Origin: Vicugna vicugna
Taxonomy: Eukaryota
Direction of reading: 5' to 3'
Assembly: GCA_013265495.1 (NCBI GenBank)
Contig: MU057651.1
Span: 2,458,948 to 2,522,947, forward strand
Length of the DNA stretch: 64,000 nucleotides
Below the pieces are notes generated by a model. The model searched no databases and was not told the origin of the DNA. It was given only the letters and a program-made list of their open reading frames with translations. Below, piece after piece: positions 1 through 64,000 of this stretch (position 1 is the first letter of the stretch; every line of letters starts with the position of its first letter). The position numbers and the translations under genes are program-made.

Positions 1-570
1 CGCTTTAAATACAGAGAGGAACCAAAAGAGGAGTATGACTGTGGTCGGCTTCCTGCCACCCATCATAACCTCCTTGGTATAGTTTCTTCTTCTTTAAGTT
101 AAAAAAAAACTGTTTTATTATTACAATGACGCATGGTGAATGTCAAGAATTTTAATGCAAAGATGTTTGAAAATCACCACAAAATCCATCATCCAGAAAA
201 TGCCCAACATTAAGAGTAGCTGAGCCTCATGGAAATTATCTTTCTTGCTTATAATTGTGAGTGGATGCAACGCAGAGGTGGATCGATAAACGTGAAGTTA
301 AGACTTCCGTAAAGACGCTGGCATATGACAAATGCTGGTTCAAATGAAAGTGTCACATTTAGACGTGTCTTAAATTTCAAAGGCGGATTTGTTATTTCGA
401 TTCAAATTTGAGTTTGGTAAGCACCAAACAAAATTGGACGGCTGGCTTGTCGTCAAATAGATTTTTCCTCCCAGAAAGATATCCTTTTGTAAAGGATTTC
501 TCTACGATTAAAAAGTTGTGCTGTGAAAAACGCGAAGATCTTCAAACCATTTTTAAATCTATTTGATTCT

Positions 571-700
571 GGGAGGCAGAGCATATAGCTCAGTGGTGGA
601 GTCCTGGGTTTGATCCCCAGTCCCTCCATTAAAAATAAATCAGTAAATAAACCTAATCCCTTCCCCACCAACATAAATAAATAAAGATAAATTTTTTAAA
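571..700 (+). mobile_element. tRNA-derived SINE (camelid vic-1-like), internally deleted
   Basis: A-box tagctcagtgg, B-box-like gggtttgatcccc, A-rich tail. Confidence 0.75.
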
Positions 701-3700
701 GAATAAATCTGTTTGCTTCCACTTAGACAATGTCAGCTGAGTCTCTGCTCTGAAAAGCGAGGGTGTTACTCTGCCTCCCAGTGTTCGGTTATATGATGAT
801 TTTTACATTTTCCAGCTGCATACTATTCACATTTTAGTCTGAATTAGTTCTCCAAGTAGTTTAGCTGTTTGTTATTCATTTTATAAGTTAAGTCAAGGCT
901 CAGATGTAGCTCTTGCCCTACTATTTCCATTTATTTTTGAGTAATCCCTTAATTCATTGGACTTTTCAAAAAGCTTCTACAAATGTTCTGATTCCTCCAC
1001 TGTTCTGCGTTTGAGGCTCTCTGCTTTTGCCTTTCTGCTTGAAGAACTTCTTGGCGAGTATATGATGCTGGTCACTTTTTTTTTCCTCCCCTGAGAATTT
1101 TCTAAATTTTGCCCTGAGGATGGAAGGCAAGACTTCCATGTTCTCTCTGCACGCCTGGAGAATTTAAACACCCTGACTCGGACATGGCTTGGTGTTTCTG
1201 CATTCTGAATTAAACAAACAAAAAAAAATTCCCTGACATTTTAATCTGGAGATTTCCTTTTATTTTTTCCTCTTCTATTTCTTGGAAAGTCTTTTTTTTT
1301 TAATTTATAAACATATCTTTTGTTCCATCTGCTGTGAGAGATACCAGTTGTCCTTATGTTGGAGAGTTTGTCTTCCACATCTGTTAGCATTTCTCTAAGT
1401 TTATTTTTTTGTCTTTCTCACATTGATTCCCTGTAGTATCTTATGTTTTTTCCTCTACATCAGTCATTCCATTTTTGGTACTTTATGTTCTGTGTCTTGC
1501 TGTTTCTAACCCACGTATGTATAACACTATAATAATGCTGTCTGGACTTCATTTATCTCCTGAGATCCAAAATCACCATTTTCGCCTTACTCTGTTGCTT
1601 TAGCATGCTGTGTTTCAGTATTTTTTTTTAAATTGAATCTATGCCACAAAGCCATTATGAGGCATTTCTTCTCCTCCTTGAACTAAGCTGCTTTCCTAGG
1701 ATGGCCTCATTGGTCTGTGTTTCTCTTCTTTATTCCCTTGGATGAATAGGAAATACATGTCAGCGTTCTTCCCACTGTATCAGATTTTTTTTTTAACCCC
1801 TTATGTTAACTTTTCTAAATCCTGAAAGGATACCAAAGATGGGACTGGGGGAAGTTCAGGGGAGGAGAAGCGCAGTCTTTGATAAAGGACTTTCTCCCTG
1901 TCCCTGGTTGAGAAGTGTGGTTTCCAGCCCCTGCAGGGGGTTACTCTGGACACTGGGCTGTTTCCTCTCTGCATGTAGCATCGAGGGCCTAACTCCTGTC
2001 TCCTGTCTGGAGACCAGCCTCACCACTCACTAGTCCAGGGTCACCTGGTTCCCATCAGCAGAAGTGTCAGCTGCTTTTTTGATCAGAAGTGGAAAAAGAC
2101 AGTATCTGAATTGATTCTCTACAGATATGGGGATTTTAGGGAAATTGCTGGGCATTCTGTTGGTTCATAGTTAAGATTTTTGTAAGTGCGACCAGCGGGG
2201 AAGCTTTGCTAAACATGTTGTGCCAGAATTTTCTTCGTTTTCTTTTTTTTTTTTTTTTTTGGTTTTTTTTTTTTTTTTTTTAGAGTATATATTTCATTGG
2301 AATATGTACCTTTCTTTAGCTTCTTGCCAAAGTGAATTTTGTGGGGTTTTTCTCCCCTTGTAGCATATTAAGGAAGATAGATTCTGTGGGAGGTTTCAAT
2401 ATGCCAATATGCCACGTTAATCTGAAATACACGTTGTTTTTTCCCTACCTCCGTTTCTTGCTGATTCCTGGTTTCAAAAGCAAATGATGCCAGGGGTTCT
2501 TTGGGAAACCACAGAACCATGACTTTGGGAGACACGAGGCGGTTAAGTGGGAAAGCGTCACTTTGGGGGAGCTGTAAGCACTTTTGTACTGATTAAAATT
2601 GTCCGCAAAGTGCACTCCCCTCCTCTCCCAGCCGGGGTTTGGGGGAAGGATGGACTGAGATCCCGCTGGGGTGAATGTAAGAAGATGCTTAAATCCTCAG
2701 CACAAAAACAGGAGACGATGACACGGTTTCTCTGATAATATTCTGTAACTTCTAACCTTCAGTGGAGAGAAGCACCACGTCTCTGACCCCTGCCACCCAA
2801 CTTGCAGAGAGAGTCCATTCCATTCGGTTTCTGCAAGGGCGTGGCTGGCCACTGGCAAGTCTCTTTGTGTCATCCAGGGTCCCATGGCACTGCTGTCAGG
2901 CTGTGCATCCCTCTGGACCACCAGGAGAGTCGACTGAAAGGCAGCCAGGCCATTGTGCAATAAACATCCACTTCAAAGCAAGAAATTAGACGTAATGGTA
3001 CCTTATGGTGCGATGGGGCAGACTCTTGGACAATTATCAGTGGTCACTGATAACAATAATAATTAAGTTAGTGAACTATAGAGCAGTTTACCCTTCTGCT
3101 GCTAAGAACCAGCCGCAGATCTTAATGTCCCATCTTAATGTTAACATCTTAAAGGTGTCGGTGTGGGGAGTTCTGGCAGAAGCGAGCTTGCCTTCTGCTA
3201 TGAACCATGATATTAGAGCGTATGTGTCTTGAGGCAAAACTTGCTGGTGGGCCCTCGACAGTCATTCTTGGGGCATCATGCAGGCTCTGTCTTTTTTTTT
3301 TTTTTTTTTTTTTTTGCAAGAACAAGCAAGTCACCCCACTGCCTGTAGCATCCTCGGTCTGCTCCCAGCTCTCCGCCACCTGTCTGCGCAGCCCGGGGTC
3401 CACGGCTGCTAATGACTGGAAGGAGAGGGTGGGGTGTGAAGCGAGGGAGGATGTGGGAACGGTGTGTGACCCTTTCTCCTCCCGCCACAAGGCCGAGCCC
3501 GCCTTGTGTTACGGGCAAGGCTGACACCATTTCCCTCTACCGTTTCCCTGTTGCCCGCAAGGAGTATACAGTTACTGTATTTTTATTAAGCTGTCTGCCA
3601 GGGTGTTACAGTTACGACTTTAATAAATCCGTCATGCCGTAGCCCTTGGAGTAAGTGCATCGCTCATGAATGATCCTATAGTTAAGTATTTTAATTAAAT

Positions 3701-3859
3701 GAACTGATGCTACACGGACCAGTTACGGCAAATTACTTAGAACACGGTATTGAAAATACATACAAATACAATACATTCGCTCATCTAAATAGGCACCTTA
3801 AATTAAACTTTAAAAGCGGTTTAACAAGACGTGGGGATGGGCTCAGTCCGCTTGAGTAT

Positions 3860-5050
3860 GCGCGGGTTGGTCCAGGGATGGAGCCCAGGGGCGCGCGCGC
3901 GAAGCACGCGCTCCGCCCCCGAGGAAGCGCTGCTTAAACGACGCTCGGTGTGTGGGCCGCCCCCTCGGGCATCGCGTGTCCGGCCTGGCTGGTTGCAGCG
4001 CCGACCCCGGTGCCAGGGGCCGTCGGGGCGGCGCTGTGCCGGCCTCGCCGGGCCCGGGGGGCGCCGGCCCCGCGGGGCTGGGGGCGGGGGGGCGCCGGCC
4101 GGTGTGGACTCGCCTGACCCCCCCCCCCGTCTCCCCGCAGGGGACAAGTGCCTGTCGGAGCTGCCGTACGACGGCGGCGCCGGCTTCGAGAAGGAGAGCG
4201 AGGCGATGCAGACGCACGTGATGGACCAGGCCATCAACAACGCCATCAGCTACCTGGGCGCCGAGTCGCTGCGGCCGCTCGTGCAGACGCCGCCGGGCGC
4301 CGGCGCCGAGGCCGTGGCGGCGCTCGGGCCGCTCTTCCCGCTGCACAAGCCGCTGGCCGAGGGGGGCCCCGCGCGCGCCGGCCCCGCGGCGCAGGACAGC
4401 GCGGCCGAGCACCTGCTGCTGCTCTCCAAGGCCAAGGCCGCGTCGTCCGAGCGCGAGGCGTCGCCCAGCCACAGCTGCCCAGACTCGACGGACACCGAGA
4501 GCAACGCGGAGGAGCAGCGCGGCGGCCTCATCTACCTGACCAACCACATCGGCGCGCACGCGCGCAACGGCCTGTCCGTCAAGGAGGAGCAGGCGGCCTA
4601 CGAGGCCCTGCGCGCCGCGTCCGACGGCGCGCACGACGCGTTCCGCGTGCTGGGCACGGCCGGCGAGCCGCTCAAGGTGTACCGCTGCGAGCCGTGCCGC
4701 GTGCTCTTCCTGGACCACGTCATGTACACCATCCACATGGGCTGCCACGGCTTCCGGGACCCCTTTGAGTGCAACATGTGCGGCCACCACAGCCAGGACA
4801 GGTACGAGTTCTCGTCGCACATCACGCGCGGCGAGCACCGCTTCCACATGAGCTAAAGCATCCGCCGCCGCCCCGCGCCCCGCGCCCGGGGCCCCGCCAG
4901 CGTCCCCCCGCCCACCCGGCTGCTGCCGGCACCGGACCACGCCGTTCCGCTTCGACTGCTCGCTGCGCCCCTTTCCTTCGTTCTCTTGCTTTGGGAGACG
5001 CGGAGGCTTTCGTGCTGGATGCTGGGTTACACTCGGACCCCACCCCCGCC
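3860..5050. promoter_or_regulatory. CpG island over the IKZF1 last exon
   Basis: Very high GC and CpG density from about 3860 to 5050. Confidence 0.85.
4141..4856 (+). CDS. IKZF1: Ikaros last coding exon, with the two C-terminal dimerisation zinc fingers (partial CDS; upstream exons outside window)
   Basis: Acceptor ...ctccccgcag|G at 4140/4141 (phase 1). Translation GDK...[27 protein letters not shown]...[21 protein letters not shown]...[28 protein letters not shown] matches the Ikaros C-terminus. TAA at 4854-4856. Confidence 0.98.
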
Positions 5051-8000
5051 CCACCCCCCTCCTCGCCAAACCGACCTCTTCCTGGATGTGTCTGGACACT
5101 GCTGGCTGGCATGCCCTCCCCTGTGGCGCCCTGGATCGCTGCCCTCCAAACCGCTTGGCATTTCCGGAGAGAATTCTCTAAAAGCCGGCCAGAGCCTGGG
5201 GAGGAATGAACCGGTTCCCGGCCTCCGCAGGGGGATGCACACAGCACGTGTGGCTTCCACGGTCCCAGCATCGGAGCGTAGCCCCTGAGGTGTGGCCGTG
5301 ACGGTGAACCGGCCCGGGAGGCGCCCCACACAGCAGAGCCTGGAAACGTGCGGGCGCGTGTGTGTGTGTGTGTGTGTGTGTGTAGCTGGGGCCAAAGGCC
5401 ACAGTTTCTAAAAGCGAGTGGTACTCTAGGTCCTGTTCTGCGCAGGAAAATTCGTTGTTGGGGGAAAGTGGCTACTGGGGCCAAGGGAGGCTGCAATTGA
5501 GACCCTTTCAGACTCATTCGCAGTTTCCAAAGTCCTGGGCTGTGACGCTGTCCCCGTGGCCAAGCAGAGTGAACTCAGTCTTCCTGTGGGCCCATCCGGA
5601 CACCACTGTGGTCTGTTTGTACATCGCCAGACCTTCGATGGCCCCAAGGGCTGTCACTACATTTCTGCCACCAGCCCTGAAATTTGGCCCTGAATTCCTT
5701 CTGAAACTCTCAAATGATGGGATTCCTCAGAAACCAACCTTTAGTCTAAATTCCACACTGATTTCCTTGGTTATCCACTCCTTCCCGGGACAGGATCTAC
5801 CTGTGACCTCTCTCCCCCGCCAAAGGCCCCTTCCAGACCTCGTTTGATGTCTGGCTTCCAGCCGTGGGCCTGGATCTCTTCCCATCAGTGGATTTCTCTC
5901 TCTGGCTGCTGTGAATGACCTTCTCACGTTAAAACCCAGAGAAGAGTGATTCAGGGTGACCATTCATTTTCAGGTCAAGGAAAGCCAGCAGACGTCGCTG
6001 ACATATAGCAGCTCCCTGTTTGAAACTAAACTTTCAGACAATCCGAAATTCTCTGCAGTAAGGACGTAAGCTCTGAACCCATTCTTGCTGGGGGATGGGA
6101 GTGTTCAGGACACTCTCGTGACCAGCCCTTGAGGTATGACAGGACAGAGGCAGGTGAGGACCCTAATTGCTCTCTGACACCCCACAAAGGTGTCTGTGGT
6201 TCTGATCGCCACCAGGAAGGTAATAGAATTGGATGATTCTCTCATTAAGTACATTAAGTACGTTCCTCTCTGGCTCGTAGGCAGGAAAATTGTCCAATTT
6301 CTGATGTTTACAGCATTCGTTTGCAACCAGAAATGTCCCCCGGGGGGCCAAAAGCTTTTCCCTGGAGAGAACCGCTGGTCTAGACAAGTTCTTTGGAAAC
6401 ATGCCTGCTCGGGTGCATTTGAGTTTTGTTGAAGGGACGGCTTCCCCGGAGATGACGCATCCTTGAGTCTTGGGTCCCCTTGCTTCCAGAACGCTATGGC
6501 GATTTTGAAACTGGAAAGAGACAGCATTGTGATAATTGAGGTACTGACACACGGATGTCCTGGGTAAAGGAGCAGGTTGAGAGCTGACCTGTTGACAATT
6601 ACAGTCAGAGGAACAGGTTCAAGGTGAGAGACTTCGTAGGTTCCCATTCGCTGGCCAGTACCGCCTGCCCTGGTGTTTCCCATCCATCAGTTCATTGAAA
6701 GGAGGTGTTTCCCCCCCACCGTGGCTTCAAACAAAAGCTTAACGCACAGTTGTAAATAGTGGCCACAGCAATTCTCTTCTCCAGTGCTTCCCCCTTCCTC
6801 CCTCTGCTTTTTACAGCCAAGATGACCATTTATTTACCCATCTTTTGTTGTGGTTTTACACTGTAACGCCATTTCTCTTTGAAAGTATTGTATTTAAAAG
6901 TAAGGTTGCATATCATGTCGACAAAGAATTAAATTATGTTTGCGAGCTGACCAGGTTCTGTACTGAAAGCTTGGCAAGGATTCCTTCTAGCTGGTAAAAA
7001 AGTAGGATTTTGCATGACCTGACACCCTTTTGTTCTGTGGTTTGCTCTGCTGTTTGACGGTGTGAGTGTGTGTCGAGGGGACCGCTGGGTACCGAAGTGC
7101 GCCCAGGTTTCGTGCACTCTCGTGGGGTTTAAAATGAGCATCTGCAGAAAGAGGGGCGCTGGTGGCACACGGATCTGTGGATCACAAGAAGAAATCCCCG
7201 TTTGCCGTTCCCGCCCCTCCCCGGTCTCCCAGCGTCCATCCGTGCAGAGCTCCCTACCCAGGTCCTTCTGCATCCTGTGCCTGAGAACGAGGGCTTGTCT
7301 TAGTTGAAGACTCACTGAAGAAAAATTGCGTGATCATTGCTTTGTCACCAAAGGGCATCACTTCGGGTACCAGCGTGTGTCACTTCCAATTTAGCATCAG
7401 CCATGGAATGAGATCTCAGAGCCTCATGGAGAAACACCTTAAAGGAGATGGGAAGACGGGAGTTCTTTTGTGTCTTTTGTCTTCTATCTTTGTGCTTCTT
7501 TTCCTTGTTTTGCTTTGATTACCTTGTGACTCTCACAGCGTCATCTTCTTGCCGAAACAAAAGCGAGACGGCGTGGACTTGTGTAGACGAGACATGAAGG
7601 AACATGAAGGAACTTCTTGAGTTCCAGCAGAAGCGGAAGGTCAGCTCTATGCCAAACCCAGACATCTCTCCTTCAGTTCAAGTGTGTGTGTGTGTGTGTG
7701 TTTTTGACTTTGAAATGAACCAAGATTAGACTTATTTAAGATATACAGACATCAGAGGAAAAAAAAAAAAGCACAATGCTGTTGGTACGTAACATTCACT
7801 GTGAACACATGTAACCAGATTTCAATATGCAATAACGCGGCCAGCCCTTTCTAATACACTTTTTTACGAAGTTGTGTGTGGTGATTGTTAAGGTCGGCTT
7901 CATTTGTATCCAGAGCAGCTTTCAGTGTTCAGCTGGCAAATTCATGTACAGGACTGTAAATGAGAAAAACTGCCTCTATGATCATGTTAAATTATTTCTG

Positions 8001-8125
8001 TTTCGCTGTGAACGACGGGTGTGCGCCCCACCCACTCTGGAGGAATAGAGTAGAGTTTTGTACACATTTTGAAATGCTTCGTCTGTAGTGGTAGAGCGAA
8101 TAAAGACAACGAATACTCTGTCTGG
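4857..8125 (+). other. IKZF1: IKZF1 3' UTR (about 3.3 kb) ending near a candidate poly(A) signal
   Basis: Follows the stop codon; AU-rich distal block; AATAAA at 8099-8104. The exact end is inferred. Confidence 0.65.
5357..5382. repeat. (GT)n microsatellite in the IKZF1 3' UTR
   Basis: Directly visible; similar tracts at about 7683-7700, 40440-40456, 56861-56878 and 61770-61795. Confidence 0.95.
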
Positions 8126-10609
8126 CCCATCCCGTGAAGCCCACGCTAGCCTCAGAGCGGCGACGTCCCGGTCAGGGGGCTGGGGGTCCTCGGGGATGCT
8201 CTGCACGCAGCGGCGTCAGCTCGTTTGGCAGACTGACCACCTGCTGTCCAAGCTGTGCCGGGCTTGGGGCCCTCAGTCTCCGTCTCTGATCTCTGGGTGT
8301 GGATCCGAGGCGGGGTGGAGGTGGTGGGTGCCGTCTGCACAGAGCACCCTGCGTAACGCCCTGGTGGCGCTTTGCTCGCAGAGCTACACACTTGGGGAGG
8401 GCCGGGGGGGGGGGTTCAGTGCCGCAGACTCCCCGGCTCTGCCCCAGGTCCTCCAGCCCGTCTGGAGAAGCAGCCAGACGCCACGTGACATCAGAGCTAG
8501 CAAATACGGGGCAGTGGTCAAGTTCACACGGCACATTTGCTCCAAATGAGGGAAACTTGAATGAAATGAACAGAGTGTAGTGTTTCACGTTGGGCCCAGA
8601 AGGGACTTTGAAATGTGCCATTGGCCGGGGCAGCGTCCTTCAAGGAAGTCCACAGCACCCACCCACCTCCCAGGCTACTGATTTGAAAGGGGACATTGTT
8701 TGGAGACGTGGTGATGCACCACAGACAAATCGGTCCCTCCGTTTCACAGCCGTGCCATCATTTCTCAGTGATCACTTAGAAGTGAGCTCGGCTCAAACTC
8801 AGGAGGGAAAGTGACTTAAAAGGGCACGGGTTTGACCTTGAGAGTGAGGAACGTGCCCGTTGCGTCTTATGAAGCTTCATGAGTGTTCACTGAAGGCTTT
8901 GAGGAAAACGACTGCTTACACTCAACTCCAGCGCCCTGTCACTGTTCCCAGCACACCTGGAACAGCCCCTGCGCTCCCGAGACAGCTCCGTGTCTGACGC
9001 TCCCCCTGGGGCAGCCCCAGGGGTTTTATCATCCTCCGCCCCCCAAAACAGCTGCTCTTCTGCAGTTCACTTCTGCTCCTGATGAGTGTGGTAAGTTTAA
9101 AAGCCACACTGTATTTTAAACATTAGTCTGAAATGTGGGGAGCGAACTGTCAGAATTGGGGGCTCAAGAGGCCCGATCTTTCTGATCGCATTTCCAGTTA
9201 ATTAGTCATATTTTTTTAATCAAAATTAAACGTCTTGGAGGCTTTGTGACGCCTCGGCGAAATTTTGCCTTCTCCTTAAAAGCACAGGGATTCTCAGAGG
9301 AACAGGACCTCCTGGCTGTTTCCAAAAGCCTTGTTCTTTGAGGTGACCTCTCAAATCTAGACACAGAGCAGGGCAGAAAACAGCTCAGTCAGTCCAAGAC
9401 TCGGAAGGCATTCTCAGACCAGCGAGGCAGGACTTCCAGGTTCCTTCAAGGCCCAGAGCATCTCCCTGAACCCCGTACTCACTCTGCACCAGGACCCGGA
9501 GCAGCCACGGCTGCCGAGTGGGGATGGATCCCAAGTTGCTGCTGGTCTCCCATGCCTTCCCCAAGAAGCCCCGCCCGCACCATCCCTGATGACCAGGAAA
9601 AGGATTCGTTTGGCTCTTAGCATAACCGTTCTGCCCACAGCCCTGGATCCTGCCCTCCCATTGGCCTCTCCCACCATTAACCCAAATTCCCAGCTCCCAG
9701 CCCAAGGCTGCCTCTAGACCCCTTCCCCACCCCCGGCCCCGGCGCCTCCAAGGCTGCTTCTCAAATGCAGTGCAGAATCACTCGGCTCGTTCCTAAAAAG
9801 GCAGTTTCCAGAGGCCCACTCCTGACCGCTCTGGAACTGGAGGTCTGCCTGGCGCCCCCCCCCACCAGATGTGGGACCAGCTCCCCAAGGTGGGGTCCGC
9901 TGACTCCCACCCACTCTCTCCCCCTCAAGGCAGGCACCTCCTTAACCCTCTTCCCCAGCCCAGTCACCCCCACCTCCTCTTTTTTGGATGGAGAAGGAAA
10001 AATTAATAACATCTCTCTCTTCCCCTCTTCAGTCCAGATCAACTCGGGCAGAGACAAGGGTCAGAGAGGGGGAACCAAAATACTGACTGTGCTCCCCTGA
10101 AAACCTGGGTCAGAGGCCGGAGCTTCCGTGCACGACCACCCTACCTAGGCAGACTTAACTCTGCGGGGTGCAGGCAGGACTGGGGCTCGGCCACCCCCTG
10201 AAAAGGCTGAGCCGCTGCCCTGCAGGCAGGGGGACGGGGGCCAGAACCCACACCTGGCAGTCAGCAGAGCCCAGGAAACCAAAAGCAGACAAGCTTAGCG
10301 CCTGCAGGCAGGCAGAGAGTGTGAAAATCAGCCAAGCAGGCGACGGGGAGCCCCCGGGGGGCAGAGAGGAGAGAGTGTCACCACCGCCACCGTGAGAAGC
10401 AGGGGCAGTGCTGGGAGGACCAGGGGGCAGCCCCCGCGGGAGAGGCAACGCTTTAGCCTGTGTGTGCACGGCAGCGGTGCTGGAACTGGAGACAAGCTGG
10501 GGTAAGAGGGGAGCCAAGGGGGGGGGGACTTGACTCTGCCACTAGAACGCGGTTTCTGGGAGCAGGAACACTGTGATTTACTGCTCTGGCCTCAGTGTAC
10601 CCCGGGTTT

Positions 10610-11108
10610 GCTGTGGTCTGAACGTATGTGTCCCCTTCCCCAAAATCCGTACGTGGAAATCCTCCCCCACAAAGGTGATGCTGCCTGGAGACGGATCTTC
10701 GGGAGATGGTTAGGTCATGAGGGTGGGGGCCCTCGTGATGAGATTAGCGCCCTTATAAAAGGGACTTCGATGGGGAGGTAGTGCCTGCCTACCATGCCTG
10801 AGGTTCTGGGTTCAATCCCCAGTCCCTCCATTTAAAAAAATTAATTATTAGACCTAATTACCTATCCCCAAAAGAATTATTTTTAAAAAAGAAATAAAAG
10901 GGAAAAAAAAAAGCTGCTTCAGAGAGCTCCCTCGCCCTTCCACCCGCTGAGCACACAGCGAAGTCTGCCGCCCGGGTGAGTGTCCTCCCCCGACCCTGAC
11001 CTCAGGCTTCCAGATTCCAGAACTGGGGGGGGGGGGAGTGAATCTCTCTTATTTGCAAGCCACCCCGTCTCTGGCATTTCACTCTAGCATCCCAGAGCGG
11101 TTGAGACG
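10610..11108 (+). mobile_element. MaLR LTR (MLT1-like) interrupted by a SINE
   Basis: tgtggtctgaacgt...gtcccc start, cccttataaaagg, cttccagattccagaact and aagccacccc motifs. Confidence 0.7.
10771..10912 (+). mobile_element. tRNA-derived SINE nested in the MaLR LTR
   Basis: gaggttctgggttcaatccccagtccctcc followed by acctaattacc tail and A-run. Confidence 0.8.
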
Positions 11109-11487
11109 GTGCTCAGTGAGTATCTGCTGCATAATCATCTGTTGAAATGATGCGATCTGTGGCACGTGAAGGAGTAACAAGGACTTGGCTCCAAGTCTCG
11201 GGTCCTGTAGGGAACGGGGGGCCGGGCAGAGGAATTGAAGGGGCAGCTGGACTTTAACTGAAGCCTTTGGGTGACTAGAGCAGGCCAGCTTGAAAGGGAG
11301 GCTGGAGTCTGGGGTCCTCGGCCCGTGGACCCCGCTGAGGAGCGCAGTGACAGACACCGGGAGGGGCGGAAAGAGACAGCCAGGCGGGAGGGTGGGCGAC
11401 GGCTCGGGAACCCCAGAGGAAACGGGGCACTGTTCCAGGCAGAAGGAAGGCCAGCCCGGATTTGCTCTAAGAAGAGGAGAGGCCGGG

Positions 11488-11575
11488 AGGGGAGGGTGCA
11501 GCTCAGCCATAGAGCACATGCTTAGCATGCACGAGGTCCTGAGTTCAACCCCAGTCCCTCCAAAAAAAAAAAAGA
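11488..11575 (+). mobile_element. tRNA-derived SINE
   Basis: ggggagggtgcagctcag...atgcttagcatgcacgaggtcctgagttcaaccccag followed by poly(A). Confidence 0.85.
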
Positions 11576-13277
11576 AGAAGAGAGATCAGAAAAAATGTCC
11601 AACAGAGCAGCCGAGATGAAGAGGGGACTGGAGGAAGCCACTGGCTGAGCACCTAAGACACCTGCAGTGACCTCTTAGAGCAGTTCCTCTGACAGGTGCC
11701 GGGCGGTGCAGGAGGCAGAGGTGGGAGGAGGAGGGCTGGGGCCTGGGGAGAGATGCCAGCAGAGGAGAAATGGGGAACTCGGTGAGCCCCGGGCCTCCGG
11801 CCTCAGCTGGGACTTGATGCTTCAGAAATGCCCGCTGCCGGGCTGTGCTTCCCTAAGGAGGAAGGTGGAAACCTCACTGTGAAGTCCCCTCGCCTTTTCC
11901 GCTTTTCGGTAAAGTCAAGGACGGGAATGAGGCAAAATCCCTGAGTGATGTCTCCCGTGGCCTCCCTCCTCTGGGGCCCGTGGGTGCCCCCGGGGGCCGG
12001 GCCTGTGCCTCCCCGCCCCTGGCAGCGGGGGGCTGCCCCAGGAGCCGAGCAGATGGGCTGCGGCTGCCCGGCGGGTCTGCACGGCGGGGGCCAGATGCCA
12101 CCCCCCAGGTCCCCGTGCACAAGTGGGAACCAGCCGCCTGGGGAGGAAATTTGCATAATAAGGATAATTTGGTACCAAAGCCGCCCTCTGAAGTGAACTG
12201 CATGGATCTGGGTAGAGTTAACCAATTTCACTTCTCCTTTCCCATGTTTTGTCAAACTGACTAGATGTGACCCTGAGGGTGCGGAGCGTCCAGAGACAGC
12301 TTGTTTCTCGCCTTGTGAGTCAGCCCCAGGCCTCCCCTCTCGGCCTGGCCACGTCCCGGGCCTCCCGCTCCCACTGCCGGCTCCTCTCCCGGCTGCTCCC
12401 GGCACACGTGGACCCACCCAGCAGGGCGCCCACCCACAGCCCCGCCGACTCCCGGGCCCCCGCAGGCGAGCGGGTGCTCGCCCCCTCCCGCCTCCCGGCG
12501 GCACCGCCTCCGGCCGCGTCTCACCGCGGCTCCCGGCACCTGCAGCAGCTTCCCCATCTCCAGCATCCCTCCCGCTTCCTGTGGGCAAGGGCGGGCCACG
12601 GCCCCACGGCAAGGAGGGTCTGTGGTTTCAGGCCCTCCGTTCGATTCCCCTTTCAGGGCCCTCCTCCCTTCTGGGCGCCGCCCTTCGCAAAGCCCGCCAC
12701 GCCTGCCCCTGCCAACGCCCAGATCCCAGCCCCGAGAGCATCCCGGTTGCCTTTGAAAGCTGCTCTGACACCAGCCTGTGGGAAGACAGTTGTGCGTGCT
12801 AAAATAGGCCCAGGTGTGCGTCTGGGGGCCTGGGGGCCTGGGGTCAGGGAACCTGGTCTGGGGTTCAAGTCCGCAGGATGGCATCCGGCCCGACCAAGAC
12901 CCCACCCCTAGCAGCCATCACTCAAGGCTCCTTCTGACCCTCGAGGCAGCCCCAGGCCTGCACACCGTGGCCCCGCTGGTCCTGGAATTCTCCCCGCGTC
13001 TTGCCGGCCGCAGAAGCAGTCATGTGACAAGGCTGAGCTCTTGTCCCTCACCAACTGGTGGGGCTTCCTCAAGACCGGACCTCTGGGTTCCCGGAGCTCC
13101 CTGGGAAGGGCTGGGCTGGGGGCTGCTATGCGGAGTGCCTGCCTCCGGCGTCAGACTGCGAGGCTCCGCCAGCCCCGAACCCCCAGTGCAAGCACTGAGG
13201 TCAGCCCCTGCCCCCAGGGACGGTGTGTGGGGCGCAGGATGCACCCTTCTCCCCCGCTCCCTGGGGCTCTGTGAATT

Positions 13278-13407
13278 CTTTTTTTTAATTCGGTGGGGAG
13301 CTAATTCGGCTTTTATTTTATTTAGTTTATTGTATTTTCTGGTGCTGGAACCCAGGACCTCGTGCATGCCAAGCACACGCTCCACCACTGAGCTAAGCTC
13401 ACCCCCC
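13278..13407 (-). mobile_element. tRNA-derived SINE
   Basis: Reverse complement of the same family (gaacccaggacctcgtgcatgc...accactgagcta) with a T-rich tail. Confidence 0.85.
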
Positions 13408-13799
13408 ATGTGACGTCTTATCTTACTCAAGATGATGACCTGGACCCCCCACCCCCAGCCCGTGACTCTTCTTTCTGAAGCCCCCTCCCATCTTTCCAGT
13501 TGCTTTAGCATCAGGCTCAGTCTCCCCAGAGAAGGGCAGGAGGCAGGGGGGCGGGGGCCCCAGGCCCCTCTCCTTCTCTGGCGTGTCCTGGCGTTCAGGC
13601 CCCGGCAGGGGGCTCTGGCCCAGGGCACGGGCTGAGCAGTCCGGCGGGATGGAGGGGCTGCAAGAAGGGCGGGGAGGCAGGGGAGGCAGGTCAACCGGTC
13701 TCCTCCAGACCCAGCACGTCTCAGCTGCATCGTGAGGGACAGAGACAGAAAGAGAGGAAGCAGAAACACCATCATACGAAACACTGTTATAACCAGGGA

Positions 13800-14470
13800 A
13801 GGCAGAGGGAGTGGGAGACAGTTAAAGACAGAAGGAAAAAGGCAAAAGACAGAACACAGTGACGAACGAGGTCCCGACAAACCCGACTGTGCCAACGCTC
13901 ATTCTCAACGCCATTGGTCTAAACGCAGACAACTGAAACACAGACATCGTCAGAGCGGATCCGCAAACATTAAACACGTCGTCCACGAGAAACTCCCCTT
14001 AACTATGAAGACACATGGACTGGGTGGGAGGTGGGTGTAGCTCGATGGTGGAGCCCATGCTTAGCGCGCATGAGGTCCTGGGTTCAATCCCCAGGGCCTC
14101 CGTTAGACATAAAAATAAATTAAAAAATCAAGGACGCCCTCAAACAAAAGAATAAAATAAATTAAATTAACTTCAAAAAAAAAAAAAGACACATGGAGAA
14201 GGGAAAGTAGGAACAGCTACATTTCAGACACAGCAGACTTCAGGGCAAGGGAGGCCGTTGGGGATAAAGAGGGTTCTCCATCACGATAAATGGGGAGAAT
14301 CAACATAGCAGCTCTTAACATGCATGCAGCTAACAACACAGCACCAAAAAATGTGAAACCTGCAAGGAAAAAAAATGCATAAATCCGCTACTCTAGCTGG
14401 AGACTTCAACACCCATCTCTTGGGGACGGGCAGACCCAGCGGACAGAAAACCAGGAAGGACGCGGTTGGT
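13800..14470 (+). mobile_element. Old L1 ORF2 endonuclease-region relic, split by the SINE
   Basis: Decayed GDFNT(H)L motif at about 14399-14419 and surrounding L1 EN-like sequence. Confidence 0.65.
14020..14185 (+). mobile_element. tRNA-derived SINE with a 12-bp target-site duplication
   Basis: AAGACACATGGA at 14008-14019 and 14186-14197 flanks the SINE body and A-tail. Confidence 0.92.
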
Positions 14471-15319
14471 CGGTACGACAGAAGGAGGCATTTGGGTGAA
14501 GGAAGGTGGCAAGGAAAATTGCAGCAGAGGACAGGTGAGTGCAGGTCCAGAGGCTGGAATGTGGGCTGTGTTTGAGGATGGCCGTGCCACTGAGTTCAAC
14601 CAGCGTGTCCCGGGAGGGCTTCTGGGGTCCACAGCCTCCGTGGTGCTGAGGGGCCGGCCCACTGGGGGTCGAGCAGGAAGACAGGCATCCACACGAGCAG
14701 GGACTTGGGGGGAGAGGCAGACAGTGAGCCCCGTCCTGGTTCCGGAGCAGCCAGGCTGTCAGGGAGGAAGGGCAGGGATGAGAGTTTCAGGTAGTGAAAC
14801 CAAGGCCAGGGAAGCTGGGTGACTTTGTCAAGGTCACAGAGAGTCACCCTTGAGCCACATTTCCTGAATCCCATTACGCACCGGACACACAGTCCCCGAT
14901 CAGATGCTTCCCTGGGTCAGATACCTAGGAAACACAACCATTCTGTGGGGACATTCGGTCTCGCCACAAAGGTCATTATCCCCATGTCCTGGGGGCCCCT
15001 CCCGCTGCGGGGAGCCGCACCTGCCACCACCCTCCGGGGCCAGCGGGGCAGCTCAGAGCCCTGGCGACCTGGGCTGAGCGCCCATGCAGCAGAATCGTGT
15101 TGAGCCACCAAAACAGGACAACAGTGAACAGTATCTTGCCCTCAGGATAACCTGGTCAGTCCTCACACTCTGTACTGAGAGACTGAAACCAGAGCCGCCG
15201 AAAAGGCGCTTCGCAGAAGCAGAGAGCAATCTTCCTGCCTGCCTGCTGGCTTCGGGGAGCAGGGCATCCTTTTCTGCACCCGTGGCATGGAGAGTCATTT
15301 TCCAAACAGAGGTCCTCTG

Positions 15320-15520
15320 CAGAGCGTTGCTGTTCCCGCCACAGCCACTCGCCACCTCTGGCTGTTTAAATGCAAATTCACTAAAATTAAACAGCTTAGA
15401 AAATGCGGTCCCTCCATTGCAATAGCCACTCGCTAAGTGTTCCATTGGCCACATGTGGCTGTGGCTGCCGTGGGGGGGCAGAAATGCCCCTTTCCATCCA
15501 CAGGGACGGCTCTATGCGGA
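15320..15520. mobile_element. hAT-Charlie non-autonomous DNA transposon relic (MER3/MER33-like)
   Basis: agccactcgccac...ggctgtttaaat...aaaattaaa...ggccacatgtggct motifs. Confidence 0.6.
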
Positions 15521-16804
15521 CCAGGCCCAGCGCTGGGGACAGGGCGGTGCCCGGCAGCGGCGGAGATGGACTGTCTCCCCAGTTAAACCGTGAGCTCCCA
15601 GCTGGTCCTCAGGAAGCCAGCCCTGGGGAACTGGATCCTGGAGGCGGCCTTCGATATTCAAATTGTGCGTGAAACGCTTTCACTTCCCCTGGGGGACCAG
15701 GTCCCTCACTCCGCCAGCAGGGGAGGCACACTTGCCAGAGCACATGTGCTTTTCTGTACAGAGGTTCCCAGGTCCCTCCAAGGTGCCAGCTGAGGGCCCC
15801 CCGCCCCCCACTTCCCTGCGCCGGCACCCCGGCCCACACATCCCATGACCTCGAGTCCCCTCCTGGCAGCAGAGACCTGCAAAACAGAAACTGGGCCCCC
15901 GAGGGTGGGATTTCCAGCAAATAGGGAAGGAGTCGTTAGGCCCTGCTGGTAGATTCTTGCAGGATCATCCGCCTCTCAGGAGAAAAAGAGGAAAAAAAGG
16001 CAAATCTCTTTCCTCTTGTTTCTGCTTCTCCTAAATAAACTGCTTGCCTAATTTCCTTTGCAGTTAGAGAAATGCTCCTTGTGAAACCGATTTCCCCACA
16101 TCCACATGCCAAGCCATCCCGGCCTCCCGGCGGGATTTGCATCGCACGCTCCTCCTCCCCGGCCCTGGCTGGGCGCCCCGGGGCCCTGGAGTTTGACCTG
16201 TCAGTTGCGTCTCTGCTTGAAGACAAGCGCCCCCTCGGATTCCCTGGTTCTCCCTTCAGCGGAGTGTGCTGGCCTCCGCTGGACCCCAGGGCTGGGCGGG
16301 ATGTGGCTCTGGAAGGTGGCACCCAAAATCCAGGGACCGCTTGGCATGGCCTGTGACCACGTCAGCCAGCAGCAGCCCCCGAATGTCCAGGACTCTCTGT
16401 GCCCCAGCACTGAAGGCAGTCACCATCTGGGGACACAGGAGGAAAGTGAAGGCAGTCCGCTAACCCCAGCCTCCGTGCCCGAGTGCTGGCGGGACCCACG
16501 TGGGCAGCGTCTCAGTCTGACCTGCCTCCTCCTAACATCAGAGATGGGAAATGCTCGCTCTGGGAGGAGACGGAAGGATTCGGGAAGATAACGGACGTGA
16601 AGAGAGTGGTGCTCAGCTCACGACGGAGTGTCACTGTGTGTGGGACTTGGGAGAGGCGGCAGGTGACCGAAATCGGAGGCTGGAGGGGAGCTGGCCACCT
16701 GCCTCCCTGCGTCTCCACTGTTTCACGCGTCCGGTTGGCCCAGGAAAGACCGGTTCCCTCGGAAGGGATCCGAGGCACGTTCCGTGTACGCAGAAGCAAG
16801 CGTT

Positions 16805-17250
16805 AACAGGGATGAAATCATGCCACCTGCAGCAACACGGATGTCCCCGGAGAATGTCATTCTGAGTGAAGAAAGCCAGAAAGAGAAATACAAATACCAC
16901 ATGAGATCGCTCATATGTGGAATCTTAAAAAAAAAATTACGCAAATGAACTTATCTACAAAACAGAAACAGACTCCCAGACGTAGAGAACAAACTTGTGG
17001 TTACCGGGGGGGAAGGGATAAACTGGGAGTTCGAGCTTTGCAGATAACTCACTATTGCATATAAAACAGATAAACAACGAGGTCCTGCTGTGCAGCACAG
17101 GGAAGTACACTCAGCGTCTCGCAGTCACCTATAATGAGAAAGAACATGAAAATGAACCTACGTATGGACATGCATGGCTGGGACCTGGTGCTGCGCACCA
17201 GAGATTGCCACGACATCGCAACCCACACTTCAGCAAATAAATAAACCAAA
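16805..17250 (+). mobile_element. L1 3' end (ORF2 tail plus 3' UTR), 5'-truncated
   Basis: gcagcaacacggatg...ctgagtgaa...atatgtggaatct...aaaacagaaacagactc...agcacaggga, with an A-rich tail. Confidence 0.9.
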
Positions 17251-17445
17251 AGGAATTTTTTTAAATAAAATTTTTAAAAATTGAAATATCAAAGTGAGGG
17301 AACTCACAATGTGAGCTTCGGAGCAGAATTAACAGGACGTTCTCTAACGTTGGAGCTGGAATTCCTTTAGAGGGTCCAAACTCTTAGGGACCTGGGCAGC
17401 CCCTGGCTGCGGGGAGGGGGAGCCCGGGGGAAAGCTGGGGGACGC

Positions 17446-17459
17446 GCGCCCCCTAGTGG
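17446..17459 (-). promoter_or_regulatory. CTCF motif
   Basis: Minus strand reads CCACTAGGGGGCGC, matching the core consensus CCACYAGRKGGCRC. Confidence 0.7.
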
Positions 17460-18389
17460 GGAAGGGCCGCAGGCAGGGGAGGTGCCGCGCAGCCGCCGGG
17501 GGGGAGGGGGAGGGGAGGGGAGGGGAGCGCCGGTTGTGCACGCCCAGCCCCACGCCCCCACTGAGACAGGGACAAACCGAGCCCCGGGGCAGTTTTCACT
17601 TAGCAAGTTAAGGGTGGACACAGGGCGAACGTGCTCTGTCAGCGTCATTAGCCTATGGCTTGACTTTTCAACACCCTTAAAATCTGCCTTTGGGCTGTGA
17701 TGCCTCCTGAAAGCGATTCAAACTCTGTTAGCCCCGAGCAGGGACCTCCCCCACCCAGAGAGGGGGTCCTCACTCCGGCCCAGAGCTCTTCGAATGCTCA
17801 CAGGATGGACACACCTGTTCCACCCCGACCTGGGGTCCCCCCTTGACCTCTGCGGAGCTTCGCCCTGGCCTGAGCAAGGGTCTCGGGGCTCAGAGCGTGA
17901 TCCTTCTTACACCACGTGGGCCCTTCACCCCCGGTCCCCGGGGCCCTGGAGCTGAGATCGCTGACGTCCACAGGGGAGGAAAAATGTTCTCTGCTGCCTT
18001 AGGTTTAGCGGCCGGGTCTGCGAAATAAACTGGCCACAGGACCAGAGGCAGAAAGGCAGATGGGTTCATGCAATGCTAAAAGTTTGACATGGCTTGGGGG
18101 TGTTCACAGAAAGAAGAGAAATCACCCGCCCCCCAACCTTGCTCCTGCAGGAAACAGCTCTGCTTGGAAGCTGTTGAACCGTCTGGACAAAGGAAGATAA
18201 ATTTAAAGACAGCGGACAAGACCAAAGAAAGGGACTCGGCCTCGCCAGGGGGTCGGCAGTGTGTGGGAAGGCAGCTCTGCGGGGAGAGTAAGGGTAGGTG
18301 GGGGCTAGCGAGCCAGGTTGGTTGGTGTGGGTGGTGCCATACTGTGATGTGTCAGAAGTGGGCACACCTGGTCATTCAGATGAACAACC

Positions 18390-18610
18390 GTGTGGATTTC
18401 TGCTGTGTTTAGCCTTCATCCAGTTTCTGGCTCACAGCTCCCCAAATCCTTGACATTTCCTGGGCAGAGAGCGCCCTGGGATCAGTTCCTGAAAACACTG
18501 CAGGGAAGTTGACTTTCAGATCCCAGCCCAGGAGGACCAACCACACGACTAGAGGATTGGAACTTTCAGCCCCACCTGCTGATTCCCGGGGAGGGGACAG
18601 GGGGCTGAGC
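18390..18610 (+). mobile_element. LTR fragment (MER21-like)
   Basis: Shares motifs (ggctcacagctcc..aaatcc, gaactttcagcccc) with the elements at 36340 and 47450. Confidence 0.45.
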
Positions 18611-21600
18611 TGGGCAGGTTTCCATCACAGGGCTTCGTAACATGGCCATTTATGGTAAAGTGTGGTAAAGGGGCTTCAGCACTGGGTCTCCCAGACAGCG
18701 GACCCTTTGCTTCTGAAAGGTCATGTCCCGTGGTGGGGGAGAAACTGGTTTTAGATATTATTTGAGGTCAGAATTCTCTCTCTGTGCGTGCTTTGGCTGC
18801 ATGACTTGTGGTTTTGTTCTGCTGGCTCTGGAAAACAACTCAATATCTCATTAGAAACATTACAGGGCCAGTTTCGGGCTGTTTGCAGTTACATTGTCAG
18901 GGTTGTCAGCCTCTTATTTCTCTTAAGCCCATATATTCTCTGCTGTACTGGTAAGAATTTTCCCAATTTTCTTGTCCTCTAGAATAGGCCAGCATCAGGG
19001 GCTTGGTTGAGTAAAGCTTGGCACATCCATTCAGTGGAATACTACACAACCCTGAAGAGGTTGTAGGAATGCTGAATTCCAATTATAGTATACTGTTAGG
19101 TTAAATGATAATTGTGTCTGCACTATAATTCTGAATATATAAAAATTCATTATACTGTGTGTGTTATGGAGAGACCAAAACATTCTGGGTTGTGGAACTG
19201 TGTGCATTTTGTTTTTCCCCCTTACACTCCGTACTTTAAAAATTTTTTTCAATAAGCATACTCTCTAACTATTCAATTTTTATATGCATTAAAATGTTCC
19301 TAAAAATTAAGATTGCTCTAATGGTCAGAGGTGGGAGAATCTGGGATAGGAATTCCAGGTGGGGAACTTGTTACAATGACCCAGAAGGAAAACTTTAACT
19401 CTATAGTCTCAAGATGAAGTATTTGCCACGGTAAAATTTCTCAATTGGAGTTCTTTCTTTTAAAAAAGTCATTAAAACTCCTTCTTATGTCTCCAAATAC
19501 CAATCAGAAAACCTCAGCTGATACTTGGAAGAAATACAAAGAGCAGGGAAAAAAATAAGGGAAAGTGGAAGGAGGAAAAGAAAAAAGGTTTTAATATATA
19601 CTGAGCACGGCTCTGGTATTTCCAAACGTAATTTCCCCTTCACTCCCACCGTGAGCTTTAAAGGAGGAAACATTATTCTTAAGAAAAACCGAACAGAACA
19701 TTAAGAAGAGACACGGAAAGCAAAGATGCTTAAATTTGTTTCTCAAGTTTTATGCTTGAAAGACCCAGTTTCTGTTTTGTTTGACTGACTGACCCTGGAC
19801 CAGTACATAATTTTATCGCTTCCTCAGAAAACGTATTGGCTTTTTTTTTTCCCCTCATGCAAAATTCAGCTTTGCCTGCTTCACCTTTTTTCTCCTGTTT
19901 CAAGCTGATGGCTAAACAGAGGGGCTCGTTTATCTTAAGCGGGTAACATCGTGTATCCAGGCTTCATCGGGGAACTTGCTTCCTTGCTTTTTACAAAGGT
20001 CGTGTTTCCTCGGGGACATCAGAAAGTGTGTGCTGTGTTTGTGTAAATCGCACGATGTAATACAGTACAGAACGTACTGTGTGCGTTTCCCGTTTCTTAG
20101 GACAGACATCTGTGAATTGATCGCTCCCCTTGGGTACAACCTCAGGAGACTTCCTGAGTCCTAGAAGGTTAATTTCGTCATCTATCTGTCGTGCGGCCTC
20201 AAGAAAGACAAGCTTTGCTCGTTACTTACTGACACTGCTCAGTATACCAAGACTTCCCAACCTGGAAGCTGTCACAGCCTTTGGAGGACAGTTGGGCTCG
20301 CTGAAACCGCCCTCTGGTCTGGCGAAGGTGACAGGCACGCCCCTCTGTCCCATCTCGCTGACCTTGTTTTTGCTGAATGAAAACACTGACCACTTGATGA
20401 AAGGAGATTTACCCGTGAACTCCATTCAGAGCTGAGCCTGGGGAGTGTCTGGCACACAGAAGGGGCACAAAGGAGGGTGCAGTGGAAGTGAGTCAGCAGG
20501 AGCCCCTGAAATTAATGACACAGTAGGGCCAAGGTTTCCCCAGGCACTAAAGTGGCTCAGGAAAACCACGTTCCTTTCCATTTCTACGTGAACAATTGTA
20601 GGCCGGCTGCGATGTGCATTTTCCGCTCTCATTTAGACCGGCTGCAACGAGCAAATAACGAAGGATGGACGTATTTATTTTGAATCTACTAAGCTTACCC
20701 ATTAAAGTAGATTTATCTGCACCATTTCCCTTAAATTGCAATCAGGCCCTGGTTTCGCAGCAATTTTCTCTGTTCTGTGAAATTACGTCCCCAGGATCTC
20801 ATTGCACATTCGGGTGACAGTGTTCCACGGGTCAGAGGCACGCGAGGGCCTTCATTATCCGTCCCCCAAACTCTGGCAAAATGGGACGCACCCACTTCCG
20901 TGGCCGCAGCGATAATGCTCTGCATTGCATGCACGTTGTCTGAGCCAACGTTCTTTTTTATACAGTGGGTTTCTGAACAGTTTCTTAAAATGCAGGTGAA
21001 ATCTGCATTTGTGTCACAGCGACTTCTGAAGGCGATTTTGATAGACTTTGCCCGTTTGGAGTCGGACGAATGACTGTCCGCTACGGATTCTGACTCTGAG
21101 AGGTTTACTTGTAAATACGGTCTTAAATGTGGGCGAAATGTGGGGACTTTCAACCCGTGTCTGGGTCATCATGTTCTCATCCCCGTTGCCGTACGCAACG
21201 CACAATGTTTTCTCAAGGGATTTGAACAGGGTTTTTCGGTTCTCACCGCTTGCCTCTTTTTTCACTTGCTGATAAACTTAACGGTTCTTTTAATTTAAAA
21301 AAAAAACGTTATTGAACAACGCTACGTTCAATACCTTGAAAATACTACATCGTTTGCGTATTGTTTTTTTTTTAATTTCAAAAAGAGCACATTGTTGTCG
21401 ACAGATGGGGAAGTTCCCCGCCGATCCCCGACTCTACCCCAGAGAGGTGAGTGCTCTTCGCTGGTTCTGTCTGTCCTTCTGGAGCCACTCTGCCCCCTTT
21501 CCTGACACCTGGACACACGGACCCCTGTGCGACAGAGCCCGGCACCCTGTCCCCATCATGTAAGTCCCGCTGCCTCCTGGCTCTGAGGACCCGCCGGGAG

Positions 21601-22231
21601 GAACCCACGGAGGAGAATCCGTGATGCCCCCCGGCTGGACGTCTGGGCTGTGTGTCCACCTGCCAAAACATTGCAGCGAACTTACGGACGCCGCACGGAA
21701 GCCTAGAAGGGGAGTCATTGTTTGGCAGACGTGACCGAGCTGCCGTCGGATAGGCTGGACTTCCCTGTGTCCCCCGCCACCGTCCCCGGGGTGCGCGGCG
21801 CCCTGCCCGCCCACCCTTGCCCAGCACTGGGCCCTGCGGACATTTTCACACTTCTGCTGGTGTTTTAAGAATTCTTAGCTGTTAGTTTTTTACTTTGAGG
21901 CTGTCGGCTCCGTGTGTGAAGGTGCATGAATGGCCTAAGAGGCAGTCGGCTCTTATTACGTCAAATACTTCTCCTTGCCAAGCTAATCGCTCTGCGCACT
22001 GACTCCTCTGTCGCTGGGATGACGGTGTTGGTCCTGCTGGAAGGTGCGCTCCCCTGCCTGTGTCTCTCTCCATCCCTTTATTGTCACTGTTCCTGTTTCA
22101 TTTTATAAAAGTCGGTGTCATGGACCTCGCCTTGCTATGTAATGAATGAGGATTTGTTTATTGGTCATGGAGTTCCTCGCATCTGTTGTGAGCCTGCGAT
22201 GTGTGACCTTTTTTTCTGACATCTTATTGAA

Positions 22232-22310
22232 AATGTTCTCCAAAGAAACACATCCAGATGGCCAACAGGCTCATAAAAAGATGCTCAGTATCACTAATTA
22301 TCAGAAAAAC
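22232..22310 (+). mobile_element. Short L1 ORF2 fragment
   Basis: ttctccaaagaa...atccagatggccaacaggc...aaaagatgctca..atcactaatt corresponds to the IQMANRHMKRCSTSLII region. Confidence 0.75.
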
Positions 22311-25300
22311 GTAACTGGGAGCCACGGTGAGGGATCCCATGTTGGAAAATGCCCTTGTCCCTAGTTTCAACATGGGGTGGGTCAGGCCTCACTGGATTTT
22401 ACCCCTTCACTTCAGCGAGGGCTTTGCACGTGTGGGTGGGAGATGTAACATGTGGCTGGGGGCCTCCATCCTGTGCCTTTTCTCATTGAACTGGTATCTT
22501 GCTCTGGGAAGGGAGGGAGGTGGTGTCACGTGTCCCAGAGGCATCTCAGGAGCAACTCTGACGCCAAACAGTGGACCAGTGGCGGATGTGGCCTCTCTGG
22601 GACGGCGTGCCTGCCACACAGGCCATGAGAGCCACCGCCTGGACGTCCAGGGCCCCAGCGGGGAGAGGGGGAGGGAGGAAGGGGGCAGGGTTCTGCTCTG
22701 AGCTCCGCCGACAACACTCCTGGCTGCACGGGTCCCTCTGCTATGGGAGAGCCTGCCCTGCTGGTGTCTCAGGGACCAAAGCCACCTTGACGCTTCTGGG
22801 CAGAAATGGACTTGGGCTTCCCCAGCTGGAAGGCCCTGCCGGCGGCCGAGACCCCGAGGCAAAGCACCGAGGGCCCAGCGTGTCCTCAGCCACGTGTGCC
22901 ACCAAAAATGCCACCTTACATGGACTTAATTTCCCTCCCTTTTTTAAGATTTGTATATTCAGCAGCACACTGTACTGACTTAACTCCCTGAGCAATCTGT
23001 TCATGTTGTCCCAGTTCCTACGATGAAGAAATTAGTAATTCTTAAACACAGAACACTTAAATGTTTTTTTTTTGTACCTAGAATAGCGCCCAGCACCTGG
23101 TCCTCTGTAAGCGTCTGTCAAGTTGATAGATGCATATTGGGTAACTGATAAAGGAACTGCAGGTCTGGGTGTGCCATTACGTTCATGCAGCACACTTACT
23201 TTCATGGCTAAGAAAACAGACCTCAGGCCGTGTGAACAAGCTGTTCAGGACCAAGGTCACTGACGGCTCTCTAAGGCCCCTTCAGCGCTCTCTCTGCTGG
23301 GACCTGTGTGTTGGAAAAAGTCAAAGTCTTACTTAAGGACAAGCGTTAAACATAACGACCTACAGAATCTGTTCCCCCAAGACCCCGTCCGTTCACCTGA
23401 GTCACACAGCTGCCCCACCTGGCTCCCTCGCCAACGCCAGATTCGAGGTCAGAACGCAGAGACCTGGGAAGAAAGCTAAGCGGTCTCCTCTTGTGACCTG
23501 CCCTTCAGCTGCAGAACCGGGCAGAATCTTCTCTTGCAGTCGGGTCTCTGGAGGTGGGTTTAAAATGTCCCCTTCCTCTGGGACTGGATTCTCCCCATGA
23601 AACTAAGGATCAACATAGGCGGCATATAATCGACAAGATACAAATGTCACAAGCGTTAAGCAGAACCAGACGAGACGCCACACGAGACAGCTGAAAGACG
23701 GCGATCCTCCGAAGCAGGGAAGGCGGGACCCAGATGCTCGGCGGAGGGCCCCCGGGGGCAAGGCTTCCGACACCTGCATCTCACTGTGCAACCCCCGGCC
23801 TCCGACAAGACAGGTGCAGACCGTTCGCACTCTGTTAACGGAGCCTGGACAGGTAAGCAGCCCACAGTCACAGCTGGTACATGACAGACTTTGGTCCCAA
23901 AGTCCATGCCCTCTGACTGATTCCACCGTATCAACCTGCCAGTGCAGAGGCAGACCTAATAAATAGTTTGGAATTGAGACAAGGAAGTAGAATTTCAAAA
24001 GAATGGCAGAGAAGTCCACAAATTGGAACAGAATTTCCCAAAGAATATACTTCAAAAGAATCACAGTCGGACCTATAACAGAAACATTTAAAAAGCCCTG
24101 ATACTAAAAAAAATTTTTTAAAAATCACTGTATTCCTACCAACATTTTTAAGCACATGGTGGGAAAATGTGCATGCGTATTTCCATAAAGGAAATGTATC
24201 TTTGAATGATATTATAAATGGGCGATGTTCCCATCTCTAATAAAACAGTGGCTTCTCTGAAACAGCACAGCACAAACACAGCAACCAGGAGGAAAGAATT
24301 TCGACCAGGGTTGCCACATTCCATCAAGAGAATATATTCATGATGTGGAGATGGGGAGAAAGTCGAGGCTTCAGGGAACTTTCTACCCAAATGCCTCAAA
24401 AACACACTGCACATCACAAAAGCCTGAAAAACAGGATGCCTCTGTGCGGGAGAACGTGCAAACACGCAGCAAGTGACTCCCCGGTGCTTCGCAAGACCTG
24501 ATTTGAGCGTCCCTTTCCAGCCTGGTGTCCCCTGCGGGGAGCAGACCTCGGCGCAGGAGGGGCCACTGCCCATTTGCACGACCTAATCCACGGTGAGCAG
24601 AGCCACCCAGGTTCTTCCTCGTGGACAAAACCTGACAGAAAGGAGTTCTGCAGAGGGAAGGGGCCCCGGAGAACTCGCTGTTGAGAAAAAAAATAGAGAG
24701 GAAATAATAAACCAAGCTGCACAAGTAAACCAATACCTCGCAGCGACCAGGTAACCGCAGATAAATCCAAACAGCTACGTTCACTGTGAGGTCCAAGGGG
24801 GCGGGAGTGACCTGTAAGAATTAATAATTAACACCAGGGAAGAGGTTGCAGAGAACTCCTTGACATCGACACCTGGAAACCCCAGGGCGCTCACACCGAC
24901 GGGGACAAGGACCGAGCTGGTCCTGAAAACGGCGAGATGCTTTCAGATTTTAAAAGGTGCCACAAAACACTAAGACAAGAAGTTTAACACTCAAATTCTA
25001 GTCAAAGACCGCTCCACAGTTCAAACGGAGAAACTGAAAGCTAGAAAAACAAAGCTTTTACAAGAGCCTAAAGATAGAAGGCAGACCAAGAATAAAGATG
25101 AGAATTGTCTCAATTCACCGACTCTAAGTTTTCGATTCCGTGTCTTAATAAGTTGCATTTGTTAACACATCAGAACTTGAACGCCACCTCTGCGAGACCA
25201 AGGATTTTTGTCCCGTGTTGTCCGCTGCACCTGGAACGCCGTCGGGCACCTGACATGTTTTTTGAATGAGTACAGGAAACCGCCTGATGTCCGACTGGCA

Positions 25301-25849
25301 GGCAGACGGCGTCCAGGAGCAGCTGACAGGGGGCAGGCCACACAGTCTGTGTGGACGGGAATTCCGCACAGGCAGCATGGCCCCAGGGGACGACTCAGAA
25401 CACGCGCCGAAAGCTTTACAAGTCCTTAAGCCAAGAATTTTACTCAAGAAATGAATATATATATATATATATTTTTAAATCACTAAGGCATTCAACATTC
25501 TTTATAATAAACTGAACGATGACCTGGCCCGAATGCCCTGTAACAGAGGGCTGAGCAGGTTACAGGCCATCCACATGCTGGAAGCCGAGGCCGTCCTGCA
25601 AGGGAGGACGTGGCAGGATTGTGTAAACACGAGGAACGATGCTCGCGTAAGTCTAAAGGGAAAGACTGACAAGAGAACGCACACTACGCTCCCACTGCCA
25701 TGCGGGGCACGTGGTGGCAGACGGCACTGAGAGGTGAACAGCGTGGTCCTCAGAGCGCTGGGTTCCCGTGGTTTTCCTTTTCTTTACGTTCGTCTCCATT
25801 TTCTAACGTTTCTACACAGAACATCTATTGTTTAGAAAACAAAGCAGTC

Positions 25850-26457
25850 CACTATACAAATCTGAGAACTTTTATTTTTGAAAAGACACCAACACGACAG
25901 GCCGTGAGGTAGTGTTGAGTGAAATTTTCATTTTAAACATCACCGATGTGCCGGAAAAACGCAGCGTTTCTCCACCTTGCAGCTTCAGCTCTGGCTGGGG
26001 CTGCGAGATGTACTGAACAACATTAACAGTGCTCTGTCTCGGATGTAAACACACGGAGTGACCTGGTCCTCAGGAGAAACTCTTTCCTCAGCAGGACAAA
26101 GACACAGATCAGGTACAACCTCGCACACAGGTCAAAGCATTTTTTAAGTTTCTCTCCGAGCACACTGTGCACCACGGCACACGTCTCAAAAAGTCCTCTG
26201 GGCAGCTCGACCGAGCAGGTCGGCTCCCAGCACGTGTGACTCACACATCAGGTCGCACCTTACACACCGGGAAGAAAGACCGCGCTTCCGTTAACACGGG
26301 CCAGGTCCCTGAGCTATGACACCTGGCCCACAGTCACTCAGTTAGGTCTGAGGCCCAGAGCTCACAGCACACATGTAAAGGCCGCTGAATAAACGCCCAG
26401 TTTCCTACTGACACCTGGGAAGGCCTGGCTGCAAGCTTCCCGTTCCCAGGGCTCCAT
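25850..26457 (-). other. FIGNL1: FIGNL1 3' UTR with candidate poly(A) signal
   Basis: TTTATT at 25871-25876 reads AATAAA on the minus strand. The UTR may extend further. Confidence 0.45.
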
Positions 26458-28494
26458 TTATTGCCCACAACCAAAAGTTCGGTTCCAGTCCTCGTAAAGC
26501 TCCAGGTCCTTCGGCGACACGCTCGGCCGCACGGTCCTGAAAGCGTTCTCAAAGTCGCTGTAAGCGATCGGCCGAACCTGGTCCGGGGTCACCGTGGCAA
26601 TGTCGGCGGCCTGCAGGCTGCGAATGGGCCCGAGGGACGCCTCTCGGCACAGCTGGGTCATGTCGGCGCCCGAGAAGCCCTGGGACCGCTGCACGACCCG
26701 CCGGACCTCCTCCGTGCTGAGCTGGCACCGCTCCCGGGACATCAGGCTGGTCACGATCTGCTCCCTGGCCGAGGCCTCCGGAAGCGGGATGTACAGCCGC
26801 TTCGCCAGCCTCCTCCGCGCGGCCTCATCGATCTCCTGCGGCCGGTTGGTGGCCCCCACCACCAGGATGCGGTCTTCAGCGGACGTGGCCGCCCCGTCCA
26901 GCTGAACGAGAAACTCGGTCTTGATCCTCCGGGAAGACTCGTGCTCGCCGTCGCCCCGCTGGGACAGCAGGGAGTCGATTTCGTCGATAAATATGACCGC
27001 GGGCTGCTGGCTCCTGGCGACGGCGAACAGCGCCCGGACCATCTTCTCCCCCTCCCCCACCCACTTGGACGTCAAGGAGGAGGCGGAGATGCAGAAGAAC
27101 GTGGCCCCAGACTGACTCGCGATGCACTTGCCGATGAGAGTCTTACCCGTCCCGGGGGGCCCGAAGAGCAGAATTCCCTTAGGGGGGCCCCGAAGGCCGG
27201 TGAAGATGTCTGGCCGCACCATGGGCCACACGACCACCTCCTTGATCGTGGCTTTGGCGAACTCCACGCCCGCGATGTCGTCCCAGCTCACGGGAGGGCC
27301 CTGGTCCATGACCTCGCTCATGATGAGCTCGATCATCTTGGGCTCCAAGTTCTTGAGACGCTCGTCCACGGGATGCGCTGGTTCCGCGCGCCCTGAGCCC
27401 CGAGGCCGGCCCGGCACCCCGCCGCTCTGCTCGCCCCCGTCCTGCTTAGGTACTGGCGGGACGAACTTCCCAAAGATGCCCCGGGACCGACCGGCGCCCA
27501 GGGACTTTTTGACCCCGCCGTGCGAGCAGCCTGGCGCGCGCTGGGCCGTGCGCTGCTGCCTCTGCCGCTCCACCCACAGCTGTTCTCTCGCAGTTCTAAA
27601 AGCAGGCAGGCCGCTCTCTTCTCTCGGGCTGTCGTCCTCTGTTTGACCGAAAGCCTTCCTCAGTGTGGGGGCGGAACGTGCATCGGTGGTGCCAGAACCG
27701 TAAGGCGCGTTGGTCCCCTCCCGTGGACCTTCACAGGCAGGAGGGAAGCGGGACTGATTCGAGCAGAACACGTTTAGTCCTCCGGCGCCTTTTGGAGAGG
27801 AGTCATCTTCCTTTCGGACACTTGCGAACAATGGTTTGGCATAAGATTTTGCAGTGACTGATTCGCCAAAAGGCACTGAGACCGCAGGACACATCTTAGG
27901 GGTGTCAGTGACCGGCGGTGGCTGGACACTCTGGGGGCCCTTCAGAGAAGCACTGCTCTCGGGGATGTCCTGGGTCCTAGCTGTCCCACGGGCTGAGTCA
28001 GTCCGCGGGTCACTGTCCCCAGAACCACCACAAACACCAAACTGAGCCACGTCGGACACGGTGGCCGCTCTGTGGATTACCGCGGACGCATCAGAAGGTG
28101 CCAGCTCAGAGTCTCGGAGCCGTCTGCCCGCCTGCATCATCTCCTGCACCTTCTGCATCCTGAACACGTGACTTACCGACAACCCAGACTTCCACTTGTC
28201 ACTGTCACTTTGCTGAGATCTCGCTTGAGCTAAAATGTCTTCTGCGTAGTTGTTCAAGCCGGTCTCAGCGTTGTCAGAATCCATAACGCTGGAGTATTTC
28301 TCCGCATACTTTTTGAACAGGCGGGCAGCACAGGCCGGGGAGAGCTCCGAGGCGGCCCGCGCGTACTGGACGCGCAGTATTTGTGCCCGGTAGGCGTCCG
28401 CCTTCTGCCCTGCCGTGCACGCGCCAGACGCAACTGCAAAGTAATTCTTCTGCCACTCGCCCAGGTGTACAGACCTGGAGCTGGGGGCCTGCAT
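26458..28494 (-). CDS. FIGNL1: Fidgetin-like protein 1, AAA+ ATPase (678 aa, single coding exon)
   Basis: ATG at 28494 (MQAPSS...[10 protein letters not shown]), 10 nt after acceptor tgctgcag| (exon starts 28504). RAD51-binding-type FxxA (FRTA) and FVPP motifs, Walker A GPPGTGKT, pore loop SKWVGEGE, Walker [30 protein letters not shown] at 26460-26458. Confidence 0.97.
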
Positions 28495-28994
28495 CTCAGC
28501 GCTCCTGCAGCAGAGGACAAAAATGAAAACGAGTCCGTGGCAAGAAGGAAACAAAGACACAGCACTCTGAACCTACTTTTAAAATCTCCGCTCATCTGAA
28601 GGAAGGCACCCTGGACTTCTCATTTACAAGGTCCATCCGTAAGGAAAGGCCACTTATCGGGGCAAGCACTCAAGATACAAAAGATCAAAGACTACACTTA
28701 ATAATGCTGTTTTACTTTTGTAATAATTTCCTCCGGGAACAGGGGAAAACATTCGTAAGGTGTAGACGGAAAAAAACTGAAAATCAATCAGCAAAGGAAG
28801 GCAATACGGAAAACAACGGGGGGAACAAAGCAAAACAGACCAAGCCCAGCCCGGCCTTTAAGCCTGATCTCTAAGAAAAACTAAGAACGCTCTCATGCAA
28901 GAGTCTTACAGTGGCTGGGCCTTCCGTTTCATCTGTAAAAGGGGACGAAATCACCGTGAGAATCAAGTCAGGAGACAGATTTGAAAATACTTAA

Positions 28995-29125
28995 AAGCTG
29001 CTATTATCACCTCTACTGCACAAATGTAGAAACTGAGGCTCAGAGAGGTCAGAAACTTACCTGAGGTCACACAGCCAGCTGGCAATGGAGCCAGAACTCG
29101 CACACGGGTGGTTTCACTCCAGGCA
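28995..29125. mobile_element. MIR SINE
   Basis: Core gaaactgaggctcagagagg...aggtcacacagc...ggagccagaactcg. Confidence 0.8.
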
Positions 29126-29188
29126 GCGTGCACGTCGCAAAATGCACCTTGCAGCTGTCGGATCACAAGTGCAAACTAGTATCACACG
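29061..29188 (-). other. FIGNL1: Candidate FIGNL1 non-coding 5' UTR exon overlapping a MIR
   Basis: Minus strand: pyrimidine tract then tttag| at 29189; consensus donor CAG|GTAAGT at 29061/29060. Confidence 0.5.
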
Positions 29189-30507
29189 CTAAATATTTTT
29201 AAGGAGAAAAAAAAAAAGAGTTAATGGCAGAAAATAAGGACCTGGAGGTAGCTGAACTCTGTAGAGGGTACAGTTATTAGTAACCAGCATGAAGCTCTGG
29301 GTGTCGTCTTGTTTTCTGGAGGTAAAATAAACTCATGGATATTTCTTCCAAAAAAAAACATTTTTAAGGATTTGCAAATGAGCACTGAAAACACGACGCC
29401 TCAGAACCTCTCATAATTACCCAATTTCGCGCGAAGCATCAGAAAATCAAGCTGTCACGATGAATGAAATTTGAGAACAAGTCCGCGAGTGAAGTGCTTC
29501 TAATGTAAGAAGTCTTCTCTCGCGTTATTTTGTAAGCCTCCTTACAGCAACTTAAAATTATTTTAACAGAACTGCAGATGAACGTGTCATGTTGCGGGCC
29601 GTGCAGGATGTACGTGCCAATCCTCTGACACTTCCTAGGAGTACCACAGTAAGTACCCAGAACTCACGCATTTTAAAATTTGCCTTCCAAATTATCTGCA
29701 AATTATCTGGCTCTGCAGGAGCCACAGGTTAAAACAGCTTTGTTTCTCCCAGAATTCTCTACAAAGAACCGGCCGCGTGGTAGGAAGGCGTTCATCAATC
29801 TTTGTAACATTTTTGAAAAAGTAAATAAATAAACTCGAGACCCAGCGAAATTCTAACCTGCTTAAAGACATGAAGTCAACTAGAGCGAACGCCTCCTGAC
29901 ACAGGCTTCATCCGTCTTGCCACTATTTTAACTCCCTTTTCCCTCTTTTTATGCAATACTAGAAACGAGACATTGAGAGACGGGTGACCTGGAAGCCACT
30001 TATCACCAAGTTTCACATTAGTGTGAACATCTTCTTCCTCTCCACGGCTTCATCCCATTTGATCATCTGTAATTCTGAGATGTGGCCCCCAAGTCCCCTC
30101 CTCTTCCCCTCCCACGCTCACCCGCATCTTCCACCCTCACCTCCCAAGTCTCCCTTTTTCCTTCCAACCCAACCATTCACCCAACATACACACACGCGGA
30201 CAGCCGGACACCGCAGGGCCGGCACTGACCAGTGAGTGACACCGCCGCGGCCCTTCACAAGACCTCCCCACGTCCCCTTCGTCTCTATGGCGTCTCCCAG
30301 CGCTAAAGGTCACGGTTACCCAGCACTGACGGGTGGCGGCCTTCTGAGCTTTCCCCCTGCTTACTGAACGTGACATTCGGACAGAGAACCCGGCTCCCTC
30401 CAGGAGGGGTGTCCCCGTCACGTGTCCGTGCTCCCCGCATGCGAACAGGTGCCCCCGGGGGTGCGAGCCACCAAGACGCGGCAAGGCCGCGGGTCGCAGA
30501 CGCCACA

Positions 30508-30689
30508 CCGGGTGGCTCCCCGTGTCCCCCGCCCCCGGAGTCCTCCCCGGGGGTCCCCCAGCCCCGGCGACCTCCCCCGGGTCCCCGCGCCGGGTGGCTC
30601 CCCGTGTCCCCTGCCCCCGGAGCCCTCCCCGGGGGTCCCCCAGCCCCGGCGACCTCCCCCGGGTCCCCGCGCCGGGTGGCTCCCCGCGT
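30508..30689. repeat. GC-rich 82-bp minisatellite, array A (about 2.2 units)
   Basis: Unit ccgggtggctccccgtgtcccccgcccccggagtcctcccc...gggtccccgcg starts at 30508, 30590 and 30672. Confidence 0.9.
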
Positions 30690-32188
30690 CCGGCCCCCGC
30701 CGCCCCCGAGGGGCTGAGGGGAGGAGGGCCGCCCGCCCGGACGCCCCCGCCGCTCAGGCCGGCCTCCGCACGGCGGGGGCACCGCGGGGACACACCCCGG
30801 CCCCTCCGCGCCCCCAGCCCCCGCCTCCGGCCCTCCACCCCGCTCGCCCTCCCTCCCCGCTGACCTGCTGCTTCCGAAAAGCGCGGGGCCCCGTGTGCGC
30901 CTGCGCGCCGGGACGGGCTCGGGCCCGCGCCGTGCGTGCGTGCGTGCGCGCGCGCGAGAGAGAGAGCGTGAGGCGGGGCGTGCGTGCGCGCGCCAGGGGC
31001 GGGGCCGGGGGCAGGGCCCCGCCCAGGCCGGACCCCGCGGGCCCGCTCTCCCCCGGGGAGGTCGGTCACGGACACGCAGCTTAAGGCGGACTCAGGCACT
31101 GGAGTTCCTGCGCTGCCCGAATGCTGAGTGCGGCCGCTCAGACGCGCCCCGGACCGCAGGCACGCTCCTGGGCCCGCGTGCACACTCGTGGTCCGCGTGC
31201 ACACCCCCGGCCCCGCATTGCAGACCCCTGTCCCCGCGTGCACGCCCCTGGCCCGCAACCCCGGGTCCCGCGCCGGGTGGCTCCCCGTGTCCCCCGCCCC
31301 CGGCGACCTCCCCCGGGTCCCGCGCCGGCTGGCTCCCAGTGTCCCCCGCCCCCGGAGTCCTCCCCGGGGGTCCCCCAGCCCCGGCGACCTCCCCCGGGTC
31401 CCGCGCCGGCTGGCTCCCCGCGTCCCCCGGGTCCCCGCGCCGGGTGGCTCCCCGTGTCCCCCGCCCCCGGAGTCCTCCCCGGGGGTCCCCCAGCCCCGGC
31501 GACCTCCCCCGGGTCCCCGCGCCGGGTGGCTCCCCGTGTCCCCCGCCCCCGGAGTCCTCCCCGGGGGTCCCCCAGCCCCGGCGACCTCCCCCGGGTCCCG
31601 CGCCGGGTGGCTCCCAGCGTCCGGCCCCCGCCGCCCCCGAGGGGCTGAGGGGAGGAGGGCCGCCCGCCCGGACGCCCCCGCCGCTCAGGCCGGCCTCCGC
31701 ACGGCGGGGGCACCGCGGGGACACACCCCGGCCCCTCCGCGCCCCCAGCCCCCGCCTCCGGCCCTCCACCCCGCTCGCCCTCCCTCCCCGCTGACCTGCT
31801 GCTTCCGAAAAGCGCGGGGCCCCGTGTGCGCCTGCGCGCGGGGAGGGGCTCGGGCCCGCGCCGTGCGTGCGTGCGCGCGCGCGCGAGAGAGAGAGAGCGT
31901 GAGGCGGGGCGTGCGTGCGCGCGCCAGGGGCGGGGCCGGGGGCAGGGCCCCGCCCAGGCCGGACCCCGCGGGCCCGCTCTCCCCCGGGGAGGTCGGTCAC
32001 GGACACGCAGCTTAAGGCGGACTCAGGCACTGGAGTTCCTGCGCTGCCCGAATGCTGAGTGCGGCCGCTCAGACGCGCCCCGGACCGCAGGCACGCTCCT
32101 GGGCCCGCGTGCACACTCGTGGTCCGCGTGCACACCCCCGGCCCCGCATTGCAGACCCCTGTCCCCGCGTGCACGCCCCTGGCCCGCA
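30690..32188. repeat. Direct tandem duplication: 30690-31257 recurs at 31621-32188 (offset 931)
   Basis: Near-identical 568-bp blocks differing by only a few substitutions. Confidence 0.95.
31259..31620. repeat. Same 82-bp minisatellite, array B (full plus internally deleted units)
   Basis: Units start at 31440, 31522 and 31603; shortened or variant units at about 31273, 31325 and 31406. Confidence 0.9.
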
Positions 32189-34091
32189 TTGCATACACCT
32201 AGACCGCAAGTACATCCTTGGGCCCGCGTGCACAGACTTGGCCCTGGTGCACACCCCTGTCCGCGCAGGCACGCCCCTCTGCCCGTCCTGCGCCCTCTAG
32301 GGCCGAGTCCGGGAGGACCTGGGGCTTGGTCTGGGGCAGGGCTTCGGAGGACAGAACTGTGCTTGGAGGGGTGTAGCAGACCGCGTTTTCAGACCAAGTA
32401 ACCGAGTAGCCACTGACAGCCACCATGAGGCGGGCTGATGTCACCGCTGGTGTGGAGGTGGGCAGCTCCAGGTCTGGTGGCCCGACCCCAGGAGGTCAGC
32501 AGGGGCCCCCTCTCCATCTTCTCATTCTGCATTGCATCTCCTCCCCAAGCTGCCGCCTCCTTGTCCCAAGGCGAACCCCACGATCCAAGGAACCAGCCTC
32601 ACAGAACCCTATTCAAAGCAAAAACGGGGGCCAAACGGGGGAAGAACCTTTCCCTTTCAATACTTCCCTCTCGGAAAAAGGAAGAAGCAATTTCTCAGAA
32701 AGCCTCGGGAGCCTTCCTCTTAACTCTCCTTGGCTTCCTGGGTCCTGTGGTTACCCCTTCCTGAGAAAGTGAGCGTCTGGCACAGGGGATGGAAACAGGA
32801 CTGTCCAGCCTCATCTAACAGCACGCGCCATTGAAACACAGACCCAAAGAAATGTGGGGCAAAACATTTTTAAAGACCTTTCTTGTAAGATTAAAAAAAT
32901 AATAAAAACGATTGTCTGAAGAACACATTTTAAAATAGACAAGAGTTACAATGAAGACCAGTCACAATCCATCTCTTGGCTTAGTCATAAAAGACTTTTT
33001 AGTTCTAATTCTTCATAATTTACTGACAAATTTACCAATTATTATAATTACCCAAAATATGCCATATAGCATAAAAATAAAATAAAATGAAAAGGAAAAC
33101 CGTTATCTCAAGGCCAACTCAGTTGCACGTTTACTGCCTCCTGTTTTCCTTGCAGATTTACAAATCACCATATAAACAGCATTTAGGTAATTAGCAATTT
33201 TTGGTGAATTTCACCAGCAGAATTTTAGTGAGAGCATTTTGGAGAATTCATATAAACCGCTGTCTCAGCCGCCTAAGAGTATTGTTCAAATACTGAATTA
33301 CATTTATGGTTGCCAGTGTTACAATTTTTCTAACAGGTCACACCAGTGTTGCCACTTCACTTTTGTGCCTTAAATATAAAAGCATTTAGTGCCTGCATTA
33401 TGCAGATCTTTTAAACTTTCCGTCTCAGACCATAGGCTGAGTTTTTTCTTCCCCTGGGTAGAATTTTTTGAACCTGCAAGAGAAGAGGTTTTACAGCTCC
33501 AGCACACAGAATGCCGGTGCTTGATGCTGGCTGCTCATTTCCATATTCATGAATATTATCACCGTGGTCTCAGACACACTTCAGTGATGTCATCTGTTTT
33601 TCAGCAGAGGGAGAACGCGGCTCTAAATAATGTGCACCGCTGTCTGCCGGGAGAGTTAACTTTAAAAGAGGTGTGTAGGTCCAGGGAGGTGGATGGGGCT
33701 GAGGAGATGCGGAGACAGACAGGTTCTTCTGGGATTACTGAATGTGCCTGGATCCTGATGGATCCCAAGCCTTTCAGCTCCTTAACTCAGGGTTATGGAA
33801 GAAGGCAGAATGAGGATCGGGGGTCTGGGGGATGAATTCCTGCCTCTGTCAGAGAAGTAAGAGGTGTCTGGACCCGGAGTGAGTGAAGTGCACAATTCCA
33901 GTAAAAGATTCATTCAGAAGAGCTATGAAAAGGCCCCCTGGTTTCCCATCACACACAGAGCTGGTGGGTGGGGAGGGGGCCCCCTCCCCTGAAATGGGGC
34001 GGGCAGAGCAGGAAGGAACCTGCTTGGTTTCCTCTGGAACCTCCGTACCAACCTGAGTCAGCACTCCTGGGGCCTCCAGCTTGATCCTGTG

Positions 34092-34510
34092 TGTTGTGGG
34101 TTGAATTGCACATCCCTGCAAAGGGTACATCCATGTCCTCCCCTCCAGTGTCGGTGCACGTCACCTGATTGGGAAATCAATTACCTTTACAGAGGTAATC
34201 GAGTTGAAGTGGTTCAAATGAGTTCATCCTGGATTGAGATGGACCCTATAACTGAACGTGACTGATGTTTTTACAAAGAAGAGAGACACAGAGATGACCG
34301 AGTGAAGACAGAGGCGGAGACAGGAGTTATATGGCCACCAGCCAGGAAACATCTGGGGCCACCAGAAGGTGCAGTAGGCAGCGAGGGGTCCTCCCTGGGG
34401 GTTTTGGAGCCAGCGTGGCCCTGCTGAGGCCTTCATTTCAGGGTCCTGGCCTCCAGAACCCTGAGAGAGTACACTTCTGTGTTTCTAAGCGGCCCTAGGA
34501 AACGAACACT
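34092..34510 (+). mobile_element. MaLR LTR (MLT1-like)
   Basis: tgtgggttgaattg start; gtgaagacagaggcggaga, ggccaccagaag, tggccctgctga, ggcctccagaac, ctaggaaac motifs. Confidence 0.85.
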
Positions 34511-34755
34511 CCATAGTTGCAATGGGTGGGGTTGGGGTCAGCTTTCCGGAGCTCAAACCCCAGCTCTGCCCCTCATGAGCTCCCTCCAGGGGTCCTTGGG
34601 GGGCAGCAATGGCGTTCTGGCCCCCAGTGAGCTCTGTCCAAGTGCAGGGCATTGGGGTGATGCCCAGGGGCAAGCCCTTTGCTCAACACACGCTGCAAGA
34701 TTACAGCTCAGCACTGAAAAGGAAGTCTTGCTGTGGGTGGTATTTCTAGTAATGT

Positions 34756-35232
34756 TGAGGTGGGAAGCCCCACGGAAAAGACCAGCAGGACCCCCAGGCA
34801 GAGCCACTACTTTCCTGCCAGCGCCATCCAGTTCCTTGGCCTGCCAGCTTTTTGTCTCTATAAAACAGCTCGCACCTAGGAAAGCAGAACTTGCCCCTAA
34901 GATTCTATTGATTCCTTCAGCTCACTCCTGATTGGTCCATTTGTAACACCTCATTTGCATAGAGCTCACTCCTGATTGGTCCATTTCTAAAAAGCTCATT
35001 CCTGATTGGTCAACTTTATTATCTCTTATTTGCATATGATGTTGCAAAGTGTGAACTGGCAGCCTATAAAAGCCTGTGTAAACCCACAGACGGGGTCCAG
35101 AGCTTGGAGTGTTAACTCTTGTGGGCCCGTTGGCGCAATAAATCTGAGTTTTCCAACCTGCCCAGTGCTGCTTGGTCTCTCGTCCGATCCAGGTTGCTGT
35201 CACACTGAGCTGTCACACGCTTTGCTACAACA
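34756..35232 (+). mobile_element. Solo ERV LTR (477 bp, TG...CA, 4-bp TSD)
   Basis: ATGT at 34752-34755 and 35233-35236; TATAAAA at 35065; AATAAA at 35137; repeated U3 units. Confidence 0.8.
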
Positions 35233-36339
35233 ATGTAGCCAAATGCTCTTCTTCTGCTGGACGGTTGGAATCGCAGATACAGACCAGCGCTTAATGTTCC
35301 CCGCGTTTTCAGTCCCATGGAGTTGTTTCCTTTGCCGTTTCTCATCCGGTGATTCTCCTGTCCCCAGTGAACACCCACCGCACTGGAGAACTTACCAAGA
35401 GAATGTGTTTTATTCTCTTTGCTGATGGGCTGACCTCTAAGGTCTACCTTCTGCTGGAAAAAAAAATCTGTCTCCCTCTGTGTCACCTCTTCTTGGGAAG
35501 CATAAAGACTCTTCAAGTTAGATGAGTGTAAAATTTGAAGACGACTTACCAGGTAGGTCCACTGGGCAGCCTTCCGGTTCTAACCTTCCCCGGGTGATTT
35601 GCTTCCTCGCTGACCATACGTGGAGATGCCACCATCTCTTATCAGTGCTGGGGTCTGGGTTGGACGCCAACGTTCTGGACATTTATGGACTAGTGGGGTC
35701 TCCTGTGAGCGAGCCCACTCTGCTCATTTCTTCCTCTCTTTTTCTTTCGCTGACCATCCATGTTACGTCTCTGCTGTGTGGAATCACACTCTAGTTTCTC
35801 CAGAATGGTACTTGTGAGTTTATCCAGTTCACGCAAGCAACTTATTCTCACGGTGGTTTCTTATTAATTTTTTCTACTGCTTATTACAAGTATAGGTGAA
35901 GGCAGGTGGCCTAGGAATTACCAAAGAAATAGACTTTTGATATCAAATGTGGTAAATAATAATAATAATAATAATGCAAAAAAATTTTGATATTTGGTAT
36001 TTGGGGATTTACCTGATTCAGGAAATTAATAAAATAATCCTGAGATCAAAAAGCCATCAGGCAATCTCCATTCCTTTCCTCAAGCACAGGCTCTCTGAAT
36101 ATTCATTTCTAATTTGCCAAGTCGACTGGATTCCCAAGTTAAGGGGCACAGGTATGGAGGCAGCGCCTTCCTCTGAGGTCCTCCCTCCTCTGCCTCCCTT
36201 CTGGTGATCAGGGGACCACCTGGTGACATCTGGCCTCTCCGTTTCACCCTGGGCTCTTCTACAGATTCCTGTTGTGAGTGGCGCGTGGTCAGCCTGGTTG
36301 AGAGTCTCCGCTTTCAGGAAGTTTTGCTGTTTGCTCCGT

Positions 36340-37030
36340 GTTAGAGAGAAGGCACGTGGTTCCAGGAGGTATATGAGCTTGTCCCTGGTTCCTGACACAT
36401 GGCTCCTAAATCCCATGGAATCTGTGGGTAACAGGAACCTCCTTTGTTCTAAGGACGCTTCTCTTGGCAGGTCCCCAGATAGAATAAGGATGGGGACTGG
36501 TCACCAGAAAGATGGGGACATAGTTAGAGTGTTGAAACATTCAGCCCCTCTTCCCTACTCTGACCTCCAAGGAGGGCAGAGGCCGGAGATTGAGTTAATT
36601 ACAAGGACCAATGATGCAACCAGTCCGTGATTTGATAGAACCTCCGTAAAAACTAATGGGTGGGGTTTGGACCACTTCCAGGTCGGGGAGCGCATCAGGG
36701 TGCTTGGAGAGCTATGCCCAGAGGGGGCCTGGGAGCACCACATGCCTTCCCAAACCCTGCCCCACGCATCTTCCACTGGGCTCTTCCTGAGTTGCACCCT
36801 TCCTAAGGAACCAGTAAACGTAAGGAAAGTGACTTGCTGAGTTCTGGGAGCTGTTCTAGCCAATTACGGATCCAGTGAGGGGTGATGGGAACCCCCTGTT
36901 CCTAGCTGATTGGTCAGACGTACAGGAGGTCCAGGACTGTGGCCAGCGTCTGAAGTGGGGGCATTCTTGTGGGACTGTACCCTTAACCCACGGGGTCGGA
37001 TGCTAAATCCAGGCAGGTAGCGTCAGAAAG
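36340..37030 (+). mobile_element. LTR element (MER21-like)
   Basis: ggttcctgacaca..gctcctaaatccc, ctggtcaccagaaaga, gagttgcaccct, gtgggactg..cccttaacc motifs. Confidence 0.65.
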
Positions 37031-37584
37031 GTGGAAAAGACACATTGTGGTTTTGGTGCCAGGAGGGAAAACTCTTTCATTTGGGGTCAGAAGTGTCATA
37101 AGTGCAAACAGTTTTCTTGGTATCATGATTTACTAGCCCTGTCCAATTGTGCTGTGCCCCAGAAACGGACACGTTGTAACTGACTGTATTTCAGTTTTTC
37201 AAAAAGGATGCTAATTGTGTCCAGATCTATCTGGGATTTTGCCAGCAGTAGCTGGAGGTGCCCCTTATTGGGAGACACCATCTAGTTCCAGGGCCAGCAG
37301 TGGTCTGTGCACCATGTCATGACGCTAACTGGAATACAGATTTATATAAAAACGCTGCACGTGTAGATAAGGCTGAATAATCCAGGGAAGCTTTAAGAAC
37401 TTCCCCACATGGCGTTGCTTGGGGATTGTCTGGTTCGGCTCAGGGTCCAAGGTTCCACCCTCGGAGGGAAGATGGGCTTTCCCCAGGAAGGTCTGAACAC
37501 CCTCGCTCTCAGTTATATTGAGCGATGGTTCATCCCGGGAGCAGGCAGCACATTTGGCAGCGAGCGTAGGTGGGGCAGGAAGGG

Positions 37585-37770
37585 TGTGAATTCCAGACTG
37601 CCCGGTTCCAGTCCTCGCTCAGACAAGTTCCTATTGCCCACCTCAGTGTTCTCATCTGTGCAATGGGGATAATCATGGAGCATTTTTAAGTAAGTATTAA
37701 GTAAGTGGATGTTATAAGGTATTTATGACAGCACCTGGCTCAGAGCAAGTGCTGTGAGCATGTGGGTTAA
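37585..37770. mobile_element. MIR SINE relic
   Basis: cctcagtgttctcatctgtgcaatggggataat core. Confidence 0.7.
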
Positions 37771-38809
37771 ACAAACCAGGGAGAATCTCTTCTTCCGACC
37801 TCTCGGTGGGCGGTTTGGGGTCTGATCGCTATGCTCTGGAGGTCAGGAGGCGGGGTGAGCGTGAGCGGCCGTGAGTTACCAAGAAATGAGTCAGGAGTCA
37901 GACTAGCATTTGTCTCCGCTGGGTCAACATCCAAGCTGATGTCTTAGAATCTGGGACCAATGATCCAGCCTGTTCGTGGGGGGTTCCGCGGTCATTCAGC
38001 TAACTTCCTGCCTCCTGTCTATGCGGGTCCCTTGTCTCCTGCTGCCCAGCCTCCTGCTGGAACTCAGACCTCATCTTTCCAATTGCACTCATGGATGGGG
38101 CTGGGTGGGGCGGCTCCAGAAAGGCCGAGGGCTGGAGGTGGGGACTCTGGGCCTCATCGCCGCCAGAGTCTTAACTCAAGCGCACACTCAGGTGCAAAGA
38201 CTCTACTGTAAAATGCAGGCACCTTGTACTCAACACTCTCACTCCTAATGCCATGGCCCCAGGGGTCTCAGGGTCCCATCCTGCATCCTCACACCGCGAT
38301 GGACGTCGGGTCTGGTCCACCCACAGGACGAACGACCAGACCAAATGAGATGGGGACTGCATCGCAGCTGACATCATTCCAAATTTCTGAAAAACAGAAG
38401 ATAACTCAGCTACATGCACATGGACATCAGAGGTCTTTGAGATTCAAAAACACCTATTAATAATCCAGGGAGACCCTTTCTGAGAGCGATTTTGGTCATT
38501 CTGTCTCTGCGAAGGACAAGAACTAGTCTTGGGGTTAAAATGCACTTGAGCAAAACTTGGATTCAAAGAAAGATCGGTTATTTGGATAAAAATGGCGTCT
38601 TATGTGCATTTATGATAGAAGAGCATTCTTCAGTTGTTTTTCTGTGATTCCCCAGGGCCGGTGGACTGACCAAGCGCGGAAGCCAAGGCCCCAGAAGTCG
38701 GAGTCTTCCCACCGCACGAGCAGAACTTGGCCTCTGGTTGCGTCTTGGCTCTGAACTTCTTCCTTTAGAAGTCGGAGTCATCGCCGAGTAACCTCATGTG
38801 TTTGATTGC

Positions 38810-38872
38810 ATTTTCAACAGTGTCTGCCTGACATACACGAGGCACTCAATAAACATTTGTGGAATAAACGAA
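38810..38872 (+). mobile_element. L2 3' end fragment
   Basis: gcctgacata...aggcactcaataaacatttgtggaataaacgaat. Confidence 0.7.
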
Positions 38873-38979
38873 TTTTTAAAACATCTGAGGATGCCCATCT
38901 TTGCCTATTTCAAAAGGATACGTTCATATTATAACAATCGATGTGGGACAACGTAGAGCAGGACGCTTACCAGACAACA

Positions 38980-39489
38980 CTATGTTTACCTTTCAAATTA
39001 TTTATTAAACATTCAGCCCACGTGACAGGACAGCTTACAGCCCACAGGTGTAATCTCAAGACCCATAATCACAGATTGCCCTGGAGAATGTTTTCATAAG
39101 CCTTTACCATCACTGACAACTTCAAGAGCACAGAAATCTATACTTAAAAATTTTTTATAGTTGAAGTACTATCAGTTGACAACGCTGGGTCATTTTCCAG
39201 GGTACAGCATCACATCTCAGTCACACACCTATGATTTTTTTTTTAATCACCAAAACATCACAGCCAAATAATGAATAAAGGCTACATCCACTGGGGTGAA
39301 CTTTTCACATAGCAGATAATATTCTTCACTGATGAGAGACTGAACAGGTGTAATCACGAGCTTTTTTTCTGGATAACTTTGGAGATAGATGCGTGGGGCC
39401 ACACACAGGCGTGGTTTCCTGGAGCGAGGACAACACATGGTTTTCGTCTGATCCAGGTGCTCAGATAACTTCATTTCAACGTTTGCTCC
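38980..39489 (-). other. DDC: DDC terminal non-coding exon (3' UTR)
   Basis: Acceptor after a T/C tract ending cggtag| at 39490; minus-strand AATAAA at 39006-39001; resembles the human DDC 3' UTR as recalled. Confidence 0.8.
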
Positions 39490-40189
39490 CTACCGGGGGA
39501 AAAAAAAGTGAACGTAAGGCTCTATTCAAAAAAAAAAAACTAAAAGTCAAAATTCTGTATGCTCGTCGCTTGATCGCAGAGAAGGGACATATTGTTTCTC
39601 CAGGGAGATGGGGGCAACTGTGTAAAGGAATTTGAACTGGAAGAAATGAGTTTTTACTGCCAATCTGGCTTCTCTCTGATCCATTTTTATGAATGTCAGC
39701 TAGAATCTGGGCCCAGTTTTCTCTCCTCTGCAAAACACAGAGTTCTTCGCAGAACTATGACCACGTGGATTTGATGCGGTAACTTTAAGCACAAGGGAAA
39801 ACCAAAGGACAAAAAAGCTCATCACTGATAAAACTGGCAGAGACAGTGCAGGTGGATTATGATTTAGTGTTGTGTCCTACATTTAAAACAAAATTAAATC
39901 CTTTTTTTTCCCCTACGTTTTGCATTGATAGCAGGTATCGTGGCTCCACAAAACCTGTCATTTTTCGGAGCTGCGGTCTCTCTCTGGGTTGTCCTGGGCA
40001 CATGGGAAGGGCACATGGGAGGCGTGCACACAGGGTTGCAGACTGTTCACCTGGAGTGCTTGCCTGATGCGGTCTTGGTTTGAGTATCTCTCAGAGCGGG
40101 TGTGCCCCCACATACACACACCACCCCCCCCGCCGGCCTCGTGGATGAGGACCTGGGGCCCCGCAGCGAGGCTCACCTGCCGGCCACCC

Positions 40190-40390
40190 TCACTCCTTCT
40201 CGGCCCCCAGCAGCTCGGCCGCCAGCCCCCGGATGTGCTCCCAGGCCAGCCGCACGTGGGCCGACTCCACCGTGCGGGAGCAGATGGCAAACCGCAGCAC
40301 GAACTGGTCTCGCAGGCGGCAGGGCACCAGGTGGATTCTTCTGGCACTGTTAATTCTCTCCAGAAGAGCTTCGTTCTGGCTGTTGGGGCC
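40190..40390 (-). CDS. DDC: DDC exon 14, coding part to stop (exon continues to donor at 40177)
   Basis: [69 protein letters not shown] at 40192-40190; CAG|GTGAGC at 40177. Confidence 0.97.
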
Positions 40391-41449
40391 CTGAAGCGGT
40401 GGGGAGAGAGGGGCCGGGCTCATATCTGCGGGACGGACTTACACACACACACACACGCGCGCGTGCGCATCATGACATGCACCCCCCCAGAGGAGGGAGC
40501 ACCCCACCTGCCTCGGCCGGGACCTGGGAAGCCGTCCCTCCCCTGCCGGGTGCTGCGTCCCCAGTGCTCAGTCCGGTTCCTCTCCTCCCTCCCTCCACTC
40601 CCCTGGGTCTCCTCTCTTTCCAGGCCAGGACTGCACCCACCAAGTGCCTGATAGTTGGACGCAGAAGGGCCCAGAAGTGGGGCCCAGCATCCTCAGTTAC
40701 AGGACCCTCATGAGATTGTACTGACGGCATCCTTGCTGTGTCTTGAGAACAGTCCTGTCCTGCCGGGGGCTGGACACTGGCCTTACATCCGTGCAGAACC
40801 TCCCGGGCGCTGGCGGAGGGCCTGCGTGGGGCTCCTATGGGTGCCCCGTGGACGGCGAATGGGCCAAAGGCCACTCTGAAACTGCCGATGGGGACCGGGT
40901 CTCGACAGAGCTTGTCCCCTTCACGGATGAGAAGGGAGGGAGGCAGCTGCCAAGGGTGGACGTCCACCAGGGGGACCGAGCAGAGTGCCGGAGGTGAAGG
41001 CCCGTTAGGGAACACCTGCCTGCCGTGTCAAGTGCACTGGACACGAGCTGCCTTCTGTGAAGCAGAGGCGAAGAGGACACACAGAGAGCAGCCCGAGATG
41101 GAGGGACGGGAGCAGCGACAGAGACGGGCTGAGCAGGTGCAGAGCGGGTGTGGGGAGGAGCTGGGTGACGTGGCTGGGGGTTAAATAAAGACCACGCCTA
41201 CACTGTAGCCGTCGGTGATGCAGAGGGCCTGACATCTTCCAGGAGGGAGAGCCGGCACGAAGCATCAGATGACTACGAGACAGAAGACGTGGGCCATCAG
41301 CGCCCTGGGCCATCGGATTCACGGGATAGACGTACAAAGTAACATTTCACAGCGGGAATGTTTTGTTGGCAGAAAAGCCCCCAGGAGAAGAGAGGGCAGG
41401 GACCCACAGAGGTGGCTTTGGCGCTGGAGTAAAGTGTAAGGAGAAAAAC

Positions 41450-41755
41450 TCTTGACGTGGACGACATCATGCTAAGCGAGAGCAGGCAACCTCAAAAGGC
41501 AACGCACTGACAGTTCAGTTTCCACGTCCAGAGTGGACGGATTCGTAGGGACAGAAAGCAGACGGGTGCGCCTGAGGGTGGGGGCTGGGGTGAGGGGTTT
41601 CTCTGGGGAGGATGAAGATGTTCTAAATTTAGATCGTGGGGAGGGCTGCACAACCCCGTGGATGCACTAAGATTCGCTAAAATGGACACTTCATGCGGAC
41701 AGAGCGCAGGGTTATGCGGATTGCATCTCAGCAAAACTGTTAAAAAATTAAAAAA
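41450..41755 (+). mobile_element. Old L1M 3' end
   Basis: catcatgctaagcga...agggacagaaagcaga...gatgaagatgttctaaatttagat...tgcatctcagcaaaactgtt. Confidence 0.8.
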
Positions 41756-42692
41756 TGAAAATCACGCGGCGCAAACAAACCACAAAGGAACTGCTTGATG
41801 GCAAACCAGTCAACGCAGGCTCGCTGCCAACGCCGACGTGGAGGGAGCTGCCACACCCAGTTGTCTGGGGGCCCCTTGTCCCCCGGGGCCTCCTGGCCTC
41901 AGGTCTCCCCACGTTCCGCTCGGCACGGAGCTCACGTCTCCCTCGACAGCTCTCGTGTCGGGACTCTGCTGTCTGTCTGCTGCTTCCAGGCATTTCCACG
42001 GCTGGTTCCCGCATCCCCAGGTCCGGGGACGGAAATGGTAAGGACAGGACGGCTCCTCTGTGATGCCATGCGCCCCTCGCCCTGCCCCCCGACAGCCTCC
42101 GCGGATGTGAGCCAGGAGGCCGGTGCAAAGGTAGACCATGCAGATGAAAAGCCAGCTCCAGGGCGGTCACCCAGCTTCATTCACACAAGACAGCTTCACA
42201 CGTGGGATGGGTGGGGAAACACGTCAATGACCCCTCGGGCAGCAGGACGGCAGAGGGCCACAGAACAGTGCTCCTCAGACCCTCGTGTGGTGGCCGCGAC
42301 CTGGGGGGCCCGTGGGGTGCAGAGGAGGCAGGTCTGGGGTGGCCCCAAGACCCGCTTCTCCCATGCCCCTCGACGATGCTAACACTGGTCCAGGGACCAC
42401 GCGCGTGGCCCCGCGAGCCTGTCGACGGCCGGTCCTCAGCGTGTCCCGTGGTTAAGGCGTATAGATGGGGAACATGGCAAGCATTTTAGGGCTGGGTCTA
42501 CACCAGCCAGGGGGCTGAGCCCCAGCGAGAAGCGTGTCCGTCCGGGGAAGTCTGGGCTGGGAGGCGGGAACAGCAGACTGGAAAATTCAGGCTGGATTCT
42601 GTGGTTTCTGGGGAGCTAATGCAGGTTTTGCGGGATGGAGGAAATGAGTGGCACTTTTCAAAGAAAACCGAAGGAGATTAAAATTGACTTCA

Positions 42693-42836
<144 letters not shown>

Positions 42837-43498
42837 TCATCACCGCTCAGTTCAGAACTTAAGCCCCTAGAAGACTTTTGGAGACGCCCCGTCTGTAACT
42901 CATTTGTGTGCTCTGAGCCACGTTCCTCCGGCGTCTAAGTCCCCAGCTGTTCCCACACAGGTTGAGAAGAAACTCGCCACCGTGAGGAAGGGGCTCAGGT
43001 CTTCAGAAAAAACACCAGCTGTCATTGCCTTCTGTTCGGGGGACCGTTTGGGGTCACAGCCGAACAACGGTTTATACTCTGAGGCTGAAAGTAGGGAAGG
43101 GGTGTGTAAACCTTCTAGGAGAGGGACAGTGGCCAGCATCGCTCAGGTGAGCCGGGTCTGCACCGCAGCCCACGATGGCAGCTTCGGCCATCACTGCATG
43201 GCACCCCCGGCCGGGGTGAGGGCCACCCCGGTCCTCCCCGCGCTCAGGAACAGCCGCCTCTCACTGAAGCCACCCCCTGATCTGCCTTGCGGACCCTGAT
43301 GGGGCTCCAAAGCTGATCTGAATAGTGTGTGAGCCGAGAACCGGCTCGCCGAGCTCTAGGCGCACATGCTGGGGGCTCTCCGCCCGGCATCAGCGCGAAG
43401 CCCTCCCTGGCAGGTGCGCAGAGGGTGTCCGAGCCCCAGTCCTGGTGCTCGCGGGGTGGGATGGAAACACCGTGTCAATGGGCGCGACACACCTGCCG

Positions 43499-43513
43499 CC
43501 ACTAGAGGGCGCC
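43499..43513 (+). promoter_or_regulatory. CTCF motif (DDC intron 12)
   Basis: CCACTAGAGGGCGCC matches the core consensus. Confidence 0.7.
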
Positions 43514-44511
43514 GAAGACCGCTGGGGCTCACGCACCTGCCGGGCACACCCGGCTGTGGCCCCCTGTGCGCTCCTGGTGAGGCAGGGCCGGCACCTCACC
43601 TGGGGGGGTCGGGGGGAGGCATGAAGCAGCGTGATCGCAGCCCGCCGTCCCGCGCTGAGAGCCGGCATCACGAGGGCGAGAAAAACCAGTCAATTTCTCG
43701 CCTTCTCTCCCCAGGGAAGCTGGATTGTCACTGCTTCTGAGCCCAGGGTCTCCGTGTGCAGGGAGAGTCTCTTACCAGGAGCTCGCACACGCTCCTTTCC
43801 TACACGGATCCCCGGGGGCCCTTCAACGCCCACAGCAGCCCTGTGAGGCAGATGGACGCCAAGCACTGGCTCAGCCGAGGGGCCTGGGGACACCGCCCTG
43901 CCCGCCTGCAGCCACACAGTGGGTGAGGGGCGGCCCCGGGACTGAACAGGAGGGGCGGGCCAGGACAGAGACTGTGGGGTGACGCCTGGGGTCCTCTGTC
44001 CATCCGGGGGCGCCCCGGCCTCCGTGTCCTTGACCGTTAGGAATAAGAGCAGCATCGTGGGGCCTGGAGTGGACCCGCGGTCCCCTCTTGTGCGCTCATC
44101 ACGGCTGCCCCGTTCACTGCTTAAACAGCAGTCCCTGAGAGCCACCCCGCGAGACCCGGGTCAGCAGGTGCTCCTGGCTGGGGGCACGTCTGAGAGCCGC
44201 CGGGCTGGGGGGCGTCCACCCCCTCCCCCGGCCCCCACATCGTCCTCTCCTTTCTGATGGTTTCCTGGACAAAAGCCCACTGCGTTCTCACCGCTGCCAC
44301 TGCGGCCCGGACAAGTGTCTGCCCGGCGCTGCGACGGAGGCCCCGGCGTGACAACCGGGTCTTCACGGACATGTCTAGAAGATCCAGAATCGCGCACTGA
44401 CCATCTTACAAAGGCCCTAATCTCACTGGCCCGGACTCTCCCTTATATGTGCTTAGGAGTCCCCCCGCCACCAGCGAACGTCACCCAGATAAGCAGCGGT
44501 CACAAGATCAC

Positions 44512-44610
44512 CTTGCGGATGTAGGCCTGCAGGCCCGTGACTCCGTACAGCCTGAAAACAAACCACATTTTCAAGGAGCGGAACCTTCGGCCCAGCGGCA
44601 GCTGCCAATG
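44512..44610 (-). CDS. DDC: DDC exon 12 (99 bp)
   Basis: [33 protein letters not shown]; cag| acceptor and |gtgatc donor. Confidence 0.97.
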
Positions 44611-46368
44611 CTGAAACAAGACATGAAGTGGCAGGTGAGAGGGGCCCGCGCGGCGGGGCTGGCCTCCTCCCTGGCCCCCGCCCGCCTTGCCCGTTTCTCC
44701 AGTTAACTCCCCGGAGGCCCCCGCATCCTGGGTGGCGATGCTGACAGCCAGCGGTGGAGCGGGGAGGGTCCCCCCTGCCGAGCTCCGGGACGTTTGTTGA
44801 GTGCACCCGGGGAGGACCAGGCTGAAGGCGGGACACGTGACCCTGCCCCAGGGAGCCTACAACCCAGTGCGGGTGGGAGGGGGCCCCCCACGGGTGTCTC
44901 TGCCCGCAGGAAGCAGGAAGGAGGGAGCGAAACCCACCCCCCGTGATGCCTGGCTTCATTTTCCAGATCCACGTGGACCCCCCTGCTGCCCCGCGGGCCA
45001 CCGTGGAATGACCTGCCAGACGTTGCCTCTAGAAGATGCATCTATCAACGTGCAGAAGCCTCCCCTAATTTTCCCTGAATTCCTCAGCTGCCTGGCTCTC
45101 CAGTGCTGTGACACTCCCCAGCGGTGGGTGGTGGGTGTCCTAAAGCCAGAAAGGACGCCCAGGGCAGAAGGGTTGGGGCATTTTGGAGGATTAACTAAGC
45201 AATTCCTGTGCTTTAAGGAGTCGTGACCTATTAGAGTTTATAAAGGGGATCCTGGGGGTGACTCTCCGTCCACCTCCGTTCGGTGCCCCTCCCCGCAGAG
45301 CAGAGCCCAGAGACAGGTGATGCCCCTCGGGGCTCGGGGGTGTAACACCCCCGCCCAGGGCACCTGCCTGTGGGGCCCAGCGTGCTTGGGTGGCACTGCT
45401 TTTTCGTGGAATGCAGCGAGGCACCCCACTTCTCAAGATGCAAAGAGAAACATGAACCCAGCATCTAGACTCAGAAGCACCCCGCACGGTGTCACCGCCG
45501 GTGACACGAGGCACCGTCCGGATTCACGCACCACCTCGCTCTACAGCGCTGGGATCTCGGGTCCGTGTCTCTGTTTTATCGGTGAGAAACCAGGCACCTC
45601 GAGGCTGATGGAGGTGCAGCTCCGGACAGCCTGAGTCCCACCCACTGCACACACAGGTCTCTCTTTTACTTATCAGTGTGTTTGTGAGCTGTTGGGAGAT
45701 TCTCAGCACAAATTAAACCAACTCGCCTTTGGGGAAAATCTGCTATCACACCCCCCGCCACCCCTCAACTAACTAGTAGGTCCGCGGCCATCGGTATTGC
45801 AAAGTCACCCCTCGCCAAGTCGGCCTCCTGGAAACCAAACTGTGGCTTAAACCGGACTGTGAAGGACAGCAAGGTAAACTTGATTACTCTGCTGGGAAGT
45901 GAAAATGCGCACAGTTTAACTGCGCGCTCATTCCATCATGGCCCATGTCACTTCTCTTCTGCAGCCTGAGGCTGGACTGGGGTAAATGCCCCAGGCAGGA
46001 ACGTGCCCCTGGAGGAGCCAGTTACGAGGCTGCCGTCTGAGCACCTCTAATGCCCTCTGACTCTCATCTGCCACTGTCCCCGGAGGCTGGCGCCCCGCGC
46101 GCAGTGAGGGGCCGCGGGATGCAAGGATCGCGCCCGAGAGCAGGCGTTCCCGCCCCACCGTCCGAGGGCCACAGGCAGGCTCATTTTGTCCCAACCTGAG
46201 ACCTGCCCTCGGGGGGCTCAGCGCAGCTGCCCACTGCCTGGCCCGGTGAGAGGGTGTTCTCCGGTGGGACCTGATCACGGAAGGAGCGAGAGGCAGCAGA
46301 TGGTACAGCCCATGGCGGCACCTGGATAACCAGGGACCGGGGGTCAGCGAGACAAGTCTCCCACTTAC

Positions 46369-46388
46369 TCTGTAATCAGTGATGAGGC
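46369..46388 (-). CDS. DDC: DDC exon 11 (20-bp microexon)
   Basis: (G)LITDYR; long pyrimidine tract ending ccag| and |gtaagt donor; phases fit exons 10 and 12. Confidence 0.95.
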
Positions 46389-46530
46389 CTGGAAAAAAGA
46401 ACGAGAAAGAGGACAAAAAAATGTTAGACACACTGGTTGATTACAGACCTAATTCTTTTCTGTCGTCTCCTGAATCAGACGTCAGACCACCGAGGGCAGG
46501 GGAGTAAAATTAAACTTAAAAAAAAATTCC

Positions 46531-46597
46531 CCACTGGAATTTGACACAACATTGTAAAATGATTATAAATCAATAAAAAAATGTTAAAAAGAAAAAA
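46531..46597 (+). mobile_element. Very short L1 3' terminus
   Basis: ggaatttgacacaacattgtaaaatgattataaatcaataaaaaaatgttaaaaa. Confidence 0.75.
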
Positions 46598-47261
46598 CTT
46601 GGGGGCTATGGCATGACAGAATATTTCCCTTCAGCTATGGGTTTCTGTGTGCCAGCCTAAAATAAAATAGAATGCAGTGAAAGTTAAAAAAAAAAAATCC
46701 TGGGGCAATAAACTTTACCGAGATGACTTTGGCTTAAACTCACCCCGCCATTATTCCAGAGCAACACTTGGTGAATATTGGCATCATTTCTGAGGCTTTT
46801 ACTGTTTTACGCATTTCAAACATGAAATGCATTTTTTTTAATAGAAAAGCTTTGCCCGCTGCTCCCTAAATGTGCATTGTTTGATGCCAGCTCCGGTTTT
46901 AAGAACCAGGTTGTATTTCGCAGAGCAGTTTGAGGTTAGCTGGTATCTGGAGTGGCCCCCACAGGACGGAGGGCGATTCTCGGAGGGCGACCCCGGGTTT
47001 TCTGGTCTTTTCACGGAGACCACGTGGGCTGTGAGGGTCCCCGGGGTGGGGGGGCGAGGGGACGGTGCCTGAGCCTGGCTTCTGTCACCGTTACCAGCCG
47101 CACCCTCACCGTGCGACCCCCGGGGAGCCGCTCTGCACCCACCCCCCAAGGGCTGATCCCCGGGGACATGCATCTCCACCTCCGGCTCCTGGGCCCTCTG
47201 AACGCGGCTCTGATGCAAACAAAACTGGAAACAGCCCGGACAGAGCCAGGCGGCGGCTCAC

Positions 47262-47338
47262 CTGAGTCCTGGTGGCTGTGCTTCAGGTAGACGGGGTCCA
47301 ACTTGAAGGCTCCGGTCAAGTCAGTTCTCTTTTTCACC
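47262..47338 (-). CDS. DDC: DDC exon 10 (77 bp), catalytic loop with Tyr (DPVYL)
   Basis: [25 protein letters not shown](G); cag| acceptor and |gtgagc donor. Confidence 0.97.
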
Positions 47339-47449
47339 CTGGCGTCAGAGAACGAATAAGGCGCTGAACGTGGAGGCACTTGGGTGGGGCCGCACCTCCT
47401 GCTCACCCGCTCCTGCTCAGCTCAGGCCGCCCTCCCCGACCCCACGGGC

Positions 47450-48110
47450 TCCCGCCTCCCCCAGCCTCGCAGCAACACAGCTTTCATCTCCGGATCTCCT
47501 GGAACCTCGGATTCCCCGGGTGAGATGCTGGCTGGGCCCCTGGACAGCTTCAGGGTCCAGGCTGGTTGCACGTCTTGGTTAGAGGGGCAGAACTCTGAAC
47601 CCCACCCCTCAGCCCCCAGGGAGAGGAGAGGGACGTGAGACAGTCAGCCACCGATGGCCAGTGATTGGATCAATCACGCCTATGCGATGAAACCTTCACA
47701 AAACCCCCCAGTGACAGGATTTGGGGCGCTTCGGACACACCAGCGTGCTGGGAGGGACCCACGCCTTGCGGGGGACGGGGAAGCTGTGTCCTCAGCCCCA
47801 GCCCTGCCTCTTCCACCGGCTGCTCATTCGTGTCCTTTATCATAAGCCAGTAAATGGAAGCAAGACGCTTTCCTGAGTGTTGGGGGCTGTTCTAACCAGC
47901 TGTCAAAACTGCCGGAGCGGGGGGACCGTAGGGGCCCCCAACTTTACAGCCAAGGCGGACAGAAGTGCAGGCCACCGGGACCCACAATCGGTCACTGCCT
48001 CGTGGGACTGAGCCCTCAACCTGTGGGGTCTGACCTAACTCCGGGCAGTGGGTGTCAGAACTGAATCGCGTTTGGGGACGCCCCGCTGGTGTCTGGAGAG
48101 CTGGGGACCC
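47450..48110 (+). mobile_element. LTR element (MER21-like) in DDC intron 9
   Basis: atggccagtgatt..atcaatcacgcctatg, gtgtcctttat, gtgggactgagccctcaacctgtggggtctgac motifs shared with the 36340 element. Confidence 0.65.
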
Positions 48111-48877
48111 GGGGTCGGGAGGAGAAACCAGGCAGGTTGGAATCTGTTTACTCCTGTCCGTCCAGGCCTGGCAAAGCTCCAGCCCCATTCGGGCATCGCT
48201 GGCGTGCCTGGCGTGACCTGGGGCTAATGGTGGTGCCCGCGCCGTCCTTACCGAGGTGGGAAGCCGTTCATGTAATCACATAGCAATCGCTTTTGCACAA
48301 AATCCACACAAAGCCTCCGGCTCTTAAGAGTGGCTCGCCAACTTCTCGCTCTAATAAACTTAGAAGAACTGGTTTCGAGCAATCCCATCCCACTCTTCCT
48401 TACACATCGTCGGTGTAGCAGACTTTAAGTTTTGAACTCCTGTTTCTTGCTCTAAATGTAACCGATGTGGTTACGTTACTGCTACAGAGAATTTCCAGGG
48501 AACATCTTAGCAAATAGAATTACTTTCATTTTTCCTCAGCAAACGCTTTTAAGCACTCAGCTTGGTGAAGCAGTGAAGAGTGAAAACACAGACGCAAGTG
48601 GATTAGGGATGCAAGCGGGATGACTTTGCATGGTTTTTGTGCACGCGAGGCAAGTGAGACCAGAGCTGGTCCCTGTCAGCCCTCTCTTTCCTTGTGCCAG
48701 CATGTTGCAATGATCTGTTCCAGGTGACAGCGTACAACAGGGCAGGCGGTGTACGCAGGAACCCACGTGCTCCTGCAGCCCGGGGACCCCGCCTGCCCAG
48801 GGGCGTCTCGTGTCCGAGCCCCAGTTCTGTCTACAGAGCAGCGAAACTGCAGGGTAATCGACACCTGGTGAAACTCA

Positions 48878-48982
<105 letters not shown>

Positions 48983-49071
48983 TCAGTTACGAATGTGCAG
49001 TTACAACACGAGAGCCTCCGCCTGGTCATTCAGTTTGCGGTCCCCGGTGAACAGCAGTGGGACCACGCAGA

Positions 49072-49175
49072 TTAGGGTTAGGGTCGGGGTCAGGGTCAGG
49101 CTCAGGGTTATGGGTTAGGGTCGGGGTCAGGGTTGGGGTTAGGGGTTAGGGTCAAGGTTAGGGGTTAGGGTTAGG
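49072..49175 (+). repeat. Degenerate interstitial telomere-like repeat (TTAGGG/TCAGGG/TCGGGG/TTGGGG)
   Basis: About 17 hexamer-type units in DDC intron 8. Confidence 0.9.
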
Positions 49176-52100
49176 AAGAGAAGTAGCTGGAACCGTGGGG
49201 TTTGGGCTCGAGGATGTATGATAAGGTCTGGGCTCTGAACTCTCCCGGAGTTTCCACCCTGCCGACCTGAGCCTTTTCTGGGGGGGGTTCATTTTTATGT
49301 CATGCCTTCTCGTGAAACGTGAAGCTAACACAGATGTGATTCTGGGCTGAAGCACAGAGGGAGGCGGAGAATCAGGGCTGCCCCCACCCCAGCATGACTG
49401 CTGGTTCCCATGGACTGGATGGAGGGCCTGTGATTATGGCCGTGGACACCTCGGGACCCGTCCTGTGCACCTGCCGCCCCTGTCACTGACTCGTGGCTGT
49501 AGCCAGCCAGGTGGAGGCCCCAGGGAACCGAGGGATGAAACCGGCTACTGAGCAAGGGGGGTGGTTCTGACAAGAGAGAAGTCAGTGGGATGCAATGTGG
49601 AGACAACCTCGGGGCAGCCGTAACCGGGCTCCCTGCAGAGGAGGAGGACTCGCCGAGTCCCCCCGGGGTGCCCCTCGGAGGCGCCCTGCCGAGGGGCACC
49701 CACAGAACTGGAGCCAGGCTTGAGGTCTGCGGGACACGAAGGCCACCGGGCCAGGGTGGACGGTCCTCAGAACACAGCCCAGGCACCCAGAAGACGTCCA
49801 GAGAGTGTTTGCGGTGAGAGCAAAATGAAAATCAAATTCTTTTTGTGATGAAAAGAGCACGGAGGTTGAAGGAGGTCCCCCAGATTCTCCCGCTGTCCAG
49901 CTGACGGCCCTTGGGGCGATAATTCTATGGGACTGGAATGAGAGGGCATCAGGACCCTTCCTGTTATGCACATCTCAATCCTAATTCGGTGTAGGGCACA
50001 CGGGAATCAAGGGATCATTTCACGGATCTCGGGTAACTTAAAATATTCAGAATTTCAAAGCCTCGCTTAAGATGGACCCTGACAAAGGTCATTCCGTGAG
50101 GATGCCCAGCCCCTGGGAGCAACGCAACAAACTTCCCGGGTCACGGGGCTCTCCTGCCTTGCAGCTGTGGGTCCCGAGTCATTTGTAATCAGAGAAATCC
50201 TTGATCCGACTTTTCCCGCATGAAATGAGATGCTGTTAATACTTCACGTCGCGCCCTTTCAAACCTGCGTAGCCCGACGTCCCACAGCATGTATCCGCAT
50301 TTCAAACCACTCGGCGATTTGCAATAACCACAATTTTAATTCACAGGAGCTGCGTCAGAAAATGGACTGGTTTGGCCTATGAAATGCTCTGTTTCCTCGA
50401 ACTTTACAAGCTGGCAAAGTTCTCCAAATATACGTGGCGCCACGGGCAGTGCGAAAGGGCAAGTTTCACAGCTGACCCACGGTAATCGGGGTCGCCCCCC
50501 TTGTCATCCAATTGGTTGGTTCTTTTGCCAACAAGGACGGAGTGGACCCGCCATCCTTCCCTGTTTGTCTAAACGTCTTCTTTATTCTGAGAGACGTTCT
50601 CTGCGTTCATCGTATGCCTCCCAGGAAACCAGTAGGTGATGACAGCCGACAGCTGGGGGGGTCAAGGGTCACTCAGGAGGTTCCAGTGTCAAGAAGGAAA
50701 ATAAGAGATGTCGACCCCCAGGACGGGTTGAGGAGGGCACGCTGCATGTTCACGGAGCCGGCCACCCGCTCTGGGGGAACAGATTCATTTCCCTGCAGGT
50801 TCCCATTAATGCGATATCAGGAAAGAGACAGGAAGTTACAACGAAAAGGAAACATAAGGAGAAAGCAGGGCTTTGCTGGCTGGGAATTTAATTAGTTCCC
50901 TCCTGGGGGCCGATCGGCTCCACCGGCTTCCGTCCCCGCCCAGCTGCGGTGTTATCTCCCCGCTGATGGAGACGAAGGCTCAGCAGGATATTGCCGACCC
51001 CTTATCTGCCCAGCGGAGCAGCAAGGCCAGGGGACCAGCCGGCCATCGGGACCGGAGGCGGAAACGAAATGACTCACCGTGGGGCCTGAAGCCCTGTCTG
51101 CCGCCGATAGGATCTCACGGGGGCCGTGCCCACCAGCGGCCACCACGGAGGGCTGGCCACCAGGCTCCCCCCGTGACGGGCGAACACTCAAGGTGTCAGT
51201 TCGTGGGGAAGGGAAGAGGGCGGTGAGAAAACAGCGTGAAGTTCTACCCCAAGACCCAGCCCTGGGAGACGCCAAATGTCCCCGAGGGACGCTCTGCCCT
51301 TCCTCCCCGGAGACGGCGGGACACACCTTCCCGGGGGACACGCACCACCCCCGGCAAGACCGCAGTCAAAGGGTGCAGAGACTTCCTCCGCGTGTCCCTG
51401 CACCGAACACCCACATAACTCGCTCTCAGCCACGAGGGCGCACGTTCAGTGATCGATACGTGATCACGGAGTGGCTGGGGGATCTAGGGGACGGATGTGA
51501 CAGAGATGGAAGCCTGAATGCGCTCAGTCATTAGCCTTAAGGGGGCTGTTCCCTTCCGAAATGGGAACTGTGCATCCCGTGCCTCGGACCCCCACTTCTC
51601 TGTAATTACAGCTTTGCAAGAACCCCAGCTTGCCATTAGAACATTGATCAGCGGCAGACGAGAGGGCGGAGGGAGGCGTCAGGGGCAGTCTCTCCCGAAT
51701 GCACGCACAGCCCTTTCTGTCTCCAGGCGCTGCTTTTAAAAGGCCCTTTAAATGTGATTAACTCCTCGGATCCTTACGCAACCCTTCAAAGGAGGGGTGA
51801 TGGCGAATTCCACCTTGCGAGGTGTGGGGTGGATGCTAATTTGCCCAAGGGGACATGGCTAGTCCTGGGGAAAGGCCAGGACTCAAACAGGCCATCTAAA
51901 CCCAAGGCCACGCCCGTGGTCCCCACACCAGCTAAAGCCGGGGTCTCCCAAGACCCCTGCCTCTGGGCACGAAGCCACCGCCCACCCCCTCTGATTGATA
52001 GCCTCCTCCTGCTCACCGACAAGGTCTGCCTCCCTGGGCCTTCCGATCGGAGCCCCCGGCATGGAGGGATTTCCTGCCCCCTGAGCAAAACCCCGCTCCG

Positions 52101-52738
52101 GTCTGAAGTAACACATCGGAGCATCTCCCAGAAGTCACCTCTGTGTTAACTGGTCTGCGCCCCTGGGGGAGCCGAGCCTCGGTCGGTTACTCTGGCGGCC
52201 GTTTCTCAAAGGAAGCAGGTGCTTTCTGTCGGCACGGCAGGCCACATCTTACAGATTCTGCACGTGCAGGGGACGTTTAAAGGCACTGGGGCCCGCTTGC
52301 TCAGTCTGGGTTAAAGTGACACGTCAGATCAGAACATGACCGTCACGTCGATCCAGATCGAACGGGGTGGCAGGTTGGATTTTTTCAAGTTGCCGCTTCG
52401 TCTGAAATGCATTAAGGTTTTATTTTTCTCCCTAAATGTTGCCCCCAGGGCTCTGTGAGCTCAAATCTGCCGTCTCGTGACAGCTCTGCCCAGGATCTGT
52501 GCAGACGGAGAAAGAGACGCGAAGTCAGGTGTGTTTTAAGAAGACAGGCCGGGTGACCCGGAGGGTTCTCAGGCCCCGTCTGAGGGAAGTGTAATTTCCA
52601 AGAGTCACAGAAATTGGTCCGGAAATAATGTGCTGACACAAACCAGGGCAGTAAAGAAATGAACGTCACGTCCTCACAAGGAGAAGTCACTGATGACAGG
52701 GCACGTCCCACCCACGGCCCCGGGAAGCGCACACTCAC

Positions 52739-52833
52739 CTCCACTCCGTCCAGGAGATGTCGGAACTCGGGGCAGATGAAGGCACTGCCCGCGTAGGCCG
52801 CGTCCACGTGCAGCCACACGCCCTCCTTGTGAC
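52739..52833 (-). CDS. DDC: DDC exon 8 (95 bp)
   Basis: [31 protein letters not shown]; cag| acceptor and |gtgagt donor. Confidence 0.97.
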
Positions 52834-55800
52834 CTGAAGTCCAGAAGCGGCTGGTGAGCTCTTGGATGGACAGACAGACGGGCGCCCTCACCCGGCGTCT
52901 GAGCGCCTGTCCGGTCCCCATCCCTGCACCTTCCTACATACAGTCCATCCGCAGCATGTGCTGGCCTGTTTTTGTGTCCCTCACAGGATTCTCTGGTCTG
53001 AAGGCAACGATGCTGACAGCAGAGGCCAGGTGCCGCTGGCCCAAGGGCGCCCGGCACAGCCCAGCGCGTGGACGGGAGGGGAACCTGGCTTTCAAGGCTG
53101 GCCCTCGTGCCCAGCAGAGCCTTAGGGAGCAGCGTGCCCCAGCCCCGCCGGCCCGTCCACCCACATCGCCCTCTGGTCACGCCGCCCTGCCCTGCCCTCC
53201 GCATCGCACCCGCCTCGAGCTGTCGCCCCGATTCTCCCGGCCGGCCGGCTAACCTCCTTGCACGGCATCTCCGGAGGGAGGCCCGCACACAGGCCCCCCG
53301 GCTCTCTCCCCGCCGCCACACGAAGTTTGGTCCCCTCTGAACCATCTGCTGCCTCTTTCGTGGCCGATTCCTGTTTCCCAGCTGCCCTGGAATGGCCCCG
53401 CGGGAAGGGAGCCCGCCTGACTCTGGAGCCCCGATTTGGACGCGTCTGGGCGCAGTCCCCGCCTCTGGTCACCCAGCCACTGTGTGGTCTTACCGCCTCC
53501 TGCAAACTCATTCTCCTCATGGGCAAATGGACTTCAAAACCACACCCAGAACTTGAGGGGCGGCCGAGAGAACGTTCCTGCCGCGCTTAGCGCGACGTGA
53601 GCACAGATCTGGTGACAAGTGGGCGTGACCTCTGTGACCATCCCCACCTCCCCGGGCATGAAATGCACAAAGCTGGGGGTTCCTGGGCAAAGGAGTGGGC
53701 GTCCTTGTCTTACGGAGGCGCAGGGCCAGCGCCTGCCAACGCATTTGTGCTGACGGGCGGATTCACGGTCCGCCTTTGCACGCACGTGTGACGCTGGCTG
53801 CTCACACGTGATGCTGTGGGGAGTGCGGAGTGTTTCCGAGCTCTGCCGATGAAAGTCAGCGGAGGCATCGCAAAGCCTGCTTTGGTTTGATCTTTGGGGC
53901 TGAAGAGGCCACCGCAGCCAGGAGCAAGCTTGCGAGGCTGGGTCATCGGACCTGCTGGCAGCTGCGGACCCCGGAACTTGGGACTTTGGGGGCCTGGGCT
54001 CCGCCCGGCCGTGTGGCTGTCCTGGCGGGATCCCTCGGACACTGGGTCTGAGTGGCCTCCTTTTCCCTCCACAGGGAGGCAGGGAGCCGGGGTGCCACCT
54101 CTCCCGTCTTGTACGAGATCGTCTGACACACCACCTGCCTTCCAGCCCCTCTGAACACCGTGGGTCCCAGTGACCCCACAGAGACCCCAAGGCCAGACCT
54201 CATGCCCCAGGACAAGGTCCCCCAGCACCCAGGCAAGGCCACCCCAACGGGGGCTCTCAGATGCACCCAGGAGGGTGGAGGCCGCCCCCATCTCTCGAGC
54301 CCCTGTGCCTGCATGCTTCCTTGCAGGGCTCCCCTGGACAGAAGCACGTGGGCCGGGCCCCCCGCACCATCCGCTGCACCCCGACCAGCGTCCTGCCTCC
54401 CCCTTCCATGCTCCCCGGGACCCCGGTCCTCAGGGCCCCACCTTCACGCCTCCGCCTGCCCACCTTCAACCACCTGCTTTCTGTTCCTCACCCTCTCCTC
54501 AAGAAAACCTGCCAGAAAATTCCATTGATCTGCCCACATGGACAAAATGGACCGATTAAAACTGTCTCTCTGGCGACCAGTTTTGAAAGGAACCAAAAAG
54601 AAAGTGTCTTGGCTAAAGCGGCCACAGCTTGGAGCAGACAGTCTCCGGATGTCCCCTCCTGGTCAAATACCGGGGGGTAAGTAACCACGCGGAGCTGCTT
54701 TAATGGGTTAACTCTAACCCCCCCTGGGGAACGGGGGCAGCTCCGTCCTGTTCGAAGGAGGAGAACGCGAAATACGTGGTGAGGGTCAAGGCACTGGGGG
54801 CAGAGGAGGGGAGGGCGTTAACGGGGCCGATGGACCGTGAAGGCACCGTCCATCATGGGTGATAAATGTAATGTCAAAGGCAGCCTCGCGGATGAAGTTC
54901 CGCGGGGAGTGGGGGCCCTCGCCTGGCCCACCCCACCCCCCTGGATGGTGTCTGCATTTAGCACCAGGCCTGGGAGCGGAGGGAGCCCCAGGGCAGCGGG
55001 ATGGCCTGCACTGGGTGCTGGGCGCTGGGCGCTGAGTCCCCCCCGCGGGCCGTGGACACCTGACGCCTCCCGCTGGCTGCTGTCCCCCTGGCCGGGCGGG
55101 ACCTCGGCCCTCTCACCCCACAGCCCTGGGGGTCACGTCAGCCGGCCGCGGGCCAGGACATCCAGTTCCCAGCCCGACACCTGAGTCACGGGCTCTGTGG
55201 CTCAGCCCCGGCTGGCCGGGGTTTGCAGCTAACGGGGCCACCACCATGGCCACGGCCCTGAGCCAGCTGGCCTCTCCCTCCTTCCCAGCCCCGGCCCTGC
55301 GCCTCCAGCCAGCTGCCCCGACAGATGTCGGCCAGCGGCCCTAAGCGGGGACGCAGAAGCCCGGGGAGTCGGCCAGCCCGCCCCGCAGCCATCCGGCCTG
55401 CCGGCCATGGCCCCCCATCCCTCGCAGCCCCAGGGCCCTCTCTCCCTGCTGCCTCGTGTGCACTTAATTATCTTCTCCGAATCCCAGGGCGAGAGCGGAG
55501 AAGCCGGCTGGGGTGACACAGACGCGCAGTAAGCCAGGGCCGAGTGGCCCGTGTGACACTTGGAACAAGCCACACTCGGTCCGAGCTCCTAGGCGGCCAC
55601 CTGATCCCCCCAGGTGACTCCTGCCACCCGCCTGTCCCCCACCCCGTGGCAGCGGCTCCACCCATGGGACTGGCGGGGACAGAGAAGGGGGCTTCATGAG
55701 CTGATGCCCCACCTGAGGAAAGGCCTTCTGGCCACAGAACCGCCCCGCCTCCGGGCCTGCTGGGTCCCCAGGGAAACTGGAGGCACAGCCGTGGACTCAC

Positions 55801-56264
55801 GGCGCCCCTTGAATTCTCCAAATTCTCGTCTCTCTCGGAGGAAACCTCAGGGCTCTAGCTGGGGAGGGGAGGGGAGCCGTCCCAGCAAACACGCGAAGCC
55901 CACGCCCTCCTCGGGAGGAATCCAGCCTTTTCATACTGATTTGCTCCATCACTTTACGTAACTTGCTCAGCTACATTCAGGAATTCCGAAAAGGCCAGAA
56001 TAAAACCGTGCCTGGGAGACTGCCTTCAAGGACGGAAAGTTTTCGTGGCTTCATGCACAGGACCCCCTAAGAGAGTCTGAAGAGTTTTTCCTCCTCAGGA
56101 GGGCGATGTCACCTTGCAGTCTTATGTCACCGTGACGTCGCTTACAAAGCTTTCCTCTTACACAGACTGTGTGGGTGCAGCCAAGCTTAACTCTCGTCCA
56201 ATGAGCCCAAATTCTGAGTTGATGGAGTTCAGCGTAACCAGGTTTGCATCGTTGCAAACACAGT

Positions 56265-56373
56265 GTTAATAATATGTTATAAAATGTTAATATTCTATTA
56301 TAATATATTGTATTACTATTTAATTGTATTATATTCTGTGTAACATATTATATTATAATATTAAGTTAGTATT
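56265..56373. repeat. AT-rich low-complexity tract
   Basis: Almost entirely A/T within a GC-rich intron. Confidence 0.85.
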
Positions 56374-56459
56374 ATGGAGGAGAGCCCAAAGAGGCAGGCG
56401 ACTTAAAGTCCCCATGGATTGAGAATATTTTCCAAAAGGAAACTTAATCAGATACTTAC

Positions 56460-56526
56460 AGACGGGCCCCACTTCTAAGAGATTATCAAACGAGCAGCAG
56501 GACGTGGTTCCCAGGGTAGCCACCAC
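56460..56526 (-). CDS. DDC: DDC exon 7 (67 bp)
   Basis: [22 protein letters not shown](C); cag| acceptor and |gtaagt donor. Confidence 0.97.
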
Positions 56527-57569
56527 CTGGAGGGCAACAAGCAGACCGCTTTTCAGCCCTTCATCATAGTCACCCTGTAACCTCCACACGCACACACGGC
56601 CACCACCCCACCCCCAGGTCGAGCCCGGAGCCTTGAACGCCGTGCCGGGTGGACGGAGGTGAAAAGCGAGGGATGCGTGTTTAATGTTTGCAAGGAAGCA
56701 TCACGGTGGGCTGACGTGGCAACAGAAAAGCGGGCCGTGAGGCTGTGCAGGGCACTGGTAGGGCGCCGGTGCTGCGGAGGGCAGGGCATGAAGGCGTGGA
56801 CACGTGCACAGCATCCCGCGTTCTGCGTTATCCAGATCGGCATTCCTTCCAGGAAGCAGGAGTGTGTGTGTGTGTGTGCGCACGCGCGTGCGCCGAGGGC
56901 AGGGCAGCATCCCCAAGGGACAGGCTGCTCCGGGGACAGCATCCGGTCAGCTCAGAGCCCCCCCTCCAGGAGGCTGTCCAAGAGCATTGCTCCCTGACTC
57001 TCATCTGCCACCCTTGTCCTTCTGCACGATCCTGTCCCCAGGGACTAACCCCAGCCCTCCAAGGGTGAAGCTTTGCTCTCGCAAGGAGATTCCCCAGAGA
57101 CCCTGCCGATGTTGAACGGAACACGTCCAGGGTGTTCCCAGGAAGCTCTGAGAACCGTGGCCGCATGCCTGTCCTCCCGCCCAGCCCTCGGAGCGCCGAG
57201 CCGTGATCACACCTGCACAAGCGACTTGCAAGTTCCACGCACGGAGCCGTCTCCCCGTCTACACCCACCACGCTCTCGAACCCAGGGTCTGCGCCTTATT
57301 TCTTTGTTTTGCTGGGAAATCGCCCTTTGCAGGGCACAGAACAGGTGCTGAAACCCTTGCTGAGTGCAAACGCTCTCTGAGGGGCCCAGAGCATCTTCTG
57401 TTCCCAAAACCAAAGAGCCTCACTGACTGACGTCGGCGGGCGCTGGCTGGATACCGCAATCTCTCCTTCGATGTGACAACAGGGTCTTTCATTCATTCCT
57501 GGAGCCACCAGCAACGCGGTGTGCTCAGAACCGCACACAATCTAGTGAACGTGAGAACCTGGCTGGAGG

Positions 57570-57826
57570 TCTCTCTGTACAGCACGGGGAACTGTATTCA
57601 ATATCTTGTAGCGACTTACGGTGAAAAAGAAGAAGATGGATTTATGTGTGTTCTTGTGTGACCGGAGCACCGTGCTGTGCACCGGAAATTGATACAACAC
57701 TGCATACTGACCGAACTTCAATAAATATATATATACACACAAAATAAGTAAATAAATTGACCTAATTACCTCCCCCTGCAACAAAAGATAAAAGAACATA
57801 AAATAATTGTATTAAAGAAAAAAAAG
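57570..57826 (+). mobile_element. L1 3' end followed by a SINE 3' tail
   Basis: ctgtacagcacggggaactgtattcaatatcttgta...acttcaataaa, then acctaattacctccccc and an A-rich tail. Confidence 0.75.
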
Positions 57827-59386
57827 GAATGACTGGTTTGAGTGCACACTGCCAGCCAGGCCTGGGAACGCTGCAGACAGGACGTTCAGTCGTCACATGC
57901 TCGGGAGCTGGACAGTCCGTGCCCCCGACTTTACGGGTGGCTTAAGTGAGGCTCCCGGAGGTGGCTCCGAGGACACGCAGGCAGGGGCAGACTGACACGT
58001 GGCCCCGGGTGAGCTTAACTCCTGCTGTCCTGCAGGCTCAAGAGCCCCTTCCTAGCATCCGAAGCCCTGCGCAGCTCACGAGGGCGGCGTGTGGGTGACA
58101 CGGGGACCCAGGCTCTCCGGAGGAGGTGCCAGGCTGGCGGGGCCCTGCGTGCCCGGTGTTCTAGAAGCCTGTCCTAATTCTCAGAAGCCACTTTGAAGCC
58201 GGCACCTGCTCTGCTCCGGGCTCTGATTACCCCGGCTCAGCTCAGTGATGCTAACCTGATTTCAGCCGCTCTGCAGGAGGCATAATCACATTTGTGCGGT
58301 CCTGGGGCCCCGCGCCGGCCCCTCCCCTCCCCTCCCCCGACATCCTCGGGCCCAGCTGGCCGTCCCCTCTGCTCTGACACAAGCCCCGCGGGCAGGCACT
58401 GCTCCTCCTGACCTCAGCAAGCTAGGAAGGCACACCAGCGCAAGAAGAAAGGGAAACTTTATCATCACAAGCCCCGGCCAGTCCCTGGAGGGGCCGTGAT
58501 TCCAATTTCCCAGCTCAGATCTGCCAAACGCATCCTCGCTCTCAGCCGCAGCCCCCTCGGAGAAATCAGGTTGGTCTGCACCTCAGGATCACGTGCAGAA
58601 TTATAACCACCGGCCTGCATTTCAGCGGGAACTCCCCAGCGACACGTCCAAGCTCAGACTCCATCCTTCCCGGACCAGCAGCCTCTCTCTCTGGCTGCCC
58701 TGGCCCCCGGCTGCCCGTTTAAGACAACCGGTTGCACTTCCTCGCACATCCTGGGACCCTCCACATCTCTGTGCCTTTGCACGACTCGTTCCTTTCACAA
58801 GAATCCAGGGTGCGTGTGAAAATCTGAGAGTCGCTGTGACGCGTTCCCAGTCCCTGGACAGGCTGGCGAGCGTAAGCTGGAGCGGGGCCTGGGCAGCTGC
58901 ATTCCCACAGCTCCCCAGGGGGCCCCAAAGTGCCGTCAGATGACCGCCCCGGGGCCAGTGCCTTGATGGCAACATTTTACTGTCATCACATTCGACATCT
59001 CGGTCCCGACACTGAATGCCACCACGACCACAGCCAGGCAACTCCCCAAGCTTCCGCCCTCTGCCGCCCCGACTGTTTCTTCCCCACCGGAAAATGCCCA
59101 CTCGTGCACGGGAAAACCAGTTACTCCCTGGCTAGCTGGACGTCTTCATTACGTCATATCAAATTATATTTTAATTAGTCACTGCCTGCTTGCAACACAT
59201 CTCCCACAGGTGGCACAGCCCAGCATCCAGGCAGCCGGGCGTTCCTGGGTTTCGCTTTGAATTTGGCTCACTCGAGTGTCACTCATCTACCAGGACGAGC
59301 GGCCGTCACATGGTGTCACTTTGAACGGGAGGCGGAAGGAAGACTTCTGGGCTCAGCTGAACCCCCCAGGCTGGGACCCCCCGTTA

Positions 59387-59809
<423 letters not shown>

Positions 59810-60398
59810 TCATTCATCCCCTCATCCTGCAGACTCCTCTTTGGAGGGGGAGGTACTGGGCCATACTGGGGGCATTTTTCACCCACTGGTTTGAATTCTC
59901 CAGCAGCAGTGAGCTCCTGGATGGCACACCCACAGGCGCACCTGGACACCCGGGCTCAGATCCGGGCGCTGCCTCCGGCTGGGGGGCCTCGGGCAGCGGG
60001 GGGCCAAGTTCAGTCAGTGAACGCTCCATGGGTGGGGTCTGGGGGAAAGGAGCCAGGGCAGGGCAGCCCCACAGGATGGCAGTCCATCCTCTCTCAGGGA
60101 CCCTCAGGGAAGAAATCCAACGGTGACTGAAGTCGCCACCCTCTGCCTGCAGCCCCACCCACACGGTCACACGCTGGACCCCGTCCTGGGGCCCAGGGCA
60201 GGTGCAGGTGGGGTGGACACAGCCGGGCACGGCGGCCTCACGGCACATTGGCTTTCTTTTCAACTTGATCTACCATGTTCTCCTCTTTAATGCGGGCGTC
60301 TGTCTTAGTCATACCCTTAGTCTGTCCTTGCATTTGAAATGGTGCTGCCCAAACTGGTTTGATTTTGCTCTGATGTAACATAAAACATTGCACTCGCG

Positions 60399-60476
60399 GG
60401 GGCTGGATGGGGCTGGATGGGGCTGGATGGGTCTGGATGGGGCTGGACGGGGCTGGATGGGGCTGGATGGGTCTGG
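60399..60476. repeat. 10-bp tandem repeat (GGGCTGGATG)n, about 8 units
   Basis: Directly visible; abuts the broken end of DDC exon 5. Confidence 0.95.
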
Positions 60477-60486
60477 CAGGGTCATG

Positions 60487-60576
60487 CGTCAGCCCCGGGG
60501 AGGCGGTCTGCAGGCATCGTATGACTTTGGTCCGAGCGGCCAGCAGGGCCACCAGCGTGGCTTCACTGGCGCTTCC
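60487..60576 (-). CDS. DDC: DOPA decarboxylase exon 5, 5' 30 codons only (3' end and donor absent)
   Basis: Acceptor tttag| at 60577; GSASEATLVALLAARTKVIRCLQTASPGLT, then the sequence runs into a tandem repeat. Confidence 0.9.
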
Positions 60577-60797
60577 CTAAAGCAAAGAGAGGGTCCGAAA
60601 TGAGCCTCCAAGGAGTCAGGATCTCGCCTTGGGAGACGTGACCTGGGGTCTCCGTGTTTTTCTTAGAAGATGAATCCGAAATCACAGCGGTCACTCTCCT
60701 GAACACCTGGATTGCCTCTTGGGCTCTTAGAGTTGTTTCAAAGTCACTTTGTCTGTTTTTCGTTTTTTGGTTTTTTTTAATGGAGGTAACCAGGGGA

Positions 60798-60975
60798 CTG
60801 TACAGCACAGGGAACTATATTCAATTCCTTGTAATGAGCTGGAATGGAAAAGAATCTGAAATACATATATATATGTATATATGTGTGTGATGGAATCACT
60901 TTGCTGTACACGTGAAACTAATATTGTAAATCAACTACATGTCCATAAAAAATAAGAATTAAATTTTTTTTAAAA
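60798..60975 (+). mobile_element. L1 3' end
   Basis: ctgtacagcacagggaactatattcaa...gaatcactttgctgtacac..gaaactaa...tgtaaatcaacta. Confidence 0.85.
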
Positions 60976-63900
60976 ATGAGATCTTTGGAGTGGGCACCAG
61001 TCCCGCCTGGCTAATGTCCTTGTAAGGACAGGAGAGGCGAGGTCACGGGGAGAGGACGGCCGTCTGCCAGCCTCCACCTTGACCTTGACGTCCGGCCTCC
61101 AGGCTGGGAGACAGTCCATGTCTGCAGTGTGAGTGGCCCCATCTGTGGTGCATCCTTGTGATCTCCTTAGCAAACTGATGCAACTAAAATCAACCCCTTA
61201 TTTTGGCAAAGTAGTAAAGGATGCTGCTAAATTGGGAGGGGCTGAAACATGACTTGAATTCGGCACTCATGGGGTTGTCCCATCCAATTTGCCAAATGAC
61301 CCTGTTGTTAGAATTTGTCACCTTCAGGTGGGAGGCCGATGCTCAGGGAGACAGAGTAACTTGCCCCAAGTCACCGGCGAGTTAGCGGCAAGGTCAGGGG
61401 TGAGCCCACATTTATCACCCACTTCCCTGTCTCCCCTGCTCACGATCACGGAGCCAGAAGCAAATCCTAGAAGAAACCACGAGCTGAATCGTATTACCGA
61501 TTCCAAAGAAAGGCAGATTCTTACTGACTAGGAGGAGATTGCTAAAGGTTCAGAGCCTCACAGAGAAAGATACAATGAAACAGTGAAAGAGGTTAACCTC
61601 TCTTGTTAACATTTTATTCTACATACACGTGTCTGTAATCGCCTCAATGTAGCCTCTCCGGTGGGTTTTAGATTTTCCTCTGGCCACATTTCCACTGGCA
61701 AAGAAACAGCTGGGGAAGTGAAGTCGGCGTCGGCAGGCACCGACTTCACACGTCTGTGTCTCACGTCGTGTGTATGTGTGTGTGTGTGTGTGTGTCGGAG
61801 ACGTGGAACATGGAAAGGTTACTGAAAGGCTCAGCTCCCCGGGTGGGGGTCCTCCTCACCCCTACGCCCCCCCCGGGGGCGCGCAGCCCCTCCCTACACG
61901 CCACCCTCTTTCTGAAGCCTTGGAGCATCACCCCTACACGTCCACGCTCCTCTGATGAGAGCCTTGTGTCACCATCAAATTCATTAGGGGGCTTCCTCTG
62001 GGCTCTGTCCTTGTCTGAGAGAAGACCCCCTTTCTTCAGGCAACAAAAAGGGATTTAAAAGAAAATGCCCCATAAAGTCATTGCCAGTCAAGCAACCCCG
62101 TACCAGCTGGGCGGCGGTGATGGTGCGGGGGCACCAGTGGGTCTCCTGGTCTTTTTGGGGAATCAGATCTCTGCAGGGGGCCAGGGGAGCTGCTCTTGTG
62201 CTGAGAGCAGAAATGATACTTTGCTTTTCTGCAGCGCAGGAAGGTTGCCATGGCGAGTGGTGGAGGGGCAGACGGAACATCCCTGAGGCTGCCGATGCCA
62301 CCAGCAGACACGTCTTTTCATCTCCTGGGTTTTCACGTGTCGCCCCACCCACAGCGGGAAATTGGCTTTTCTTCCACGAGACCTTTCAAATGCAATTGAG
62401 AGACTAATTTCCTGGCCCTGTTTGTCCAGCTCAAAGGATGACTCGCCATTTGACTCAGACACCTGTCACCGCTGATGCCTGGCAGCGGTGATTATGGCTC
62501 GGGGGCTGGGGGAGGCAGGGGCGCCAGCATCCCCCGTATCCAGGGCCCCTTGGCTGCCACCAAGCTCAGGCGCTCTCTGGGACTTTGCAAATTATAGACA
62601 ATCAGCCTTGTCAGCTGGGAAGGGAGGGCCTCGAGCAGACGTGAGGGGCTGTTCTCATCCAGCAGACCGAGTGGACTGGGTTCCAAGGGGGCTTGAATTG
62701 TATCCTGGGCTGAGAAATGTTGGAATCACTCCCAACCAAACCCTAGGGCTTCTGTGCTTTCTGGAAAATGGGTTCTTCTTTAAAGCAAAAGATAATTTTT
62801 AAGATCAAGCCCAGGGCAGCATGCCCACCTCTGGACACTCTCACCCAAGCAAGCGGTCAGGGGTGAGCTGGTCGGACACTCCCACATGGACCAGCCATGC
62901 CTCTAACTGGCTGGTGCCCTTGGGCCTCGCTTTCCTTATCTGTGAGCGAGATTGCGGATGATCCCATCAACCCTCCTAATTATTTGGAGGTTAAAAAATG
63001 GGCTCATAAAACACAAGAAGTAAGTTAAAAACACAGCCTTATTCAGAGCAGGTATTGAATTAAAAGTAGCTATTATAATACACCCAGGATTATGGGGTAT
63101 TTGTAAGATTTTTGGAAAGTATCAAATTCGAGGGATCATCTTGGGCTGCTGAAAAGAAACAATGTGAGATTGTTTCAGTTATAACCTCCAGTGACTGAGG
63201 AAAACTGCTTATATTTTGGTTTGGGGTTGATTTGGGGCAGAACAGGAGTGGAGAGTATGGACTGGACCAGCACGACCCCAGCAGAAAACCGACATCCTCT
63301 TAGAACATTGCTCACCCCCATCCTCGAGGGTGTCCTTTGAAATCTGATTTATAAGAGGGAAAAATGCGACATTGTATAAATAGCCCCCATTCGTATACAT
63401 TGTGGCACACTGCAGACAATCACGCAGGATATTCTCAAAGAATATTTAAACCATGGGGAATGCTCACCATAAAACAGTAAAACATCACACGGAAAATCTG
63501 TACAATGAATTGCATTATCCCAGTTTTGTTTATGTGTAGGTACACATACACGCGCACACACACACACACGTATTGAAATAACACGGGGAGGAAGTATGCC
63601 CCCAAAATGTTTCCAGATCTTTTCCATTTTTATAGCAGACGTCTAGTTTCCATAAGTAGGAAGGGGACAATCCTTTTAAGTGGGATGACAATACCGGGAT
63701 GGACACAGAAGGCACGAAATTGGCAATGTGGGAAACTGAGACCACGATGTAAAGAAAACCACAGGAACCCCCCCCAAAACACAGAGGAGAAGATGACCAA
63801 AAAAGGAAAATAACAAAAGAGAGCTAGCAATCGTGGAAAAGGTCCCCAATCCGTGGGAAATCAAAGTTCCTGGAAAAGAACTAAAGTGGGAGAGAAACGT

Positions 63901-64000
63901 TCCCAGGTGAAGAAGGAGCTGAGTCTGGCGTTAACAGGGCTCCCCCAAGGCTGGGGAGTGGGGAGTGGGGTCAAAGTGAAAAGAAAGGTCTTGGCAAAAA

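Follow-up and report, generated by a model that had tools for sequence, protein, structure and literature searches.

Does the vicuña (Vicugna vicugna) carry a copy of DDC, the gene for AADC, in which the end of exon 5 has been lost, or is it instead the genome assembly which has lost it? The question is raised by 64,000 nucleotides of contig MU057651.1 (assembly GCA_013265495.1), here 'the window', in which exon 5 begins normally and then breaks off beside a short tandem repeat. That the gene is a mammalian DDC/AADC orthologue follows from its sequence identity and exon structure, and it is found beside FIGNL1. The break, it will be argued, quite probably is a mis-join made during assembly, the animal's own DDC being normal, with the odds in this case resting on indirect evidence.

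The Exon 5 Remnant and Its Join

DDC is encoded by the minus strand of the window. As an earlier note on this DNA had described, exon 5 starts normally at 60576, following an AG acceptor (ttag|G). From there to 60487 come 30 codons, i.e., the exon 5 remnant, which align to residues 146–175 of human and pig AADC, and which show 2–3 differences from three camel proteins (90% identity over these 30 codons in the case of camel protein P0006). After these matching codons come CA plus TGACCCTG and then a tandem array, 60476–60399, a switch which the earlier note had correctly placed at about 60485. The join itself can be positioned at approximately 60486–60484, as the first two letters of the junction segment, CATGACCCTG (60477–60486, minus strand), could also begin codon 176.

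Gone from the window sequence are at least the last 43 bases of exon 5 along with its splice donor. At the expected donor position is found AGC|CCCATC rather than a GT, as previously noted. A functional AADC requires a complete 135-bp exon 5 with its donor, that is, one including residues 176–190, and the window does not contain such an exon. Nor is the missing coding piece found anywhere else in the window, which also is as had been claimed. A degenerate pattern for residues 176–190, with 3 mismatches allowed, yields 0 matches over the 64 kb, and a six-frame search yields a best score of 26 versus a self score of 71. As found in the C. ferus protein, the missing residues read QAAVMEKLVAYASDQ. 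The window contains 0 Ns.

An Array with Native-Looking Edges

The array (60399–60476, minus strand, hence G-rich on the plus strand) is a 10-bp minisatellite within intron 5, with a consensus of CCAGCCCCAT, 7.8 copies, and 92% matches. The junction segment described above is, at one edge, a decayed, in-register unit of this same repeat (6/10 identity to a unit). A second decayed, in-register unit, also with 6/10 identity to the consensus, is present at the far edge (60387–60396, minus strand). With such units at both edges, the join therefore falls just outside of a native-looking array. Judged from sequence, and on modest evidence, the array may then be viewed as an old intron-5 minisatellite which has kept both of its natural edges.

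Two ideas as to what happened here can be considered in this light. The first is that the repeat has replaced the end of the exon, which is how the break had initially been described. Given a decayed unit at each edge, this is improbable, and insertion of a repeat in place of the exon end thus was rejected; the rejection is a weak one, as 6/10 identity to an array unit is reached by 5.5% of 1433 nearby background 10-mers, and this is per edge. The second is an assembly 'collapse' at the repeat. Of this claim the first half stands, that is, assembly error is the leading explanation, and the ranking of assembly error above a recent deletion allele agrees with the odds arrived at here. The mechanism of collapse is, by contrast, probably wrong. 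In a collapse, what is removed is repeat sequence from between two copies; here the loss is of unique exon sequence, and both array edges look natural. The position of the join also is not that of a tandem-repeat collapse, as it lies not between two copies but instead outside of the array, past its decayed edge unit. A better fit would be a mis-join over sequence with poor coverage.

The array also is the longest of the 51 G4-type motifs in the window (60398–60481, 84 bases, plus strand; the next longest is 48) as well as the third strongest of its 75-base G4Hunter windows (1.84). The join, that is, adjoins sequence which is at once GC-rich, repeated, and of G4 type, as is seen with false losses in assemblies, though such a location is not specific to artefacts.

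The favoured mis-join would involve a short series of steps. Intron 5 would natively carry a G-rich 10-bp minisatellite which, as predicted from its motif, can fold into G-quadruplexes. Around this G-rich tract short-read coverage, and with it contigs, would fail. The assembler would then join a contig ending in codon 176 directly onto the edge of the array. Dropped as a consequence would be the at least 43 last exon bases, the donor, and an intron stretch of indefinite length.

What Could Be Made from the Broken Exon

Read-through from exon 5 reaches a TGA at 60240–60238 (minus strand) after 112 codons, in agreement with a previously indicated stop at 60238. A donor before that stop, AGG|GTATGA (60309–60317, minus strand; last exon base 60315), had been put forward as the best nearby but out of phase with exon 6. 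It is indeed the best-scoring open donor, and the 262-bp exon that it would define is out of phase. What had been overlooked is a second open donor, ATG|GTAGAT (60268–60276, minus strand; last exon base 60274), which is in frame and which would define a 303-bp exon. Scored with a rough textbook matrix, this donor reaches 4.9, with 8 real DDC donors ranging from 4.5 to 11.1. Its use would swap 15 residues for 71 unrelated ones.

The existence of an in-frame, open donor at 60274 lends something to the idea of a species-wide change, that is, of a lineage which has lost or rebuilt exon 5 and which is without AADC, uses this donor, or makes use of another copy of the gene. So too does in-frame skipping of exon 5 in four pig database models (P0011, P0012, P0013, and P0020). 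Such a change is nevertheless very improbable indeed, as a first consideration due to what would be replaced. Residues 183–190 are 99–100% conserved at 7 of 8 positions (L183, V184, Y186, S188, D189, and Q190 at 1.00 and A185 at 0.99) across 188 proteins, these being the ones among 333 which have the segment between two anchors, with isoforms and close relatives counted. In a structure model of warthog DDC, residues 176–182 are helix and 183–188 are strand (local pLDDT of 84–86 over 161–190; the model is poor overall, with a mean pLDDT of 55.8, and is used for 161–190 only). The lost piece, as so modelled, is a conserved helix plus core strand preceding His192. In addition, the unique portion of the read-through peptide is carried by no protein among 1.84 billion representatives, a weak negative, with the 2 matches obtained both being low-complexity ones to its repeat portion, from proteins otherwise unrelated.

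His192, which follows exon 5, stacks on PLP, and the activity of H192A is undetectable (PMC8003434), which supports the role that the earlier note had given to this residue. The phosphate of PLP is contacted by Ala148 (PMC8003434), which skipping of the whole of exon 5 would remove as well. Given this conservation, the helix and strand, and these roles of His192 and Ala148, any enzyme made from the broken exon should be inactive, and this is the prediction for read-through, for either cryptic donor, and for exon 5 skipping alike. Rescue specifically by the in-frame donor at 60274 was rejected, the residues replaced there being highly conserved.

The Rest of DDC and Its Camelid Relatives

Exons 6–14 are intact, as had been reported, with AG/GT boundaries and a single open frame extending to the usual stop. 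On the minus strand these are exon 6 (59567–59710), which contains His192, followed by exons 7 (56526–56460), 8 (52833–52739), 9 (48946–48879), 10 (47338–47262), 11 (46388–46369), 12 (44610–44512), 13 (42800–42699), and 14 (40390–40190), the last coding exon, with its normal stop. Exons 2–4 lie outside of the window, and statements as to gene integrity cover exons 6–14. H192, D271, K303, and Y332 all are present. Exon 6 is 100% identical to that of C. ferus P0006, exons 6–14 differ from Bactrian camel P0306 at 4 of 290 residues, and 4 of the 67 residues of the last coding exon differ from Camelus (94% identity), which suggests a South American species.

Among the window residues which differ from P0306, S390 is found in 81/129 of the comparable proteins, R439 in 20/129, Q419 in 1/129, and R432 in 0/129. 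Within the last coding exon, R432 stands where 128/129 comparable proteins have K, and Q419 stands where most have L. With S390 and R439 common elsewhere and Q419 and R432 rare, constraint is imperfect, yet there is no sign of its collapse. Decay as a unitary pseudogene was rejected, with exons 6–14 displaying neither further lesions nor relaxed constraint. This lack of decay also speaks against a species-wide change.

The Camelus proteins P0006 (C. ferus), P0143 (C. dromedarius), and P0306 (C. bactrianus) are orthologues of the window gene but, unlike it, possess the full end of exon 5. The anchor-to-anchor spacing across that end is the same in 122/122 proteins having both anchors (among 270). 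No South American camelid DDC protein is named among the matches listed, in which clusters are represented in part (e.g., 15 of 336), and in JGI metagenome contigs two intron patterns, intended to detect DNA of camelid hosts, gave 0 matches.

All four of the camel DDC models seen are irregular in some manner: P0143 is without exon 6, with intron-derived residues where exon 6 should be; P0006 and P0121 are without the last exon; and P0306 has a 40-residue insertion. The irregularities near exon 6 may reflect the same difficult region. The C. ferus models P0006 and P0121 include an additional exon whose counterpart in the window is a segment of intron 6 (57706–57617, minus strand; 83% match), and which is either a pseudo-exon of camelids or a quirk of annotation. 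This shared intronic segment, like the identity of exon 6 to that of P0006, marks the DNA as camelid.

Sequencing Runs across the Join

For comparison with sequencing runs, 44 words were sampled from the 371 of a 401-base stretch, 60300–60700, and the share of these words held was obtained for each run. With this stretch held in its flanks only, a share of 0.69 is predicted, versus 0.92 with all but the junction and 0.87 with all but the array interior; the model assumes random sampling of the 371 words, and the predicted shares may shift if sampling was otherwise. RNA rows, with shares of 0.20 and 0.04, were left out.

The full stretch is held by 0 of the 24 runs listed, and at least half of the sampled words are held by 14. 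Of these main holders, 13 are at 0.64–0.70, and these 13 come from 6 studies with 5 organism labels. The commonest value, 28/44, has a P(≤28) of 0.27 with flanks only and of 1.6e-5 without the array interior, the other two models both giving <2e-5. Differences among runs X2–X14 are of 1–3 words and too small to use. Run X1 stands apart at 0.82, i.e., 36/44 words or 8 above the commonest value, and belongs to a study separate from the six of the other 13 runs. Its 36/44 has a P of 0.096 with the junction versus 0.144 without, so that a carrier fits almost as well as does a non-carrier. X1 could moreover be the source sample itself, and hence not independent.

With 13 of 14 runs at flank level, either the common form is something other than the broken one or short-read contigs as a rule fail here. 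Both outcomes suit assembly error, with a rare allele also being compatible. A fixed, species-wide form would predict a share of roughly 0.79–0.87, which these 13 runs do not reach, though a technical loss of the block from contigs would also lower the share.

Mis-Join or Deletion Allele

An alternative to a mis-join is a real deletion allele, present as one copy in the sequenced animal and chosen by the assembler. The route would be a break near the G-rich array, followed by end joining with 0–2 bases of microhomology (CA), and resulting in a null product, whether by read-through to the stop, by use of a cryptic donor, or by exon 5 being skipped in frame. This is judged to be unlikely. In its favour, the join is clean, N-free, and beside the window's longest G4 motif; the higher share of X1 is compatible with its holding the junction; and an allele which is young would leave exons 6–14 intact, as is observed. 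AADC deficiency furthermore is recessive (PMC8003434), so that a carrier presumably would be healthy. On the other side, none of the runs listed holds the full stretch, and nulls of any one given essential gene should be much rarer than are false exon losses from draft assemblies (PMC9516821).

The polarity of the loss is relevant as well. In dog-1 mutant C. elegans, polymerase theta-mediated G4 deletions keep the 3' flank, with the other junction 50–300 bp to the 5' side (PMC4654259). The DDC join resembles these deletions in that one junction is only a few bases away from a G4 motif, but its polarity is the opposite: On the G-rich strand it keeps the motif, i.e., the array, and loses the 3' flank (PMC4654259). 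A dog-1-type event, with 3' flank kept and both motif and 5' flank lost, thus is not what is seen. It is possible that a second G4 lies inside of the lost DDC piece, which would alter this comparison. Since G-rich repeats also promote real rearrangements, and since the polarity rule derives from helicase-mutant worms, G4 location and polarity discriminate only partly.

A mis-join is favoured, then, by the maintenance of exons 6–14, by camels with a full exon 5, and by spacing that is kept in every protein with both anchors. It is favoured as well by the lack of any listed run with the whole stretch and by the flank-level shares of nearly all main holders. The array being the longest G4 motif, in combination with an under-representation of G4 motifs in Illumina assemblies (PMC7757076), points in the same direction, as does loss from the side opposite to that of in vivo G4 deletions (PMC4654259). 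False losses, lastly, are frequent in older assemblies (PMC9516821), where across four species approximately 26–60% of genes were affected, with missing exons among the commonest kinds. AADC deficiency, for its part, is a severe disease from which children often die (PMC9121088), and null alleles therefore should be rare. Counting against a mis-join are the N-free window, the compatibility of X1 with the junction, and the lack, among the matches listed, of a South American camelid DDC sequence having the whole of exon 5; a long-read origin of the assembly would weaken this reading also.

Known Systems and Implications

Artefacts of the kind considered most likely here are already known. In the false gene losses which Kim et al. 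2022 (PMC9516821) describe for draft vertebrate assemblies, a coding exon likewise lacks a part, at a GC-rich, repeated stretch of a gene that otherwise is conserved. In those cases the error was proven by a better assembly along with mapped reads, whereas the DDC join is known from the window sequence and is without an N gap. If the break is real, then its closest likeness instead is to the alleles of human AADC deficiency (PMC8003434, PMC9121088), which likewise are loss-of-function in the same single-copy gene, with residues next to His192 here removed. Among the papers returned by literature searches there is no report of a camelid DDC lesion, with DDC being mentioned a single time in PMC6598621, in its Table 4. 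Nor is there a paper on lethality of DDC knockout, which is not relied upon here, and passages of PMC4102824, PMC13692727, and PMC8989526 hold nothing pertinent to the exon 5 question.

As an error, the break serves only as a warning: Screens for gene loss would call DDC broken in this genome. The doubtful prospect that it instead is a real null allele, which arose next to the G-rich minisatellite of intron 5 and which segregates among South American camelids, with X1 as either a second carrier or the source, would have rather more consequence. A domestic or wild camelid would then have a naturally occurring null for the only enzyme which makes dopamine and serotonin from their precursors. Carriers of AADC deficiency would thereby exist naturally in a large animal, and the allele would be a candidate recessive cause of neonatal loss. 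Typable by a single PCR, it could be useful in breeding tests and might provide a large-animal model of this disease, for which gene therapy is now in use. Were reads to confirm the junction, the novelty would lie in a null allele of an already known disease gene rather than in a new kind of system.

Other Features of the Window

The alpaca DDC has been placed on chromosome 36, a chromosome which in that reference is divided over three scaffolds (PMC6598621). Neighbouring DDC in the window is an open and intact ORF of 704 codons (28572–26461, minus strand) with AAA and Vps4_C domains, i.e., an AAA-ATPase, which is called FIGNL1-like here from the gene order of Table 4 of PMC6598621. In a CpG island between this ORF and DDC is a tandem duplicate, 30508–31257 and 31440–32188 (offset of 932 bases), the copies of which are 98.9% identical, with 7 mismatches and 1 gap in 750 bases. 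The duplicated block is 82% GC, has an 82-bp repeat within it, and either has been duplicated falsely or represents a real duplication of recent origin. Inside of 30508–32188 also are the two G4Hunter windows which are stronger than that of the exon 5 array. The three strongest G4-type tracts thereby underlie both of the window's oddities, the exon 5 join and the tandem duplicate, and, given the under-representation of such motifs in Illumina assemblies (PMC7757076), one technical cause for both fits. Real instability, common to the two, also fits these tracts. Within intron 8 there is, lastly, a telomere-like TTAGGG array (49072–49175; 16.8 copies, 78% matches), which lies approximately 130 bases from the exon 9 acceptor.
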